Assembly (NCBI GenBank): GCA_035649395.1
Contig: DASRJR010000215.1
Location: 2,318 to 66,317 of the forward strand
DNA: 64,000 nt
Source: Vicinamibacterales bacterium
GTDB taxonomy: Bacteria; Acidobacteriota; Vicinamibacteria; Vicinamibacterales; UBA2999
Reading direction: 5' to 3'
Made by a program: the position numbers and the translations under genes
Notes under the pieces: generated by a model
Told to the model about the DNA's origin: nothing
What the model saw: only the letters and a program-made list of their open reading frames with translations
Database searches by the model: none
Shown: positions 1 to 64,000 of the stretch, piece after piece
How positions within the stretch are numbered: the first letter of the stretch is position 1
How the letters are laid out: every line of letters starts with the position of its first letter

Positions 1-2
1 AC

Positions 3-428
3 GCCGATCGTCTCGCCGCGCCAACGGCGCCACCCGAGACCTTGCGCGAACCGATCGCTCCGGTGGCGCCACCGGCGGCGCAGCGGGCAGTTGCCGAACC
101 CGCGCCCGCACCCGCGGCCAAGACGCCGTCGGCCCTGCCGAAGGTGGATGCCAAGCCGGCGGGGAAGGTCACTGTCCCGGAGGCGTCCGCCGCGGCCGGC
201 AACGGCTTTGTCGTGCAGGTTGCCGCTGTTCGCGCCCGTTCCGAGGCCGACACCATCGCGAAACGCCTCGCTTCGAAGGGATTCCCTTCGTACGTGACGA
301 ACCCCGGACCTGGAGCCGCGCGCATGTACCGCGTCCGGGTGGGGAAGTTTACCGAACGGCGCGACGCTGAATCGGTTGCAAGGCGGCTCGAAAAAGAAGA
401 ACAATTCAAGCCCTGGATTACGCGCTAG
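3..428 (+). CDS. SPOR-domain peptidoglycan-binding protein (DedD/FtsN-like), 5'-truncated by window edge
   Basis: Pro/Ala-rich linker then SPOR pattern GFVVQVAA...YRVRVGKF...A..L; frame stays open to the window start. Confidence 0.85.
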   Translation, partial: ADRLAAPTAPPETLREPIAPVAPPAAQRAVAEPAPAPAAKTPSALPKVDAKPAGKVTVPEASAAAGNGFVVQVAAVRARSEADTIAKRLASKGFPSYVTNPGPGAARMYRVRVGKFTERRDAESVARRLEKEEQFKPWITR

Positions 429-1948
429 CCCTGGTCGCGGGCGCGCTGCTCGCCCTCTCATTTCCCCGATTCGGACATCCGGCCTGTGCGTGGATGGCCC
501 TCGTACCTCTGCTCATTGCCTTGAGCGGATGGCGCGGCCGTGCGGGTGTCGTCCCCGGACTGCCGATGACTCGTGCGTTCGCACTGGGACTCACGACCGG
601 GACTTCGTACTTCGTGGGCACCATCTACTGGACCGGGTCCGTGCTGGTGCAGTTCGGCAGCGTCAACATCATCGTGGCACTGGTGGGGATGTTGCTGCTC
701 GCCGCGTACCTCGCGATCTTTCCCGCCGTGACCGCGGTGATCGTCTCGAGGCTGATTGCGCGGTTGGGTGTCCGGGCCATGTTCTTCGCGCCGGCCGCGT
801 GGGTTGCGACGGAGTTCGCCCGGGGATATGTGTTCGGCGGATTCCCGTGGGTGCCTCTCGGCAACAGTCAGGTCACGGTTCTGCCGGTGGCGCAGCTGGC
901 GAGCCTGTTAGGGGTTTACGGACTCTCGGCCCTGGTCGCATACGTCAACGCCACGCTTGCGTTCGCGTTGCTGACAACGGGCCGTTCGCGTTTCACTGCG
1001 CTTGCCGCGGCGGCTGTGGTGATCCTTGGTGTAGGCGCTTGGGGCGCGTGGCGCATTGCCGACGGGTCGCTCACGCGCCAGGGTGACCCGATCAGAGTCG
1101 GATTGATCCAGGGAAACATCGCTCAGGAAGACAAGTGGAAGCCGAGCGAGTCGAGGCGGATCTTCACGACGTACCTCGCGATGACGCGAGACGCGGTCCG
1201 CCGTGGCGCCGAGTACGTGATCTGGCCCGAGTCGTCGACGCCGTTCTCGTTCGAAGACCCCAAGGACAGCCCGGCGGCCGATGCGATGGTGCGTGAACTG
1301 GCGCGCGAGACACGCGTGCCGCTGCTGTTCGGCAGCGATCAGGTCATTCGCTCGGCAACGCCGGAGTTGTACAACGCCGCGTTTCTGATCACGCCAGAGG
1401 GGCGGACGGCCGCTGTGTACCGCAAGGTACATTTGGTGCCGTTCGGCGAATTCTTTCCTCTGCAGCGATGGCTCAAGTTCGTAGCACCGCTGGTGCAGCG
1501 CTTCGCGCCGTTTTCAGCGGGTGTAGGACCGGTGATGTTGCCAGTGGGATCCCACCGGGCGAGCACGGCGATCTGTTACGAGGTCGTGTTTCCCGAACTG
1601 ACGCGCGCGGCGGTGCTCGCTGGCAGCGAGCTGCTGACCACCGTGACCAACGACGGCTGGTACGGGTATTCGTCGGCGCCGTACCAGCATTTCGAGATGG
1701 CGTCGATGCGCGCGATCGAGCACGGACGTTACCTCGCACGTGCGGCCAACACCGGCATCAGCGGCGTCGTCGACCCTTACGGTCGCATAGTCGCCAAGTC
1801 GAGTATCTTTGAGCAGGTCACCGTGATCGCCGAGGCTCGCTTTCTCACGAGCCGAACGGTGTACGCCGGGATTGGGGACGCGGTCGCGTATGCCGCGATC
1901 GCCTTGATCGGTGCGACGCTCGTGGCCGTGCGTCTCAAGTGGATCTAA
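413..1948 (+). CDS. lnt: Apolipoprotein N-acyltransferase (start probably CTG 413; first ATG at 494)
   Basis: GGFPW motif, QGNI, nitrilase triad WPES / YRKVHLVPFGE / ICYE, TNDGW, RAANTGIS; the typical first TM helix (DYALALVAGALLALSFP) lies upstream of ATG 494. Confidence 0.95.
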   Translation: MDYALALVAGALLALSFPRFGHPACAWMALVPLLIALSGWRGRAGVVPGLPMTRAFALGLTTGTSYFVGTIYWTGSVLVQFGSVNIIVALVGMLLLAAYLAIFPAVTAVIVSRLIARLGVRAMFFAPAAWVATEFARGYVFGGFPWVPLGNSQVTVLPVAQLASLLGVYGLSALVAYVNATLAFALLTTGRSRFTALAAAAVVILGVGAWGAWRIADGSLTRQGDPIRVGLIQGNIAQEDKWKPSESRRIFTTYLAMTRDAVRRGAEYVIWPESSTPFSFEDPKDSPAADAMVRELARETRVPLLFGSDQVIRSATPELYNAAFLITPEGRTAAVYRKVHLVPFGEFFPLQRWLKFVAPLVQRFAPFSAGVGPVMLPVGSHRASTAICYEVVFPELTRAAVLAGSELLTTVTNDGWYGYSSAPYQHFEMASMRAIEHGRYLARAANTGISGVVDPYGRIVAKSSIFEQVTVIAEARFLTSRTVYAGIGDAVAYAAIALIGATLVAVRLKWI

Positions 1949-2012
1949 CCGTTTCAGACGGATCTTGGAAGCGGCGCCAACAGATAGTACGCGAGCACAA
2001 GGGAGGATGTCG

Positions 2013-3144
2013 GTGGAGTTGGATGACCTCGAACGGCAGTACGACGACCTGAAGCGGCGGGCAGTGGACTTGCGGAGGCATCTTTGAAAACGCCCACCTG
2101 GACGACCAGCTCGCGGAGATCGAGCAGACCATAGCGGGCCCGAATTTCTGGAGCAATCAGACCGACGCGCAGAAGGTTATGCAGCGCCGGCGTCGCGTCG
2201 AAGACGACCTGACCCTGCTGCGGTCCCTGCAGAGGCGAATGGACGACTTGGCCGTGCTGCAGGAGTGGGTGGCGGCAGGCGAGGACGTGCTCGCCGACTT
2301 CGAGCGCGGGCTGGCGGAACTCCGTCAGGAAGTCGAGGCCGCCGAAACGAAGAAGATGCTCGGCGGCGAGCACGATCGTGCGAATGCGATCGTCACCATC
2401 CATCCAGGCGCCGGCGGAACCGAGTCGCAGGATTGGGCCGAGATGCTCCTGCGCATGTATCTGAAGTGGTCCGAGCGTCGCGGGTTCAAGCGCGACGTGA
2501 TCGACTACCAGCCGGGTGAAGAGGCGGGCATCAAGAGCGCCACGGTCACGCTTGCGGGTGACTACGCGTATGGGCTGATGGCGGCTGAAGCGGGCGTGCA
2601 CCGGCTCGTGCGCATCTCGCCATTCGACCAGGCCGCACGGCGACACACGTCGTTTGCCTCGGTGTTCGTCTGGCCGGAATTGCCCGAAGACGTCGACATC
2701 GCCATCGAAGAGAAGGATCTCCGGATCGACACGTATCGATCCAGCGGCGCCGGCGGACAACACGTGAACGTGACCGATTCTGCCGTGCGGATCACACATT
2801 TGCCCACCGGCATTGTCGTGTCGTGTCAGAACGAGCGCTCGCAGCACAAGAATCGAGCGCAGGCGATGAAGGTGCTGAAGGCGCGCCTGTTCGACCTCAA
2901 GACGAAAGAACAGCAGGCCAGGCTCGAACAGCTCGGTGGCGAGAAGCGCGACATCGCTTTCGGCAGTCAGATCCGCAGCTACGTGCTGCAGCCCTACCAG
3001 ATGATCAAGGATCACCGCACGAAGGTGGAGGTCGGCGACGTCAATCGGGTCCTTGACGGGGACCTCGACGCCTTCATCAAGACCTATTTGATGCAGAGGG
3101 CAAGTGGGACCCTGGGCAGTCCGTCACCAGTGGAGGACGTATAG
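2013..3144 (+). CDS. prfB: Peptide chain release factor 2, translated through a programmed +1 frameshift at 2082-2088
   Basis: SD GGGAGG 2001-2006, GTG 2013, short ORF ending CTT TGA; the +1 frame (ENAHLDDQL...FWSNQ) joins the 2179 ORF containing SPF and GGQ motifs. Confidence 0.97.
2073..2088 (+). promoter_or_regulatory. RF2 autoregulatory frameshift cassette (internal SD, CTT TGA)
   Basis: CGGAGG CAT CTT TGA A matches the SD-3nt-CTT-TGA layout of prfB genes. Confidence 0.93.
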
Positions 3145-3292
3145 GGTCAGGAGGCCCGTCAAGGCCGCAGAAGCCGCTTCGGCCAGGCCTTCCCGTTTTG
3201 CAGCGACTCGGGTAAGATCGGCGACCCGCTTTGGTCAGATGGGCGTATAGTTAGCTCTACCGGTGTCCCTCGTCGTTTCTCGGGAGGTGTGA

Positions 3293-3532
3293 ATGCTGAA
3301 ACTCCTGCGTCGGTATTGGGACGAAAACGTCAGCTACGAAGGCGACCTCGCATCGTTGCTGATGATGAATGGGCTTCTGCTCGTGCCGCTTGTATTCGCG
3401 GCGTTCTTCTATCCCTTTCAGGTTCTCATTCTTGTGGGCATCTTGCTGGTCGTGAGTTTCGCCGTGTACGAAGGTGTGTACATCTGGCGGAAGCGTCACC
3501 CGCACCAGCATCCGCCACAAGCACGCGTGTAA
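3293..3532 (+). CDS. Small hypothetical membrane protein (79 aa, two hydrophobic segments)
   Basis: SD GGGAGG 5 nt before ATG, TATAGT at 3246, two hydrophobic stretches, basic His/Pro tail. Confidence 0.7.
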   Translation: MLKLLRRYWDENVSYEGDLASLLMMNGLLLVPLVFAAFFYPFQVLILVGILLVVSFAVYEGVYIWRKRHPHQHPPQARV

Positions 3533-3542
3533 GAACGAAAGA

Positions 3543-5900
3543 CTATTCTTCGAGCGTTGGGCTACTGCTTGCGGCTGCCGTCGGTGGCGGTGTGGACTGC
3601 GAGATGGTCTCTGGCTGCGTGCCGTTGATGAACGCCTCGACCGTGCCAGAGGCGAGCGTGACGAATACGATGTTGCCCGGCGCCTCGAATTTCGGTGGGT
3701 TCTTCCGGTCGCCGTAGTTCTGGATGTAGACTTTCATGAAATCCATCCAGATTGGGAGCGCGGCGGCCGCACCGGTTTCTCCCGACCCGAGCGGCTTCTT
3801 CTCGTCGTAGCCGACCCACACACCCACAGTCACGTTCGGATCGAACCCGATGAACCAGGCATCGGTGTATTCGTCCATCGTGCCGGTCTTGCCGGCGAGC
3901 GGCCAGTCGAGTGAGGCGGCCGCATTCGCGGTACCGTGCTGCACCACTCCACGCAGCAGGTTCGTCATGACGAATGCGGTGTCGGCGCGCAGCGCCTCGT
4001 GCGGCTCGGGCCGATGCTCGTCGAGGATGTTTCCCTCGCGATCAGAAATGGTGATGACCGAGTACGGCTCCATCCTCACGCCCTGATTCGCGAAGGCCGT
4101 GTAGGAGCTGGTCATTTCGACGAGCGTCGCTTCGGCGGCGCCAAGGGCGAGCGACAGGTAGGGCTGGTAGTTGCCGCGCAGGCCGAATCGCTTCGCGTAC
4201 GAAACGACATCGCCGGGGCCCACCTCGGCCATCGCTTTCACCGCCGGGATGTTGCGCGAGTCCTCGAGCGCGTGTCGCAACGTCACCGGGCCCTCGAACT
4301 TGCGGTCGTAATTGAGCGGCTCGTAGCGCGGCTGGTTGGGCCCCGCTTCGAATGACACCGGCTCGTCGACGAAGACGGACACTGGCGTGAAGCCGCGATC
4401 GATCGCCGCGGTGTACACGAACGGCTTGAACAGCGAGCCGACCTGTCGTTTGGCCTGGGTGGCGCGATTGAACTTGCTGCGCTGGAAGCTGAATCCGCCG
4501 ACCATGGCGCGGATCTGTCCAGTGCGATTGTCGATGGCGATGAGCGCGCCTTCGACCAAGGGCGGCTGCTCGAGCTGCAGGATCGTCGGTCGCTTGTCCT
4601 CGAGCGCGCGGACATTCACCTCGATGAGATCGCCCACTTTGAAGAGGTCGGCGGCCGACGCCTTTCTCGTCCAGGCGAACGCCGTACGAGGCAGGTCCAC
4701 TTCGTGTGCGCCGATCCGGACACGCGCGTTTTCCTTCGGTGTCGTCGGCACGAACGTGACGACGGCGGGAACGATATCGCCAGGGAGAATGGGTTCGGAC
4801 CAGCGTTCGGTCGTGAACGTCTCGAGCGGCTTGCCTTCTGCAAGGATGTTGCGCCGGGCCCGGCGGTATCCGGTCTTGCGCTTGTCGATCGCGCGCAGAC
4901 CACGGTCCAGGGCTGCGTTGGCGGCTTCCTGAAGCGTGACGTCGAGCGTCGTCTGCACGCGCAGGCCGGCCTGGTAGAGCGTGTCGGCGCCGTACTTCTG
5001 CTCGAGCATCTTGCGGATGTCTTCGACGAAGTACGGAGCAATCGAGCGCTCGGGCGTCGGCTGCCCTTGAAGAACCAGTGGTTGGCGTGCGGCTTCGTCG
5101 GCCTGCTCCTTCGTGATGAAGCCTTCTGCCGCCATCCGCGGCAACACGTAGCCATTGCGCCGGCGCATGTTCTGCTTCGGGTTCACGAACGGACTGAGGC
5201 GCGCGGGTGTCTGGATGATCGCCGCGATCGTGGCGGCCTCCTCGAGCGTGACGTCCTTCGCCGGCTTGTCGAAGTACATCCGCGACGCTGCCTCGACGCC
5301 GTACGCGCCGTGGCCGAGCGGAATGTGATTGGCGTAGAACGCCAGGATCTCGCGCTTGGTGTAGCGCTTTTCGAGCTGGAACGCGAGCATCGCTTCCTTC
5401 AGCTTGCGCTCCCAACCAGCGAAGCCGGATCGCGCGAACACACCACCCTTCATGTACTCCTGCAGGAAGAGAATGCGCGCGACCTGCTGTGTGATGGTGC
5501 TGGCGCCGTAGCGCTGCCCGGTGATGATGTCGCGGGCGGCGGTGACGATCAGCCGCGTCGGGCTGATGCCGAAGTGGCGCTCGAAGTCGCCGTCTTCGCT
5601 GGCGATAATCGCCTGCCGCAGCACGGGCGCCATGTCGTCGTAGCCGATGACCACGCGGCGCTCGGTGGCGAACTCGCCAATCTGCTCGCCGTTCGCGGCG
5701 AGCAGTCGGGTGATCGTGTTCGGCTTGTAGTCGTCGAGCGCGCTGACTTCCGCGACGTCGTCCGCGTACGCGAACAAGACTCCGCCGAGCGCCCCGAGCA
5801 GCACCGTCAGGACGAACAGCGCAGCGATGCCGGCACGCCGCGCCACGCGAACCACAACTTTGGTAGGCCGCGGCTCCTGGAGGTCTTCGGGCTGGTCCAC
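3543..5900 (-). CDS. mrcA: Class A penicillin-binding protein 1A (transglycosylase/transpeptidase)
   Basis: TM anchor, EDGDFERHFG, GASTITQQ, SLFK (SxxK), SRN, KTG. Confidence 0.92.
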   Translation of the reverse strand: MDQPEDLQEPRPTKVVVRVARRAGIAALFVLTVLLGALGGVLFAYADDVAEVSALDDYKPNTITRLLAANGEQIGEFATERRVVIGYDDMAPVLRQAIIASEDGDFERHFGISPTRLIVTAARDIITGQRYGASTITQQVARILFLQEYMKGGVFARSGFAGWERKLKEAMLAFQLEKRYTKREILAFYANHIPLGHGAYGVEAASRMYFDKPAKDVTLEEAATIAAIIQTPARLSPFVNPKQNMRRRNGYVLPRMAAEGFITKEQADEAARQPLVLQGQPTPERSIAPYFVEDIRKMLEQKYGADTLYQAGLRVQTTLDVTLQEAANAALDRGLRAIDKRKTGYRRARRNILAEGKPLETFTTERWSEPILPGDIVPAVVTFVPTTPKENARVRIGAHEVDLPRTAFAWTRKASAADLFKVGDLIEVNVRALEDKRPTILQLEQPPLVEGALIAIDNRTGQIRAMVGGFSFQRSKFNRATQAKRQVGSLFKPFVYTAAIDRGFTPVSVFVDEPVSFEAGPNQPRYEPLNYDRKFEGPVTLRHALEDSRNIPAVKAMAEVGPGDVVSYAKRFGLRGNYQPYLSLALGAAEATLVEMTSSYTAFANQGVRMEPYSVITISDREGNILDEHRPEPHEALRADTAFVMTNLLRGVVQHGTANAAASLDWPLAGKTGTMDEYTDAWFIGFDPNVTVGVWVGYDEKKPLGSGETGAAAALPIWMDFMKVYIQNYGDRKNPPKFEAPGNIVFVTLASGTVEAFINGTQPETISQSTPPPTAAASSSPTLEE

Positions 5901-6002
5901 GATCTCTCAACCAGTATCGCACCTGGGCTGCTCTCGTGGCGAGGCGCCTGTATTGCGAAATCCTTGCGGCGCCGACAATTGCCAGGGCGGAGAGTTGCTG
6001 TC

Positions 6003-6032
6003 CTTGACAACGCTACACTCAGATTTGATAAT
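6003..6032 (+). promoter_or_regulatory. Sigma70-type dnaK promoter overlapped by a HAIR-like (HspR) operator
   Basis: TTGACA(6004)-17 bp-GATAAT(6027); CTTGACA-N7-ACTCAGA at 6003-6023 vs HAIR consensus CTTGAGT-N7-ACTCAAG; hspR is in the operon. Confidence 0.75.
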
Positions 6033-6120
6033 GAGCACAGCCTAAAGAAGACGCCTGGCCCCTTCGTTACGGGTCGGCGAGCCAGGCCTGCTGGCCCTCG
6101 AGACAAGGACGCGTGACACC

Positions 6121-8070
<1,950 letters not shown>

Positions 8071-8073
8071 AAC

Positions 8074-8096
8074 GTAGGGGCCGCCTTGAGGCGGCC
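8074..8096 (+). repeat. GTAG-type REP palindrome
   Basis: GTAG-G-GGCCGCC-TTGA-GGCGGCC between dnaK and dnaJ. Confidence 0.75.
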
Positions 8097-8107
8097 GCAA
8101 TCCACCC

Positions 8108-9172
8108 ATGGATCTGTACATCGTTCTGGGAATCGAGCACGGCGCGTCGGAGTCCGAGATCAAGCGGGCGTACCGACGTCTTGCGCGCCGGTTTCATCCG
8201 GACATCAATCCGGGTGACCGCACGGCCGAAGCACGGTTCCGGCAGATCCTGGAGGCGTACGAGACCCTGATCGATCCGGCGCGGCGCTCCAAGTACGACG
8301 CGGGCCATCCGGATCCGCAGCCCGCGCGGCCCAGCGGATTCGAGGGCTTCGATTTCTCCACGCGCGGTGTCGACTACTCCGCGACGTTCGGTGATCTCTT
8401 CGCCGAAGTCTTGACCGAGCGCGGCGCGCGAAACGACACCTCGCAGCGCGGCGCCGACCTGCACGCCGAGATGGCCGTGTCGTTCGAGGAGGCGCTGAGC
8501 GGGACCCAGCGAGCAGTCACCATCACCCGCCGCGAGATTTGCCGGACCTGCGCGGGCAGCGGCCGCACGCGAATGAGCCCAGGCGTGTGCCACCTGTGCC
8601 ACGGAACCGGTTCGGTGCGTTCGGTGCGTGGGCACATGGTGTTCTCGGGGAACTGCACGTCGTGCGGCGGCACCGGTCAGCAGATGCCGCGGCCGTGCGA
8701 TCCCTGCAGCGGTACTGGCGTGGAGACGCGAAGCGAAACAGTGACCGTGCGGGTGCCGGGCGGCGTCGCCGACGGCGATCGCCTGCGTGTGCCGGGGAAG
8801 GGACATGCCGGCACGCGCGGCGGGGCGCCCGGCGATTTGTACGTCACGGCGAAGGTGGCGTCGCACCCGCTGTATCGCCGCGAGGGCGACGACCTTCACA
8901 TGATCGTGCCCGTTGCCGTGCACGAAGCGGCGTTGGGGACCAAGGTCATCGTGCGCACGCTCGAAGGGGACGCGCGCCTGCGCGTACCGCCCGGCACGCA
9001 ATCGGGTCAGCGATTCCGCCTGCGTGAGCGTGGTGCGCCCTCGACGAGAACCGGGCTGCGTGGCGATCTCGTCGTCGAGGTGCGCATCATGCTGCCGAAA
9101 GTGCTCGATGAACGCTCGAAGGAGCTGCTGCGCGAGTTCGGTCGCCTCAACGCGGAAGGCGTTCGGGAGTAG
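8108..9172 (+). CDS. dnaJ: DnaJ co-chaperone with zinc-finger domain
   Basis: J domain with HPD, four CxxCxGxG repeats, C-terminal substrate-binding domain. Confidence 0.93.
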   Translation: MDLYIVLGIEHGASESEIKRAYRRLARRFHPDINPGDRTAEARFRQILEAYETLIDPARRSKYDAGHPDPQPARPSGFEGFDFSTRGVDYSATFGDLFAEVLTERGARNDTSQRGADLHAEMAVSFEEALSGTQRAVTITRREICRTCAGSGRTRMSPGVCHLCHGTGSVRSVRGHMVFSGNCTSCGGTGQQMPRPCDPCSGTGVETRSETVTVRVPGGVADGDRLRVPGKGHAGTRGGAPGDLYVTAKVASHPLYRREGDDLHMIVPVAVHEAALGTKVIVRTLEGDARLRVPPGTQSGQRFRLRERGAPSTRTGLRGDLVVEVRIMLPKVLDERSKELLREFGRLNAEGVRE

Positions 9173-9174
9173 GC

Positions 9175-9624
9175 ATGGCGAAGCGGGCGGAACGTGGCAA
9201 GGCGTACTACATGATCAGCGCGGTGTCGCAGAAGTACGACATCCATCCGCAGACGCTGCGTCTGTACGAGCGCGAAGGGCTGCTCAAGCCCTCGCGCACC
9301 GAGGGCAATACCCGGCTGTACTCGGAAGAAGATCTGGAGCAGCTCGAGACCATCCTGACGCTGACGCGCGATCTCGGCGTCAACCTCGCTGGCGTCGAGA
9401 TCATCTTGAACCTGCGGCGCAAGATCGAGCAGATGCAAGGCGAGGTCAATCAGTTCATGGACTACGTGAAGCGCGAGCTGGCCCGTGGCATCGACGACTG
9501 GGAGCAGCGTCTCGGCACTGCGCTCGTCAAGTCAACACCGACCGACCTCGTGCGCCGCACGCCGCCACCCGTCGAGGAACCCGAGGCCGGGGGGCGCAGG
9601 CCGACGCGGAAGTCGAGCAGCTAG
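9175..9624 (+). CDS. hspR: MerR-family heat-shock repressor HspR
   Basis: YMISAVSQKYDIHPQTLRLYEREGLLKPSRTEGNTRLYS...LGVNLAGV; last gene of the dnaK-dnaJ operon. Confidence 0.88.
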   Translation: MAKRAERGKAYYMISAVSQKYDIHPQTLRLYEREGLLKPSRTEGNTRLYSEEDLEQLETILTLTRDLGVNLAGVEIILNLRRKIEQMQGEVNQFMDYVKRELARGIDDWEQRLGTALVKSTPTDLVRRTPPPVEEPEAGGRRPTRKSSS

Positions 9625-9638
9625 GAGTCTTCGGCGTT

Positions 9639-10694
9639 CTACAAGCTGGGAACGATGCGCAACCCACTGACCGGGCCTGGGAGCGCGCCTTGCGGACGCC
9701 ACCCGAGTTGGATCACCTCGAAGTCGCTGGCCGTCAGGGCGGCGAACGCGGGATTGAGGATGCCGTTGTCCCAGCGAGTGTCGAAGGCCCCGCTGATGTA
9801 CATGTCCGATCCGTTGTCCGCCACGATCAGGCCGTAGCGCTGCATCGCACGGAAGATCCGCTGGAGTTCCGGCCTGAATCCCGACAGGTCTTTCGAGGCC
9901 TTGAGCCGGAGCCGCGCCCCCATTGGCAGAGCCCCGGAAGTTGATCCGGCGCGGTGTGAGGCCGGATACACGTACCCGTTCGTCGCACGCACGGTCACGC
10001 GGAACGCGTGCATGATCTCGGCGGTGCCAAACGCCTCGTCATGGCGCACCAGGCCGGGCAGAATCGCGAGTCCGGCGGCGTCCGCCGACGTCCAGCCGTC
10101 CGGACGACGGGTGTTGGTGTCGAGATCGAAGAACGCGCCGGACCCGGCCCGCCACGTCGTCCCGTCGAAGAACACGTTGTACAGCTCGTAGAGATGACGG
10201 TTGTCGCGATCGACGATCAACATGTGTCGATCGCTGCCGCTGCGTCGATCGATGTTGCCCGGTTCACCACCTTCGATCCAGTGCGCCTGCGCGATCGCCT
10301 CATCAGGAATGGGATAGAAGGCATAGCTGCGATTCGTGGAGTGATCCACGCCGTCGCTTTCGTCGACGTACTGAAACTGCACCGTTTTCTTTGGCTGCGA
10401 TCCATCGACCACGATGTACGGAAAGCCGTAGATCTCGACGCTGCCGGGTGATGCTTCGCCGCCGAAATCGGGATGAAGCCGGCGGGTCGAGCCGTTGTTG
10501 ATGAACGTAATGTAGTTGGCGGATGCCGCGTCGACCGGTGCCGCCGAGACGTCGACGTTCCACCAGTTGTCGCGAGGGAAGAGCGGCAGCGGCTGGGGCA
10601 GGGCGCCGTTGAGCGTTGCGCCGACTACGGTGACAGTCGCGCCCGCGGCGAGGGCGAGGACCGCGCAGAGCTGTCGCGAGGATCTCGATCGCAT
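9639..10694 (-). CDS. Exported hypothetical protein (start probably ATG 10694)
   Basis: Signal peptide MRSRSSRQLCAVLALAAGA; conserved-looking blocks DNWWN, SADAAGL, IVADNG; function not recognised. Confidence 0.75.
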   Translation of the reverse strand: MRSRSSRQLCAVLALAAGATVTVVGATLNGALPQPLPLFPRDNWWNVDVSAAPVDAASANYITFINNGSTRRLHPDFGGEASPGSVEIYGFPYIVVDGSQPKKTVQFQYVDESDGVDHSTNRSYAFYPIPDEAIAQAHWIEGGEPGNIDRRSGSDRHMLIVDRDNRHLYELYNVFFDGTTWRAGSGAFFDLDTNTRRPDGWTSADAAGLAILPGLVRHDEAFGTAEIMHAFRVTVRATNGYVYPASHRAGSTSGALPMGARLRLKASKDLSGFRPELQRIFRAMQRYGLIVADNGSDMYISGAFDTRWDNGILNPAFAALTASDFEVIQLGWRPQGALPGPVSGLRIVPSL

Positions 10695-10706
10695 CTCGCA
10701 TCGAGA

Positions 10707-10722
10707 GGCAACGTGCGTGCCG
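10707..10722 (-). promoter_or_regulatory. Putative sigma54 -24/-12 promoter
   Basis: Minus strand CGGCAC-GCACG-TTGC vs consensus TGGCAC-N5-TTGC. Confidence 0.5.
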
Positions 10723-10857
10723 ATCACGATCGCGAAGATTTTCGAGTGTGACGCACGAGCGACCACACACTTCTGTCATTCGACCAGATGTTTTTGGAAT
10801 CGCCTTCGAGGGGTTGCTCGGGATCTCCGTGCACCGCGTTAGGAGTTAACATGATGT

Positions 10858-11697
10858 GTGGCCTGCCCGCTCTGCGACGACAGTGGATGGAAGACGATCG
10901 AGCTGAACGGCGTGTCGCGAGTCACGCGTTGCGATTGCGTCCGAGATCGCACCGTCGATCAACGGCTCCGCGATGCGCGTATCCCTCCTCGATATCAGCG
11001 CTGCACACTCGATAGCTTCGTCACGTATCAGAACGAGGAGCTGCTCCGTGCGGTCGCATCGGCGCGCCGCTTCTGCGAGTCCTTTCCCGTCGTCGAGAAA
11101 GGGATGATGCTCATCGGTCCGCCCGGCATCGGCAAGACCCACATCGCCGTCGCGGTTTTGCGCGACGTCGTACGCCGCACCGGTGCACGCGGCATGTACT
11201 ACGACACCCGGGCACTGCTGCGCGATATTAGGAGCACCTACAACCCTGTGACACATACCGCCGAAATGGATGTGATTCGGCCGGTGATGGAAGCGGAGCT
11301 GCTCGTGCTCGACGATCTTGGCGCCGAACGTCTGACGGACTGGGTCGAAGAGACGATGAGCTCGATCGTGAACACGCGGTACAACGAGCGGCGGCCGACG
11401 ATCTTCACGTCGAACTACGAAGACGTGCCCGATGAGGGCGAGTTGAACTCGCTGCTTGTCCGGGTCGGTTTTCGCCTCCACTCCCGTTTGCGCGAGATGT
11501 GTGAGTTCCTCGAGTACGACGGTCCCGACTACCGGAACCTCCCGCCCAATGGCGGTGCCGAAGACTTATACAAGCTGTGGAAGGCGCAGCCGCGACGCAA
11601 GCTACCGGCGCGGTCGCAGGGCCAGGCGCGGGCGCAGATGAAAGCACCCAAAGAGAAAGTTGACCTGAAGTGGTCGGGCGGGAGGGCGGGAACGTAG
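10858..11697 (+). CDS. DnaC/IstB-like AAA+ ATPase with N-terminal Cys motif (probable helicase loader)
   Basis: CPLC...CDC, Walker A GPPGIGKT, Walker B LLVLDDLG, TIFTSN, RLHSRL. Confidence 0.85.
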   Translation: MACPLCDDSGWKTIELNGVSRVTRCDCVRDRTVDQRLRDARIPPRYQRCTLDSFVTYQNEELLRAVASARRFCESFPVVEKGMMLIGPPGIGKTHIAVAVLRDVVRRTGARGMYYDTRALLRDIRSTYNPVTHTAEMDVIRPVMEAELLVLDDLGAERLTDWVEETMSSIVNTRYNERRPTIFTSNYEDVPDEGELNSLLVRVGFRLHSRLREMCEFLEYDGPDYRNLPPNGGAEDLYKLWKAQPRRKLPARSQGQARAQMKAPKEKVDLKWSGGRAGT

Positions 11698-11718
11698 TAA
11701 TTCTGCATTCTGCATTAC

Positions 11719-12855
11719 ATGTCGTTAGGCCTCTACCTCCACATTCCCTTCTGCTCCGCGATCTGCAACTACTGCAACTTCAATCGAGGTCTGTTCGACG
11801 CTGAACTGAAGCAGCAGTATGTTGCTGCGCTCAGAGAGGAGATTCACCAGCGAGCCGACGGAGCGTCCGCTGATACGGTGTTCTTTGGCGGGGGGACGCC
11901 GTCGTTGTTGGAACCGACGGAGATCGCGGACCTCATTGAAGCGTGCCGCGCTGGGTTCGCCCTGAGCCCCGACGCCGAGATCACGCTCGAGGCCAACCCC
12001 GAGACCGTAAGCGACGAGCGGCTGGCTGGCTTCCGACGCGCCGGCGTGAATCGATTGAGCTTCGGTGTTCAGTCGTTTCGTGATGAGGAACTGCTGCGTC
12101 TCAGCCGGCTGCACTCGGCCGCTCGGGCTCGGGACGCGTTTCGCCAGGCGCGACGGGCCGGGTTCGACAACATCTCGCTCGACCTGATGATGTGGCTGCC
12201 GCAGCAGTCCCTGCCCGACTGGCTCGCCTCGGTCGAGGGGCTGATCGAGCTGTCGCCGGACCACGCCTCCCTCTATCTGCTCGAGATCTACCCGAACGCA
12301 CCGCTGCGCGATGCGATGGCCCGGGCCAAATGGTCGCTCGCCCCCGACGACGACGCCGCGGACATGTACCTGCAGGCGATGGAACGGCTCGACGCGGCGG
12401 GCTACGCCCAATACGAGATTTCCAACGTGGCTCGCCCGGGTCGTGAATCGCGGCACAATCTCAAATACTGGACCGACGGGGAGTGGCTTGGATTCGGCTG
12501 CGGGGCGCATTCGACGAGGAATGGCGTCCGTGAGAAGAATGTTTCCTCCACAACGGAGTACATCGCGCGCGTGGCTGATAGAGGACAGATGGCCGCGGAG
12601 CGGCGCGAGCTCACGGCGCAGGAGCGGGTCGAGGAGGCGCTGTTCACCGGACTGCGGCTCTGCCGGGGCCTCGACCTGACAGAGGTCAAATCACGGTATG
12701 CCGTGGATGTGCGGGCCGAGTATGGCGGCGAACTCCAACCGTTCGTGGAAGGCGGTCTCTTGATCTATGATGGCGGCCGCATGCGCCTGACGCGGGCAGG
12801 AATGCTTCTTGCTCACGAGGTCATGACCGTTTTCATAAACTCGTCCGTACGCTAG
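11719..12855 (+). CDS. hemW: Radical SAM heme chaperone HemW (HemN-like)
   Basis: LYLHIPFCSAICNYCNF, GGGTPS, YEISN, HNLKYW; no HemN N-terminal extension. Confidence 0.9.
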   Translation: MSLGLYLHIPFCSAICNYCNFNRGLFDAELKQQYVAALREEIHQRADGASADTVFFGGGTPSLLEPTEIADLIEACRAGFALSPDAEITLEANPETVSDERLAGFRRAGVNRLSFGVQSFRDEELLRLSRLHSAARARDAFRQARRAGFDNISLDLMMWLPQQSLPDWLASVEGLIELSPDHASLYLLEIYPNAPLRDAMARAKWSLAPDDDAADMYLQAMERLDAAGYAQYEISNVARPGRESRHNLKYWTDGEWLGFGCGAHSTRNGVREKNVSSTTEYIARVADRGQMAAERRELTAQERVEEALFTGLRLCRGLDLTEVKSRYAVDVRAEYGGELQPFVEGGLLIYDGGRMRLTRAGMLLAHEVMTVFINSSVR

Positions 12856-12967
12856 CATGCGGGGTCTCCGCCGCGCAGGTTGCGCGGTGGAGTTGGATTC
12901 GCGGGGGTCCCCGTCGATGGCTTGCGCGAACGGGGTGTGATGACCGGCTATCCGAGGAGGCTCGACG

Positions 12968-13426
12968 ATGCGACGACTGTCCGGAGTGTTATTGGCTGGC
13001 GCGATTCTCATGTTGCCGGCGTTTTCGCCGCACGCGTTTGCTCAGGGAGCGGCGCCTCAGAAGTTCACGCTGGACGGCGACCTCGCGCTGTGGAGCGTGG
13101 CGATCCGTCCGGATAAGACGGGCGAATACGAGAAGATCCTCGCGAAGGTGAAAGAGGTGCTGAGCAAGTCGGAAGCGCCGGAAGCGAAGAAGCAGCTCGC
13201 CGGCTGGAAGGTGATGCGCAGCTCCAAGCCTATGCCCGACGGCAATATCATCTTCACCCACGTCATCAACCCGGTGCCCGGCGCCGACTACAACATCCTC
13301 CAGGTGCTTTACGCCTCGATCACGGATCCAATGGAACAGCGAACGCTGTACGACATGTACAAGGCGGCGTTTGCGGCCAACCTGGGTGTGTCGAGCGGGA
13401 CCATCGCGGCGGACCTGTCGAAGTAA
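12968..13426 (+). CDS. Exported hypothetical protein (paralog A)
   Basis: Strong SD GAGGAGG, signal peptide ending AFA; similar to the downstream ORF. Confidence 0.8.
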   Translation: MRRLSGVLLAGAILMLPAFSPHAFAQGAAPQKFTLDGDLALWSVAIRPDKTGEYEKILAKVKEVLSKSEAPEAKKQLAGWKVMRSSKPMPDGNIIFTHVINPVPGADYNILQVLYASITDPMEQRTLYDMYKAAFAANLGVSSGTIAADLSK

Positions 13427-13476
13427 GCCTCGTCCCTCGTCGCGTCGAGCCGACGCGGGTGCGAGCGCATAGAATC

Positions 13477-13516
13477 AAGAGCCACGGGCGGCATAGGCCG
13501 TTCGTGGCTCTTTTTT
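13477..13516 (+). terminator. Intrinsic terminator
   Basis: 16-bp stem AAGAGCCACGGGCGGC/GCCGTTCGTGGCTCTT (two G-U pairs), ATAG loop, T run. Confidence 0.8.
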
Positions 13517-13533
13517 CGTGCAGGGGGAATTTG

Positions 13534-14112
13534 ATGCCTCGGCCGGTCGTCCTCTCCGCCATCATCGTGTGTGCGACGTGTGCGACGCTCGTCGCGTCGC
13601 AGCAGCAGCCGGCAGCGCCCGCTGGCGCGAAGCCCGCACCAGCACAGCCCGCGCCCACACAGCCCGCCCCGGCGGCGCCTGGTCAACCGGGCGCGCCGCC
13701 AGCGCAGACGCCTACGCAGAGCCGTACGTTCACCGCCCCGGCCGGCCTGCTGTTCAACACCGTGCGACCGGAGCGCGTCGCCGATTTCGAGAAGGTCATG
13801 GCGTACTTGCAGGCGGCGCTCGAGAAGTCGACCGACGAACGCGTCCGTGGCCAGGCCGCCGGGTGGCGCATCTTCAAAGCGACCGAGAGCGTGCAGGGGT
13901 CGGTGATCTACGTGTATCTGTTCGATCCCACGGTAGTCGGCGCGGACTACGGCATCGGCCAGATCCTGGCGAATGCGTACCCCCCCGAACAGGCGGAGCA
14001 GATCTTTAAACTGTATCGAGACTCCTTGTCGGGCGGCGGCAGCTTGTTGAACATGACACCGGTCAAGCCAGTACCGCCACCGCCGCTGGAGCCGGTGAAA
14101 GCGAAGCCCTGA
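13534..14112 (+). CDS. Exported hypothetical protein with Pro/Ala/Gln linker (paralog B)
   Basis: Signal peptide from ATG 13534, QPAP repeats, core domain similar to 12968..13426. Confidence 0.78.
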   Translation: MPRPVVLSAIIVCATCATLVASQQQPAAPAGAKPAPAQPAPTQPAPAAPGQPGAPPAQTPTQSRTFTAPAGLLFNTVRPERVADFEKVMAYLQAALEKSTDERVRGQAAGWRIFKATESVQGSVIYVYLFDPTVVGADYGIGQILANAYPPEQAEQIFKLYRDSLSGGGSLLNMTPVKPVPPPPLEPVKAKP

Positions 14113-14121
14113 ACGCCCGGC

Positions 14122-14601
14122 CTAGAACTTCAGATTGGCGCCGACGTAGACGCGGTGGACCGTCGAGAAGAGTGGATCGCCTCTGAGGGTGAACACTCGG
14201 TAGTCGACGCGCGCTCGCAGCGGGCCAAGCAGCCTGATCTTCGCGCCGCCTCCGGTATTCGCGCCGAAGCTCGTATCAGAGAGGTCGCCGAGTCGTTCTC
14301 GATACACGCCGGCTCCGGTCGTGAAGTACGGCTGCATACCGAAAACCGCGATCGGCGACTGCACGAGCACGTTGCCCATCCCCGTTCGCAGCGATGGCGC
14401 ACCCTCGGTTTCATCTTCGCGGCTGTCTGAGTATTCGAATTCGAAGCCGATGACGAGCAGCCCCGCGCCGAAGGCGAATCCGCGCGCGGCGCGATTGGAT
14501 GGCGTCGTCGATGTGCCGATGAAGAGCGTCGCGTCCGCCCAGGCGGAAGATGAGCTCGCCAGCAGGAGGACGACAACAAGAAGCGGTCGGACGAGTCGCA
14601 T
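14122..14601 (-). CDS. Small outer-membrane beta-barrel protein
   Basis: Signal peptide ending AWA, alternating amphipathic strands, terminal Phe (VGANLKF). Confidence 0.75.
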
Positions 14602-14630
14602 ATCGAATGATACGATCCTCGTGCCTTACT

Positions 14631-14653
14631 GTCGGGCCGCCTTTAGGCGGCCC
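14631..14653 (+). repeat. REP-like palindrome (degenerate tetramer)
   Basis: GTC-GGGCCGCC-TTTA-GGCGGCCC; same stem as the 8074 copy. Confidence 0.65.
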
Positions 14654-14663
14654 TCAGTCATCG

Positions 14664-15806
14664 ATGGACGTCGCATTCACCACTGAGCAGGACCTGTTAC
14701 GCCGCAGCATTCGCGAATTCGCGGAAGCTGAACTGCGTCCCCACGTCATGGAATGGGACGAGGCCCAACAGTTCCCGCCGTCGCTGCTCTCCAAGTGCGC
14801 CGAACTGGGCCTGATGGGCATCCAGTTTCCCGAATCGTATGGCGGCGCGGCGATGTCGGCCGTGGATTACTGCATCTGCATCGAAGAGCTTGCGCGTGTC
14901 GATCCGTCGGTGTGTCTCTCGGTCGCTGCTCACAACGGCCTTGGCGCGTCGCACATCTTCATGTTCGGGAACGAGGCACAGAAGCAGAAGTATCTGGTGC
15001 CGCTTGCCAGTGGACGCCAACTCGCCGCGTGGGCGTTGACCGAGTCGACCGCTGGCAGCGACGCCGCCTCGATGCGCACGACGGCCGTTCGCGACGGCGA
15101 CGGCTGGGTGATCAACGGCACGAAGCAGTTCATCACGCACGGGCGCACGGGCGACGTCATGGTCGTCATGGCGGTCACCAGTCGCACGAAGGGGAGCCGT
15201 GGCATCTCTGCGTTCATCGTCGAGCGCGGCAACCCGGGTCTGCGTGCGGGCAAGAAGGAAAACAAGCTCGGGATGCGGTCGAGCGAGACGAGCGAGGTCG
15301 TCCTCGAACAGTGCCGCGTGCCGGCCGATCACCTGCTCGGCGTCGAGGGGCAGGGTTTCATCAACGCCCTGCAGGTGCTCGATGCCGGGCGCATCGGCAT
15401 CGCCGCCCTCGCCGTCGGTCTGGCGCAAGGTGCGTACGAAGCGGCACGGCACTACGCCTTTGAGCGACGGCAGTTCGGTCAGCCGATCGGCACGTTCCAA
15501 AGCATTCGCGCGAAGCTGGTCGACAGCGCGATGCGCATCGAGGCAGCGCGTCTGCTCACGTTTCGAGCGGCGGCGATGAAGGATGCCGGTGAGCGGACCA
15601 CGCTCGAAGCGGCGATGGCCAAGCTCTATTCGAGTGAAGTGGCGGTCCGCGTCGCCGAGGATGGCGTGCAGATTCACGGCGGCTACGGTTTCGTGAAGGA
15701 CTACCCGGCCGAAAAGTACTTCCGCGACGTGAAGCTCACGACGATCGGCGAGGGCACGAGCGAGATCCAGCGCCTCGTCATCGCGCGACAACTGCTGCTG
15801 GCGTAA
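14664..15806 (+). CDS. Acyl-CoA dehydrogenase
   Basis: [42 protein letters not shown]; start ATG 14664. Confidence 0.95.
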
Positions 15807-16783
15807 TGGGGGACCCCGTTACAGTCCCCGACGGTGTGCTGGCCGGCGATCAGCGCGCGGTGGCGCGGGCCATCTCACTCGTCGAGAACGACGCCGTCGC
15901 GGGCGCACAACTGATTGGTCGCCTCTATCCTCATACCGGCAAGGCCTACACGGTTGGCGTGACCGGCGCGCCGGGAGTGGGGAAGAGCACGATCGTCGAT
16001 CGTCTGACGACCGTCGTTCGTCGCGCCGGGCTGACGGTCGGCGTGATCGCCGTCGATCCGACGAGTCCGTTTACCGGCGGCGCGGTACTCGGCGATCGCG
16101 TCCGCATGAGCACGCATGCGGGCGACGCCGGCGTCTTCATCAGGAGCATGGCGACCCGCGGACACCTCGGCGGTCTTGCCAGCGCGACGGCCGACGCGAT
16201 CGCCGTGCTCGACGCATCCGGCAAAGACGTGATCATCGTCGAGACCGTCGGCGTCGGTCAGGACGAAGTCGACATCGTCAGCACCGCGGATGTGTCGCTC
16301 GTCGTGCTGGTTCCGGGCGCCGGCGACGACGTGCAGGCGATGAAAGCGGGGATCATGGAAATCGCTGACGTGTTCGTCGTGAACAAGGCGGACCGGGAGG
16401 GGGCCGACCACGTCGTGCACACGATCGCGGCAAGTCTATCGCTCAAGACCTTCGGACCGTCCGACTGGCGGCCGCCGATCGTGAAGACAGAGGCAACGAA
16501 CGGCGTTGGAATCGAGATGCTGTGGGAAGAGATCGGACGGTTCAGGCAGCGGCCTGGAGCCGAACGCGACGCCCGCCGCCGTGCCCGTGAATCGGCGCGG
16601 CTACGGCGGTTGCTCTCGCAGCGGCTGGTTCAGCGCGTCGAGGAGCATTCGCCCGTCGGCGAGATCGATCGGCTCGTCGATGCCGTGGTGGCGCGTGAAC
16701 TGGACCCGTACGCCGCCGTCGAGCGTCTGGTGAGCGGCATGCTCCCAGTGCACGATTCAAGGTTCAAGGTTCAGAGGTCGTGA
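15806..16783 (+). CDS. meaB: Methylmalonyl-CoA mutase-associated GTPase MeaB
   Basis: GAPGVGKS, VDPTSPFTGGAVLGDRVRM, ETVGVGQDE, NKAD. Confidence 0.95.
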   Translation: MGDPVTVPDGVLAGDQRAVARAISLVENDAVAGAQLIGRLYPHTGKAYTVGVTGAPGVGKSTIVDRLTTVVRRAGLTVGVIAVDPTSPFTGGAVLGDRVRMSTHAGDAGVFIRSMATRGHLGGLASATADAIAVLDASGKDVIIVETVGVGQDEVDIVSTADVSLVVLVPGAGDDVQAMKAGIMEIADVFVVNKADREGADHVVHTIAASLSLKTFGPSDWRPPIVKTEATNGVGIEMLWEEIGRFRQRPGAERDARRRARESARLRRLLSQRLVQRVEEHSPVGEIDRLVDAVVARELDPYAAVERLVSGMLPVHDSRFKVQRS

Positions 16784-18045
16784 AGGCCACGCTCGATCAC
16801 GTGGGCATCGCCGTTCGCGACGTGCACAGAGTTCTCGCGTTCTATCGCGACGCGCTCGGCTTCGAGGTGGAGGATCCCGAAGACGTCGCGTCACAGCACG
16901 TGCGCGCGCGCTTTCTTCCGGCCGGTGGCGCGGCCCTCGAGTTATTGGAAGCGACCTCTCCGGAATCGCCGATTGCGCGATTCATCGACAAACGCGGTCC
17001 GGGGATCCACCACATCACGCTGCGCGTCGACGACATTCACGCTGCGCTCGAGCACGTGAAGACGCACGGCGTCCGATTAGTGGACGAGCAGCCGAGACCC
17101 GGTGCAGAGGGTGCGCTGGTCGCGTTCATTCATCCCTCGGCGGCCGACGGCGTCCTCGTCGAGTTGAAGCAGCCGGCGCGCCGCGGTCCGACGCTCGTCG
17201 TCAAGAGCCACGTGCTCGGCGACCTGCGGCTGACGTCGCTCCACGACGGCGGCTTCCGGCTCGACGGCGGTGCGATGTTCGGCACCGTGCCGCGCCCACT
17301 CTGGGAAAGAGTCGCGCCTCCTGACGATCGGAACCGCATTCAACTGGCGATGCGGCCGTTGCTGGTCGAAGCGTCATGGGGGCGACTGATCGTCGACTGC
17401 GGAGCGGGCGACAAGATGGGGCCGAAGCTGATCGACATCTACGCACTCGACCGCAGACACCATCTCGAGCATGCGCTCGCGCAGGTTGGCCTCGATTCGA
17501 ACGCGATCGACGTTGCGCTGGCGACGCATCTGCACTTCGACCACTTCGGCGGCGCCACGACGCGAGTCGGCGACGTGGTGCAGCCGCGCTTCTCACGCGC
17601 GCGCTACTTGATTCGCGCCGCGGAGTGGGAGGACGCGACGCATCCGCACGAGCGCAATCGCGCGAGCTATCTGCAAGAGGACTTCGTGCCGCTGAAAGAA
17701 GCCGGTGTGGTCGATTTCTATCCAGACGATCGGGTCATCACGCCAGGGGTCCGTGTCGTCCGCACCGGTGGGCATACCGGCCAGCACCAGATCGTCTTCT
17801 TGGAATCCGGCGGGAAGACCGCGGTGTTCGTCGCCGATCTCATTCCGACGACGGCCCACCTGTCAGACCCGTGGATCATGGGATACGACCTGTTCCCGGT
17901 CGACACCCTGATGTTCAAGAAGCGCTTCATTCGAGAGGCGATCGATCGTCAGTACTTGGTGTTCTTCGAGCACGACCCGCATGTCGCCGCCGGCTACATC
18001 AGGGAAGACGCGCAGGGAAGACGCTCGGTCGAACAAGTGCTGTAA
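16780..18045 (+). CDS. mce: Fusion of methylmalonyl-CoA epimerase (VOC) and a YtnP-like metallo-beta-lactamase-fold hydrolase
   Basis: N-half LDHVGIAV, LELLE, GPGIHHI, GVLVEL; C-half LDGGAMFG, THLHFDH, GHT, WIMGYD; one open frame. Confidence 0.88.
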   Translation: MKATLDHVGIAVRDVHRVLAFYRDALGFEVEDPEDVASQHVRARFLPAGGAALELLEATSPESPIARFIDKRGPGIHHITLRVDDIHAALEHVKTHGVRLVDEQPRPGAEGALVAFIHPSAADGVLVELKQPARRGPTLVVKSHVLGDLRLTSLHDGGFRLDGGAMFGTVPRPLWERVAPPDDRNRIQLAMRPLLVEASWGRLIVDCGAGDKMGPKLIDIYALDRRHHLEHALAQVGLDSNAIDVALATHLHFDHFGGATTRVGDVVQPRFSRARYLIRAAEWEDATHPHERNRASYLQEDFVPLKEAGVVDFYPDDRVITPGVRVVRTGGHTGQHQIVFLESGGKTAVFVADLIPTTAHLSDPWIMGYDLFPVDTLMFKKRFIREAIDRQYLVFFEHDPHVAAGYIREDAQGRRSVEQVL

Positions 18046-18062
18046 ACTCCTAAAGCCTGTTC

Positions 18063-18085
18063 GTAGCGTCCGGCTTGAGCCGGAC
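18063..18085 (+). repeat. GTAG-type REP palindrome
   Basis: GTAG-C-GTCCGGC-TTGA-GCCGGAC. Confidence 0.75.
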
Positions 18086-18110
18086 CGGCACGCATTCAGC
18101 CCGGAGCGCA

Positions 18111-18980
18111 ATGGAACACGTTCACATCGGCATCATCGGCGGCAGCGGTCTGTACGACATGGCCGACGTCACCGACCGCAGCGAAGTCACATTCACGACA
18201 CCATTCGGCGAGCCGAGCGGGCCCTATCTGCTCGGCACGCTGCGCGGCAAGCGCGTGGCGTTCCTCTCCCGACACGGCGCCGGCCATCGGCTGTCGCCGT
18301 CGGAGCTCAACTACCGCGCCAATATCTTCGGCATGAAGATGCTCGGCGTCGAGTACCTGCTCTCGGCCAGCGCCGTCGGCAGCTTGAAAGAGGAACTGCC
18401 GCCGCTCGACATCGTGATGCCGGACCAGTTCATCGATCGGACGAAGGGACGTATCAGCACGTTCTTCGGCCGCGGGCTGGTCGCGCACGTCGCCTTCGCG
18501 CATCCGATTTGCCGCCACCTCAGTGAGATCGCGTACGAGAGCGGCCGCCGCGCCGGCGCCAACGTGCACAAGGGCGGCACCTATGTATGCATGGAGGGGC
18601 CGCAGTTCTCGACCCTGGCCGAATCCCGGCTGTACCGCTCGTGGGGCGCCGACATCATCGGCATGACGAACCTGCAGGAGGCGAAGCTCGCGCGCGAAGC
18701 GGAGATCTGTTACGCGACCATCGCGCTCGTGACCGACTACGACTGCTGGCATCCCGACCACGACCACGTGACGGTCGAGATGATCATCGCGAACCTGACG
18801 CAGAACGCAAAGACGGCGCAGCAGATCATCGCCGGGGCGGTCGAGCGGCTGCCATACGAACGGACGTGTGAGTGTGCGTCGGCACTCAAATACGCGCTGA
18901 TCACGCGTCCCGACTGCATCCCCGCGCAGGTACGCGAGGAGCTCGCCCCGATCGTCGGCAAGTACCTTGCGCAGGTCTGA
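18111..18980 (+). CDS. mtnP: S-methyl-5'-thioadenosine phosphorylase
   Basis: [38 protein letters not shown]. Confidence 0.92.
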
Positions 18981-19025
18981 TCGCGCGACGCCTGCCTCAA
19001 TTCATTGAAAGGATAGAGACCTCTG

Positions 19026-20018
19026 ATGAACAGCCCACGGTTCGACGTCACTGCGATCGGCAATGCCATTGTCGATGTCCTGGCCAGAGCGGACGATGCG
19101 TTGCTCGCTCGGCACAACCTTGCCAAGGGAGCGATGTCGCTCATCGATGGTGAAACCGCCGAACGGCTGTACAGCGTGATGGGGCCTGGCACAGAGAAGT
19201 CGGGTGGGTCGGCTGGCAATACTGCTGCGGTCGTCGCCGGGCTCGGCGGTCGTGTCGCCTATATCGGCAAAGTGGCCGACGATCAGCTCGGCCAGGTGTT
19301 CACGCACGACATCAGAGCGATCGGAGTCACCTACGACACGCCACCGCTGAAGGGCGGCCTGCCGACGGCGCGCAGCTTGATCTTCGTGACGCCCGATGCG
19401 CAGCGGACGATGCAGACCTATCTCGGCGCGACGACACAGCTCGGGCCCGAAGACGTGAACATGGACTACATCACGTCGTCGAAGGTCGTCTATCTCGAGG
19501 GGTACCTCTGGGACCAGCCGCGCGCCAAGAAGGCGATGCGCGACGCGGCGATCAAGGCACAGCAGGCCGGCGTGAAGGTTTCGCTCACGCTCTCGGATGC
19601 ATTCTGCGTGGCACGCTTTCGGGACGAATTCCTCGAGCTCGCCGAGAAGCACGTCGATATCCTGTTCGCGAACGAGAGCGAGATCCTCTCGCTGTACCAG
19701 GTGGATCGCTTCGACGACGCGTTGCAGCGCGTGCGGAAGCACTGCGAGATCGCGGCGTTGACCCGGAGCGAGAAGGGCTCCGTGATCGTGAACGGCGACG
19801 AGGTGCACATCATCGATGCCGAGAAAGGCGTCAAGGTCGTCGACACGACGGGAGCCGGCGATGCGTACGCGGGCGGCTTCCTGTACGGGTACACGCAGGG
19901 CTTGGACCTGGTGACGTGCGGCCGCCTCGGCGGCCTGATGGCGGCCGAGGTGATCAGCCACCTGGGCCCACGCCCCGAGGCCGATCTGAAGAAACTCGCG
20001 GCATCGGTGTTGGCGTGA
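19026..20018 (+). CDS. PfkB-family nucleoside (adenosine-type) kinase
   Basis: IGNAIVD, GGSAGN, QRTMQTYLGA, FANESE, VDTTGAGD. Confidence 0.88.
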   Translation: MNSPRFDVTAIGNAIVDVLARADDALLARHNLAKGAMSLIDGETAERLYSVMGPGTEKSGGSAGNTAAVVAGLGGRVAYIGKVADDQLGQVFTHDIRAIGVTYDTPPLKGGLPTARSLIFVTPDAQRTMQTYLGATTQLGPEDVNMDYITSSKVVYLEGYLWDQPRAKKAMRDAAIKAQQAGVKVSLTLSDAFCVARFRDEFLELAEKHVDILFANESEILSLYQVDRFDDALQRVRKHCEIAALTRSEKGSVIVNGDEVHIIDAEKGVKVVDTTGAGDAYAGGFLYGYTQGLDLVTCGRLGGLMAAEVISHLGPRPEADLKKLAASVLA

Positions 20019-20019
20019 T

Positions 20020-20043
20020 GTGGGGTCCGGCTTCAGCCGGACC
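20020..20043 (+). repeat. REP-like palindrome between convergent genes
   Basis: GTGG-GGTCCGGC-TTCA-GCCGGACC, followed by a partial second copy. Confidence 0.7.
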
Positions 20044-20059
20044 TGGCCTCAGCCGGACC

Positions 20060-21541
20060 TTACCGATCGAACGATTCGCGGCGGCTCGATTCCGTGAGCC
20101 GGATCACGTAGCGTTCGGGGTTCTCCCGAAACATCTGTCTCAGCTCGGCGAGGCTGCCGGCCCCGCCGTAGCTGATCGCCGAGCACAGATGCTTCAGCAT
20201 GTCGCGGAAGACGGGACGAACCGATCCGCGCGCCGGCACGCTAATCTCCATCCCTTCCGCTCCGAGGGCCTCGACGTCGGATGTTTCGGCGTCCTCGACG
20301 TCGAGTCGATCGACGATGGCTTGCAGCGATGCCATGCCGCGGAACACCTTGAACGGGACCTTGACGGTCTTATGGGACTCGGGGATCACGACCGGTTTCT
20401 GCACCGTGTCGCCCGGCGTTTCGAGCGTGCCTGCCAGCACGCTGCCGAGCATTACCGTGTCGCCGCCGAACAGCAGCGCCTGGGCGAGCGCGCCGTCGCG
20501 TTTGACCCCGCCGTCTGCAATCAGCGGCACGTCGCCGGCGGCGCCTCGACACTCGACCAGTGCTTCGACCTGCGGCACGCCGAAGTTCGTGTTGAGGCGC
20601 GTCGTGCACCCGCCGCCCGGACCGATCCCGACCTTGATCCCGTTGACGCCGCGTTCGACGAGGAACCGCGCGCCCTCGGCGGTGGCGACGTTGCCGGCAA
20701 TCAGCTCGGCGTCGCCGAACTGGCGCCGGAACGACTCGATGGCCCGGCCCATCACCGCGGAGTGGCCGTGCGCAATGTCGATGACGATGACGTCGGCGCC
20801 GACGCGCAGCAGCTCGGCGGCGCGCTCGAGGTAGTCACCTTTCGCGCCGATCGCAGCGCCGACGCGGAGACGGCCCTGATTGTCGCGCGTCGCAAACGGC
20901 AGACGCTTCTGTTGCAGCAGATCCTTCGCCGTGATCAGGCCGGCAAGGTGGTCGTCGCGATCGACCAGCGGCAGTTTCTTGATCTTGTGCGTTCGCATCG
21001 CGGCTTCCGCCGCGGTGCTGTCGATCCCGCCTGGACTGACGATCAGGCGATCGCGCGCCGTCATCCGATCGGCGACGGTACCGCCGTTGCCGGCAAACCG
21101 AAGATCGCGCGTGGTCAGCAACCCGACCACGCGGTGGCCCTCGTCGACGACCACCAGCGTGCCGACACCCGTCCGGCGCATGATTTCGATGGCTTCGGTC
21201 AGCGGCGCGCTCGGCCTGATGGTGTACGGATCGGGGATGACGCCGTGCTGTCGCCGTTTGACGCGCTCGACCTCACGGACCTGTGGCGCGATGTCCCCCG
21301 ATCGGAAGCCGCGATCGATGATGCCGATCCCGCCTTCCTCCGCGAACGCGATCGCCATGTCGGCGCGCGTCACGGTATCCATGTTGGCGGAGACAATCGG
21401 ACGCCGCAACGTCAAGTGCTGGGACAGACGGCTCGACAGATCGATCGTGTTCGGATCGCGCCGTTCGATGACGCTGTACTGGGGCGTGAAAAGAAAATCG
21501 TCGAACGTGCACCCACGTACGAGTTGTTTCAGGTCGGACAC
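20060..21541 (-). CDS. IMP dehydrogenase/GMP reductase family protein with CBS pair (atypical active site)
   Basis: TFDD, SANMDTVT, CBS pair, DIAHGHS, GNVAT, GIGPGGGCTTR, ADGG, FRGMAS. Confidence 0.85.
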   Translation of the reverse strand: MSDLKQLVRGCTFDDFLFTPQYSVIERRDPNTIDLSSRLSQHLTLRRPIVSANMDTVTRADMAIAFAEEGGIGIIDRGFRSGDIAPQVREVERVKRRQHGVIPDPYTIRPSAPLTEAIEIMRRTGVGTLVVVDEGHRVVGLLTTRDLRFAGNGGTVADRMTARDRLIVSPGGIDSTAAEAAMRTHKIKKLPLVDRDDHLAGLITAKDLLQQKRLPFATRDNQGRLRVGAAIGAKGDYLERAAELLRVGADVIVIDIAHGHSAVMGRAIESFRRQFGDAELIAGNVATAEGARFLVERGVNGIKVGIGPGGGCTTRLNTNFGVPQVEALVECRGAAGDVPLIADGGVKRDGALAQALLFGGDTVMLGSVLAGTLETPGDTVQKPVVIPESHKTVKVPFKVFRGMASLQAIVDRLDVEDAETSDVEALGAEGMEISVPARGSVRPVFRDMLKHLCSAISYGGAGSLAELRQMFRENPERYVIRLTESSRRESFDR

Positions 21542-21553
21542 GGATGAACGACA

Positions 21554-22633
21554 CTACTTCCCGAAGAGCGGCTTGTAATCGCGATTGTTCTCACAGAAGA
21601 ACTCGTCGACGCGGTTGTATTCCGGCAGCAACGGAAACGTTCGCGTGATGAGCCACGGCCCCGCGAAGACGTTCGGATCCTCGATGACCGCTTCGTACTC
21701 CAGCGTGCCGAGATTCGGCCGGCGGATACGCTCGACGACGTGCAGGGACTCGGTGGTCTTGTAGCCGTTGATCTCGCTCTCCTTGAACCCGATCGAGTCG
21801 ACGACCAGCGTGTCGCCTTCCCATTTGCCGGTCGAGTGGCCCATCCAGAACGGATCGGGGTCGGACGGGTGAGGCGATCCGTCGAGTGGAATGGTCCGCG
21901 ACAGGTGCAGGTACTCGTGCAGGATGATGAGGTATTTCGGCGACTGCACGAACTGGACGTAATACGGCACCATGAAGGTCTGCGGGACGCCGGGTGGGGT
22001 GCAGGTGGAATACAGCCCCGTGTCCTCCGGTCCGCGCACGACGCGATATTTCTCGGCGCCTGGTTTCAGCGTCGGTGTCCGCGGCAGCGAGCCGGGGGCA
22101 GCCGCTGGTGGAGGCGCGCCACGCGCCGCTCCCTGACCGTATCCATAGACGCCGGTGAGATCGGGCTTGCCGTCCGCCGTTCGCGGCGTCGGCTGTTTTG
22201 AGATGTCCGCGGGCTCCGTTTCCCTGGTCGCGACAGCCTTCGTTCCGGCAACAGCGACGGTGACTGTCTTGGTCACGGTGCCGTTGGTTCCCGTCACAGT
22301 GAGCGTGTACGTCGTCGTCGCTTTCGGTGTGACCTTCAGTACGCCGCGCGGCGCCGCGCGGCCAACGGTCGGCGAGATCGTGGTCGACCGCGGGTTCTCG
22401 ACCGCCCACGTCAGCGTGACCGATTCGCCGGGCTTGATCGATGCGGGCTCCGCCTTGAAGTCCAGGATCCGGGCCGGCAACGTGCCGGCTTCTGTGTAAC
22501 CACCGCGCAGTGGACCCTGCACGCCGGCCGGCGGCTTTGCCGGCTGAACCTGTCCCGCGGCGACGGCCACCAGCGCGACAACGAAGCCGAGCACCGCGTG
22601 CGTACGGCGCCACGTGACGATCTGTGCTGACAT
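21554..22633 (-). CDS. Exported hypothetical protein (Ig-like domain plus PRTADGKPDL...WEGDTLVVD domain)
   Basis: Signal peptide, Thr-rich beta-sandwich pattern, CTPPGVP and FFCENN motifs. Confidence 0.75.
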   Translation of the reverse strand: MSAQIVTWRRTHAVLGFVVALVAVAAGQVQPAKPPAGVQGPLRGGYTEAGTLPARILDFKAEPASIKPGESVTLTWAVENPRSTTISPTVGRAAPRGVLKVTPKATTTYTLTVTGTNGTVTKTVTVAVAGTKAVATRETEPADISKQPTPRTADGKPDLTGVYGYGQGAARGAPPPAAAPGSLPRTPTLKPGAEKYRVVRGPEDTGLYSTCTPPGVPQTFMVPYYVQFVQSPKYLIILHEYLHLSRTIPLDGSPHPSDPDPFWMGHSTGKWEGDTLVVDSIGFKESEINGYKTTESLHVVERIRRPNLGTLEYEAVIEDPNVFAGPWLITRTFPLLPEYNRVDEFFCENNRDYKPLFGK

Positions 22634-22644
22634 GGCGACCTCCG

Positions 22645-23013
22645 CTACGACCGAATCTTCCTGCCGTCAGGCAACTCGACGACGCCGGCGATCATCGACG
22701 GAGCGCCGCTCCTGGCAGCGCCGCCGGTCGCCGCGATGACGTCGCCGACCTTGACCGTGTTTCGCACCCATCCGTACGAGCGCAGGTGATTGAGGCTCAT
22801 CAGCTCGATTTCCCACTCGGCGGTGCCTCCTTTGTCGTCCTTGACCTCGAGGAAGATGAACGCGTGCGGGTTGGTCCACTCGAACCGTTTGACGGTGCCT
22901 TTGACGGTGACCGGGTTGGCCATGTCGTACATGGCGGTCGAGTGGTGTGCCTTGGCGATCCCGGCGCTAACCAGTACCCCGAGCCCGGCGGTCAGAAAGG
23001 TTCGGCGATCCAT
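22645..23013 (-). CDS. DUF6152-like exported protein with twin-arginine signal
   Basis: MDRRTFL signal, AKA-HHS mature N-terminus, WTNPH motif, SD GAGGAGG. Confidence 0.78.
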   Translation of the reverse strand: MDRRTFLTAGLGVLVSAGIAKAHHSTAMYDMANPVTVKGTVKRFEWTNPHAFIFLEVKDDKGGTAEWEIELMSLNHLRSYGWVRNTVKVGDVIAATGGAARSGAPSMIAGVVELPDGRKIRS

Positions 23014-23100
23014 CGAAGGCCTCCTCGTTTGCGGCAGTGTACTGCACGCGGGGTGAACGAAGGAACACGGGGACAGCGGGACTCCGCCTTCCCCCGTTGG

Positions 23101-25485
23101 TCACCGTGTGGAAAGCGTCCCGGCGGCCGCGACATACACGGCCCCGGCCGTTACCAACGCGGTTGAGAAACCCCAGTTCATCGCGATGAAGACGGCGAGC
23201 GTGGCACCAATGACGGAGAACGCGCCGTTGAGCCCCCAGCCCCACGGGATGATCTCCGGCCGATGTGCCGCGAGCAGGCGCATGCCGCCCGGCAGCGGCA
23301 TCCCCAGGAGGAAGCCGAGCGGAAGCAGGATCACCACGGCAGTGATGATGCGCAGCCAGAGCGGCCAGGGAATGGCGACGTCGATGAGCGCGGGAACGAG
23401 TGTCGGCGCCAGCAACGAGACCACGGCGACCGCCAGCACTGCCCGCATCGTGATCGCCTTGACCCGCTCTGGTGTGACGTGACGGCTCATGAGCGCACCG
23501 AGCCCGGTGCCGAGCAGCAGTGAGAACAGCGTGACGGTCAGCGAGTAGACCGGGTGGCCGAGCAGCAGCACGAACTGCTGGAGCAGCGCGACCTCGAGCA
23601 GCATGAATCCCGCGCCCAGCGCGCCGAAGTAGGCGAGCCAGGCCGGCCATCCGGTCCCCGGCTGGCGGACGACGACGAGCAGCGGTCCGATGATGAAGAG
23701 CAGCACGAGCGCCGCTGAGATTCCGAAGAGCGTCAGCAGCGCGCTGAGCCCGTTTCCGAACAGCATCGAGCGACCGAACGCGACGTCGAACTGGTCGGCC
23801 AGACGCGTGGTGTGGAAGAAGAACGGCCGGTCGTCGGTCGTCGGACGGATGTCGAGCGGATACCGCGCGACGAACTGCTCACGATCCGTGGCCAGAATGA
23901 GCTTTCGATAGTCGTCGGCACTGGTCCGTGTCCGCACCATCTCGATCGGGTCGGGCGTCGAAGCCTGCGGGTCGACGCCTGGTGCGTAGAGCACCGTGAA
24001 TCCCAGCTCGCCGGCGCGCGTGACGAGCATGGCTGATTGGGCGTCGGTGAACGGAGTCTTCTTCAAGAGAAACGTTGCCACCCGATCGAGCCGCACGATC
24101 GCGAGATGCCGCGCGGGGTCGAGTCCTCGCTCCGCGCAGGCGGCCTGCGCCAGCGACACCAGACGCAGGCCGTCGAAGACCCATCGCGTAATCGTCAGCA
24201 CGCCACGATCGCTCAGGTGATCGAGGTATTCGCCGAATGCCTCGACGGTGTAGAGCGAGTTCTCGGTCAGCGTGTAGGCGCCCGCCGCGGTCGCGGCCCA
24301 CGTGTCGACCAGTGACGCTTGAATGACGTCGTACTTCATGACGCTGCGACGCACGAAGCTGCGGCCGTCGTCGACGTGAATCGTCACGTGCGGGTCGGTG
24401 TAGATGCCGCCGGAATAGTCGCGGAAGCGATCGAGCATCACGTCGCGAGCGATGATCGGGTTGATCTCGACGCCGTCGATATGCGTGGCCCCGAACACCA
24501 GCGCCGAGAGCAGATCGCGACCGCCGCCCGGCCCGATGACCAGAGCCGAAAACCCCTGAGGCTTCTCGACGAGGTAGTAGCCGATCGCCGTGAGCTCGTG
24601 CTTCATCGAGTTCGCGGCCGCCGCGTCGCTCGTGCCCTTCACGATCGGCGTGGACGCAGCCGAGTCGATGTCCATGAAGAGCGAATCGATCTTCGGCCCG
24701 GTATAGGCCGGGCTCAGCGACCAGTCGCCGTGCGCTCTGTCGTAGACCGCGACTCGGGAAAACGAATTCCACTTACTGAACAGCACGCGATCGCCCTGAT
24801 GTCCCTTCGTGTCGGCAACGGCAAAGGGTGCACGCCCGGCCAGCTGTGCACACGACGGTACCGCCAGCATGCCGACCGCGCCGAGTCCGACGCCGACACG
24901 AGCGGGGCTGGGGGCAAAGCACAATGCGGCCACCATGGCGAGACCTGCCGCGGTCATCACCACGCCTGGCGCGCCCAGAACATTGAGCAAAGGGATCAGC
25001 AGGAGGCATCCGGTGGCCGCCCCAAGGAGATCGGCTGCGTAGAGCAGGTTGATGCGGCTCGACAGTCGCGCGAACGACAACGAGACGACCGCGCCCCCGG
25101 TCAGAAAGGGAAGGGCTGAAAGTCCGTAAATCGCAAGCATGAGGAAAAGGTTTTCCGGTGAGTAGTCCAGCCCGACACGAATACGGACGAGGAAAGCCAG
25201 CGCCACGAGCGTCGCCGCCCCGTGCAGCAGTGCTGAGGCGGCGAGCAGTGTCGGTGTACCGATCCCGGCCAGTCGATCTCGCAGCACGAACACGAGCACA
25301 CCGCTCGCGCTCAGGCCGAACAGCGCGATCGAAATCGCGAGGAAAGCGAAGTGGTAGTACATCGTCACCGAGAAGATCCGCGTCAGCGCAAGCTCTGTCA
25401 TCAACAGCGCCGCAGACACGCATGCGATTCCGACGACCGCCGGTCGATTGACACCGGCCGTGTCGGTCACTAACCGTTTTGTCAT
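23101..25485 (-). CDS. Polytopic membrane protein with a central class I SAM-dependent (spermidine-synthase-like) domain; start uncertain
   Basis: N- and C-terminal TM bundles around LVIGPGGGRD, VEINP, DDGRSF. Confidence 0.82.
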   Translation of the reverse strand: MTKRLVTDTAGVNRPAVVGIACVSAALLMTELALTRIFSVTMYYHFAFLAISIALFGLSASGVLVFVLRDRLAGIGTPTLLAASALLHGAATLVALAFLVRIRVGLDYSPENLFLMLAIYGLSALPFLTGGAVVSLSFARLSSRINLLYAADLLGAATGCLLLIPLLNVLGAPGVVMTAAGLAMVAALCFAPSPARVGVGLGAVGMLAVPSCAQLAGRAPFAVADTKGHQGDRVLFSKWNSFSRVAVYDRAHGDWSLSPAYTGPKIDSLFMDIDSAASTPIVKGTSDAAAANSMKHELTAIGYYLVEKPQGFSALVIGPGGGRDLLSALVFGATHIDGVEINPIIARDVMLDRFRDYSGGIYTDPHVTIHVDDGRSFVRRSVMKYDVIQASLVDTWAATAAGAYTLTENSLYTVEAFGEYLDHLSDRGVLTITRWVFDGLRLVSLAQAACAERGLDPARHLAIVRLDRVATFLLKKTPFTDAQSAMLVTRAGELGFTVLYAPGVDPQASTPDPIEMVRTRTSADDYRKLILATDREQFVARYPLDIRPTTDDRPFFFHTTRLADQFDVAFGRSMLFGNGLSALLTLFGISAALVLLFIIGPLLVVVRQPGTGWPAWLAYFGALGAGFMLLEVALLQQFVLLLGHPVYSLTVTLFSLLLGTGLGALMSRHVTPERVKAITMRAVLAVAVVSLLAPTLVPALIDVAIPWPLWLRIITAVVILLPLGFLLGMPLPGGMRLLAAHRPEIIPWGWGLNGAFSVIGATLAVFIAMNWGFSTALVTAGAVYVAAAGTLSTR

Positions 25486-25592
25486 CGCTCCGAGTCTACA
25501 TGCAGCGCCGGCAGACACCGGAGTCGCGCCGCACTCCGCAATTTACTTAACGTTTTCATGTTTGCGATCGCGTTTCCCACTTCGGTCCGCAC

Positions 25593-25608
25593 AGGCACAC
25601 GCTTTGCA
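25593..25608 (+). promoter_or_regulatory. Putative sigma54 -24/-12 promoter for the VWA gene
   Basis: AGGCAC-ACGCT-TTGCA, ending 42 nt before GTG 25651. Confidence 0.6.
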
Positions 25609-25650
25609 CAAACTGGCATCAGCCCGGATGAAGAGGGGCGGGGGGTTGTC

Positions 25651-26697
25651 GTGAGGCGATCGATTCTGCTGATTGCGTGTGCTCTTGTTGCCATCGATGC
25701 GCGTGCGCAGGTTGCCACGCGCGCCGACCAGCAGGTGCCGCAGGTCAGCACCGTCGCCGCGAGCACGACCACCGATCACGAGCAGCCGGCCACGACACGT
25801 CGTGGCGCTGACACCGCGACATTTCGGAGCAACGTCGATCTCGTGGCGCTGAACGTCGTCGTCACCGACGCCGACCAGAAGTACGTCGCCGGGCTCAACC
25901 CATCCGACTTCGCGGTGTTCGAGGATGGCATCCAACAGGACGTCTCGTTCTTCGGCGCCTCGGAAGTGCCGCTCGACCTTGCGATTCTGCTCGATACGTC
26001 TGCGAGCATGACGGGAAAGATGCAGCTCGTGCAGCGGGCCGCCGTCGGCTTCCTGTCGACGCTGCGGCAGGGCGACCGCGCGCTGATCGTCGACATCAAG
26101 GATGCGACGAAGGTGTTGTATCCGCTTGGCGACGATTTCGACGCCGCGCGCGCCGCAATCATGAGCACGGTGCCCAAAGGTGGAACCGCCCTCTATAACG
26201 GTGCCTACCTGACGCTGAAGGAGCTCGCCAAGCAGCGCCGCGACGTCGCCGAGGTGCGTCGTCAGGCGATCGTCGTGCTCTCGGATGGGGACGACACCGC
26301 CAGCCTCATCTCCTACGACGACCTGATGGACGTGGCCAAGCAGTCGGGCATTGGCATCTACACGATCATGCTGCGATCGAAATACCTGGTGACGCAGGCC
26401 GCGCAGCGCGGGCACAGCTACTTCTCGCAGTCGGAGTTCGGGATGAAGGCGCTCTCGCAGGAAACAGGGGCGAGGTCGTTCTTCCCGGCAGATGTCACCG
26501 AGCTCCCATCGGTCTACTCTGCAATCGCTCAGGAGCTCGCGACGCAGTACGCGCTTGGGTACTCGTCGAAGAACCCGAAGGCCGACGGCGCCTATCGTCG
26601 CGTGATCGTCCGCGTCACGGATCGGCCCGGCATCAGAACCCGGACGCGCGCCGGGTATCTGGCGGCCAGAATGAGCCGCATGGCCGGCACCAACTAG
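25651..26697 (+). CDS. Exported VWA-domain protein (acidobacterial VWFA type)
   Basis: Signal peptide, FRSNVDLV, MIDAS DTSAS, GGTALY, LSDGDD, QYALGY, RTRAGY. Confidence 0.88.
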   Translation: MRRSILLIACALVAIDARAQVATRADQQVPQVSTVAASTTTDHEQPATTRRGADTATFRSNVDLVALNVVVTDADQKYVAGLNPSDFAVFEDGIQQDVSFFGASEVPLDLAILLDTSASMTGKMQLVQRAAVGFLSTLRQGDRALIVDIKDATKVLYPLGDDFDAARAAIMSTVPKGGTALYNGAYLTLKELAKQRRDVAEVRRQAIVVLSDGDDTASLISYDDLMDVAKQSGIGIYTIMLRSKYLVTQAAQRGHSYFSQSEFGMKALSQETGARSFFPADVTELPSVYSAIAQELATQYALGYSSKNPKADGAYRRVIVRVTDRPGIRTRTRAGYLAARMSRMAGTN

Positions 26698-26723
26698 ACT
26701 CTCCACGAATAGAATCTGGCGGG

Positions 26724-27209
26724 ATGCTCCTGGCAATCCCGCTTCTGGCACTCTTGTGGCTCGCCGCGATTGTCGCGGCGCCGCTGCTCCCGCCACTGGT
26801 GTCGGCGGTCGTCTATGCCGCTGGATCTCTCGTCTGTCATCAAATCCCTGAGCGGTCGTTCCATCTTGGTGGATCTCAGCTCGCGGTCTGCGCACGCTGT
26901 GTCGGCATCTATGCTGGTGCAGCCGGTGGAGCGGTGGCTGCACTGGCGCTGCGCCTTCCGATACATGCGCCGACGCGAACGGTGAGGTGGATACGCCCGA
27001 TCCTCGCGGTCGCTGTGCTGCCAACGGTGGTGACGGTCGTGCTCGAAATGCTCGGCCTGTGGTTCCCGACGAACGAGCTGCGCGCCCTCGCCGGCGTACC
27101 GTTTGGCGTGGCGATCGCGTTCGTGGTCACCGCGTTCGCTAAGGTACACTACGACTCATGCGCGCCACGACGGCGGACCGCGCCCAGCCCGCCACCACCA
27201 CCTATCTGA
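26724..27209 (+). CDS. DUF2085-like membrane protein
   Basis: CHQIPERSF...VCARCVGIYAG motif with TM helices. Confidence 0.78.
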   Translation: MLLAIPLLALLWLAAIVAAPLLPPLVSAVVYAAGSLVCHQIPERSFHLGGSQLAVCARCVGIYAGAAGGAVAALALRLPIHAPTRTVRWIRPILAVAVLPTVVTVVLEMLGLWFPTNELRALAGVPFGVAIAFVVTAFAKVHYDSCAPRRRTAPSPPPPPI

Positions 27210-27553
27210 TCTGCGCCGCGGCGTGGATCGTTCCAGGCCTTGGCCATATCTGGCTCGGCCGGCGGCAGAAGGGCATCACGTTCCTGATCGCGCTCACCGC
27301 GATGTTCGTCTTCGGACTGTGGCTGGAAGGACGGCTGTTTCCATTTCAACCATCCGAACCGCTCGTCGCTCTCGCGTTCGTGGCAGACCTCGGCATCGGA
27401 CTGCCGTACTTCATTGCGAAGAGCATCGGCGCCGGTGCGGGTCGTGTCGTCGCCATCACGTATGAGTACGGCAACGCGTTCGTAATCGTTGCGGGCCTGC
27501 TCAACATGCTGGTCGTGCTCGACGCGTTCGACATCGCGAAAGGACGGAAATGA
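27158..27553 (+). CDS. Membrane protein (DUF6677-like)
   Basis: WIVPGLGH, GLLNMLVVLDAFD, hydrophobic helices. Confidence 0.7.
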   Translation: MRATTADRAQPATTTYLICAAAWIVPGLGHIWLGRRQKGITFLIALTAMFVFGLWLEGRLFPFQPSEPLVALAFVADLGIGLPYFIAKSIGAGAGRVVAITYEYGNAFVIVAGLLNMLVVLDAFDIAKGRK

Positions 27554-27723
27554 CCAGCCATCTTGGTCTGATGGTCGTTTTCGCGCTGTTCGTGTCGACC
27601 GTGTTTGCGACGCTGATGCGCGACGAGCCCAGGGAGCAGCTGATGTTCGGCGCGCGCATGTTCGCCGGCTTCGTCGGCGCCGGTGTGGCGATCGGCTGGT
27701 TGCTCTATCCACTGCCGTTCTGA
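27550..27723 (+). CDS. Small two-helix membrane protein (57 aa, absent from the ORF track)
   Basis: ATGA overlap with the upstream stop; MTSHLGLMVVFALFVSTVFATLMRDEPREQLMFGARMFAGFVGAGVAIGWLLYPLPF fills the operon gap. Confidence 0.75.
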   Translation: MTSHLGLMVVFALFVSTVFATLMRDEPREQLMFGARMFAGFVGAGVAIGWLLYPLPF

Positions 27724-27733
27724 TCGCGGTGTC

Positions 27734-28111
27734 GTGAGTCGACGCTTTCTCTTATGGGCGCCGGTCGTTGCCTACATGGCGCTCATCTTCTTTGTGTCGG
27801 GTCTCTCGACGCTGCCGCCGCTGCCGACCAAACCGTCGGACAAGACGCTGCATTTCGCCGCGTACCTTGTGTTGGGCGTGCTTGCCGTTCGCGCGGTGCA
27901 TCGAGGCCTGCCCGCACGCGTCACTCGCCGGGGCGCGACGCTCGCGCTGCTGATCGCCATCGGGTATGGCGCCTTCGATGAAGTGCACCAGTGGTTCGTT
28001 CCGGGGCGCAACGCTGACGTGCTCGACCTGCTCGCTGACAGCGGTGGCGCCCTGACCGCGGTCGTCGCGTGCTGGGCGTGGGGTATACTCTGGCTTCGCT
28101 CCGATGTGTGA
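27734..28111 (+). CDS. VanZ-family membrane protein
   Basis: DKTLHFAAY, FDEVHQWFVPGRNADVLDLLAD. Confidence 0.85.
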   Translation: MSRRFLLWAPVVAYMALIFFVSGLSTLPPLPTKPSDKTLHFAAYLVLGVLAVRAVHRGLPARVTRRGATLALLIAIGYGAFDEVHQWFVPGRNADVLDLLADSGGALTAVVACWAWGILWLRSDV

Positions 28112-28132
28112 GAACGCGCAGGTCGCCGACGC

Positions 28133-28618
28133 ATGATGGAGCTGCAGGGTGCGTCGACTGCGCCCGGCTTCCGGTTCGCGATCATCGTGTCCCGCTTCAA
28201 TCCCGAGGTCACCGACGGTTTGTTGCGCGGGGCGCGCACGGCGCTGGCCGAGGCTGGCGTCCGTGACGACGACATCACGCTGGTCCGTGTCCCTGGCGCG
28301 TTCGAGATACCCGTCACCGCCGAGCGCCTGGCGAACACGGGCCGGTTCGACGCCATCGTCTGCCTGGGCTGCGTGATCAAAGGCGACACGATGCATTTCG
28401 AGTACATCTCGGCCGCAGCCTCACACGGCATCATGGACGTCAGCACTGGTTCAGGAATCCCGATCGCGTTCGGGTTGTTGACGACGCTCGACGAGGAGCA
28501 GGCGCGCGTGCGATCGGTCGACGGCCCCGACAACAAAGGCCGTGAGGCGGCGATGGCTGCAGTGGAAATGGCGACACTCTGGCGCCACATTGGCGAGGCT
28601 GGCTTTCATGAACGTTGA
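28133..28618 (+). CDS. ribH: 6,7-dimethyl-8-ribityllumazine synthase
   Basis: SRFN, VPGAFEIP, LGCVIKGDTMHFEY, NKG. Confidence 0.96.
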   Translation: MMELQGASTAPGFRFAIIVSRFNPEVTDGLLRGARTALAEAGVRDDDITLVRVPGAFEIPVTAERLANTGRFDAIVCLGCVIKGDTMHFEYISAAASHGIMDVSTGSGIPIAFGLLTTLDEEQARVRSVDGPDNKGREAAMAAVEMATLWRHIGEAGFHER

Positions 28619-29069
28619 AGCGGAACGCGCCGCCGAGCGTTCGTCGGGACAGCGGCGCCATCGAGCCCGGCAAGCCGCGCTGCAGATGCTCTATCAATGG
28701 GAAGTCGGCCGAGTCCCGATCGCCGAGGTCCGCGAGCGGTTCTGGACCGAGGCCCCCGTTGACGCACCGGCCGAGGACGAAGTCCGCGAGTTTGCGACGC
28801 GTCTCGCGGACGGCGTCGCCGCGCATCTCGAGGAGATCGATCCGCTCATCGTCGAGGCAGCCGATCACTGGCGGCTCGAACGCATGCACGTAATGGATCG
28901 GCTCATCCTCCGGCTGGCGGTGTACGAGTTTCTCTACGAACCGGAGACACCCGGGAAAGTGGTCATCAACGAGGCACTCGAGCTGGCCCGCGCCTTCAGC
29001 GCGGACGACTCGGTGCGTTTCATCAACGGGATTCTCGACGCAATCCGTCGCACACGCGCACGTGAATGA
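28608..29069 (+). CDS. nusB: Transcription antitermination factor NusB
   Basis: RHRARQAALQMLYQ, DRLILRLA, VINEALELA, FINGILD; follows ribH. Confidence 0.95.
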   Translation: MNVEAERAAERSSGQRRHRARQAALQMLYQWEVGRVPIAEVRERFWTEAPVDAPAEDEVREFATRLADGVAAHLEEIDPLIVEAADHWRLERMHVMDRLILRLAVYEFLYEPETPGKVVINEALELARAFSADDSVRFINGILDAIRRTRARE

Positions 29070-30565
29070 GCACAGGCGAATCTGATCAGGTCATTCAGCG
29101 CCGAGCCAATCTCGATGCGCTGAAGCGGCTCGGGGTGGATCCGTACCCGCGACGCTACAACCCCGAAGCCTCGATCGACGCGATTGTCGCCGAGCACGGC
29201 GGCCGCAACCACGACGACCTCGAGGCGATGCAGATCCACACGCGGACGGCTGGGCGCATTCTCGCCATTCGCAGCTTCGGCAAGGCCAACTTTCTCCAGC
29301 TGTCCGACGGGCACGCGCGCATCCAAGTCTACCTGCGGCAGGACTCGCTGCCCGAACGCGATTTTCAGATCTACAAGCTGCTCGATTTCGGCGATTGGGT
29401 CGGCGTTGGCGGGCGTCTCTTCCGCACCAAGACGAACGAGTTCACCATCTGGGCCTCGTCACTCGAGTTCCTCGCCAAGTGCTTGCTGCCGCTGCCGGAG
29501 AAGTGGCATGGACTTCAGGACGTCGAGACGCGGTACCGGCAGCGCTATCTCGATCTGGTCGTCAACCCGGACTCGCGACGCGTCTTCGAGGTGCGCAGCC
29601 GCATCGTCACCGCCATCCGTGAATTTCTGATCGTGCGCGGCTTCCTCGAAGTCGAGACGCCGATGATGCAGCCGATGGCCGGCGGCGCCCTCGCGCGGCC
29701 GTTCGTCACGCATCACAACACGCTCGACATGCGGCTCTACATGCGTGTCGCACCGGAGCTCTATCTCAAACGGCTGACGGTTGGTGGCATCGAACGGGTG
29801 TTCGAAATCAACCGGAACTTCAGGAACGAGGGGATCTCGACGCAGCACAATCCTGAGTTCACGATGCTGGAGTTCTATTGGACCTACGCCGACTACAACG
29901 ATCTGATGGCGCTGACCGAGACGATGCTGCAGGAGGTGTCGCTCAAGGCGACCGGCAGCGATCAGATCACGTTCGGGGAGCATGCGATCTCGTTGACGCC
30001 GCCGTTTCGACGACTCTCGCTTCGCGAGGGCGCGCGTGCGGCCGCCTCGCGCCGGCTTGGAACCGAGGTCCGGGAAGACGAGCTCCGCAATCGAGCAGAT
30101 GCCGCGTCGCTCGCCAGCCGACTGGGCATCGAGATCGCGGCTGAGGATGGCGCCGGCAAGATCGCGGCGGTGATCTTCGAAGCGTTGTGCGAAGACGACC
30201 TGATCGCTCCGACCTTCGTGTACGACTTTCCGACCGACGTCTCGCCGTTGTCCAAGCAGAAGCCCGACGATCCCGACACGGTGGAACGATTCGAGCTCTA
30301 CATCGGCGGCTTCGAGGTGGCCAACGCCTTCAGCGAGCTGAACGATCCGGTCGAGCAGCGGCGTCGGTTCGAACAGCAGCTCGCGCAGCGTGCCAAAGGC
30401 GATGAAGAAGCCCACGCGATGGACGAGGACTACGTTCGGGCGCTGGAGTACGGCTTGCCGCCGACGGGCGGCGAAGGGATCGGGATCGATCGGCTGGTGA
30501 TGCTGCTCACCAACAGTGCCTCGATCCGCGACGTGATTCTATTCCCCTTGATGCGTCCGCGATAG
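29066..30565 (+). CDS. lysS: Lysine-tRNA ligase (class II)
   Basis: RYRQRYLDL, APELYLKRL, FRNEG, HNPEF, GIGIDRL. Confidence 0.98.
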   Translation: MSTGESDQVIQRRANLDALKRLGVDPYPRRYNPEASIDAIVAEHGGRNHDDLEAMQIHTRTAGRILAIRSFGKANFLQLSDGHARIQVYLRQDSLPERDFQIYKLLDFGDWVGVGGRLFRTKTNEFTIWASSLEFLAKCLLPLPEKWHGLQDVETRYRQRYLDLVVNPDSRRVFEVRSRIVTAIREFLIVRGFLEVETPMMQPMAGGALARPFVTHHNTLDMRLYMRVAPELYLKRLTVGGIERVFEINRNFRNEGISTQHNPEFTMLEFYWTYADYNDLMALTETMLQEVSLKATGSDQITFGEHAISLTPPFRRLSLREGARAAASRRLGTEVREDELRNRADAASLASRLGIEIAAEDGAGKIAAVIFEALCEDDLIAPTFVYDFPTDVSPLSKQKPDDPDTVERFELYIGGFEVANAFSELNDPVEQRRRFEQQLAQRAKGDEEAHAMDEDYVRALEYGLPPTGGEGIGIDRLVMLLTNSASIRDVILFPLMRPR

Positions 30566-30580
30566 TTGTGGTCCCAGTCC

Positions 30581-30650
30581 GGCGCGTCTAAAGACGCGCC
30601 TCTACAACGCTCGCTTCGTGACGTCGTAGAGGCGGGTCTTCAGACCCGCC
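30581..30650. repeat. Inverted doublet of GTAG-type REPs (REPIN-like)
   Basis: Minus copy GTAGAGGCGCGTCTTTAGACGCGCC (30581-30605) and plus copy GTAGAGGCGGGTCTTCAGACCCGCC (30626-30650), between convergent genes. Confidence 0.8.
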
Positions 30651-30651
30651 G

Positions 30652-31599
30652 TCACCGTAATTGGATCGTGACGACCTTCTCAGAGACCACCGGGCGGCCG
30701 TTCATCGTGGCCGGCTCGTAGACCCAATCCCGAGACGCTTGCAGCACGAGGCGGTCGTACAGGGGATGTGCGGACTGCTCGATCGACGCATCCGTGACGC
30801 GTCCATTGGGGCTGATCAGGACGCGCACCGACAGCGTCGGTTTCCCCTGGGTCCCGATCTCCGCGGGAACGGGAGGAATGAACTGCTTCACGACGACCGG
30901 CTGCACGATCTCTGGCGGCTCGAGGTTTCGCGGTTTCTCGGTGCCTCGCGCCGCGGTCGCCGCCGCAGTGCCGCTCGGCGATGCCGCATTCAACGCTGCC
31001 GTGGTCGTCGCAGTTGTTGCCGAAGGTCTGCCCGCCGCATTCGTCGCCGCTGCGGGTGGTGCTGGCGCAGGCGTGGCCTTCGCCAGCTCGATGAAGCCTG
31101 ACGCCAGCGTCCGCAGATCCTCGACCTCGGGCGTCTGCACGAAAGACGGATCGGCCGTGAGCGTCATCACCAGCTCGAACTGTTTGAGTGCGGTTTCGCG
31201 AGATCCGCTCCGGAACTGATCGCGCCCTTCAGTGAACGCCTTACGAGCGAGCTGGGGGAGCAGCTTGCGCTTGGTTTCGGCGACGAGGGTCACGAACCGA
31301 GGGGGCGCATCCTGCGCCGATGCCTCGTACAGCGGCTGCGAGGTGAGCAGGTATTCGACGACCGCTGCGGCGTCCTGGGAACGGCCGAGCGCCAGCAGAC
31401 AAAGGGCCCGGTACTGCTGCGCTTCCGGGAGATCGACTTTCGCCAGGACGGTCAGCGCATCCTCGTATGCGGCCGAGTCGTAGAGCGCCTTGGCTTTCGT
31501 CAATGGCTCCTGCGCGGCGGCGGTTGTCACCAGGCTGAGGGTGCTGAGCACGAGAGCGGCGAGTGTGCGGCCCATACGAATGGCAAGCGTCCGCGTCAT
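30652..31599 (-). CDS. Exported TPR-like protein with C-terminal TonB domain
   Basis: Signal peptide, helical repeats, Ala/Thr linker, VLISPNGRV...WVYEPATMNGRPV. Confidence 0.78.
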   Translation of the reverse strand: MTRTLAIRMGRTLAALVLSTLSLVTTAAAQEPLTKAKALYDSAAYEDALTVLAKVDLPEAQQYRALCLLALGRSQDAAAVVEYLLTSQPLYEASAQDAPPRFVTLVAETKRKLLPQLARKAFTEGRDQFRSGSRETALKQFELVMTLTADPSFVQTPEVEDLRTLASGFIELAKATPAPAPPAAATNAAGRPSATTATTTAALNAASPSGTAAATAARGTEKPRNLEPPEIVQPVVVKQFIPPVPAEIGTQGKPTLSVRVLISPNGRVTDASIEQSAHPLYDRLVLQASRDWVYEPATMNGRPVVSEKVVTIQLR

Positions 31600-32699
31600 C
31601 GCGACCTCATGTCCATGGAGATTCGATTCGTCTCCTTGAGCGAGACGAGCGTGGTCATCCGGCGTTCGCCGAATTGTGGGTGCCGGAACACGACTTCGTG
31701 AGGACCGGGGGCGATCGACAGGTTGCCCAGCGGTGTTTCTCCGACGCGGTTGCCATCAATCGAGACTTCGGCCCACGGCACGGCGTTGATACTGACCGCC
31801 GCATTCGGCAGCTCGAGCGCAAGCTTCGTCGCTTGACCTGCGATCACCCGCACCTTTTGTGTCGCGCGATAGCCGATCTGGTCGGCAACGACCTCGAGCT
31901 GGTGCTCGCCACCCGGTAGCATGATGCGTTCGATGTCGCTCGTGCCTATCAGACGCTGGCCCTCGAACAGCTGCACCGCGATCGGCGTCGCAACCGTCAC
32001 CCAGCCCCACGGCGCGACTCCGCCGGCACTCAACACCAGCGACGCCGTGACGCCGGGTTCGATCTGCACCGTTCGCGTAAAGGTGTTGCCGCCACCCCTG
32101 ACCACGACCCGGTGTTCACCTGGTGTCAGGTTGCGCACGGTGAGCGGCGCCGCACCGTGGTCGTGACCATCGATGCTGACCTGACCACCAGGTTGATCTG
32201 TCGTCACGCTGAGGCTGCCGCTTCCCGCCGCAATCGCCGGCGCATCCGTCCACGTGATGTGATGCACCGTGACTGCGCCGGTCGTGACGGCAACCGGGAG
32301 CTGCTTCACACTGGTGCCCTGGTGCACGGTCACGTTGTACTGACCAGTTGGCAGGTTCAAGGACAGCGGCGTCGTCCCCCGGAGGTTGCCGTCGATACGG
32401 ACCTCGGCGCCTGGTGGATCCGTCTCAATCTTCAAGCTCCCGGAAGGCGTCGGGGCGGTCGCTACCTTGAGCCGATCGGCCCAGTAGACGGCCGCACCCA
32501 TAGCGGCGACCAGAAGCACCGCGGCGACAACCTGGGTCGTCCTGCGGTTGGGCGCAATAGGGGGTCGTGGCTCGGAATCTCTAACGGCAACGGCAGGCTC
32601 TGCGCCGAACTCGAGGGTGGCATCCCCCAACGCGTCGGAGGGAGTTGGCCGCTTGCCGAACGCTGCCACGATTTTGGTCTTGGGTGCAGAAATGGGCAC
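31596..32699 (-). CDS. Membrane-anchored PEGA-domain protein (start uncertain, GTG 32699 favoured)
   Basis: One TM helix then repeated modules PPGAEVRIDG..GTTPL, PGGQVSIDG, PWAEVSIDG..GETPL. Confidence 0.8.
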   Translation of the reverse strand: MPISAPKTKIVAAFGKRPTPSDALGDATLEFGAEPAVAVRDSEPRPPIAPNRRTTQVVAAVLLVAAMGAAVYWADRLKVATAPTPSGSLKIETDPPGAEVRIDGNLRGTTPLSLNLPTGQYNVTVHQGTSVKQLPVAVTTGAVTVHHITWTDAPAIAAGSGSLSVTTDQPGGQVSIDGHDHGAAPLTVRNLTPGEHRVVVRGGGNTFTRTVQIEPGVTASLVLSAGGVAPWGWVTVATPIAVQLFEGQRLIGTSDIERIMLPGGEHQLEVVADQIGYRATQKVRVIAGQATKLALELPNAAVSINAVPWAEVSIDGNRVGETPLGNLSIAPGPHEVVFRHPQFGERRMTTLVSLKETNRISMDMRSR

Positions 32700-32866
32700 G
32701 GAGCGCCGTGTTAGCGTGACCCGTGCCAAGTTGGCACATTGAGTTGGGCCGGATCTTCGCACTGTCGCAAAACAAGTCCGCGCATGGGAAGACTCTTTTC
32801 GGTAGAGACCGAGACTCTGGAAAGGCCGGACGAGGACCTCAACTCCTGATATAAGTGGTCGCAACC

Positions 32867-34087
32867 GTGGCGTTTGAGCTCTTCATCGCGCTCCGTTATC
32901 TGCTGGCACAGCGTCAGCACGCATCGATTTCGCGCGTCTCGCTCTTCTCCACCATCGGCGTCGCCGTCGGCGTGGCGGCCCTGGTCGTCGCCCTTGGGCT
33001 CATGACCGGTCTGCAAGGGGAGCTTCGCAGCCGCATTCTGGGGTCGACCGCGCACATTTACGTCTGGAAGCCGACCGGGTTCACCGACTATCAACGCGAC
33101 GTCGAGCGCCTGCTGGCCATGCCCGGCGTCGAGGGCGCGGGCCCGGCGATTGTGGGCAAGGCGATCGTGGAAGCCGGCGGAGAGCAGGAGTTCGTCACGG
33201 TGAAGGGCGTCGATCCGGCGCTCGAATCCCATGTCACCGAGATCGACCGGACCATGGTGCAGGGGCGCCTGTCGGCGCTGTCTGGGGCAGAGGACGATCG
33301 CCCCGGCATTCTCCTCGGTCGCGATTTGGCGATGAAGCTCAACGTGCACGTCGGCGATCAAGTCGATCTGCTCACGCCGAACGGGACGTTGTCGCCGATG
33401 GGGATGCTGCCGCGGAAACGCACACTGAAAGTGGCCGGGATCTTCGCGCTCGGCTTGTACGAGTTCGACTCGCAGTACGGCTTCGTCTCATTGGACTTCG
33501 CCAAGCGGCTGTTGAACACGGATACGCCCGGCGTGATCCAGCTGCGCGTGCACGACATCTACGATGCCCATGCGATCTCGCAGCGCATTTCCGATTCGCT
33601 TGGCAAGGACTACACCGCCGAGGACTGGTCCGAGCTGAATCGCTCGCTGTTCTCGGCGCTGTGGCTTGAGAAGATGGCCATTTCGACGACGATCGGCCTG
33701 ATCGTGTTCGTCGGCGCGCTCAATATCATCTCCTCGTTGATTCTGCTCGTCCGTCAGAAGAGCCGCGACATCGCGATCCTCAAGACGATGGGCACTTCGT
33801 CGCGGCGGGTGATGGCGATCTTCATGCTGCAGGGACTCGTCATCGGCGTCATCGGAACGGTCATCGGCGGGACGCTCGGGCTCGCGCTGTGCTGGGTGCT
33901 CGATACCTACAAGCTGATTCAGATTCCGATGGACGTCTATCAGGTGTCGCACGTGCCGTTCGTCGTGCTGCCACTCGATCTCGCAGTGGTCGCCATCGCG
34001 TCCGTGGCGATCTGCTTCCTGGCGACGATCTATCCCTCACGCCAGGCGTCGCGTCTCGATCCGGTCCAGGCGCTGCGGTTCGACTGA
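32867..34087 (+). CDS. lolE: Lipoprotein-releasing ABC transporter permease LolC/E
   Basis: FELFIALRYL, GVAVGVAALVV, DIAILKTMG, IYPSRQASRLDPVQALR. Confidence 0.9.
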   Translation: MAFELFIALRYLLAQRQHASISRVSLFSTIGVAVGVAALVVALGLMTGLQGELRSRILGSTAHIYVWKPTGFTDYQRDVERLLAMPGVEGAGPAIVGKAIVEAGGEQEFVTVKGVDPALESHVTEIDRTMVQGRLSALSGAEDDRPGILLGRDLAMKLNVHVGDQVDLLTPNGTLSPMGMLPRKRTLKVAGIFALGLYEFDSQYGFVSLDFAKRLLNTDTPGVIQLRVHDIYDAHAISQRISDSLGKDYTAEDWSELNRSLFSALWLEKMAISTTIGLIVFVGALNIISSLILLVRQKSRDIAILKTMGTSSRRVMAIFMLQGLVIGVIGTVIGGTLGLALCWVLDTYKLIQIPMDVYQVSHVPFVVLPLDLAVVAIASVAICFLATIYPSRQASRLDPVQALRFD

Positions 34088-34093
34088 GGAGCG

Positions 34094-34768
34094 ATGTCCT
34101 ACATCGACGTCGCGGGCCTGAACAAGTCATACCAGGTGGGTTCGCAGCGGCTGCACATCCTGCGCGACCTCGACTTGCACGTCGATCACGGCGAGATGGT
34201 GGCTATCGTTGGGGCGTCCGGAGTGGGGAAGAGCACACTGCTGCACCTGCTCGGCGGTCTCGATCGCGCCGACTCCGGAAGGATTCACCTGGCGGATACC
34301 GACCTCGCGGCTCTGGATGATGGCGCGCTGGTGCAGTTCCGCAATCGCAACGTCGGCTTCGTGTTTCAGTTTCACCATCTGCTGTCGGAGTTCGACGCGA
34401 CCGAGAACGTCGAGATGCCGATGCGCATCGCCCGGCGCTCGCTTGGCGAGTCGCGGCGGCGCGCCACCGAGCTGCTGACCCGTGTCTCGCTCGCAGATCG
34501 ACTCGATCATCGGCCGAGCATGATGTCGGGCGGCGAGCAGCAGCGGGTCGCCGTGGCGCGCGCGCTGGCGATGAGCCCGGCGATCCTGTTGGCCGACGAG
34601 CCCACCGGCGATCTCGACGAGCGCACGGCCGACTCGCTCCACGATCTGCTGCGAGGCATGCACACCGAGTCAGGCCTCACGTCCGTGATCGCGACGCACA
34701 ACCCGCGGCTCGCGGCCGCCTGCGATCGCGTGCTGCGGATGGAGCAAGGGCAGCTCCATCCGGCATAG
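34094..34768 (+). CDS. lolD: Lipoprotein-releasing ABC transporter ATP-binding protein
   Basis: GASGVGKS, GFVFQFHHLL, SGGEQQR, LLADEPTG. Confidence 0.92.
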   Translation: MSYIDVAGLNKSYQVGSQRLHILRDLDLHVDHGEMVAIVGASGVGKSTLLHLLGGLDRADSGRIHLADTDLAALDDGALVQFRNRNVGFVFQFHHLLSEFDATENVEMPMRIARRSLGESRRRATELLTRVSLADRLDHRPSMMSGGEQQRVAVARALAMSPAILLADEPTGDLDERTADSLHDLLRGMHTESGLTSVIATHNPRLAAACDRVLRMEQGQLHPA

Positions 34769-34796
34769 GAACGCTCACTGACGTTGCTTGGAGCGG

Positions 34797-36716
34797 CTAA
34801 TTGGTTTGAGTCGCTCCCGTCGCCCAATCCCAATGGCGCGTGGCCCGCTGCATCGTGTTATCGACGTCCTCGTCGAGTAGAAATCGCTGTTTCACGAGAT
34901 CGACTGCCGCGGCGCGAATGCGCTGCAAGTAGTCCTCACGACCCTTGTAGCGTTCCGCGATCGACGGACGAGGATCATGCTTCAGCTCGCGCTCGGCGCG
35001 CGTGCGCGGGAACGGCATATACGAGCCGAGCAGCGCGTAGATCGTCGACGGGTTGCCGATGCGTTCGGCGCGGAAGTTCCAGCCGGTGGTCGTCGCCAAC
35101 GGGACCGCGACTTCCGGAACACGGATGCCCGCCAGCTCGTTGCCGTCGGGATCGACCTGCGGCACGAGGAAGGGGAGCGCCGCGAACTTTCCGTTCAGCA
35201 TCTGACCGGGACCCTCGATCGTGCGCGGGTCGCTGATACCGGGAAGCTCGGGGAAGCGCACCGCGTTGACGGCGACCAGCGTCTGATCGCGCAGTCGCGG
35301 ATGGCGGCTGTCGGGTGGTTTCGTCGCGGCGGTCACCCACTGGTGCGCCGCTCGCAGCAGCGCCCGCATGACGTTGCCTTGCGGCGACGGATTCGGCAGC
35401 GCCTGGCCGTTACCGCCCGATGGCGGGAACGCCGCCTCGCCGTGCTGTGTCCCCGTGAGCAGGTAGATGCGCACGTTCTCCGGTACCTCGGCGTCCCGCT
35501 TGCCGTCGATCGTCGTGTGCGTCAGTGCGGCCGCGCGGCCCTGGCCCCAGTACTCCACTGACGTGTCGGTGTAGATCACCTTCGGCTGCTGATCGGGTCG
35601 GTAGGCGACGAGGATGCCGTCGCGCTGGCCGCTGGCATCGCGCTGCTCGAGGTCAGTGAACGGGAACTGCGTGGCGGGAAACGACGAATAACCCGGAGCT
35701 GCGAAGCGTTCGTTGAAGGAGCCGAGGCCGCCGCCGGCGATGTGTGGCCACACGAGATCGAACACGCGACGGTCGCGTTCGTCCACGTTGAAACCGTCGT
35801 GCAGGAACTGGCGGAGGAAGCGCCCGCTCTGCGAGGCGCCGAAGATGTAGGCATAGCGGCCTTTCACCGGCAGATCGGTGCGGTGAATGAACGCTGACGC
35901 CGCATCTCGCGTGGCGGCAAGACCGACCCCGGCTACGCGGGCGCCGGTCGCAGGGTAGTTGATCTCGTACACGCGACCTGGCTCGAAGCCGCCGTCGAGA
36001 TGAATCTGGGGCCGGCCGTTGGCGGTGACGACCTGCCACTTGTCGCGCGCGATCGCCGCCGGCGTTCCCCAGAACCGATCGCGAACGGTGAGGGTCGCGG
36101 ACGGATCGGTGCTGTTGACCGCCAGGTACCCCGGCAGATCGGCCGGCGTGACATCGTTCTGACGCCCGTCGGGAATGAACGAGAAGCGCATGCGGCCCTG
36201 CACGTCGGCTGCCGGCGCGTCGACGCGAACCAACGGCGGCGTCACGTCGAACTGCCAGCCGACCCACACGAGGGTGTAGCCCTCGCGCATGAGGAAGCCG
36301 TCGCCGAAATCCGCCGGCGCGGTTGGATCCGTACTGCCACCGGCGCGGTTGAAACGCCCGAGCAGCCCCTTGCGGCCACGATTGGCGATCTCGAAGAGCA
36401 GGACGCCGTTGCCGCGACCGGCATCGACTGGCTGCAGTACATAGAGATCGGCCGTGAAGTGAACACGACCATCCGCACTGCGTGGCGCCTTGTCGAGATC
36501 GGCGATGCGTGTGTTGTGGCGATCGGCTGGATCGAGCGAGAACTCGATCGTGCCGGTGAGCTTCTCGTACGCTCCGGTGCTCCCGAACGTCTGGCCATTT
36601 GCCACCGGCGTCCGCGCGACGATCGTGACCTTTGAGACTTCCGCGCGCGCGCCGAGCGGTGCCAGCACGATCACCGTGGCGAGCAGAACCAGGAGCGGGT
36701 GACGTGTGAAGGTCAT
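34797..36716 (-). CDS. Exported alpha/beta-hydrolase-domain protein
   Basis: Signal peptide, NRG, GWQFD, nucleophile elbow GASQSG, DPDGNE.AG. Confidence 0.8.
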   Translation of the reverse strand: MTFTRHPLLVLLATVIVLAPLGARAEVSKVTIVARTPVANGQTFGSTGAYEKLTGTIEFSLDPADRHNTRIADLDKAPRSADGRVHFTADLYVLQPVDAGRGNGVLLFEIANRGRKGLLGRFNRAGGSTDPTAPADFGDGFLMREGYTLVWVGWQFDVTPPLVRVDAPAADVQGRMRFSFIPDGRQNDVTPADLPGYLAVNSTDPSATLTVRDRFWGTPAAIARDKWQVVTANGRPQIHLDGGFEPGRVYEINYPATGARVAGVGLAATRDAASAFIHRTDLPVKGRYAYIFGASQSGRFLRQFLHDGFNVDERDRRVFDLVWPHIAGGGLGSFNERFAAPGYSSFPATQFPFTDLEQRDASGQRDGILVAYRPDQQPKVIYTDTSVEYWGQGRAAALTHTTIDGKRDAEVPENVRIYLLTGTQHGEAAFPPSGGNGQALPNPSPQGNVMRALLRAAHQWVTAATKPPDSRHPRLRDQTLVAVNAVRFPELPGISDPRTIEGPGQMLNGKFAALPFLVPQVDPDGNELAGIRVPEVAVPLATTTGWNFRAERIGNPSTIYALLGSYMPFPRTRAERELKHDPRPSIAERYKGREDYLQRIRAAAVDLVKQRFLLDEDVDNTMQRATRHWDWATGATQTN

Positions 36717-36800
36717 GTTGGTGTCTCCTCGTCAACGAGAACGGCGTTGCCTTTTTCGGATCACTGACGCCGCGCCGTCTTCGTTAGGCTCGGCGGGCGC

Positions 36801-37685
36801 TCATTTCAACCCAGCCAGTTCGAACACGGTCTTCGCCATGATCGAGTTGTCGTCGTTGCCACGCCCAGCCGCCATCGTGGCGTGCAGAAGCTGTTGGACC
36901 ACAGCGGTCACCGGCGCCGGCGTCTCGTGCTCCGCGAGCGTCGAGATGACATTACGCATGTCCTTCGCGAACAAGTGCGTGTAGAACCCCGGCTTGTAGG
37001 TGTTCTTGAGTGCGCGGTCGCCGTGGATCTCGAGCACACGGCTCTGCGCGAATCCTCCGAGCAACGCCTCACGAACTTTCTCCGCGTCGACGCCGGCCTT
37101 GCGCGCCAGTGCCAACGCTTCCGCCACGACCGCGAGCGTACCGCCGATCACCATCTGATTACACAGCTTGCAGAGTTGTCCCGCGCCCGACTCGCCGATG
37201 TAAACGACCTTCTCGGGATTCCCCATCACGTCGAGGATCGGCTTGATGCGCGCGAACGCGTCGGCGTCGCCGCCCACCATGATCGACAGCGTGCCATTGA
37301 TCGCGCCGATCTCACCACCGCTGACCGGCGCGTCGAGCATCGTTGCTCCCAGCTGTGCCGCTTGGGAGGCGAGGCGGCGCGCGACGATCGGCGCGATGCT
37401 GCTCATGTCGATGACGATCGTCCCGGGTTGGACCGCCGTGAACACGCCCTGCGGTCCATCGAGCACGAGCTCGACGTCCGGAGAGTCGGGAACCATCGTG
37501 ATGATGCGAGTCGCGCCACGTGCGACGTCCGCGGGAGTGATCGCCCGTTGGGCTCCTGACGCCACGAGATCATCGACAGGACCCTGACTGCGGCTGTTGA
37601 CGATCAGTTTGTAACCGGCCTTCAGTAGATTCTTCGCCATCGGGCGGCCCATTAGTCCGAGCCCGATGAATCCAATAGTCTCCAT
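36801..37685 (-). CDS. garR: Beta-hydroxyacid dehydrogenase (2-hydroxy-3-oxopropionate reductase-like)
   Basis: GFIGLGLMG, DMSS, DAPVSGG, KLCNQ, GGFAQS; start ATG 37685. Confidence 0.82.
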   Translation of the reverse strand: METIGFIGLGLMGRPMAKNLLKAGYKLIVNSRSQGPVDDLVASGAQRAITPADVARGATRIITMVPDSPDVELVLDGPQGVFTAVQPGTIVIDMSSIAPIVARRLASQAAQLGATMLDAPVSGGEIGAINGTLSIMVGGDADAFARIKPILDVMGNPEKVVYIGESGAGQLCKLCNQMVIGGTLAVVAEALALARKAGVDAEKVREALLGGFAQSRVLEIHGDRALKNTYKPGFYTHLFAKDMRNVISTLAEHETPAPVTAVVQQLLHATMAAGRGNDDNSIMAKTVFELAGLK

Positions 37686-37788
37686 AGACAGCGAAGTATA
37701 GTCACCGAAACATGGATCTCGAATCCAGATCTCCGGACGCTGCACGCGCATCCCTGATTCCCGATCGTTGACTCCCGCAGGTCACACC

Positions 37789-38082
37789 ATGCACATCGTC
37801 TTGGTCCAGGTGACCGTTCGACCGGACATGCTCGCCGAGTTTGAGCGGGCTTTACTCCACAACGCCCGCGAATCCGTGGCCCATGACGCTGGCTGCCTGC
37901 GCTTCGATGTCAGTCAGCACGTCGACGATCCGACACGCTGGGTGCTCTACGAGGTGTACGCCACCCCGGCGGCACACGCGTTGCACCGCGAATCGTCACA
38001 TTTCCTGGCGTACGACGCCGTGGCGGCGCGTGCGGTGACCGGGAAGACGGTTGCGAAGTGGGTCGGTCGGCACATCACGTAA
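37789..38082 (+). CDS. ABM-domain (LsrG-like) cofactor-independent enzyme
   Basis: GCLRFDV, LYEVY, HRESSHF. Confidence 0.8.
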   Translation: MHIVLVQVTVRPDMLAEFERALLHNARESVAHDAGCLRFDVSQHVDDPTRWVLYEVYATPAAHALHRESSHFLAYDAVAARAVTGKTVAKWVGRHIT

Positions 38083-38253
38083 ACGGTCGCATGGTGTGAC
38101 CGGTAGATGCCGATATGTAAAGTGAGCGTCGAAGTAGCTGGGAGCCCCGGAAGGGAAAACGGCGTCGAAGAGATCAGGGGGTGACGTCGCAGGCATCTGC
38201 CCCAAGCAGGCGGCGAAACCTAACTAGACGTGGGACTTAGGCGTGACGAGGCA

Positions 38254-38282
38254 TTGGTGTCACCGAAGCTTTGCCTTATAAT
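38254..38282 (+). promoter_or_regulatory. Putative sigma70 promoter of clpC
   Basis: TTGGTG-17 bp-TATAAT (38277). Confidence 0.55.
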
Positions 38283-38333
38283 GCTATCAATGAGGTGCTG
38301 ACTCCCTCAGCCCTCTAACCCTAGGCAGGCCGG

Positions 38334-40769
<2,436 letters not shown>

Positions 40770-40780
40770 TCAGCGGACGT

Positions 40781-40809
40781 GTAGGCCGGGCCTTGTTGTG
40801 AGGCCCGGC
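40781..40809 (+). repeat. GTAG-type REP palindrome with enlarged loop
   Basis: GTAG-GCCGGGCCT-TGTTGTG-AGGCCCGGC. Confidence 0.7.
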
Positions 40810-40914
40810 GTCGCAGCGTTCGAATCAGCTCCGTCCTCCCCCGGCACATCCCCGGCCAATCCCTCGCCTCGCACGTCCTAAATCCAGTAAGCTAAGGTAT
40901 TTCCGCTGCGTGCA

Positions 40915-43809
40915 TTGATGATGAAGATCCTTTTCCGACTGTTACTTGCGTCGGTACTCGCGGGGGCGGCTCCAGCCGTGGCGATGGCGCAGGCAGCGCC
41001 GGCGCCGGCGCCCCAGAATCCGGCCAATCAACCGCAAGCCGCAGAACCGGTCGCCATCGACAAGACGGCGTGCGGCACCGAAGTCGGAGCCCCCAGGGCC
41101 CTCCCGCCGGCAGGCTCTCCGCCCTTCGTCTGGATTTGGGAGCCCTGTTTCGCCAGCCAGGGCGGCACGCCAACGATCGAGAGCGACACGTATCTCTACT
41201 GGACCAAGATTAAGGATCTCGTCAGCAAGCCGTCCGAAGGCATCTTCGTCAGCTACGACGACAAGGTCGAGGACACGATGCGGGCGGATTTCAAGTCGCT
41301 GTGGGCGACCAACTTCCTCGACGACCTCAAGATTGAAAAGACCGAGCACACGTTCCCGAACGGGACCGTCGGCGTGATGATCGTCTACCACATGGAGGAG
41401 CGCGAGCGGGTCAAGATCGTCGACTACCGCGATAGCAAAGGCGAGTCGATCAGCATCATCAAGCGCACCGACATCGATCAGAAGCTGCGCGACAAGAACA
41501 TCGAGATGCGTCTCGACTCGTTCCTCGACGAGGGCGCCATTCGCCGGGTCAAGACGACGCTGAGAGAGCTGATGGCGGAGAAAGGATTCACCAACGCCGA
41601 GATCGGCCATAAGGTCACGCCGGTTGCCGGCGGTCCCAAGCTGGTGAACGTGACGTTCTCGGTCGGCGAGGGTCCGAAGATCAAGATCCGCAGTGTCGAC
41701 TTCGCCGGGAATCAGGCGATCAGCGATGGCAAGCTCCAGAAAAAAATGAAAGAGAACAAGCCGAAAGGCTTGCTGGGCTTCATCACCGGTGGCGGCACCT
41801 ACAAGGAGGCCGAATTCGAAGAGGACGCGGCGAAGGTCGTCGAGTATTACCAGAACCAGGGTTATCCGCAGGCGCGGGTTGGCAACCCCGAAATCAAGGT
41901 GGTGGAGGACTCGAAGGACGGCAAGTCACGGTGGGTGGAGCTGCGCATTCCGGTGACGGAAGGGCATCGCTACAAGATGGGCCAGCTGTCGTTCGAGGGA
42001 AACAAGCTGGTCCAAAGTCAGGGTCTGCGGACGCTGTATAAGATCGACCCCGACGAGTGGTACAACCGCAAGAAGCTGCAAGACGGCAACAAGAAGGCGC
42101 AGGAAATCTACGGCAGCCGGGGTTACATGGAGTTCACTCCGTTCCCGGTGCTCAAGTTCAGCGACGACCCGAGCAATCCTGAGACGATGCTCGCGGCGCT
42201 GGTGCCGGCCGCCCTGGCGACGGCGACGCCTGGCACCGATGCGCCGCGCGCCACGGCGAAGGCCGAGGCCAGCAAGACGCCGAGCGTCGACGTCATGATG
42301 CAGATCACCGAGGGGCCTCAGTACTTCGTCAACCGCATCACGTTCACCGGCAACACGACGACGCGCGATAACGTGATCCGACGCGAGATGCGCCTGGTCG
42401 AAGGCGGTGTCTTCGACACCGAAGCGCTCAAGTACAGCGTCCGTCGCTTGAATCAGCTCGGTTACTTCAAGGAGCTCAAGGGCAACGACAGCGACATGAA
42501 GGTCGACAAGACGCCGAACAAGGACAACAACGTCGACGTCACGCTCAAGTTCGAGGAGCAGAATCGCAATCAGCTGACGTTCGGCGCCGGCGTGTCACAG
42601 TACGAGGGCTTGTTCGGTCAGCTGTCGTTCCAGACGTCGAACTTCCTCGGACGCGGCGAGAGCCTGACCGTGTCGATGCAGGCGGGCGACCGCGCGCAGA
42701 ACTATCAGCTCGCGTTCACCGAGCCGTTCCTGTTCGACCGCAACATCACCGGCGGCTTCGATGTCTATAAGCGGTCGCTGCAGTTCGTCGGCTACTACAC
42801 GCAGAAATCAACGGGCGGCAACATGGTGGTCGGGTTCCCGGTCGCCGACTTCAGCCGCATGTTCTTCAACTACTCGTACGAGACGATCAAGATCACCGAC
42901 CTGAGCGAAGCGCTGATCGACACCTCATGTCTGCTGCGCCCGACCGGCTGCTCGGTGCTGTCGTCGGTCAGCAACCTGTCGGAGCTGACGCCGACGCAGC
43001 TGGAGGTGCTGCGCCGCAACCCGTTCATCTACGACTCATTGCTGATCGGTCAGGGCGGCTCGCGCACCATCAGCAAGATCACGCCGAGCTTCGTTCACAA
43101 CACCGTCGACAATCCGATCTTCCCGAACACAGGGCGGCGCTTCACGGCCTCGATGGATCTCGCCGTGCTTGGTGGCAACACCCAGTTCTACAAGCCGTCG
43201 GGTGAGGCGATCTTCTTCAAGCGACATCTGCCGCGCACGTCGGTCGGGTTGCGAGCGCAGGTCCAGTACATCGCGCCGCTCGGCAACACCGAGTCGCTGC
43301 CGATCTTCGAGCGACTCTTCCTCGGCGGTGAGTACAGCGTTCGCGGCTACGACATCCGCTCGATCGGTCCGACCGTGCCCGGGTCGGTTGTCGTGCTCGG
43401 CGGCAACAAGAGCCTGCTGTTCAACGCCGAATACCTCATCTCGATCATGAGCCAGGTGCGTATCGTGCTGTTCTACGACGCCGGTCAGGTGCGTGACGTT
43501 GGACAGTCGTTTGGGTGGAAGGAAGATCTGACGGCGCTCGTCAGCCCGCCGCCCCCGGCCATCACCGATCCGTTCGCCGTGTCCTCGCTGGTCGATCCCA
43601 ACGCACCAGGGGTCACCACGCAGGTCATCGGACAGACGAGCGCGTTCAAGACGTCAACCGGTGTCGAGCTGCGGTTCTTCATGCCGGTCCTGAACGTGCC
43701 GTTCCGATTGATCTACGCGTACAACCCGCAGCGCCTCGGCGTGCTCGACAACCGTTATCAGCCGGCGAAGCAGACGACGTTCCGCTTTGCGGTCGGCACC
43801 ACGTTCTGA
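40915..43809 (+). CDS. bamA: Outer-membrane protein assembly factor BamA
   Basis: Signal peptide, POTRA motifs (GNTTTRDNVIRRE, LGYF), NFLGRG, VRGY loop, terminal GTTF. Confidence 0.95.
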   Translation: MMMKILFRLLLASVLAGAAPAVAMAQAAPAPAPQNPANQPQAAEPVAIDKTACGTEVGAPRALPPAGSPPFVWIWEPCFASQGGTPTIESDTYLYWTKIKDLVSKPSEGIFVSYDDKVEDTMRADFKSLWATNFLDDLKIEKTEHTFPNGTVGVMIVYHMEERERVKIVDYRDSKGESISIIKRTDIDQKLRDKNIEMRLDSFLDEGAIRRVKTTLRELMAEKGFTNAEIGHKVTPVAGGPKLVNVTFSVGEGPKIKIRSVDFAGNQAISDGKLQKKMKENKPKGLLGFITGGGTYKEAEFEEDAAKVVEYYQNQGYPQARVGNPEIKVVEDSKDGKSRWVELRIPVTEGHRYKMGQLSFEGNKLVQSQGLRTLYKIDPDEWYNRKKLQDGNKKAQEIYGSRGYMEFTPFPVLKFSDDPSNPETMLAALVPAALATATPGTDAPRATAKAEASKTPSVDVMMQITEGPQYFVNRITFTGNTTTRDNVIRREMRLVEGGVFDTEALKYSVRRLNQLGYFKELKGNDSDMKVDKTPNKDNNVDVTLKFEEQNRNQLTFGAGVSQYEGLFGQLSFQTSNFLGRGESLTVSMQAGDRAQNYQLAFTEPFLFDRNITGGFDVYKRSLQFVGYYTQKSTGGNMVVGFPVADFSRMFFNYSYETIKITDLSEALIDTSCLLRPTGCSVLSSVSNLSELTPTQLEVLRRNPFIYDSLLIGQGGSRTISKITPSFVHNTVDNPIFPNTGRRFTASMDLAVLGGNTQFYKPSGEAIFFKRHLPRTSVGLRAQVQYIAPLGNTESLPIFERLFLGGEYSVRGYDIRSIGPTVPGSVVVLGGNKSLLFNAEYLISIMSQVRIVLFYDAGQVRDVGQSFGWKEDLTALVSPPPPAITDPFAVSSLVDPNAPGVTTQVIGQTSAFKTSTGVELRFFMPVLNVPFRLIYAYNPQRLGVLDNRYQPAKQTTFRFAVGTTF

Positions 43810-43819
43810 CGATGTGAAA

Positions 43820-43882
43820 GGCTTGAGGCTCTGGGCTTTCGGCTCTCGGCTTGAGGGTTCTAGAGCCCGGAGCCGAGAGCCG
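43820..43882. repeat. Heptamer tandem array with inverted arm (probable bidirectional terminator)
   Basis: GGCTTGA GGCTCTG GGCTTTC GGCTCTC GGCTTGA GGGTTCT then AGAGCCC GGAGCCG AGAGCCG, between convergent genes. Confidence 0.75.
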
Positions 43883-43883
43883 T

Positions 43884-44300
43884 TCAGAAGTGCGTGAGTT
43901 CGATCGTGAAGACCGTCGGCGCGGTGAGGAAGCCGACGTCGTAGACGCGGGCACAGAACTGTCCGGTCTGCTGGGCGGTGCCGACGACGGAGACGTTCAG
44001 CTTTGCCTGGTCATTCGCGATGATGATCTGACACGAGGCACCGTTCCAGGTGCCGATGCTCAGACCGATCGTGATGGTGTCGTCAGGCGCCAACGCGCTC
44101 AGTCTGGCGGTCACCGTTCCTGCGCGATTCGCGGTGAACGGAAACGTCCTGGCGCCGTTGACCGTCAGCGTCTCGCTGAGGTTCTCGGTCACGCTCACCG
44201 CGGAGGGCGGGGTCGGCGTCTCGACGGGATCACTGCCGCACGCAGCGATCGAAAGGGTGAGAAAGGCAAAAACGGCCCAAGACAGTGTGGATCGCGGCAT
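43884..44300 (-). CDS. Putative lipoprotein (beta-rich)
   Basis: SD GAGGAG, signal peptide with lipobox IAA-C, Pro/Thr tether, internal Cys pair. Confidence 0.75.
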   Translation of the reverse strand: MPRSTLSWAVFAFLTLSIAACGSDPVETPTPPSAVSVTENLSETLTVNGARTFPFTANRAGTVTARLSALAPDDTITIGLSIGTWNGASCQIIIANDQAKLNVSVVGTAQQTGQFCARVYDVGFLTAPTVFTIELTHF

Positions 44301-44408
44301 CAGTCCGGCAGTCTCCTCGCGCAGGCAACGGGCAAGAACCATCTTACTTGGCGTCAGTTGGTCGAGTAAAATCATCGGAGTACGTTCCAGCAGAAAGGAC
44401 CTAGTGGA

Positions 44409-45113
44409 ATGAGAGTGTTTGCCATCGCTCTGGCGTTCGGCCTGACGGCCGTCGGCGCGTCGTATGCACAGGCGCCCGCGCCGGCCCCGGGAACGCAGAA
44501 GCCAGCGGCACCCACACCCGCGCCGGCCACACAGAAGCCGGCGGCACCAGCGCCCGCGCCGGGCACCCAGAAGCCAGCACCGGCCCCTGCGCCCGCGCCT
44601 TTAGCGAAGTTCCAGGACGGTTTCAAGTACGCCTACGTGCGTATGGACGTCATCGCCGCCCAATCGGCCGATGGCAGGGCAGCCGCGGACCGGCTCAAGG
44701 GTGAGCAGGAGAAGCGGCAACGCGACCTGCAGGACAAGAATAAGAACTTGCAGGCGATGCAGCAGAAGCTCGATCAGGGCGGCAGTGTGCTCAGCGACGC
44801 GGCACGCTCGCAGCTGCAGAGCGACATTGAGCGCACGCAGCGAGATCTCCAGCGCGCGAGCGAGGACGCGCAGGAAGAGCTGCAGAAGCTCGCGCAGCAG
44901 GTCGAGGACGACTTCACGCGCAAGGTCCTGCCGATGGTCGACAAGGTCGCCAAAGAAAAGCAGGTGCACTTCGTCTTCAACGCCGGACAGAGCGGTCTCG
45001 TCTGGGCCGACCCGGGGATGGACCTGACGAGCGACGTAATTGCCGCGATGAATTCGGGTGGCGGCGCCAAACCGGCAGCGCCCGCGCCCGCGCCCGCACC
45101 GCCGGCCAAGTAG
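44409..45113 (+). CDS. skp: OmpH/Skp periplasmic chaperone with Pro/Ala-rich extensions
   Basis: Signal peptide, three PAPAPGTQKP-like repeats, long coiled coil, DLTSDVI; lies between bamA and fabZ. Confidence 0.88.
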   Translation: MRVFAIALAFGLTAVGASYAQAPAPAPGTQKPAAPTPAPATQKPAAPAPAPGTQKPAPAPAPAPLAKFQDGFKYAYVRMDVIAAQSADGRAAADRLKGEQEKRQRDLQDKNKNLQAMQQKLDQGGSVLSDAARSQLQSDIERTQRDLQRASEDAQEELQKLAQQVEDDFTRKVLPMVDKVAKEKQVHFVFNAGQSGLVWADPGMDLTSDVIAAMNSGGGAKPAAPAPAPAPPAK

Positions 45114-45193
45114 CGCGATCGGATCATCCAGGCGTCGCGGCGCACGGCCCCGGAGCTGCGGCGCCTGGTCCGATGCACCCCGAACAGGTTGCT

Positions 45194-46450
45194 GTGGCAG
45201 TCGATCTACCGGCGCTTCTCGATCGCGTCTACTACCGTTACCCGTCTTTCCTCATAGACGCTATTGCCGAGCACGAGCCGGGTCACCGGCTCGTGGCCGT
45301 CAAGAACGTCACCATCAACGAAGAGTTCTTCCAGGGCCACTTCCCAGGTTCCCCGCTGATGCCGGCGGTGTTGATGATCGAGGCGCTGACGCAAGTGGCG
45401 GCGGCATTGCTTCTGGAGCGTGTCGACGCGCCGCTCGCGGCGCGGGTGTGGCTCCGCGGCGTCAACAACGCCAAGTTCAGAACTCCCGTCGTGCCGGGCG
45501 ACCGGCTGTATCTCGATGTCACCCTTGGGCGCGTGCGCTCGCGTCTTGCGACGGCCCAGGCCTCGGCGGTCGTCAACGGGCAACTGGCGGCCGAGGCCGA
45601 GCTGTTACTCGGGATTGAGCCTCCCCAGGCCACGATCGACCCCACGGCCCACGTTCACGCGGGTGCGGTCGTGGGCGAGGGCACGACGATTGGCCCACAT
45701 GCGGTCATCGGCCCTGATGTCCGTGTCGGCACGCACTGCCAGATCGGCGCCTCGGTCGTGATCGAAGGGTGGACGGAGATCGGCGACGGAACACAGATCT
45801 ATCCGATGGCCTCGATCGGCCTCGCGCCGCAGGATCTGAAATACCGCGGAGAGCGGACCAAGCTGATCGTCGGCCGCAACAACATCTTCCGCGAGTTCGT
45901 CACGATCAACCGCGGAACGATGGGCGGCGGCGGCGAGACGACGATTGGTGACGACAATCTGTTCATGGCGTACGTGCATGTCGCCCACGACTGCCATATC
46001 GGCAGCCACACCATCTTTGGCCCCCACGCCACGCTCGGTGGGCACGTGCACGTCGAGGACTTCGCCAACGTGAGCGCCGGATCGGCCGTGCATCAGTTCT
46101 GCCGCGTCGGCAAGCACGGGTTCATCGGCGGCTACTCGGTGGTCACGAAGGACGCGTTGCCGTTCGGCCGCACGATCGGCAGCCGGCCCGCGCGCATCTT
46201 CGGCGTCAACACGATCGGGTTGTCGCGCCGCGGGTTCACGCCGGCGACCATCAGCCAGCTGCGCTCGGCGTTTAGGTATCTGCTGCAGTCCAAGCTGAAC
46301 ACGACGCGGGCACTGGTGACGATCGAGCAGGACAAGTCGTTGTCGGCGCCGGAGATTCACTATCTGGTCGACTTCATCCGCCACTCGCAGCGCGGGGTCA
46401 TCCTCCGGCGACCGACACGCCGCGCCGAGGAGCTCGTGGCCGACGAGTAG
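45194..46450 (+). CDS. lpxA: Fused FabZ 3-hydroxyacyl-ACP dehydratase and LpxA UDP-GlcNAc acyltransferase (start 45173 or 45194)
   Basis: N-part KNVTINEEFFQGHFP..PLMPAVLMIEA, KFRTPVVPGD; C-part hexapeptide repeats, PQDLKY, HVAHDC, HQF; no internal stop. Confidence 0.93.
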   Translation: MAVDLPALLDRVYYRYPSFLIDAIAEHEPGHRLVAVKNVTINEEFFQGHFPGSPLMPAVLMIEALTQVAAALLLERVDAPLAARVWLRGVNNAKFRTPVVPGDRLYLDVTLGRVRSRLATAQASAVVNGQLAAEAELLLGIEPPQATIDPTAHVHAGAVVGEGTTIGPHAVIGPDVRVGTHCQIGASVVIEGWTEIGDGTQIYPMASIGLAPQDLKYRGERTKLIVGRNNIFREFVTINRGTMGGGGETTIGDDNLFMAYVHVAHDCHIGSHTIFGPHATLGGHVHVEDFANVSAGSAVHQFCRVGKHGFIGGYSVVTKDALPFGRTIGSRPARIFGVNTIGLSRRGFTPATISQLRSAFRYLLQSKLNTTRALVTIEQDKSLSAPEIHYLVDFIRHSQRGVILRRPTRRAEELVADE

Positions 46451-46458
46451 AGGACCGT

Positions 46459-47280
46459 GTGAAGCTCGGCATCATTGCCGGTAACGGCCGCTTTCCGTTT
46501 CTCGTTCTCGAGGCGGCGTGCGCTCAGAAGCACGATGTCACTATCGTCGCGATCAAGGAAGAGACGTTTCCGGAATTGAACGATGCGGCGAAGCGTCAAG
46601 GCGCGGCCATCCACTGGATCTCGCTCGGTCAATTGGGCAGGTGCATCGCTGTCCTCAAAGAGGCCGGTGCGAGCAAGGCGGTGATGGCCGGACAGGTGAA
46701 GCACACGAAGATCTTCGCGGGTGTCGTGCCCGACCGGACGTTTCTCGGCGTGCTCATGAGCCTGACCACCAAGAGCACGGACGGCTTGATCGGTGCGGTG
46801 GCCAGGGTGATGAAGGATCACGGCATCGACTTGATCGATTCGACGACGCTGCTGTCACCGCTGCTGGCGAGGTCTGGCGTGCTCACGCGCCGCGAGCCGA
46901 CGGCGGACGAACAGCGCGACTTCGAGTTCGGCTATCGGATCGCCGACGCAATCGCGGGGCTGGACGTTGGACAGACGATTGCGGTGAAGCACTTGGCCGT
47001 CGTCGCTGTCGAAGCGATGGAAGGCACCGACGAAGTGATCGGGCGCGCCGGGCATCTAGCCGGGCCGGGGGTTCGGCTCATCAAGGTTGCCAAGCCGAAT
47101 CAGGACATGCGCTTCGACGTGCCGGTGATCGGCTTCGCCACGATTCAGGCGATGCGGGTCGCGGGGGTGAGCGCGCTCTCGATCGATGCCGGCAAGACGC
47201 TGGTGCTCGATGGCGACGCCGTGTTTGCCTCGGCCAACGAAGCCGGGATCACGATCGTGGGACGGCCACGCCCCTCATGA
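46459..47280 (+). CDS. lpxI: UDP-2,3-diacylglucosamine diphosphatase LpxI
   Basis: LGIIAGNG.FP, DVGQT, EAMEGTD, KP.QDMRFDVPVIG. Confidence 0.92.
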   Translation: MKLGIIAGNGRFPFLVLEAACAQKHDVTIVAIKEETFPELNDAAKRQGAAIHWISLGQLGRCIAVLKEAGASKAVMAGQVKHTKIFAGVVPDRTFLGVLMSLTTKSTDGLIGAVARVMKDHGIDLIDSTTLLSPLLARSGVLTRREPTADEQRDFEFGYRIADAIAGLDVGQTIAVKHLAVVAVEAMEGTDEVIGRAGHLAGPGVRLIKVAKPNQDMRFDVPVIGFATIQAMRVAGVSALSIDAGKTLVLDGDAVFASANEAGITIVGRPRPS

Positions 47281-48215
47281 CGAAGCTGCGCGTCGCCGTC
47301 GTCGGGGTCGGACACCTGGGTCAGCATCACGCGCGGCTGCTGTCGGCGATGGACGACGTCGAGCTCGTCGGCGTGGTCGATACGAAGCCGGGCCGAGCGG
47401 AAGAGGTCGCGGTAAAGTACGGCACCCGCGCGTTCAACGCCGCCGATCTCAATGGGACCGTCGACGCGGTCACGATTGCCGTTCCGACGATCTCTCACGT
47501 CCACGTGGCGCTCCCGTTCATCGACCAGGGCATCGCTGTCCTCGTCGAGAAGCCGCTCGCGGCATCGATGAAGGAAGCCGATCACCTCGTCGACGCGGCC
47601 GCGCGAAAAGGGGTGACGCTGGCCGCCGGACATACCGAGCGTTTCAATCCGGCCGTCGCTGCCGTGCTCCCGCTGGTCACGGATCCGCGGTTCGTCGAGA
47701 TCCATCGGCTGGGCGCCTTCCCTGAGCGCAGCCTCGACATCGACGTGATCTTCGATCTGATGATTCATGACCTCGATCTGCTGCTCGCCTCCGTCCGCTC
47801 CGACGTCGTCGGTGTGGAAGCAATCGGGGTCAACGTGCTGACGCCGCGGACCGACATCGCGAACGCGAGACTGCGATTTGCCTCGGGGTGTGTCGCCAAT
47901 GTCACTGCCAGCCGGATCAGCCGGGATCGCGTGCGGAAGGTGCGTTTCTTTCAGCACGATTCGTATGTGTCGGTCGACTACGCGACGCAGGAAGTCGAGG
48001 TGTATCGGCTGGCGGCCGACGCCGACGGTGCGGGGCGGCCGGTGATTCAAGGCGGCAAGCTCGACATCGCGAACGAGGAGCCGCTCAAACGCGAGCTGGC
48101 CGATTTCGTCGACGCGGTACGGACGCGCCGAGAGCCAGGCGTGTCCGGCCGTGCCGGGCGTGATGCGCTCGCGCTGGCGACGCGAGTGGCCGAGGCGATG
48201 AGCAGTTCAGTGTAG
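47277..48215 (+). CDS. Gfo/Idh/MocA oxidoreductase (GnnA-like position)
   Basis: GVGHLG, EKP, GHTERFNP, DLMIHDLD; ATGA overlap with lpxI. Confidence 0.88.
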   Translation: MTKLRVAVVGVGHLGQHHARLLSAMDDVELVGVVDTKPGRAEEVAVKYGTRAFNAADLNGTVDAVTIAVPTISHVHVALPFIDQGIAVLVEKPLAASMKEADHLVDAAARKGVTLAAGHTERFNPAVAAVLPLVTDPRFVEIHRLGAFPERSLDIDVIFDLMIHDLDLLLASVRSDVVGVEAIGVNVLTPRTDIANARLRFASGCVANVTASRISRDRVRKVRFFQHDSYVSVDYATQEVEVYRLAADADGAGRPVIQGGKLDIANEEPLKRELADFVDAVRTRREPGVSGRAGRDALALATRVAEAMSSSV

Positions 48216-48240
48216 AGCGGGCCGGGTTCTTTAGGCCCGC
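48212..48240 (+). repeat. GTAG-type REP-like palindrome overlapping a stop codon
   Basis: GTAG-A-GCGGGCC...GGCCCGC. Confidence 0.6.
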
Positions 48241-48291
48241 CGCGTACCGTGGCGTGAGTGCGTTTGTTTGCACCAGTTCGTTAGTTCGAAC

Positions 48292-49191
48292 ATGAACACA
48301 TCGACGACGTTCGACCGTTACATGGAGCGCATCGAGGCCGGCGAGGCGCTGGCGCCCGCCGAAATCCAGGAGCTGGCAACGACGCCTGACATCCTGCCGC
48401 TCGGCATGTTGGCCGATACCTGGCGCCGACGGCGCTCTGGCGCGCGCGCCACCTTTCTGCGTGTTGAAACCGTCCCGATCGATGCGGCGTTCGACGAGCC
48501 GCTGCCGCCGATGGCGCGTGAGATCAGGATTACGGGTTCGCCAGTGGACTTGCCATCGGCCGTCACGAGCGTGTCTCGCGCGAAGACGGCGGCAGGGGAG
48601 CGCACGGTGTCCGCTTTCTCGTGGAGCGACGTCGAACGCCTCGGCGACGGTGAGTCTGGCGGGGTTGCCGGAGTGTTGACGTCGTTGCGTGCCGCCGGCC
48701 TCGATTCGATCGCCGATCTGCCGATGGACCGGATCGCCGATCTCGACGCGGCCGTTCGCGATCTCGTGACGGCGGGGTTCAGTCGTCTGCGTCTGACGAT
48801 CGACAAGCTGGCCGCGGCCGACCGTACGGGGCTGTTCGTCCGCGCCAGCCACCTGCACGAACGCTACGCCTGTATCCAGTTGATCAGCCCACTGCCGATG
48901 ACGCTCGCAACGTTTCGCCCTACCACCGGTTACGAGGACGTGAAGACCGTAGCGATCGCGCGGCTTGCCGCGCCTGAGGTGCCGAGCATCCAAGTCGATT
49001 GGCAGCGATACGGGCCCAAGTTGGCGCAGGTCGCGCTGACGTTTGGCGCCGACGACATCGACGGGATTTCCGCCTCGGAGGACGCCCCCGCGGGGAGGCG
49101 CCGAGCGCCGCTCGAGGAGATTCGTCGCAACATCGAGGCCGCCGGCTACACCCCGGTCGAGCGTGACGGCCGGTTCGCCCCACTCGCCTGA
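48292..49191 (+). CDS. MqnE/CofH-like protein lacking the radical-SAM CxxxCxxC motif
   Basis: Aligns by eye with the MqnC in this window (AAGLDSI; TTGYEDVKTVAIARL; AQVALTFGADDIDG; NIEAAGYTPVERD) but contains only one Cys. Confidence 0.8.
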   Translation: MNTSTTFDRYMERIEAGEALAPAEIQELATTPDILPLGMLADTWRRRRSGARATFLRVETVPIDAAFDEPLPPMAREIRITGSPVDLPSAVTSVSRAKTAAGERTVSAFSWSDVERLGDGESGGVAGVLTSLRAAGLDSIADLPMDRIADLDAAVRDLVTAGFSRLRLTIDKLAAADRTGLFVRASHLHERYACIQLISPLPMTLATFRPTTGYEDVKTVAIARLAAPEVPSIQVDWQRYGPKLAQVALTFGADDIDGISASEDAPAGRRRAPLEEIRRNIEAAGYTPVERDGRFAPLA

Positions 49192-50006
49192 TGCCGGCTT
49201 CGGTCGAACACACGCGGCGGCCGCTGCGCATTGGTGCGGTCGGCTATCTGAACGCACGACCGTTGACGTGGGCACTCGATCGCGAGCCGTCACGCTGGCG
49301 AGTTCGCTACGACGTGCCATCGGTGTGTGCCTCGCTGCTGCACGCCGATGAGGTCGACCTGGGTCTCGTACCGTCCGTGGAGTACCTGCAGTCACCGGAC
49401 TATCGGATGATTCCGGGTGTCGGCGTCGGCTCGCGCGGGCCGATCGCTTCAGTCGCGCTCTATACGACTCGGCCGGTTGCCGACGTCAGATCGATTGCGC
49501 TCGACACGAGCTCGCGAACATCCGTGGCACTCATCCAGGTGCTATGCCACCACCACTTTCGGATTCGCCCGGAATTCGTCTCACACCGGCCCGACCTTGC
49601 CGCGATGGTGCGGGCCGCCGACGCGGCGCTGCTGATCGGCGATCCTGCGTTCGATGCCGAGCACGAGGCGCTCGGACTGCAGAAGGTCGATTTGGGCGAG
49701 GAATGGACTCGGCTGAGCGGTCTGCCGTTCATCTATGCGGCGTGGACCGGGCGGACCGGTGTTGCAGATGCCGCGGATGTCAGCGCGTTGCAGGAGGCGC
49801 AGGCCGAAGGTGTCCGGGCGTCCGAGGCGATCGCCGCCGAATACGGGCGCGGCGATGCGAGGCGCACGGCCAGAGCCGCAGCGTACCTAAGGGATAATGT
49901 GAAATACGGTATCGGAGCGGATGAAGCCCGAGGACTGCAGTTGTTCCTGGACTACGCCGCGGATCTCGGCTTGGCTCCGGCACGCCGACGGCTGGAATTC
50001 TTCTGA
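49191..50006 (+). CDS. mqnA: Chorismate dehydratase MqnA (futalosine pathway)
   Basis: IGAVGYLNARPL, SSRTSV, LLIGD.A, DLGEEW, LPFIYAAW. Confidence 0.9.
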   Translation: MPASVEHTRRPLRIGAVGYLNARPLTWALDREPSRWRVRYDVPSVCASLLHADEVDLGLVPSVEYLQSPDYRMIPGVGVGSRGPIASVALYTTRPVADVRSIALDTSSRTSVALIQVLCHHHFRIRPEFVSHRPDLAAMVRAADAALLIGDPAFDAEHEALGLQKVDLGEEWTRLSGLPFIYAAWTGRTGVADAADVSALQEAQAEGVRASEAIAAEYGRGDARRTARAAAYLRDNVKYGIGADEARGLQLFLDYAADLGLAPARRRLEFF

Positions 50007-50009
50007 CAT

Positions 50010-50093
50010 ATAGTTTCCGGCTTTAGCCAGACCTGAAGCTGTAGCGTCCGGCTTCCTGACCGCCGTAGCCGTGGCGGAGGCGGTGAGCCGGAC
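50010..50093 (+). repeat. Degenerate REP plus a REP carrying a nested palindrome in its loop
   Basis: ATAGTTTCCGGCTTTAGCCAGAC, then GTAGCGTCCGGCTT-[CCTGACCGCCGTAGCCGTGGCGGAGGCGGT]-GAGCCGGAC. Confidence 0.7.
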
Positions 50094-50104
50094 TTGAGCG
50101 AACG

Positions 50105-51307
50105 ATGATCGATACGATTGCCAAGAAGGTGCTTGACGGCGGCCGAGTCGACGCCGGTGAGGCGCTGCACCTCTATCGTCACGCGCCGACACACCTGCTC
50201 GGTCACCTCGCCGACGCCATCCGCGTCCGCAAGCACCCCGAGGGCATCGTCACCTACATCATCGACCGCAACGTCAACTACACGAATATCTGCGTCGCCA
50301 GGTGCAACTTCTGCGCGTTCTATCGCCCGGTCGGCTCCAGCGACGGGTACGTCCTCGGCTTCGACGAGATTTTCCAGAAGATCGACGAGACCATCGCCGT
50401 TGGCGGCAACCAACTGCTGCTGCAGGGTGGCCACAACCCCGACCTGCCGATTCAGTGGTACGAGGACTTGTTCCGCGCGGTGAAGGCGCGCTATCCCGAG
50501 TTCAAGCTGCACGCGCTGTCGCCACCTGAAGTGCTGCACATCGCCCGTTTGAATCGGGTCGCGGTGCCGACGGTCATCGAACGCCTGGTTGCGGCCGGTC
50601 TCGACAGCATCCCGGGAGGCGGCGCGGAGATTCTGGTCGATCGCGTACGCACGCTGTTGAACTGCTACAGCAAGGCGACGTCCGACGAGTGGATCGACGT
50701 GATGCGTGAGGCGCACAACGCCGGACTTCGGACGACGGCGACGATGATGTATGGGACGGTCGAGACCGATGAGGAGCGCATTGAGCACATGATGCGTCTG
50801 CGCGATCTCCAGGACGAGACCGCTGGCTTCACCGCGTTCATCACCTGGAGCTACCAGCCGGAGCACACCGAGCACGGCGGCTACGAAGCGACCGGCATCG
50901 ACTACCTTCGCACCCTGGCGCTGTCGCGGATCGTCCTCGACAACTTCGACAACGTGCAAGCGTCGTGGGTCACGCAGGGCGGAAAGGTCGGGCAGCTCAG
51001 TCTCGCCTACGGCGCCAACGACATGGGCAGCGTGATGATCGAAGAGAACGTCGTGCGCGCGGCCGGCGCCAGTTACTGCATGGACGAGCTCGAGATCGTC
51101 GTCAACATCGAGGACGCCGGCTTCACGCCCAAGCGGCGCAACATGCATTACGAGATCCTCGGAGATCCGATCTTCCGCGACCGCGAGGTCCCGCGCATGC
51201 TGTCGCTCGCGACCGCGCGCGCCGACGGTGACACGTCGGTCCCGGAGGAGCTGCGCAACTACCAGGCTCGCAGCCGGGCGGGCAAGACGCTTCGGCTCGC
51301 AGAATAG
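50105..51307 (+). CDS. mqnC: Cyclic dehypoxanthine futalosine synthase MqnC
   Basis: YIIDRNVNYTNICVARCNFCAF, PGGGAEIL, QASWVTQG, GANDMGSVMIEENVV. Confidence 0.93.
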   Translation: MIDTIAKKVLDGGRVDAGEALHLYRHAPTHLLGHLADAIRVRKHPEGIVTYIIDRNVNYTNICVARCNFCAFYRPVGSSDGYVLGFDEIFQKIDETIAVGGNQLLLQGGHNPDLPIQWYEDLFRAVKARYPEFKLHALSPPEVLHIARLNRVAVPTVIERLVAAGLDSIPGGGAEILVDRVRTLLNCYSKATSDEWIDVMREAHNAGLRTTATMMYGTVETDEERIEHMMRLRDLQDETAGFTAFITWSYQPEHTEHGGYEATGIDYLRTLALSRIVLDNFDNVQASWVTQGGKVGQLSLAYGANDMGSVMIEENVVRAAGASYCMDELEIVVNIEDAGFTPKRRNMHYEILGDPIFRDREVPRMLSLATARADGDTSVPEELRNYQARSRAGKTLRLAE

Positions 51308-51325
51308 CAACACCGAGATGAGCCG

Positions 51326-52597
51326 ATGTCGGACGCGCCCCCGCTGACAGTCAAGGCGCAGTGGGTCGTACCGATTGCACGAGCGCCGATCCGTAACGGC
51401 TTTGTCACCATCGGCGGGAACGACCGCATTCAGTCTGTTGATTCGAGCATCCCCGAACCTGGCGGGGTAGTCGATCTCGGCCGGGTCGTGCTGTTGCCGG
51501 CTCTCGTCAACGCGCACACGCATCTGGAGCTGTCGTATCTGCGCGGGAGTGTGCCGCCCAGCGGGAGCTTCAACGAGTGGGTGTCTGATTTGATGTCGCG
51601 GCGTCGCGCCTGGCCCGACCCGGCGGCACCAGCGATTCTCGAAGCGGCTCGCCAGGCGATCGACGAAGCACACCGCTCCGGAACCGGTGTCATCGGCGAC
51701 ATCAGCAACACGCTGGTCACCGTCGACCTGCTCAGAGACGCGAGAATGGCGGCGCACGTCTTCTACGAGCAGCTCGGGTTCAACATCCCGGATGCCGCCG
51801 CCAAAGTCGCCGGGGCCAGGGACGCGATCGCGATGACAGTCACTGGCGACGACCGGATTCGCCTCAGCCTTGCGCCCCACGCACCGTACTCAGTCTCGCC
51901 GGAGCTGTTTCACGCGATTCGAGCCGACGTCGACGCGGCTCCGCATCCCCTCACGACCGTGCATCTGGGTGAATCACCGCAGGAGATCCAACTGTTGCGA
52001 GATGGCACGGGAGCCACGCGCGTCATGCTCGAGCGGCTCGGCGTGTGGACGGATGAGTGGAAGCCGCCTGGCGTCTCGCCGGTCACGTACCTCGCCGACC
52101 TCGGATTCCTCGATGCGCGCACGCTCGTCGTGCATGGCGTGCAGTTCGACTCGGCTGACCTCGCCAAGCTGCGCACGATCGGCGCGACGCTCGTCTCGTG
52201 CCCGAGGAGCAACGTGTATGTCGGCGTCGGATCGCCGCCACTCCAGTCGTTCTATGACGCGGGTGTGCCGGTGGCGTTCGGCACTGACAGCCTCGCGAGT
52301 GTTGCCGATCTCAACATGTTCAACGAGCTGGCCGAGGCGCGGCGAATTGCGCCTGGGGTACCGGCGCGGCGGCTGCTGGAAAGCGCGACGCTGACGGGCG
52401 CCCGAGCGCTCGGTTTCGCGAGCGATTTCGGCAGTGTGGACGTCGGCAAGCGTGCGGTGTTTTCAGTGGTGAGAATGCCGCGCCGAGCCGTGCGTGATGT
52501 GGAAGAATTTCTTGTGAGTGGCATCGCAGCCGATGCCATCAGGCCGTTCGACCTGTCGGCGCGCATGAATTCGGCCGTCGTGGACAGGCCGCAGTGA
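51326..52597 (+). CDS. Amidohydrolase, probable aminodeoxyfutalosine deaminase
   Basis: NAHTHLE, HAPYS, HLGES, VHGV, GTDS; located inside the mqn cluster. Confidence 0.75.
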   Translation: MSDAPPLTVKAQWVVPIARAPIRNGFVTIGGNDRIQSVDSSIPEPGGVVDLGRVVLLPALVNAHTHLELSYLRGSVPPSGSFNEWVSDLMSRRRAWPDPAAPAILEAARQAIDEAHRSGTGVIGDISNTLVTVDLLRDARMAAHVFYEQLGFNIPDAAAKVAGARDAIAMTVTGDDRIRLSLAPHAPYSVSPELFHAIRADVDAAPHPLTTVHLGESPQEIQLLRDGTGATRVMLERLGVWTDEWKPPGVSPVTYLADLGFLDARTLVVHGVQFDSADLAKLRTIGATLVSCPRSNVYVGVGSPPLQSFYDAGVPVAFGTDSLASVADLNMFNELAEARRIAPGVPARRLLESATLTGARALGFASDFGSVDVGKRAVFSVVRMPRRAVRDVEEFLVSGIAADAIRPFDLSARMNSAVVDRPQ

Positions 52598-53448
52598 TGA
52601 GCACGCTCGCGACATACCTCTCATTCGTTCGTTTCAGCCATTCGGTGTTCGCCTTACCGTTTGCGCTGATCGGCGCGCTGCTGGCGTGGCGTGATCATCC
52701 GTTCTCGTGGACGCAGATCGGCTGGATCGTCGTCTGCATGGTCAGCGCCCGCAGCGCGGCGATGGGTTTCAACCGACTCGTCGACGCCCACGACGATGCC
52801 CTGAATCCACGTACGGCGATGCGCGAACTGCCACGGGGCGCGATGAGCCGCACGGATGCGATCCTGTTCGTCGTCATCGCGTCGACGATCTTCGTGCTGG
52901 CGGCCTCTCGTTTGAGCACGCTGTGCTTGCTGTTGTCGCCCCTGGCGCTCGCGATCGTGTTCTGGTACTCGTTGGCCAAACGCGTGACCGCGTACACGCA
53001 GTTGTTCCTCGGTCTTGCCATGGCGGTGGCGCCGGTCGGAGGCTGGCTGGCGGCCGGCGGCAGAGGGGGACTCGAGCCATGGTTGCTGGGTCTCGGGATC
53101 GGGTTGTGGGTTGGCGGCTTCGACATCCTCTACGCCTGTCAGGACGTCGACTTCGATCGCGGCCATGGCTTGCGCTCGATCCCCACGCGATTCGGCGTCG
53201 CGAGGTCGATCGCACTGTCACGTCTGATGCACGTCGGCGCCGTCGTGACGATGGCCGTGCTGTGGCAGGCCGCGCGCTTGCCGGCACTGTATCTGGCCGG
53301 CGTCGCGTGTGTGGCCGTTCTGCTGTTCTACGAGCAGTCGCTCGTCCGCGCCGACGACTTGTCGCAGGTGAAAAAGGCCTTCGATCTCAACGGGTGGGTC
53401 GGCATTATCTACTTCGCTGTCACGGCGCTCGCACTCTACATCGGCTAG
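52594..53448 (+). CDS. ubiA: UbiA-like prenyltransferase of the futalosine pathway (MqnP-type)
   Basis: FSHSVFALPF, ARSAAMGFNRLVD, NPRT..RELP, FDILYACQD. Confidence 0.9.
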   Translation: MMSTLATYLSFVRFSHSVFALPFALIGALLAWRDHPFSWTQIGWIVVCMVSARSAAMGFNRLVDAHDDALNPRTAMRELPRGAMSRTDAILFVVIASTIFVLAASRLSTLCLLLSPLALAIVFWYSLAKRVTAYTQLFLGLAMAVAPVGGWLAAGGRGGLEPWLLGLGIGLWVGGFDILYACQDVDFDRGHGLRSIPTRFGVARSIALSRLMHVGAVVTMAVLWQAARLPALYLAGVACVAVLLFYEQSLVRADDLSQVKKAFDLNGWVGIIYFAVTALALYIG

Positions 53449-53581
53449 CCACGGAGAACGTAGCCACGGAGGACACTAAGATCACGAAGCTTTGGCCACT
53501 AAGATCACGGAGAACACGAAACGAGATCCTTAGTGCTCTTAGTGTCCTCAGTGGCAATAATCTCCGTGTCCTCCGTGGCTA
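53446..53581. repeat. Inverted arrays of a 9-bp unit (CACGGAGRA/CACTAAGAT)
   Basis: GCCACGGAGGACACTAAGATCACGAAG (53463-53489) matches the reverse complement of 53529-53555 at 24/27; outer TAGCCACGGAG/CTCCGTGGCTA arms. Confidence 0.8.
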
Positions 53582-54306
53582 ACCTCACACCGGACAAGAC
53601 GCCCGAGCGCATCGCGGGGATGTTCGACGCGATCGCCCCGCGCTACGACCTGCTGAATCATCTGCTGAGCGCCGGCATCGATCGGCGGTGGCGGCGAGAG
53701 GCGATTGCCTCGCTGCAGCTCTCCGGACGCGAAACGCTGATCGACGTCTGCACCGGGACGGCCGATGTCGCCCTCGAGGCGCGTGGGGCGCGTCGCATCC
53801 TGGGCATCGATTTCGCAGGAGAGATGCTGCGGCTGGGACTCGATAAGATCCGTGCGGCGCACCAGGCCCGACGCATCACGCTCGTCCGCGGCGATGCGAC
53901 CGCGATTCCCGCGCCCGACGCCTGCGCCGAGGCCGCCACGGTCGCCTTCGGCATACGCAATGTAGAGCATCCCGATCGCGCCTGCGTCGAGTTGGCGCGC
54001 GTGCTTCGCCCTGGCGGGCGGCTGGCGATTCTGGAGTTTGGCGTGCCGAGGATTCCGGGGATTAGCGCTGTCTACCTCTGGTACTTCAGGAACATCTTGC
54101 CCCGAATTGGCCGACTCATTTCGGGGCACATGGGCGCCTACTCGTATCTGCCGGCGTCGGTGACCACGTTTCCCCCTGCAGCTGAGTTTGTGACAATACT
54201 GCGTCAATCCGGGTTTCACGACGTTCGCGCCGTCCCGCTGACGTTCGGCGTCGTCTATCTCTATACGGCAGTCAGGAATCAGGAGGCGGGAATCGGGAAT
54301 CAGTAG
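53575..54306 (+). CDS. ubiE: Demethylmenaquinone methyltransferase MenG/UbiE (start uncertain)
   Basis: MFDAIAPRYDLLNHLLS.G.D..WR, DVCTGT, AFGIRNV, RVLRPGG, AYSYLP.S. Confidence 0.92.
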   Translation: MANLTPDKTPERIAGMFDAIAPRYDLLNHLLSAGIDRRWRREAIASLQLSGRETLIDVCTGTADVALEARGARRILGIDFAGEMLRLGLDKIRAAHQARRITLVRGDATAIPAPDACAEAATVAFGIRNVEHPDRACVELARVLRPGGRLAILEFGVPRIPGISAVYLWYFRNILPRIGRLISGHMGAYSYLPASVTTFPPAAEFVTILRQSGFHDVRAVPLTFGVVYLYTAVRNQEAGIGNQ

Positions 54307-54397
54307 GAGGCAGCACGGAGCTCGTAGGAAACAGGCCTACGCTTGAGTCCTTCTGCGCTGATTCCTGCTGATTCCTGATTCCTGCCTCCTGATTCCT
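54274..54397. repeat. 124-bp element with 41-bp inverted arms built from AGGAATC heptamers
   Basis: Arms 54274-54314 and 54357-54397 pair in register (36 Watson-Crick, 4 G-U, 1 mismatch); inner CGTAGG/CCTACG hairpin. Confidence 0.88.
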
Positions 54398-54439
54398 CTA
54401 ACTCCTTGTGCCAGCGGGTTATAATTCCCCTTCAGGCCG

Positions 54440-55393
54440 TTGATCCATTTCGACATCGAGGAACGGTATCAGGACGAACAGACCGTCGGCCGCGCACTTT
54501 CGGCTGGCAACATCGTCGTTCTTTCGCTGCTCCTGCACCTGCTCGTCATCTTCATCATCCAGTTCGCACCTCGCCTGACCCTGTTCCTGCCGTCAGAAGA
54601 GGAGCTCAAGGCCCGTCAGGAGGAGCTCCTGAGGCAGCAACGCGAGCGCGAGCGGAACGAGCGCCGCTTCGTCTTCATTCAGCCGCGCCTCGAGCTGGAG
54701 ACGCCAAAACCAAAGCCCGACGTCGACTTGTCCGATTTGAATCGACGCGCCCAGTCACCTCAGCGGGCGTTGAAACCAGACAACCCGCTGCCGTTTGCCC
54801 GCGGGAACACTCCGGAACGCATCGAGCAGGCACAGCCCGAACAGGCGCGTGGCGCTGAGACTCCGGTCAAGCCCGATACGAGCCCGCCACAGCCAAACCC
54901 GCAAGAGCAGACGGCGCAGCAGTTGCCGCGCGCCGATCAGGGCATTCGCCGAGCGCCTGAGATCTCACGCCCTGCTCAGGGAGCGCTCGGTGAGGCGTTG
55001 CGCAACCTGCAGAAATACGTCCAGAACGAAACGTTTCACAACGAGCAGGGCGGCGCGAACGATCCCGGCGCGACGATCCAGTTCGACAGCAAGGGCATCG
55101 ACTTTGGACCCTGGCTGCGCCGCTTCGTCTCGCAGGTACGTCGAAACTGGTTCGTGCCCTATGCCGCCATGACCTTCCGTGGTCGTGTCGTGCTGCAGTT
55201 CAACATCCACAAGAACGGCGCCATCACGGACGTCCTCGTCGCCTCACCATCCAACATCGAGGCGTTCAATCGCGCCGCCTACAATGCGATACTCGGCTCG
55301 AACCCGACTGAACCGCTGCCGCCGGACTATCCGGATCCCGTGGCGTTCTTCACGGTGACGTTCTACTACAACGAGCAGCCGCCGCTCCGTTGA
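54440..55393 (+). CDS. TonB/TolA-family membrane-anchored protein
   Basis: TM helix with SLLLH motif, Pro/Gln-rich linker, TonB_C-like domain; TATAAT at 54420. Confidence 0.82.
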   Translation: MIHFDIEERYQDEQTVGRALSAGNIVVLSLLLHLLVIFIIQFAPRLTLFLPSEEELKARQEELLRQQRERERNERRFVFIQPRLELETPKPKPDVDLSDLNRRAQSPQRALKPDNPLPFARGNTPERIEQAQPEQARGAETPVKPDTSPPQPNPQEQTAQQLPRADQGIRRAPEISRPAQGALGEALRNLQKYVQNETFHNEQGGANDPGATIQFDSKGIDFGPWLRRFVSQVRRNWFVPYAAMTFRGRVVLQFNIHKNGAITDVLVASPSNIEAFNRAAYNAILGSNPTEPLPPDYPDPVAFFTVTFYYNEQPPLR

Positions 55394-55407
55394 GACCTCG
55401 ACTGAAC

Positions 55408-55488
55408 ATGCCGACCCGGACGCAGCAGCTCGGTCTGATCATCGTGCTTGCCGCTCTCGCGCTGTACGTCATCATCAGCGTGCGTTGA
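55408..55488 (+). CDS. Candidate 26-aa single-pass membrane protein (absent from the ORF track)
   Basis: MPTRTQQLGLIIVLAALALYVIISVR; GC-rich third codon positions; its TGA overlaps the TTG of miaA. Confidence 0.6.
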   Translation: MPTRTQQLGLIIVLAALALYVIISVR

Positions 55489-56483
55489 ACGAGCGGCCTT
55501 CGACTGCGTTCAGGCCCGCCCGATCAGAAGAGGGGCGGCCACTCATCCTCGCCGTGCTCGGTCCGACCGCGACGGGCAAAAGCGCGCTGGGCCTCGCCCT
55601 GGCCGAACGATACGGCGGCGAGATCGTCAACTGCGATTCGACCGCGGTGTATCGCGGATTCGACATCGGCACGGACAAAGTGCCGTCCGACGAACGGCGT
55701 GGCGTCCCGCATCACCTCATCGACATCGCCGAGCCGACCGATGTCTACACGGCCGCGCAGTACGCTCGCGATGCCGATCGTGCGATTCGCGAGATTCATG
55801 CGCGAGGTGGGCTGCCGATTCTCGTCGGGGGCACCGGCTTTTACTATCGCGCGCTCACTCGCGGCCTGTTCCCTGGTCCCGGCGCCGATAGCGGACTGCG
55901 TGCGCGGCTCGACCGCGTGGCGGCGCGCAAAGGGCCGGAACGCCTGCATCGCATGCTGCAGCGCGTCGATCCCGAGTCGGCGGCGCGAATCATGCCGCGC
56001 GATCGAAAGCGGCTGGTTCGAGCGCTCGAAGTGTTTCTGGCGACGGGGCGGCCGCTCACGTCGCATTTCGCCGACACACAGTCGCCGATCTCGGACTGCG
56101 AGATTGTCGCGATGGCCCTCACGATACCGCCGCCGCTGATCGCTGAACGCGTGGCGCGCCGTGTCGACGCACAGTTCGCCGCCGGCATCGTCAACGAGGT
56201 GAAAGGACTGCTCGCGCGTGGCGTGCCCGCCGATGCGCGGCCGTTCGGTGGACTCGTCTATCGTCAGGTGATGGAGATGCTGCGAGGGGTCAGAGACGAG
56301 GCCGCCACACGCGCGCTCATCGTCCAGGAGAACCGTCGCTATGCTCGCCGCCAGTTGATCTGGTTCCGTAAAGAGCCTAACCTTATCTGGTTCGATGGAC
56401 CCGGCGAGCGGCCGGAGATCCTTCATCGCGTCGACGGCGCGCTCGCCTCGCGCGGTGTGCGCACGCGAGGAGACGCGCCCTGA
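55485..56483 (+). CDS. miaA: tRNA dimethylallyltransferase
   Basis: GPTATGKS, DSTAVYRGFDIGTDK, HHLID, VGGTGFY, YARRQLIWFR. Confidence 0.96.
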   Translation: MNERPSTAFRPARSEEGRPLILAVLGPTATGKSALGLALAERYGGEIVNCDSTAVYRGFDIGTDKVPSDERRGVPHHLIDIAEPTDVYTAAQYARDADRAIREIHARGGLPILVGGTGFYYRALTRGLFPGPGADSGLRARLDRVAARKGPERLHRMLQRVDPESAARIMPRDRKRLVRALEVFLATGRPLTSHFADTQSPISDCEIVAMALTIPPPLIAERVARRVDAQFAAGIVNEVKGLLARGVPADARPFGGLVYRQVMEMLRGVRDEAATRALIVQENRRYARRQLIWFRKEPNLIWFDGPGERPEILHRVDGALASRGVRTRGDAP

Positions 56484-56716
56484 TGGCCCAGGTATCAGAA
56501 CCACGCACCTCGTCCCCGGCTCCGCCCAACATTCAAGACGCCTTTCTGAATTACGCGAGGCGCGATCGCCTGGGCGTCACGATTCATCTGGTGAACGGTC
56601 GTCAATTCGACGCTCGGATCAAGAATTTCGACAAGTTTGCGCTGGTCGTCGAGGTGGACGGCGCCGACCAACTCGTGTTCAAGCACGCCATCGCGACCAT
56701 CGAGACCAACACCTAA
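56483..56716 (+). CDS. hfq: RNA chaperone Hfq
   Basis: NIQDAFLN, LVNG, FDKF, QLVFKHAIATI; miaA-hfq synteny with TGATG overlap. Confidence 0.93.
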   Translation: MAQVSEPRTSSPAPPNIQDAFLNYARRDRLGVTIHLVNGRQFDARIKNFDKFALVVEVDGADQLVFKHAIATIETNT

Positions 56717-56717
56717 C

Positions 56718-57902
56718 CTGACTCCCTTCTCTCGCGTCATCCTGATCGTGCTCGACAGCGTCGGTTGCGGCGAATTGCCCGACGCGGCCGCATACGGCGA
56801 CGAAGGCAGCAACACACTCGGCAACATCGCAAAACACCGCCCGCTCCGCGTACCGCATTTGCGCGCGCTTGGCCTGGGGCGTGTCGTCGATCTGTCTGCG
56901 GCACCGGAGTCCACCGCGCCGCAGGCGGCGTACGGCCGCATGGCGGAGGCGTCAGCCGGCAAGGATTCGGTGACCGGCCATTGGGAGATGATGGGAGTGG
57001 TGCTCGACCGCCCATTCCCGACGTTTCCGACTGGGTTTCCAGCCGAGGTCATCGCGACATTCGAGCAGCGAATCGGCCGCCCCGTGCTTGGCAACGTGGT
57101 GGCGTCAGGGACGGAAATCATCGCCCGTCTCGGCGCCGAGCACGTCCACACCGGCTACCCAATCGTGTATACGTCGGCCGACAGCGTGTTTCAGATTGCC
57201 GCGCACGAAGAGGTCATATCGGTGCCCGAGCTGTATCGGATGTGCGAGGTCGCGTTCGAGCTGGTTGGACGCGGTATGGGCGTCGGACGAGTGATCGCCC
57301 GGCCGTTCGTCGGCACCCCAGGTGCGTTCATGCGCACGGCGAACAGACACGATTACGCCCTCGATCCGGCCGGGGAAACGCTGCTCGATTTGCTGACTCG
57401 GCGCAACATTCCGGTTGTCGCGATCGGCAAAGTGAAAGATCTGTTCGCGGGCCGTGGCATCACGCGTGCGACGCCGACGGCGAGCGATGACGAGGGGGTC
57501 ACGCGGGTGCTGGAGGCGATGCACACGGAGCAGGAGGGGCTGATCTTCGTCAACCTCGTTGACTTCGATACGGTGTACGGGCATCGCAATGACGTCGACG
57601 GCTATGCGATGAACCTCGAGCGATTCGACGAGCGACTCCAGTCGGTACTCGAGGCCCTCGGTGCGTCAGACCTCTTGATCATCACTGCCGATCACGGCAA
57701 CGACCCGACGACCCCGAGCACCGATCATTCGCGCGAGCACGTGCCGCTGCTGGTGACGGGTTCACGCGTGCGCCGCGGCACCCGTCTGGGTACCCGCCAG
57801 ACCTTTGCCGATCTCGGCCAAACGCTGGCCGCCAACTTCGGTGTGGGACCGCTGGCGCACGGCACGAGCTTCCTGGAGGACATCGTTGTCGACCATTCGT
57901 GA
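56718..57902 (+). CDS. deoB: Phosphopentomutase (start probably CTG 56718)
   Basis: RVILIVLDSVG.G, GKDSVTGHWE, YTSADSV, RVIARPF, NLVDFD..YGHR, TADHGNDP. Confidence 0.95.
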   Translation: MTPFSRVILIVLDSVGCGELPDAAAYGDEGSNTLGNIAKHRPLRVPHLRALGLGRVVDLSAAPESTAPQAAYGRMAEASAGKDSVTGHWEMMGVVLDRPFPTFPTGFPAEVIATFEQRIGRPVLGNVVASGTEIIARLGAEHVHTGYPIVYTSADSVFQIAAHEEVISVPELYRMCEVAFELVGRGMGVGRVIARPFVGTPGAFMRTANRHDYALDPAGETLLDLLTRRNIPVVAIGKVKDLFAGRGITRATPTASDDEGVTRVLEAMHTEQEGLIFVNLVDFDTVYGHRNDVDGYAMNLERFDERLQSVLEALGASDLLIITADHGNDPTTPSTDHSREHVPLLVTGSRVRRGTRLGTRQTFADLGQTLAANFGVGPLAHGTSFLEDIVVDHS

Positions 57903-58944
57903 GTCGCTCGAGCAGCGCGAGCGCGAGACGCTTGCCGCGCAGGCGGCCAAGAGCGCGAGCTCGCGCGGCCGGCTCAGGCCCGAGCCCGAAGACGATGTGC
58001 GGCCAGCGTTTCAGCACGATCGCGATCGGATCATTCACAGCAAGGCGTTCCGCCGCCTCAAGCACAAGACCCAGGTGTTCTTCGCGCCGGCCGGCGACCA
58101 CTATCGCACCCGGCTCACGCACAGCCTGGAGGTGTCCCAGATCGCGCGTACTATCGCCAAAGTGCTTCGTCTGCACGAGGAGCTCACCGAGTCGATCGCA
58201 CTCGGCCACGATCTCGGGCACACACCGTTCGGCCACGCCGGCGAGCGGGTACTCGACTCGCTCGTGCCCGGAGGGTTCCGGCACTACGAGCAGAGCCTGC
58301 GCGTGGTCGACGTGCTCGAGAACGATGGCAAAGGGCTGAACCTCACCTGGGAGGTCCGCGACGGGATCGGTCGGCACTCGAAAGGGAAGGACGGGTCGCC
58401 CGTCGGTCTCGCTCCCGAGAAACGAGCCGCCACGCTCGAGGGCCAGGTGATGCGCGTCGCCGACCTGATCGCTTATGTGAACCACGACATCGACGACGCG
58501 GTGCGGGCGGGCGTGCTGCATCCCGGAGACCTGCCAGACGACGCGGTGCGCGTGCTCGGGGCATCCTCGTCAGCGCGCATTGCCACGATGGTGAAAGACG
58601 TGGTGACCGAGACGCAGCGCGGCAACCTGACCGAGATCAGCATGAGCGATGAAGTGCTGTCGGCCACGTTGGCGATGCGGTCGTTCTTGTTCAGCGCCGT
58701 CTACGAGAATGACACCGCGACTGCCGAGTTCAAGAAGACGAGCGACATCCTCGGAGGCCTCTGGGAACGCGTTCGCGAGCGCCCTGCCGAGCTGCTCGAC
58801 GCGCGCATCGTCGAGACGGAGGGCCTCGATGCGGCGGTGAGGGATTTCCTCGCCGGCATGACCGACCGATTCGCCGTCGCTCTCTATGAGCGGCTGTTCA
58901 TCCCGAAGCCGTGGGTCGGCCCGATGGCTTGGAGCCAACTCTAG
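57886..58944 (+). CDS. dgt: Deoxyguanosinetriphosphate triphosphohydrolase (HD family)
   Basis: SD GGAGG plus TTG 57886; FRRLKHKTQV, RTRLTHS, HDLGHTPFGHAGE, AYVNHDIDD, AGMTD. Confidence 0.92.
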   Translation: MSTIRESLEQRERETLAAQAAKSASSRGRLRPEPEDDVRPAFQHDRDRIIHSKAFRRLKHKTQVFFAPAGDHYRTRLTHSLEVSQIARTIAKVLRLHEELTESIALGHDLGHTPFGHAGERVLDSLVPGGFRHYEQSLRVVDVLENDGKGLNLTWEVRDGIGRHSKGKDGSPVGLAPEKRAATLEGQVMRVADLIAYVNHDIDDAVRAGVLHPGDLPDDAVRVLGASSSARIATMVKDVVTETQRGNLTEISMSDEVLSATLAMRSFLFSAVYENDTATAEFKKTSDILGGLWERVRERPAELLDARIVETEGLDAAVRDFLAGMTDRFAVALYERLFIPKPWVGPMAWSQL

Positions 58945-58963
58945 ACATCTGGGCTGGCCCAGG

Positions 58964-58991
58964 CTGATTCCTGATTCCCGAATCCTGATTC
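58964..58991 (+). repeat. Four CTGATTC-type heptamers (lone arm of the 54.3-kb repeat family)
   Basis: CTGATTC CTGATTC CCGAATC CTGATTC, just upstream of TATAAT at 59006. Confidence 0.7.
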
Positions 58992-59058
58992 CTTGGAGGT
59001 CGCAGTATAATGACAGGTCCCCTTTCGCACGATTTTCGCGAAGGGGCTTGCCGGCCGT

Positions 59059-59577
59059 ATGCAACTCGACCTGACCCGATATCGCCAAGGGCTCAATCAC
59101 TTCTCGCGAGTGTTTCAGCCCGACGACGTCGGCCAGGAGGGCGAGGCGTATCGAATCGCCGAGCCGGTCCACGTGGACATGCAGATCCACAAGGACAAGC
59201 AGCGATTCCGGCTGGTGGGCACGGTGCGGACGCGGCTGGAACTGTCATGCAGCCGCTGCCTCGAGCCATTCTCGCTGCCGATCGACAGCAGCTTCGACCT
59301 GCGTTACCTCCCGGTCGAGGCTGCGGGCGAGGGCAGTGAGACCGACCGCGAGGTCAGCGAAGAGGATCTCGACGCCAGCGTCTATCGGGACGATCAAATC
59401 GATCTGAACGAGTTGCTGCGCGAGCAGTTCTATCTCACGCTGCCGATGAAGCCGCTGTGCCGGGAGGACTGCGCGGGCTTGTGCCCGCAGTGCGGCACGA
59501 ACCGGAATACCGGGACGTGCGTATGTTCGCCGCAATGGGAGGACCCGCGCCTCGCGCCGTTGAAGCGACTGATTTAG
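59059..59577 (+). CDS. yceD: YceD/DUF177 protein
   Basis: CSRCL, LPMKPLCREDCAGLCPQCG, DPRLAPL; upstream of rpmF. Confidence 0.9.
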   Translation: MQLDLTRYRQGLNHFSRVFQPDDVGQEGEAYRIAEPVHVDMQIHKDKQRFRLVGTVRTRLELSCSRCLEPFSLPIDSSFDLRYLPVEAAGEGSETDREVSEEDLDASVYRDDQIDLNELLREQFYLTLPMKPLCREDCAGLCPQCGTNRNTGTCVCSPQWEDPRLAPLKRLI

Positions 59578-59592
59578 ACGTTCGATCAGACT

Positions 59593-59775
59593 ATGCCGAA
59601 TCCAAAACGCCGCCATTCCAAGACGCGCACTGCCAAGCGCCGCACGCACGACGCGCTGCGCGCCGCCACGACGGGCCTGTGCCCACAGTGTCACGAGCCG
59701 AAAGCCCCGCATCGCATTTGCCCGCACTGCGGGTACTACAAGACGCGACAGGTCAGGCCCGTCGACGAGGAATAG
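59593..59775 (+). CDS. rpmF: 50S ribosomal protein L32 (zinc-ribbon form)
   Basis: MPNPKRRHSKTRTAKRR, CPQC, HRICPHCGYY. Confidence 0.96.
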   Translation: MPNPKRRHSKTRTAKRRTHDALRAATTGLCPQCHEPKAPHRICPHCGYYKTRQVRPVDEE

Positions 59776-59788
59776 TGGCGATCGACGC

Positions 59789-60748
59789 GTGATCGCCTTC
59801 ATCTTTCCAGGCCAGGGCTCTCAGCAGGTCGGCATGGGTCGCGCGCTCGCCGAGGCGTTCCCCGAGGCGCAGCGTGTCTTCGCGGACGCCGACGCGGCCT
59901 TTGCGAGCGAAGCGTCCTCTCCTCGATCGCTGAGCACGTTGTGCTTCGAAGGCCCCGAGGCGGAGCTGATGCTCACCGAGATCACCCAGCCGGCGATCCT
60001 CACGGCCAGCATCGCCGCCTGCCGTGTCCTCGAGGCGCGAGGCATCCGACCGTCGTTCGTCGCTGGCCACAGCCTCGGTGAGTATTCAGCCCATGTCGCC
60101 GCCGGCACGATCGGCTTCGGCGACGCCGTGCGGCTGGTGCGCCGGCGCGGCCGCTATATGCAGGAGGCGGTGCCCGTCGGCGTCGGGGCGATGGCGGCGA
60201 TCCTCGGCGCCGAGCTCGACGTCGTTCAGCGCGCATGTGACGAGGCTGCGCAAGGCGAGGTGGTGAGCCCCGCGAACATCAATGCGCCGGGCCAGATCGT
60301 GATTGCCGGCCATGCCGCGGCCGTGCAGCGTGCCTCCGAGCGGGCGCGCGCGCTCGGGGCAAAGCGAGCCATCCCGCTGTCGGTGAGCGCTCCATTCCAC
60401 TGTGCGTTGATGGCGCCTGCCGAAGCGCGACTCGAGCCGGAGCTTCGCGACTTGCTGGCGGCGTCGCCGCTCGTGCCCGTCGTCGCCAACGTCGACGCGC
60501 AGCCCAAACGTGAGGCCTGGGCCGCCATCGATGCGCTCGTCCGGCAGGTGTCCGCGCCCGTGCGTTGGGCCGACGTCGTCCAACGCCTTGCGTCCGAGGG
60601 CATCACCACGTATGTTGAGGTGGGCCCAGGTGCGGTGCTCAGCGGTCTGGTCCGGAAGATCCACAAAGATGCTCGCGTGGTGCAGTTCGGGTCGCCTGAC
60701 GACCTCGGCACGATCGTAGCGGCATGCTCGACTTCGGCGGAAAACTAG
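59789..60748 (+). CDS. fabD: Malonyl-CoA:ACP transacylase
   Basis: FPGQGSQ, GHSLGEY, SAPFHC, EVGPG. Confidence 0.96.
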   Translation: MIAFIFPGQGSQQVGMGRALAEAFPEAQRVFADADAAFASEASSPRSLSTLCFEGPEAELMLTEITQPAILTASIAACRVLEARGIRPSFVAGHSLGEYSAHVAAGTIGFGDAVRLVRRRGRYMQEAVPVGVGAMAAILGAELDVVQRACDEAAQGEVVSPANINAPGQIVIAGHAAAVQRASERARALGAKRAIPLSVSAPFHCALMAPAEARLEPELRDLLAASPLVPVVANVDAQPKREAWAAIDALVRQVSAPVRWADVVQRLASEGITTYVEVGPGAVLSGLVRKIHKDARVVQFGSPDDLGTIVAACSTSAEN

Positions 60749-61464
60749 CGATTGTGACCGGCGCGTCGCGCGGCATCGGCCGCGGCGTTGCCGAGATGCT
60801 CGCCGCCCGCGGCGCGCACGTCATCGCCGCCGCCCGCAGCGACAACGCCAAGGCCACGGTCGACGCGATCCAGGCCGCCGGCGGCCGCGCCGAGGTCGTC
60901 TCGTTGGACGTGACCGACACGGCGGCCGTCGACGCCATGGTGGCCGGTGTGTTGGAGCGGCACGGCCGCATCGACGTGCTCGTCAACAACGCGGGGATCA
61001 CGCGCGATCAGCTGATGCTCCGCATGAAGCGTCAGGAGTGGGACGAGGTCATCGCCACCAACCTGACGGCGGCCTTCACGTGCGTGCAGGCGGTGCTGAA
61101 GCCGATGATCAAGCAGCGCAACGGACGGATTATCAGCGTCAGCTCGGTCGTCGGGCAGATGGGGAATGCGGGTCAGGCCAACTACGCGGCATCCAAGGCC
61201 GGGTTGATCGGGTTCAGCCTGGCGCTCGCGCGCGAAGTCGCGTCGCGGAACATCACGGTGAACGTCGTGGCACCGGGCATGATCGATACCGATATGACCC
61301 GCGCCGTCGCGGGGAAAGCGCAGTCCGATTGGGAAGCGCTGATTCCGCTCAAACGCCTCGGCCTGCCGGCGGACATCGCCGCGGCCGTCTGCTTTCTCGC
61401 CTCGGATGAGGCGTCGTATATTACGGGTCACGTTCTCGCCGTAAATGGCGGCATGTACATGTAA
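60724..61464 (+). CDS. fabG: 3-oxoacyl-ACP reductase
   Basis: TGASRGIG, NNAGITRD, YAASK, VNGGMYM. Confidence 0.96.
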   Translation: MLDFGGKLAIVTGASRGIGRGVAEMLAARGAHVIAAARSDNAKATVDAIQAAGGRAEVVSLDVTDTAAVDAMVAGVLERHGRIDVLVNNAGITRDQLMLRMKRQEWDEVIATNLTAAFTCVQAVLKPMIKQRNGRIISVSSVVGQMGNAGQANYAASKAGLIGFSLALAREVASRNITVNVVAPGMIDTDMTRAVAGKAQSDWEALIPLKRLGLPADIAAAVCFLASDEASYITGHVLAVNGGMYM

Positions 61465-61499
61465 TCAAAGCCACGTGCTCAATGACCGCCCCGGATGAC

Positions 61500-61563
61500 G
61501 GCGGGTCTTCAAACCCGCCGACGTGAGGAGTCGAACAATGAGCATTGGGCATTGGGCGTTGAT
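61500..61563 (+). repeat. REP-like palindrome followed by CATTGGG heptamers
   Basis: GGCGGGTCTTCAAACCCGCC, then CAATGAG CATTGGG CATTGGG CGTTGAT before the acpP SD. Confidence 0.6.
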
Positions 61564-61575
61564 TAGGAGGATTCG

Positions 61576-61818
61576 ATGGCAGTCGCAGACAAGGTGAAGA
61601 GCATCATCGTCGAGCAGCTCGGCGTGGATGAAGAGGAAGTGACGCCGGACGCGTCGTTTGTCGACGACCTCGGCGCCGACTCGCTCGACACGGTGGAGCT
61701 CGTGATGGCCTTCGAGGAGGAATTCGGGATCGAGATCCCGGATGAGGACGCCGAGAAGATCACCCGCGTCAAGGAAGCGATCGACTACATCGAAGCCCAC
61801 GGCAAGGGCAAAAAATAG
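61576..61818 (+). CDS. acpP: Acyl carrier protein
   Basis: [22 protein letters not shown]. Confidence 0.98.
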
Positions 61819-61831
61819 GAGTCGGGGCCGT

Positions 61832-63073
61832 TTGAGCAGACGCGTCGTCATCACCGGGATCGGACTGGTGTCGTCGCTCGGCATCGGCACCGCCGCGACC
61901 TGGCGGGGGCTGCTGGCGGGCACGCCGGGCGTCACCCGTGTCACGAGATTCGATGTGACCGGATTCGCCGCCCAGATCGCCGCCGAGGTCAAGGGGTTCG
62001 ATCCGCTGCAGTTCATCGAGAAGAAAGACGTCAAGAAGATGGACGTCTTCATCCAGTACGCCGTCGCGGCGTCGCAGTTCGCGATGGACGACTCGGGGCT
62101 GCGCATCACGAAAGAGAACGCGCCCGACGTCGGCGTGTTCATCGGGTCGGGCATCGGCGGGTTCCAGACGATCGAGCGCGAGCACAGCGCGCTGCTCGAC
62201 GGCGGCCCGCGCCGCATTTCACCCTTCTTCATTCCGTCGGCGATCATCAACCTGGCCTCAGGCCAGGTCTCGATTCGATTCGGCGCCAAGGGACCCAACA
62301 TCGCGACGTGCACCGCGTGCTCGGCATCGGCGCACGCCGTCGGCGAGTCGTTCGAGATCATCAAACGCGGCGACGCCGAGGCGATGATCGCGGGCGGGTC
62401 CGAGGCGGCGATCACGCCGATGAGCCTGGGCGGTTTCGGGGCGTTGCGCGCGCTCTCGACGCGCAACGACGAGCCGAGCCGCGCCAGCCGGCCGTTCGAC
62501 ACCGATCGCGACGGGTTCATCATCGGCGAAGGCGCTGGCGTCCTGATCCTGGAGGAGCTGGAATACGCGAAGCGGCGCGGCGCCAAGATCTACGCGGAGG
62601 TGGTCGGCTACGGGCTGTCGGGCGATGCGTATCACATCACGGCGCCATCGGAAGACGGCGACGGGGCGATTCGCGTCATGCGGATGGCATTGAAGAAGGC
62701 CGGCGTCGCCCCGAGCGAAGTCGACTACATCAACGCCCACGGCACCTCGACTCCGTACAACGACCGGCTCGAGACGATCGCCATCAAGACCTGCTTCGGC
62801 GAGCACGCGCGCGCGGTCGCGATCTCCTCGACGAAGTCGATGACCGGCCACCTACTCGGCGGCGCCGGTGGCCTCGAGGCGGGCATTTCCGCGCTGGCGG
62901 TGCACGATCAGATCGCGCCCCCGACAATCAACCTCGAGCACCCCGATCCCGAGTGCGACCTCGACTACGTGCCGTGCAAGAGCCGCCCGATGCCGATCCG
63001 CTACGCGCTCTCGAACTCCTTCGGCTTCGGCGGCACCAACGCGGCGTTGCTGTTCAAGAAGTACGAAGGCTGA
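61832..63073 (+). CDS. fabF: 3-oxoacyl-ACP synthase II
   Basis: TTG 61832; TACSAS, NAHGTST, KSMTGHLLG, NSFGFGG. Confidence 0.97.
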   Translation: MSRRVVITGIGLVSSLGIGTAATWRGLLAGTPGVTRVTRFDVTGFAAQIAAEVKGFDPLQFIEKKDVKKMDVFIQYAVAASQFAMDDSGLRITKENAPDVGVFIGSGIGGFQTIEREHSALLDGGPRRISPFFIPSAIINLASGQVSIRFGAKGPNIATCTACSASAHAVGESFEIIKRGDAEAMIAGGSEAAITPMSLGGFGALRALSTRNDEPSRASRPFDTDRDGFIIGEGAGVLILEELEYAKRRGAKIYAEVVGYGLSGDAYHITAPSEDGDGAIRVMRMALKKAGVAPSEVDYINAHGTSTPYNDRLETIAIKTCFGEHARAVAISSTKSMTGHLLGGAGGLEAGISALAVHDQIAPPTINLEHPDPECDLDYVPCKSRPMPIRYALSNSFGFGGTNAALLFKKYEG

Positions 63074-63103
63074 CGTTATCGCTCATCGTCATTTGCGATC
63101 GCC

Positions 63104-63128
63104 GCAGAGGCGGGTCTTGAGACCCGCC
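63104..63128 (+). repeat. REP palindrome
   Basis: GCAGAGGCGGGTCTTGAGACCCGCC, 23/25 identical to the 30626 copy. Confidence 0.75.
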
Positions 63129-63139
63129 GTTACTCCACC

Positions 63140-63916
63140 ATGAAGATCGCCGTTTGTATCAAGCAAGTCCCGACCCGCGAGTGGCAGCCTCGTCTCAACG
63201 ACGCCAAGACCTGGATCCGCGAACAGGACGCTGCGTTCGAGATGAACGAGCCCGATGCGTATGCGCTCGAGGAGTCGTTGCGCCTTCGCGAGAAGCATGG
63301 CGGCGAGGTCGTGGTGTGTGCCGCCGGGCCGGCGCGTGTGCAGCAGGTGCTGCGTGAGGCGCTGGCGCGCGGCGCCGACCGCGCCCTGCACGTCGAGGAC
63401 GATCGGCTGGCGGCCGCGGATGCCGCCCTTGCGGCCGAGGCGCTGGCGGCGGCGATGGCTGACGAGAAATTCGATCTCGTGCTCACCGGCCTCCAATCCG
63501 ACGACCAGGGGCACGCACAGACCGGCGTCATCCTCGCCGAGCGGCTCGGCATGCCTCACTCGACGATCGTCATGGATGTCCAGATCGACCCTTCGACAGG
63601 CTCAGGGGGTGCGCTTCGCATCAAGCGCGAGCTCGAAGGCGGCTGGTTCCAATGGATCGCCATGCCGCTGCCGTCGCTGCTGACGATTCAGAGCGGTATT
63701 AATCAGCTCCGCTACGCCACGCTGAAAGGCATCATGGCCGCCAAGAAGAAGGAGATCCGCAAGGTCGCCATGCCGGCAGGTCTCGAGCCGACGCAGGAGA
63801 TCGTCGGCTTGGCGTTGCCGACGCGGTCCAAGCAGACCCAACTGATCGACGGCCCGAGCGCCCAGGCGGCGCAGGAGCTCGTGCGGCGTCTGCGAGACGA
63901 GGCGAGAGTGTTATGA
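63140..63916 (+). CDS. etfB: Electron transfer flavoprotein subunit beta
   Basis: MKIAVCIKQVP, ALARGAD, G.QSDD, RYATLKGIMAAKKK. Confidence 0.94.
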   Translation: MKIAVCIKQVPTREWQPRLNDAKTWIREQDAAFEMNEPDAYALEESLRLREKHGGEVVVCAAGPARVQQVLREALARGADRALHVEDDRLAAADAALAAEALAAAMADEKFDLVLTGLQSDDQGHAQTGVILAERLGMPHSTIVMDVQIDPSTGSGGALRIKRELEGGWFQWIAMPLPSLLTIQSGINQLRYATLKGIMAAKKKEIRKVAMPAGLEPTQEIVGLALPTRSKQTQLIDGPSAQAAQELVRRLRDEARVL

Positions 63917-63926
63917 GGGCGGTTCG

Positions 63927-64000
63927 ATGATTCTCGTTCTCGCCGAGCAGCGCGGCGGCACGCTGAATCGCGCGTCATGGGAGGCGGTCGCCGCCGCTCA
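63927..64000 (+). CDS. etfA: Electron transfer flavoprotein subunit alpha, 3'-truncated by window edge
   Basis: ATG 63927 MILVLAEQRGGTLNRASWEAVAAA directly after etfB. Confidence 0.8.
   Translation, partial: MILVLAEQRGGTLNRASWEAVAAA

Follow-up and report, generated by a model that had tools for sequence, protein, structure and literature searches.

A FabZ-LpxA fusion and a His-less FabZ partner: a predicted one-site dehydratase in Vicinamibacterales

Described FabZ assemblies and fusions

In textbook accounts of bacterial fatty-acid synthesis, the dehydratase FabZ is a homohexamer. In the H. pylori enzyme, the active site is built in trans from His58 of one subunit and Glu72 of the other; the Glu subunit supplies Ile20-His23, Gly79, Phe83, Ile98-Thr103 and the ACP patch, while Phe59, Lys62, Ile64, Arg110 and Pro112 come from the His subunit (PMC2692856, PMC5143422). 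The catalytic His acts as the base (PMC10139942), and the canonical homohexamer already binds one ACP per dimer, three per hexamer (PMC2692856, PMC5143422).

Two related dehydratases are built from unlike chains. ApeI:ApeP is a heterodimeric single-site dehydratase (PMC8041823, PMC8253772) and the closest working analogue of the arrangement proposed below; one Acinetobacter strain carries ApeI as a fusion with the enzyme ApeH (PMC8041823). Mycobacterial HadAB, of FAS-II, is an obligate single-hot-dog hetero-oligomer with one active site, in which HadB gives both catalytic residues (His-Asp), and it is very different in sequence from FabA/FabZ (PMC4491049). In LpxC-FabZ (NF009667; Bacteroidetes, Chlorobi, Verrucomicrobia), FabZ is joined to an enzyme of lipid A synthesis encoded in the same cluster, and this is the only fusion named in the available text of PMC3087551 and PMC516016. 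Within the literature searched, whose coverage is limited, no description of a FabZ-LpxA fusion or of a split housekeeping FabZ was found.

The locus described here lies in a window of 64,000 nucleotides (the whole stretch of DNA that was analyzed) from a Vicinamibacterales bacterium. It takes the same bamA-skp-fabZ-lpxA-lpxI position as a canonical fabZ with a separate, adjacent lpxA, and it shares the fold of the canonical homohexamer (H. pylori 2GLL/4ZJB, E. coli 6N3P; Foldseek TM to the target ~0.85, 30-44% identity). In contrast to canonical FabZ, it is fused to LpxA, and the halves of the trans site are conserved on two genes. Compared with LpxC-FabZ, fusion partner and domain order are different and lpxC is separate; membership of that family was rejected, as NF009667 reached 136.2 against a cut-off of 465, over the FabZ part only, and there is no N-terminal LpxC. 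Whereas ApeI:ApeP belongs to a secondary-metabolite (aryl-polyene) cluster with linked genes, the present context is bamA-skp-lpx with the partner on another contig, both proteins are FabZ proper, apparently of a housekeeping dehydratase, and the pairing is predicted. Assignment to ApeI/ApeP was likewise rejected (PF22818, 21.5 bits, cut-off 28.5), and PF22817 (ApeP-like) matched neither here nor in the control genomes. A HadAB-type arrangement was discarded too: the FabZ-fold site spans two chains, His and Glu are predicted to come from different chains, and in the model presented below Glu68 of the partner touches Pro57/Val59 of the fused domain.

The fusion gene, its distribution and its LpxA half

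The features of the fusion and its immediate neighbourhood are as follows.

40915..43809, + strand: bamA, upstream in the fusion cluster (HMM match)
44409..45113, + strand: skp/ompH, directly upstream of the fusion (HMM match)
45194..46450, + strand: fabZ-lpxA fusion gene, stop-free frame of 418 aa, with an alternative in-frame ATG start at 45173
45194..45616, + strand: FabZ "His-half" hot-dog domain, residues 1-141
45338..45340, + strand: codon of the catalytic His49, at the position of H. pylori FabZ His58; His in 66/66 fused copies
45380..45382, + strand: codon of Glu63, at the position of H. pylori Glu72; Glu in 64/66 fused copies
45611..45634, + strand: linker from FabZ to LpxA, 8 residues here
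45635..46450, + strand: LpxA domain, left-handed beta-helix and helical C-domain
46459..47280, + strand: lpxI-like gene, directly downstream of the fusion

Gene order in the window is clpC-type ATPase, bamA, skp, fabZ-lpxA fusion and lpxI-like gene, the last scoring over the cut-off for Pfam LpxI_N and LpxI_C and under the NCBIfam cut-off. As to the start, GTG 45194 marks the first position in 85 of 120 homologues. Residues 11-138 match FabZ (NF000582, 135.8 bits, cut-off 113; TIGR01750, 135.4 bits, under the cut-off of 155.15) and residues 146-404 match LpxA (NF003657, 328.4, cut-off 226; TIGR01852, 300.8, cut-off 231). A single-chain AlphaFold model (pTM 0.48) contains both folds and gives no domain orientation. 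In the source annotation, the fusion is named only LpxA and the partner gene described below a plain dehydratase.

An earlier note made from the DNA alone had proposed a FabZ-LpxA fusion, distinct from the familiar LpxC-FabZ, which couples two enzymes acting at the 3-hydroxyacyl-ACP branch point (PMC3087551, PMC13477621). The fusion proved genuine. All named motifs are present in the translation, namely YYRYPS (13-18), GHFP (His49), MPAV, IEA (Glu63), HVAHDC and FIGG, and the junction, LLLGIEPPQATIDP, lies in a stop-free frame. The note had suggested checking reads at this place: contigs from X3, X9 and X14, further DNA runs under three study codes, span 45600-45640 with 0 mismatches or indels and no stop or frameshift, two runs flagged as possible source having been excluded. 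RNA run X16 covers only part of the fusion gene, outside the junction, and does not bear on expression. In each of the best 120 homologous protein clusters, both domains are present and the match covers 99-100% of the query, and their organism-bearing source names are Vicinamibacterales. The linker measures 7-8 residues in 55/66 fused copies, with a maximum of 36 and an unconserved sequence. Frameshifts in the fusion gene of 3/120 genomes of the order (G073, G108, G118) might hint at an assembly or gene-calling artefact, but they lie at differing places inside the domains and off the junction; the bridging contigs and the 120/120 full-length clusters rule out an artefact at the junction, and the chance of this explanation is practically nil.

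We compared 120 other Vicinamibacterales genomes, each at least 90% complete (the host genome is 85% complete). In 114/120, the FabZ match lies inside an open frame of at least 413 aa, frame length serving as a proxy for fusion, and in 66 of those 114 LpxA was read in frame. Besides the frameshifted copies, the rest comprise one copy apparently truncated where its contig ends and two fragmented assemblies without an LpxA match. Canonical-strength FabZ (E<=1e-47) was not found among 201 genomes of the order, whereas other classes of the phylum have canonical-scoring FabZ (174-211 bits) in 126/129 genomes, including the unpublished G141. A separate lpxA frame follows fabZ at 33 of 34 outgroup loci, with a spacing of -5 to +111 bases; these 34 copies are the 30 best-scoring plus four picked, a sample that leans canonical. 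Since lpxA stands directly behind fabZ in these outgroups, the fusion would most simply have arisen by loss of the stop between the two neighbouring genes.

Full-length FabZ-LpxA fusions of 35-44% identity also occur in other lineages, including Margulisiibacteriota and Armatimonadota by source names. The 17 that were read are scattered over several places of a poorly resolved tree, and about 9/17 keep a canonical FabZ domain. By itself, fusion is a modest and recurring variation. Several of these proteins depart from the canonical pattern: P0270 and P0317 are fusions without the catalytic His, while P0277, P0346 and P0261 keep it and lose the His of Pro-His. P0250 (586 aa, one cluster member) has two tandem FabZ domains before LpxA. 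In its first FabZ, as in the His-less partner, Pro-His is retained and Pro-Pro replaces Pro-Gly; the second keeps the His and Pro-Gly and has Asp-His and Val-Glu in the tunnel. This single sequence possibly holds the same split within one chain. At two further loci (L105, L106, in G203 and G250), FabZ ends a frame of ~504 aa that is followed by a separate lpxA; our guess for the N-terminal part is LpxC.

The fusion encodes an LpxA with every known catalytic residue. Based on an alignment to 1LXA and the residue roles given in PMC6286764, the relevant positions of the fusion are Q213, K216, H262, H265, D266, H284, H300, Q301, G313, N339 and R345; in E. coli numbering, the H125/D126 dyad and Q73, K76, H122, H144, Q161 and N198 are each kept in 65-66/66 copies. 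The earlier note had taken the Gly at the G173 ruler position as compatible with longer acyl chains. Gly313 does correspond to E. coli G173, and this position is Gly in 64/66 fused copies, but at His191, which in E. coli LpxA is the other residue capping chain length (PMC6286764), 66/66 copies have Arg, so acyl length is unreadable from Gly313 alone. Early lipid A genes found elsewhere in the host genome are lpxC (a separate gene, on C363), lpxD and lpxB.

Some further genes of the window may be mentioned. Between bamA and skp, a 163-aa ORF on the opposite strand (43884-44375, -) has no Pfam or NCBIfam match and a lipoprotein-like N-terminal part by eye. Behind the lpx genes, futalosine-type menaquinone genes occupy 48268-54306 (mqnA-like; mqnC, the latter over cut-off), among them a 307-aa ORF at 48268-49191 that matches only the MqnE/CofH C-terminal region and no radical-SAM Pfam domain. 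A fabF over cut-off lies near the window end (~61838-63058, +).

A His-less partner and the complementary erosion of two FabZ genes

A search for a stand-alone fabZ, which the earlier note had recommended, did find a second FabA-family gene on another contig, but it lacks the catalytic His, and no canonical-scoring FabZ was found in the 201 genomes of the order.

G000:C174:89795-90289 (L001:7796-8290), outside the window: His-less FabZ partner, 164 aa, on another contig

The best solved relatives of this protein are FabZ; it has ILPHRYPF and the Glu, and no GHFP. Of the 120 genomes compared, 119 have an orthologue of 60-77% identity, in one case divided between two contigs; it is present in the 120 listed homologous clusters as well, and its conservation exceeds that of canonical FabZ (mean identity 0.73 vs 0.61). 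At most two FabA-family matches were counted in 75/120 genomes and at least three in 45/120; seven single-contig genomes have exactly two. The third copies, read in five genomes, have diverged, and some of them carry His as well as Glu. The partner's neighbours are signalling-type genes, and no fatty-acid genes recur among them (52 loci; clusters judged by eye). The first tree was too short to distinguish duplication from transfer as the origin of the partner. One genome carries a second, divergent partner copy of 50% identity (L113, G058:C1:538490-538918).

Positions were counted in the fused (66), partner (68) and outgroup (34) domains, with columns set by motif offsets and one frameshifted fused copy dropped. 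On the His side, the catalytic His is found in 66/66 fused, 0/68 partner and 34/34 outgroup domains, the Phe that follows it in 64/66 fused and 0/68 partners, and the helix-capping Gly of Pro-Gly-Val in 61/66 fused, 0/68 partners (Pro in 57) and 34/34 outgroups; the FFxGHFP loop is invariant in the fused copies. The Glu side runs the other way. Both residues of Pro-His are kept in 68/68 partners and 34/34 outgroups, while the fused copies retain the Pro in 9/66 and the His in 13/66. At the Ile98 position, 55/66 fused copies have Arg and 1/66 the outgroup residue; at Met102, the figures are 63/66 and 0/66. At Tyr100, 19/66 fused copies keep the outgroup residue, and 63/68 partners have the gate Tyr or Phe. 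The fused domain thus falls outside canonical FabZ with respect to the Glu-side tunnel, gate and ACP patch. The copy in the window follows the pattern: it keeps His49, Phe50, Pro57/Val59, Phe95-Arg96 and Glu63, and has Tyr13-Tyr14 for Pro-His and Arg84, Trp86 and Arg88 at tunnel and ACP-patch positions. The altered PHRYPF that the earlier note had seen belongs to this wider erosion. The MPAV change, though present here, is local; with Gly at that place in 61/66 fused copies across the class, it was rejected as a family signature.

Some observations run counter to a clean split. Glu63 and Gln67 each persist in 64/66 fused copies, and formally two fused chains would thus suffice for a His/Glu dyad; His and Glu stand together in the fused domain, which the partner (His 0/68) does not offer. 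Pro-His is intact in 3/66 fused copies, and two of six His-side positions, the Ile64 and Pro112 equivalents, are retained more often in the partner. In 29/68 partners, an unconserved His precedes the catalytic position by one column. The position test gave a difference of 0.66 (permutation p 0.011 and 0.006), which is descriptive only, as the columns were placed by motif offsets and set after the pattern was seen, and the rows are kin.

Taken together, we consider it probable that the fused FabZ and the His-less partner form one-site heterodimers, likely within a hexamer that carries one LpxA trimer. The catalytic His and the helix N-cap would come from the fused domain; the His-less FabZ would contribute the Glu together with the gate, the ACP patch and the Pro-His tunnel wall, so that each heterodimer presumably has one live site. 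Three heterodimers are predicted by the model to build an alternating three-fold hexamer; from symmetry, its three fused chains could carry exactly one LpxA trimer, and the fusion would place LpxA and the dehydratase on one acyl-ACP pool.

The earlier note had instead pictured a self-sufficient FabZ homohexamer capped by two LpxA trimers, which fixes or senses the phospholipid/lipid A split, the second gene being unrelated. His49 (66/66) and Glu63 (64/66) are conserved and the NF000582 cut-off is passed, which speaks for such an enzyme, and its geometry could hold for the ~9/17 fusions of other lineages with a canonical FabZ. In the order studied here, however, the Glu-side tunnel and ACP patch have decayed, two hydrophobic positions being occupied by Arg, the His-less copy is co-inherited in 119/120 genomes, the halves show further, mirror-image erosion in family f72 (see below), and a model given both chains alternates them. 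We regard this picture as decidedly unlikely. Should pairing of the halves be obligatory, each hexamer would contain three fused chains and hence one LpxA trimer; dehydratase output would then also hinge on the partner gene at a second locus, and the fusion by itself could not set the phospholipid/lipid A split.

Predicted assembly and the series of families within the class

To model the proposed assembly, three copies of fusion residues 1-184 were folded with three partners, using an alignment of 65 rows each. The result is an alternating hetero-hexamer with a score of 0.92, while the best of three controls scored 0.00. The mark used was reached by 116/157 solved and 2/215 mismatched pairs, counts that are only rough for this job, and the score also passes close cousins, as in 10/12 colicin pairs. 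Runs agree in at least 97% of contacts, and partner pLDDT is at least 90. The contacts between fused and partner chains are nearly identical in all three copies of each and pair helix with helix (57-66 against partner 60-71) and strand with strand (86-95 against partner 90-99); as these interfaces join unlike chains, each dimer in the model is mixed. The contact of Pro57/Val59 with partner Glu68 corresponds to the expected live site. Glu63, in turn, faces a site that would have no His; it touches partner Thr64/Pro62, and Thr replaces the usual Val in 65/68 partners; in the model, this contact may explain why the fused Glu63 is retained. The pass may reflect likeness to solved FabZ hexamers, the hetero-assembly being the only one folded.

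A sample of 61 genomes of the class revealed three states. The fused His-half with a partner is found in Vicinamibacterales and in families f18, f73 and f75. In families f74 and f76, a near-canonical fabZ, a separate lpxA and a His-less copy occur together (5/5 read). In family f72, LpxA was found in 0/27 genomes, LpxC in none of five and LpxB in none of three single-contig genomes, while FabF is present in 4/4. The notion that the whole class is fused was therefore rejected, f72, f74 and f76 being unfused. The bamA-skp position served to mark the orthologous locus in these relatives.

Family f72 has a FabZ match without the N-terminal part of the model in 27/27 genomes and a second, full-start match in 26/27; one genome carries a canonical FabZ copy as well. 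The former, the His-half, lies behind bamA-skp in the 7 genomes checked and keeps GHFP, PGV, Glu and RFR, whereas helix 1 with Pro-His is gone from the copies read, as is the conserved Gln. The Glu-half copies read keep PH and EAMAQ, with the GHFP loop deleted.

On the FabZ tree, the His-less copies form one group (100/100), and f72 joins f74/f76 in both gene lineages (98/98, 94/98), in agreement with the RpoB tree (SH 97, long branch). Fused FabZ rows group at 93/87, unstarred. With a class root support of 5, the RpoB tree leaves one versus two fusion events undecided. A His-less copy occurs in every family of the class that was read. Based on these data, it probably goes back to the class ancestor, whereas the operon copy probably parted with its Glu side on two occasions, once in the fused lineages and once in the unfused, LpxA-less family. 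As the His-half is kept in f72 without LpxA, its job is independent of LpxA; as f72 keeps separate halves and f74/f76 are intermediate, the split would be independent of the fusion and is likely older.

These families bear on two further explanations. One holds that the His-less copy is an optional accessory, fused homodimers working by themselves and the partner altering rate or chain preference. Its presence beside a near-canonical FabZ in f74/f76 (5/5) makes a role of its own possible, and a separate locus with signalling-type neighbours and the conserved fused Glu suit an accessory as well. Yet near-universal presence and an identity above that of canonical FabZ befit an essential subunit, and f72 His-halves without helix 1 and the conserved Gln would hardly work alone; we think this explanation unlikely. 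The other makes the fused hot-dog an acyl-ACP docking or sensing module for LpxA, an unrelated enzyme performing the dehydration. His-less FabZ-LpxA fusions do exist elsewhere (P0270, P0317), and our search covered the FabA family, outside which MaoC-type and other dehydratases lie. Against a mere module stand the invariant catalytic His and FFxGHFP loop and the retention of the His-half in 27/27 LpxA-less f72 genomes, which leave it highly improbable.

The one-site heterodimer, as the reading we prefer, can be extended to an obligate two-gene FabZ of core elongation in the Vicinamibacteria, (FabZ-LpxA)3(FabZ')3, with one LpxA trimer on one face. In this fuller form, LpxA and His-half would be fixed at 1:1 and the supply of Glu-half from its separate locus would thus act as the phospholipid/lipid A dial, and the living families would preserve the steps from homomer to heteromer, one of them taken twice. 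We put this forward tentatively and hold the combination as a whole to be rather doubtful. Competition between FabZ and LpxA at the branch point is established for E. coli (PMC3087551, PMC13477621), but suppression between fabZ and lpxA/lpxC was not seen in P. aeruginosa (PMC12152623), so a regulatory role of the fusion is no more than possible.

If true, an abundant soil class has made a one-site heteromer of an enzyme known as a homohexameric dehydratase, and current annotation misses it. It would offer a FabZ with built-in, permanent asymmetry on which the "seesaw" half-of-sites mechanism could be tested, as well as a natural series for the origin of an obligate heteromer, from a complete FabZ with a His-less copy to the split, fused or unfused. 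It would also provide a physical link at the phospholipid/lipid A branch, which E. coli makes only through scaffolding.

In G253, a genome of family f72, the His-half fabZ is not followed by the lpxA-lpxI stretch. With bamA and skp kept (e.g. G251, G253, G255, G263, G271; L300-L313) but LpxA found in 0/27, LpxC in 0/5 and LpxB in 0/3 genomes, the family is a candidate for an LPS-free acidobacterial lineage.

Follow-up and report, generated by a model that had tools for sequence, protein, structure and literature searches.

A cluster-less MqnE-derived protein encoded in the futalosine operon of Vicinamibacterales is a candidate non-catalytic subunit of MqnC

Directly upstream of mqnA, in the futalosine operon of a Vicinamibacterales bacterium, lies an intact gene whose product (P0001, hereafter X) derives from the radical SAM enzyme MqnE, lacks the cluster site and evolves under purifying selection. 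From comparative sequence evidence and predicted structures, X is probably a non-catalytic subunit of MqnC that would stabilise or activate this enzyme within an undescribed MqnE-MqnC complex. An earlier note on the same DNA had offered a scaffold or hetero-oligomer partner, an intermediate carrier and a pathway regulator as possible roles. Of these the hetero-oligomer partner is best supported by the sequence comparisons, which favour MqnC over both MqnE and MqnA in that role: X stays beside mqnC where the other candidate partners are missing, and is therefore likely to be a non-catalytic MqnC subunit. Positions are given in the window, the whole stretch of 64,000 nucleotides that was analysed (Table 1).

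Table 1. Positions of X, its segments and the genes downstream within the window
Feature	Position	Strand	Basis
X (P0001), MqnE-derived protein without cluster site, 299 aa, one Cys	48292..49191	+	Open reading frame, domain and model scores, structure prediction
X N-terminal helices, aa 6-49; also retained in dead copies of other phyla	48307..48438	+	Predicted structure, comparison
X shortened Cys-free loop, aa 58-75, at the place of CxxxCxxC in MqnE/MqnC	48463..48516	+	Alignment
TTGYED, aa 211-216; MqnC-adjacency signature, first half (retained in MqnC-adjacent MqnE, lost in stand-alone MqnE)	48922..48939	+	
GPKLAQ, aa 241-246; second half of the MqnC-adjacency signature	49012..49029	+	
G-x-R-R loop, X-specific, aa 268-271; near-invariant in X, eroded in genus g5	49093..49104	+	
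TGATG, overlap of X stop and mqnA start	49189..49193	+	
mqnA, chorismate dehydratase (PF02621)	49191..50006	+	
mqnC, intact radical SAM cyclase (TIGR03699, 482 bits, above cut-off); proposed partner of X	50105..51307	+	
Amidohydrolase, likely aminofutalosine deaminase; below family cut-offs	51326..52597	+	
UbiA-family prenyltransferase, likely MqnP	52594..53448	+	
UbiE/MenG methyltransferase	53533..54306	+	

Sequence, predicted fold and genomic setting of X

The reading frame of X is open throughout and its sole cysteine is residue 194, in agreement with the earlier description of an intact frame of about 300 aa with a single Cys. The same note had reported a shortened, Cys-free segment and the loss of PGGGAEI and ATMMYG, and the alignment bears this out: the cysteine-bearing stretch is ~31 residues shorter in X than in MqnE, and the columns of CxxxCxxC, GGG and TMLYGHxE have either been deleted or hold other residues. 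Among the columns that are invariant in MqnE, the glycine-rich segments, the three cysteines and most of TMLYGHxE are gone from X, which retains most of those that fall within the N-terminal helices or aa 200-255. X has neither the three-Cys [4Fe-4S] site of radical SAM enzymes nor the SAM-binding segments, which we take to be the GG after strand 2, GGGAE and TMxxGxxE; a Pfam scan returned no match to PF04055. The only Pfam family matched is PF19288 (CofH/MqnC C-terminal region; 34.2 bits versus a cut-off of 27, aa 211-295).

X scores below the curated cut-offs of both TIGR03700 (MqnE; 68.3 versus 434.55 bits) and TIGR03699 (MqnC; 64.9 versus 428.1 bits). Since these NCBIfam models barely separate MqnE from MqnC, the assignment to MqnE rests on operon position and on profile scores, the X profile giving medians of 124 bits for MqnE and 91 bits for MqnC. 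The MqnE-like character proposed earlier stands on those two grounds, but not on the NCBIfam scores by themselves. All four motif pairs said to be shared with MqnC are present in X and in the MqnC of the window. The claim that the two align along their whole length holds for a profile-profile comparison (295 columns, probability 99.8, E 8e-30) but not for BLASTP, in which only the last 91 aa align (32% identity, E 1e-11).

The AlphaFold2 model of X, which used 41 homologues, is a complete barrel (pLDDT 94.4, pTM 0.91). The top PDB matches returned for it by Foldseek were structures of MqnE (PDB codes: 6XIG and 6XI9, TM 0.82), with HydG, HydE and ThiH also found, and the predicted fold is the TIM barrel of the BioB/ThiH/MqnE type. 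With a full barrel predicted and the cluster loop and SAM motifs absent, the retained non-catalytic barrel envisaged in the earlier note appears to be an apt description. Twenty-one columns are invariant among 41 X sequences at 36-72% identity, and columns conserved at >=80% number 42/100 in aa 200-299, 10/60 in aa 1-60 and 8/139 between. Near-invariant arginines that are specific to X (R57, R79, R167, R270 and R271) stand where the ancestral residues differed, E77, D236 and D257 are further new charged residues, and the new polar residues sit on barrel strands in the predicted model. No Cys column is conserved in the X family (at most 15% in any column).

The TGA/ATG overlap with mqnA was as previously noted (Table 1), and among 50 loci X is followed by mqnA at 49, in keeping with the proposed synteny, and directly by mqnC at one. 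X had also been described as leading the futalosine operon. It is indeed the first of the mqn genes, but lpxA-lpxI-gfo precede it by a 76-bp gap in which no terminator-like site was found, so X may not start the transcript; no promoter-like site was found near X. A search for RNA evidence listed 16 candidate runs, each with a small share of the sequence and none with half its words. Further upstream, a 425-aa ORF (window 45173-46450) appears from its sequence to be a FabZ-like domain fused to LpxA, in a bamA-skp-lpxA-lpxI cluster, and in several families (L059, L060, L070, L072, L074, L075 and L078) an additional ~1.5 kb separates X from the Gfo oxidoreductase gene. Downstream, aa 353-400 of MqnC (window 51164-51307) form a conserved ~45-aa C-terminal extension of the Vicinamibacterales protein. 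A similar tail is present in several of the dead MqnC remnants described below, and the extension may be an arm that grips the partner.

The earlier note had proposed looking for a separate mqnE, and an intact, triad-bearing MqnE (473 bits, above cut-off) is encoded on contig C280 of the same genome, which rules X out as the genome's only MqnE. The live gene lies ~7 kb from mqnB- and mqnD-like genes, and their presence excludes X as a replacement for a missing mqnB or mqnD. In total mqnA, mqnC, mqnE, mqnD- and mqnB-like genes, deaminase, prenyltransferase and methyltransferase are all present. The live mqnE (L001/L095) adjoins what by sequence are a tRNA-binding-domain gene and a cobalamin/iron-type ABC-transporter cluster.

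Distribution, selection and descent of X

X was found in 276 of 301 Vicinamibacterales genomes (E<=1e-20), nearly always as a single match, and full-length MqnE in 257 of the 301. Twenty of the 25 X-negative genomes were searched for MqnC and MqnE: 17 had neither, two carry mqnC close to the beginning of a contig and the last carries MqnE alone. Both X and full-length MqnE are absent from family f7 (0/14 each), and in f7 and in some genomes of family f2 X, MqnC and MqnE were all not found. In a sample of the phylum, full-length X matches occurred in 27/27 other genomes of the order, and the remaining 273 genomes gave C-terminal matches at most, in 30 genomes; 16 such loci from outside the order encode 15 intact MqnE and one intact MqnC. 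Two unpublished genomes (G322 among the 301 and G356 in the phylum sample) enter these tallies only. The names of X homologues likewise point to Vicinamibacterales. Two loci titled Solibacteraceae and Bifidobacteriaceae (L111 and L118) have the order X-mqnA-mqnC and an MqnC that nests in Vicinamibacterales, and are probably from mislabelled bins.

The cysteine triad is found in 0/121 close homologues of X and in 0/88 full-length representatives of 50% clusters, so that a lesion confined to one strain, which the earlier note had wished to exclude, is excluded; many of the homologues are nonetheless labelled 'aminodeoxyfutalosine synthase' in their sources. Identity among X sequences drops to ~40% within the order. 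For 30 same-genus copies, dN/dS had a median of 0.28 and a maximum of 0.48 and lay below 1 in 404/404 usable pairs (of 435), values obtained by a simple counting method, close to saturation and among related genomes. By region the values were 0.30 (aa 1-60), 0.38 (aa 61-199) and 0.15 (aa 200-296), and mqnA gave 0.19 in the same comparison. The C-terminal third is thus well kept, as had been stated, by rate as well as by column conservation. X shows none of the stops, frameshifts or neutral evolution of a pseudogene, which upholds the earlier view that it is not decaying, and has the features of a pseudoenzyme, namely an intact gene, purifying selection and the loss of catalytic residues.

Descent from MqnE is indicated by the profile preference and by four outgroup loci (L083 and L084 of the sister order, L085 and L135) in which an intact mqnE occupies the operon place of X; the genomes concerned show a single MqnE and a single MqnC, with no dead copy. 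The X profile scores 151 and 138 bits on the operon MqnE of the sister order, 117 on that of L135, 107-135 on those of Myxococcota and 91-116 on the MqnE of its own order. Trees place X basal to MqnE, at the end of a very long branch. Two clade tests were completed and neither hypothesis was rejected: X with the sister-order copies (p-AU 0.60), which is the best tree with a log-likelihood 2.7 higher, and X with Myxococcota-type copies (p-AU 0.39); the dead copies of Myxococcota were left out of these trees and tests. The MqnC of the order groups with that of L135, L083 and L084 (SH-aLRT 96-97, in a quick tree leaving out 19 of 99 MqnC rows). The live MqnE of the order falls within the Myxococcota-type MqnE (100/100), where it is sister (98/95) to Myxococcota MqnE with a dead copy directly upstream, in a tree leaving out 13 MqnE rows. 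Given these different affinities, the live mqnE of Vicinamibacterales was likely imported. Some Acidobacteriota MqnE (L081, L091 and L093) have a longer cysteine spacing, CxxxxxCxxC.

Natural cases bearing on the partner of X

Several kinds of observation support MqnC as the partner, among them the dissociation seen in genus g5, the shared loss in 17 of 20 X-negative genomes, gene position, a parallel in Desulfitobacteriaceae and a reverse case in Myxococcota. Because X and mqnC are linked, their shared presence is partly a matter of linkage. In g5 (G039, G247, G832 and G833; loci L061, L105, L286 and L292-L300) mqnC follows X immediately, without an intervening mqnA, in 4/4 genomes, which are drafts of 82-100% completeness and represent one evolutionary event. 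An MqnA-like gene (32-36% identity) and a divergent MqnD-like gene lie elsewhere in the three genomes examined, and the genes downstream of mqnC are kept. No MqnE was found by the X profile or PF19288 in the four genomes, or by an MqnE protein query in three; the X profile is able to detect MqnE of the type sought (G051). The g5 copies of X retain TTGY.D and GPKLAQ, and dN is below dS in 6/6 pairs. Uptake, an unrelated enzyme or assembly gaps may account for the lack of an identified aminofutalosine synthase in these genomes. No MqnE was found either in five other X-positive genomes (G230, G098, G123, G132 and G056) in which mqnA is in place, and there assembly gaps can explain the absence.

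The Desulfitobacteriaceae, entered via L167, gave matches in 49 of 69 genomes. Of the best 30 loci, 28 have an internally deleted mqnE directly before mqnC and two an intact one. The deletion removes MqnE profile positions ~70-214 and leaves a half barrel of ~200-250 aa (L179-L205, L207; for example L167:2147-2893), which in one case shares a single reading frame with mqnC (L204/L271). These copies have a median dN/dS of 0.22, with 0/166 usable pairs at >=1 (27 copies, 351 pairs). A second full-length MqnE is encoded elsewhere in 18/20 genomes with the deleted copy and 10/10 with the intact copy. The dead gene adjoins mqnC only, and no mqnA was present in the loci examined.

Matches were obtained in 20 of 151 Myxococcota genomes. 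At eight of the 20 loci a dead MqnE-like gene is followed by live mqnE and then by mqnA::mqnC; at ten (L259-L268) live mqnE neighbours a fusion of mqnA with a dead MqnC remnant; at two both MqnE and MqnC are live. The remnants score weakly (7-59 bits). In nine of the ten genomes with dead MqnC, a divergent, triad-bearing MqnC-like gene is found elsewhere (L277-L285; 270-306 bits on the MqnC profile). An Atlas match to a Myxococcota cluster of ~197 aa scored 0.94, and dead MqnE-like genes of ~170-250 aa were seen directly upstream of live mqnE and mqnA::mqnC at L101, L102, L106, L107, L113, L124 and L209-L216. X and the dead copies of Desulfitobacteriaceae and Myxococcota keep the same parts, the N-terminal helices and the C-terminal third.

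A signature of three residues within the retained third (G213, D216 and K243; G, D and K/R) follows adjacency to MqnC in several groups. It is complete in 49/49 parsed X, in 19/19 dead and 10/10 live MqnC-adjacent MqnE of Desulfitobacteriaceae and in 11/13 other Acidobacteriota MqnE, and in 0/7 and 0/17 stand-alone live MqnE of two separate clades. The count took 19 of the 27 dead Desulfitobacteriaceae copies and 6 of the 10 MqnE beside dead MqnC, and 11/30, 24/120 and 1/50 sequences were unparsed. As a universal rule, however, the signature is counted against by the sequences of fusions, in which only 11/96 parsed MqnE halves have it complete, and of operon MqnE from other phyla (only 10/19 parsed).

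Fusions of the two enzymes are widespread. All 120 matches listed for a fusion query carry MqnE and MqnC domains, and they come from several phyla: 118 are MqnE-MqnC, one is MqnC-MqnE and one is MqnE-MqnA-MqnC (P0331). As the query was itself a fusion, this tally speaks to spread and not to frequency. The model of one fusion (P0380; pLDDT 93, pTM 0.92 over 721 aa) implies a fixed arrangement of the predicted MqnE and MqnC domains, and may echo a homodimer seen in training. Covariation was discarded as partner evidence. Among 155 natural MqnE-MqnC pairs one residue pair stood out, formed by the aromatic residues that precede GADD in the two proteins, but it fell to ranks 167 and 1921 after redundancy filtering and lay within the shuffled maxima; the top 40 pairs showed no enrichment in the retained half (11/40 versus an expected 0.28).

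A history consistent with these cases would start from an ancestral heterodimer of MqnE and MqnC held together via the N-terminal helices and the C-terminal third. A stand-alone MqnE would then have taken over aminofutalosine synthesis while the operon copy lost its chemistry, the dead copy X being retained because MqnC needs the partner surface. The X-specific arginine loop may also touch MqnA, MqnE or their anionic intermediate. Several points tell against or blur a simple MqnC scaffold. The whole barrel predicted for X and its new invariant charges are more than a bare scaffold obviously needs, and the position of the live MqnE as sister to MqnE with a dead upstream copy also fits X binding MqnE. 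Passages of two papers describe MqnE and MqnC as enzymes studied in vitro separately (PMC8210684, PMC9026282), which means that turnover does not strictly depend on a partner. The independent action reported for the two domains of the related fusion FbiC (PMC8498797) also weighs against the complex.

An unlikely alternative is that X acts as an adaptor or carrier, binding MqnA or its dicarboxylate product in an arginine-lined pocket and passing it to the distant MqnE. Overlap with mqnA by 1 or 4 bases at 35 of 48 measured loci would suit this, as would the near-invariant new arginines, the existence of the triple fusion and the erosion in g5 of the G-x-R-R loop, which is whole in only one of the four copies where the operon mqnA and MqnE are missing. 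Yet X is under selection in g5 with neither an adjacent mqnA nor a detectable MqnE, and the Desulfitobacteriaceae copies are half barrels from loci in which, as far as examined, mqnA is absent. Moreover, the new charges are mixed (they include E77, D236 and D257) and could be salt bridges filling an empty barrel, and the mqnA overlap may descend from an ancestral mqnE-mqnA junction such as that of L083-L085. An adaptor role could possibly exist alongside MqnC binding, as a second role.

Less probable again is a pairing of X, as the dead member, with the live MqnE of Myxococcota type, the two having arisen by duplication and been acquired together before the live gene moved away. The sister relationship of that MqnE to those with a dead copy directly upstream is what this would predict, and the grouping of X with Myxococcota-type copies was not rejected. 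But X is kept in the 4/4 g5 genomes in which MqnE is not detectable, it retains the TG..D/PK residues that are altered in the live MqnE clade, and both its profile and the best tree favour the sister-order operon MqnE over the MqnE of its own order or the Myxococcota type. A free-standing role for X, whether as an enzyme without radical chemistry or as a pathway regulator that senses metabolites, seems very improbable: the confidently predicted complete barrel with new polar residues on its strands would accommodate it, but no pathway step is missing in the genome, no Cys column is conserved and half-barrel equivalents are under selection in another phylum. The idea of X as a relic in slow decay, preserved solely by its overlap with mqnA, is scarcely credible, since the fast central region and the low identity within the order are outweighed by its presence in 276/301 genomes, the slow C-terminal third, the 21 invariant columns and its persistence in g5 where mqnA has moved, and the selection data contradict it.

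Relation to known systems and significance

Pseudoenzyme subunits that support an active paralogue include the AdoMetDC prozyme of trypanosomatids, plant PDX1.2 and Dph1-Dph2. X would resemble these in being a non-catalytic duplicate kept for contact with a related active enzyme, but their folds and pathways are unrelated; X would probably pair with another enzyme of its own pathway, and which of the two is dead differs by lineage. Compared with MqnE (TIGR03700; PDB codes: 6XI9 and 6XIG), X has the same predicted fold, operon position and C-terminal motifs, but is ~70 aa shorter, is without CxxxCxxC or SAM-binding segments and coexists with a separate live MqnE. MqnC (TIGR03699) is a paralogue two genes downstream that can be aligned with X over its whole length; unlike X it retains the triad, and the X profile scores MqnE above it. 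No structure of MqnC was found in PDB searches.

A related arrangement is that of FbiC, the CofG-CofH fusion of F420 synthesis, in which a single pathway likewise uses two radical SAM domains from the wider family that includes MqnE and MqnC. CofG and CofH are fused in some lineages, and the FbiC domains are both catalytic and reported to act independently (PMC8498797); the passages of that paper on FbiC mention no dead copy, a further difference from X. Ferredoxin interacts with MqnE and MqnC, and the passage on ferredoxin contains no test of an MqnE-MqnC interaction (PMC8144621). An mqnEAC operon is mentioned, together with MqnL, M, P and Z, in part of PMC4746308, and the main text of PMC13386864 names neither MqnE nor MqnC. 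According to passages of PMC13280913 and PMC9026282, many bacteria make their menaquinone by the futalosine route, which is under study as a target for narrow-spectrum antibiotics. A full-text literature search (titles and abstract openings, with most subscription papers outside its coverage) returned no description of a cluster-less MqnE or of an MqnE-MqnC complex. New here are the natural cases, which mark MqnC as the probable partner of X and suggest a general MqnE-MqnC complex.

It is conceivable, if somewhat short of probable, that MqnE and MqnC form a mutually dependent heterodimer in most bacteria and that, wherever a stand-alone copy assumed one of the two activities, the displaced subunit stayed on as a dead scaffold. 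This would have happened independently to MqnE in Vicinamibacterales (as a whole barrel) and in Desulfitobacteriaceae (as a half barrel), and in Myxococcota to MqnE at some loci and to MqnC at others; X would be an MqnC scaffold whose acquired arginine loop connects it with the opening reactions of the pathway. The homologues of X now called 'aminodeoxyfutalosine synthase' call for a corrected annotation, as they have no cluster site. The two radical enzymes of the futalosine pathway have so far been treated as separate proteins; if X is a subunit of MqnC, they would normally work as a pair. Should MqnC need an MqnE-type partner, co-expression would be a route to active MqnC, and the interface would be a new point of inhibition, with the dead copies marking the interface half of the barrel.
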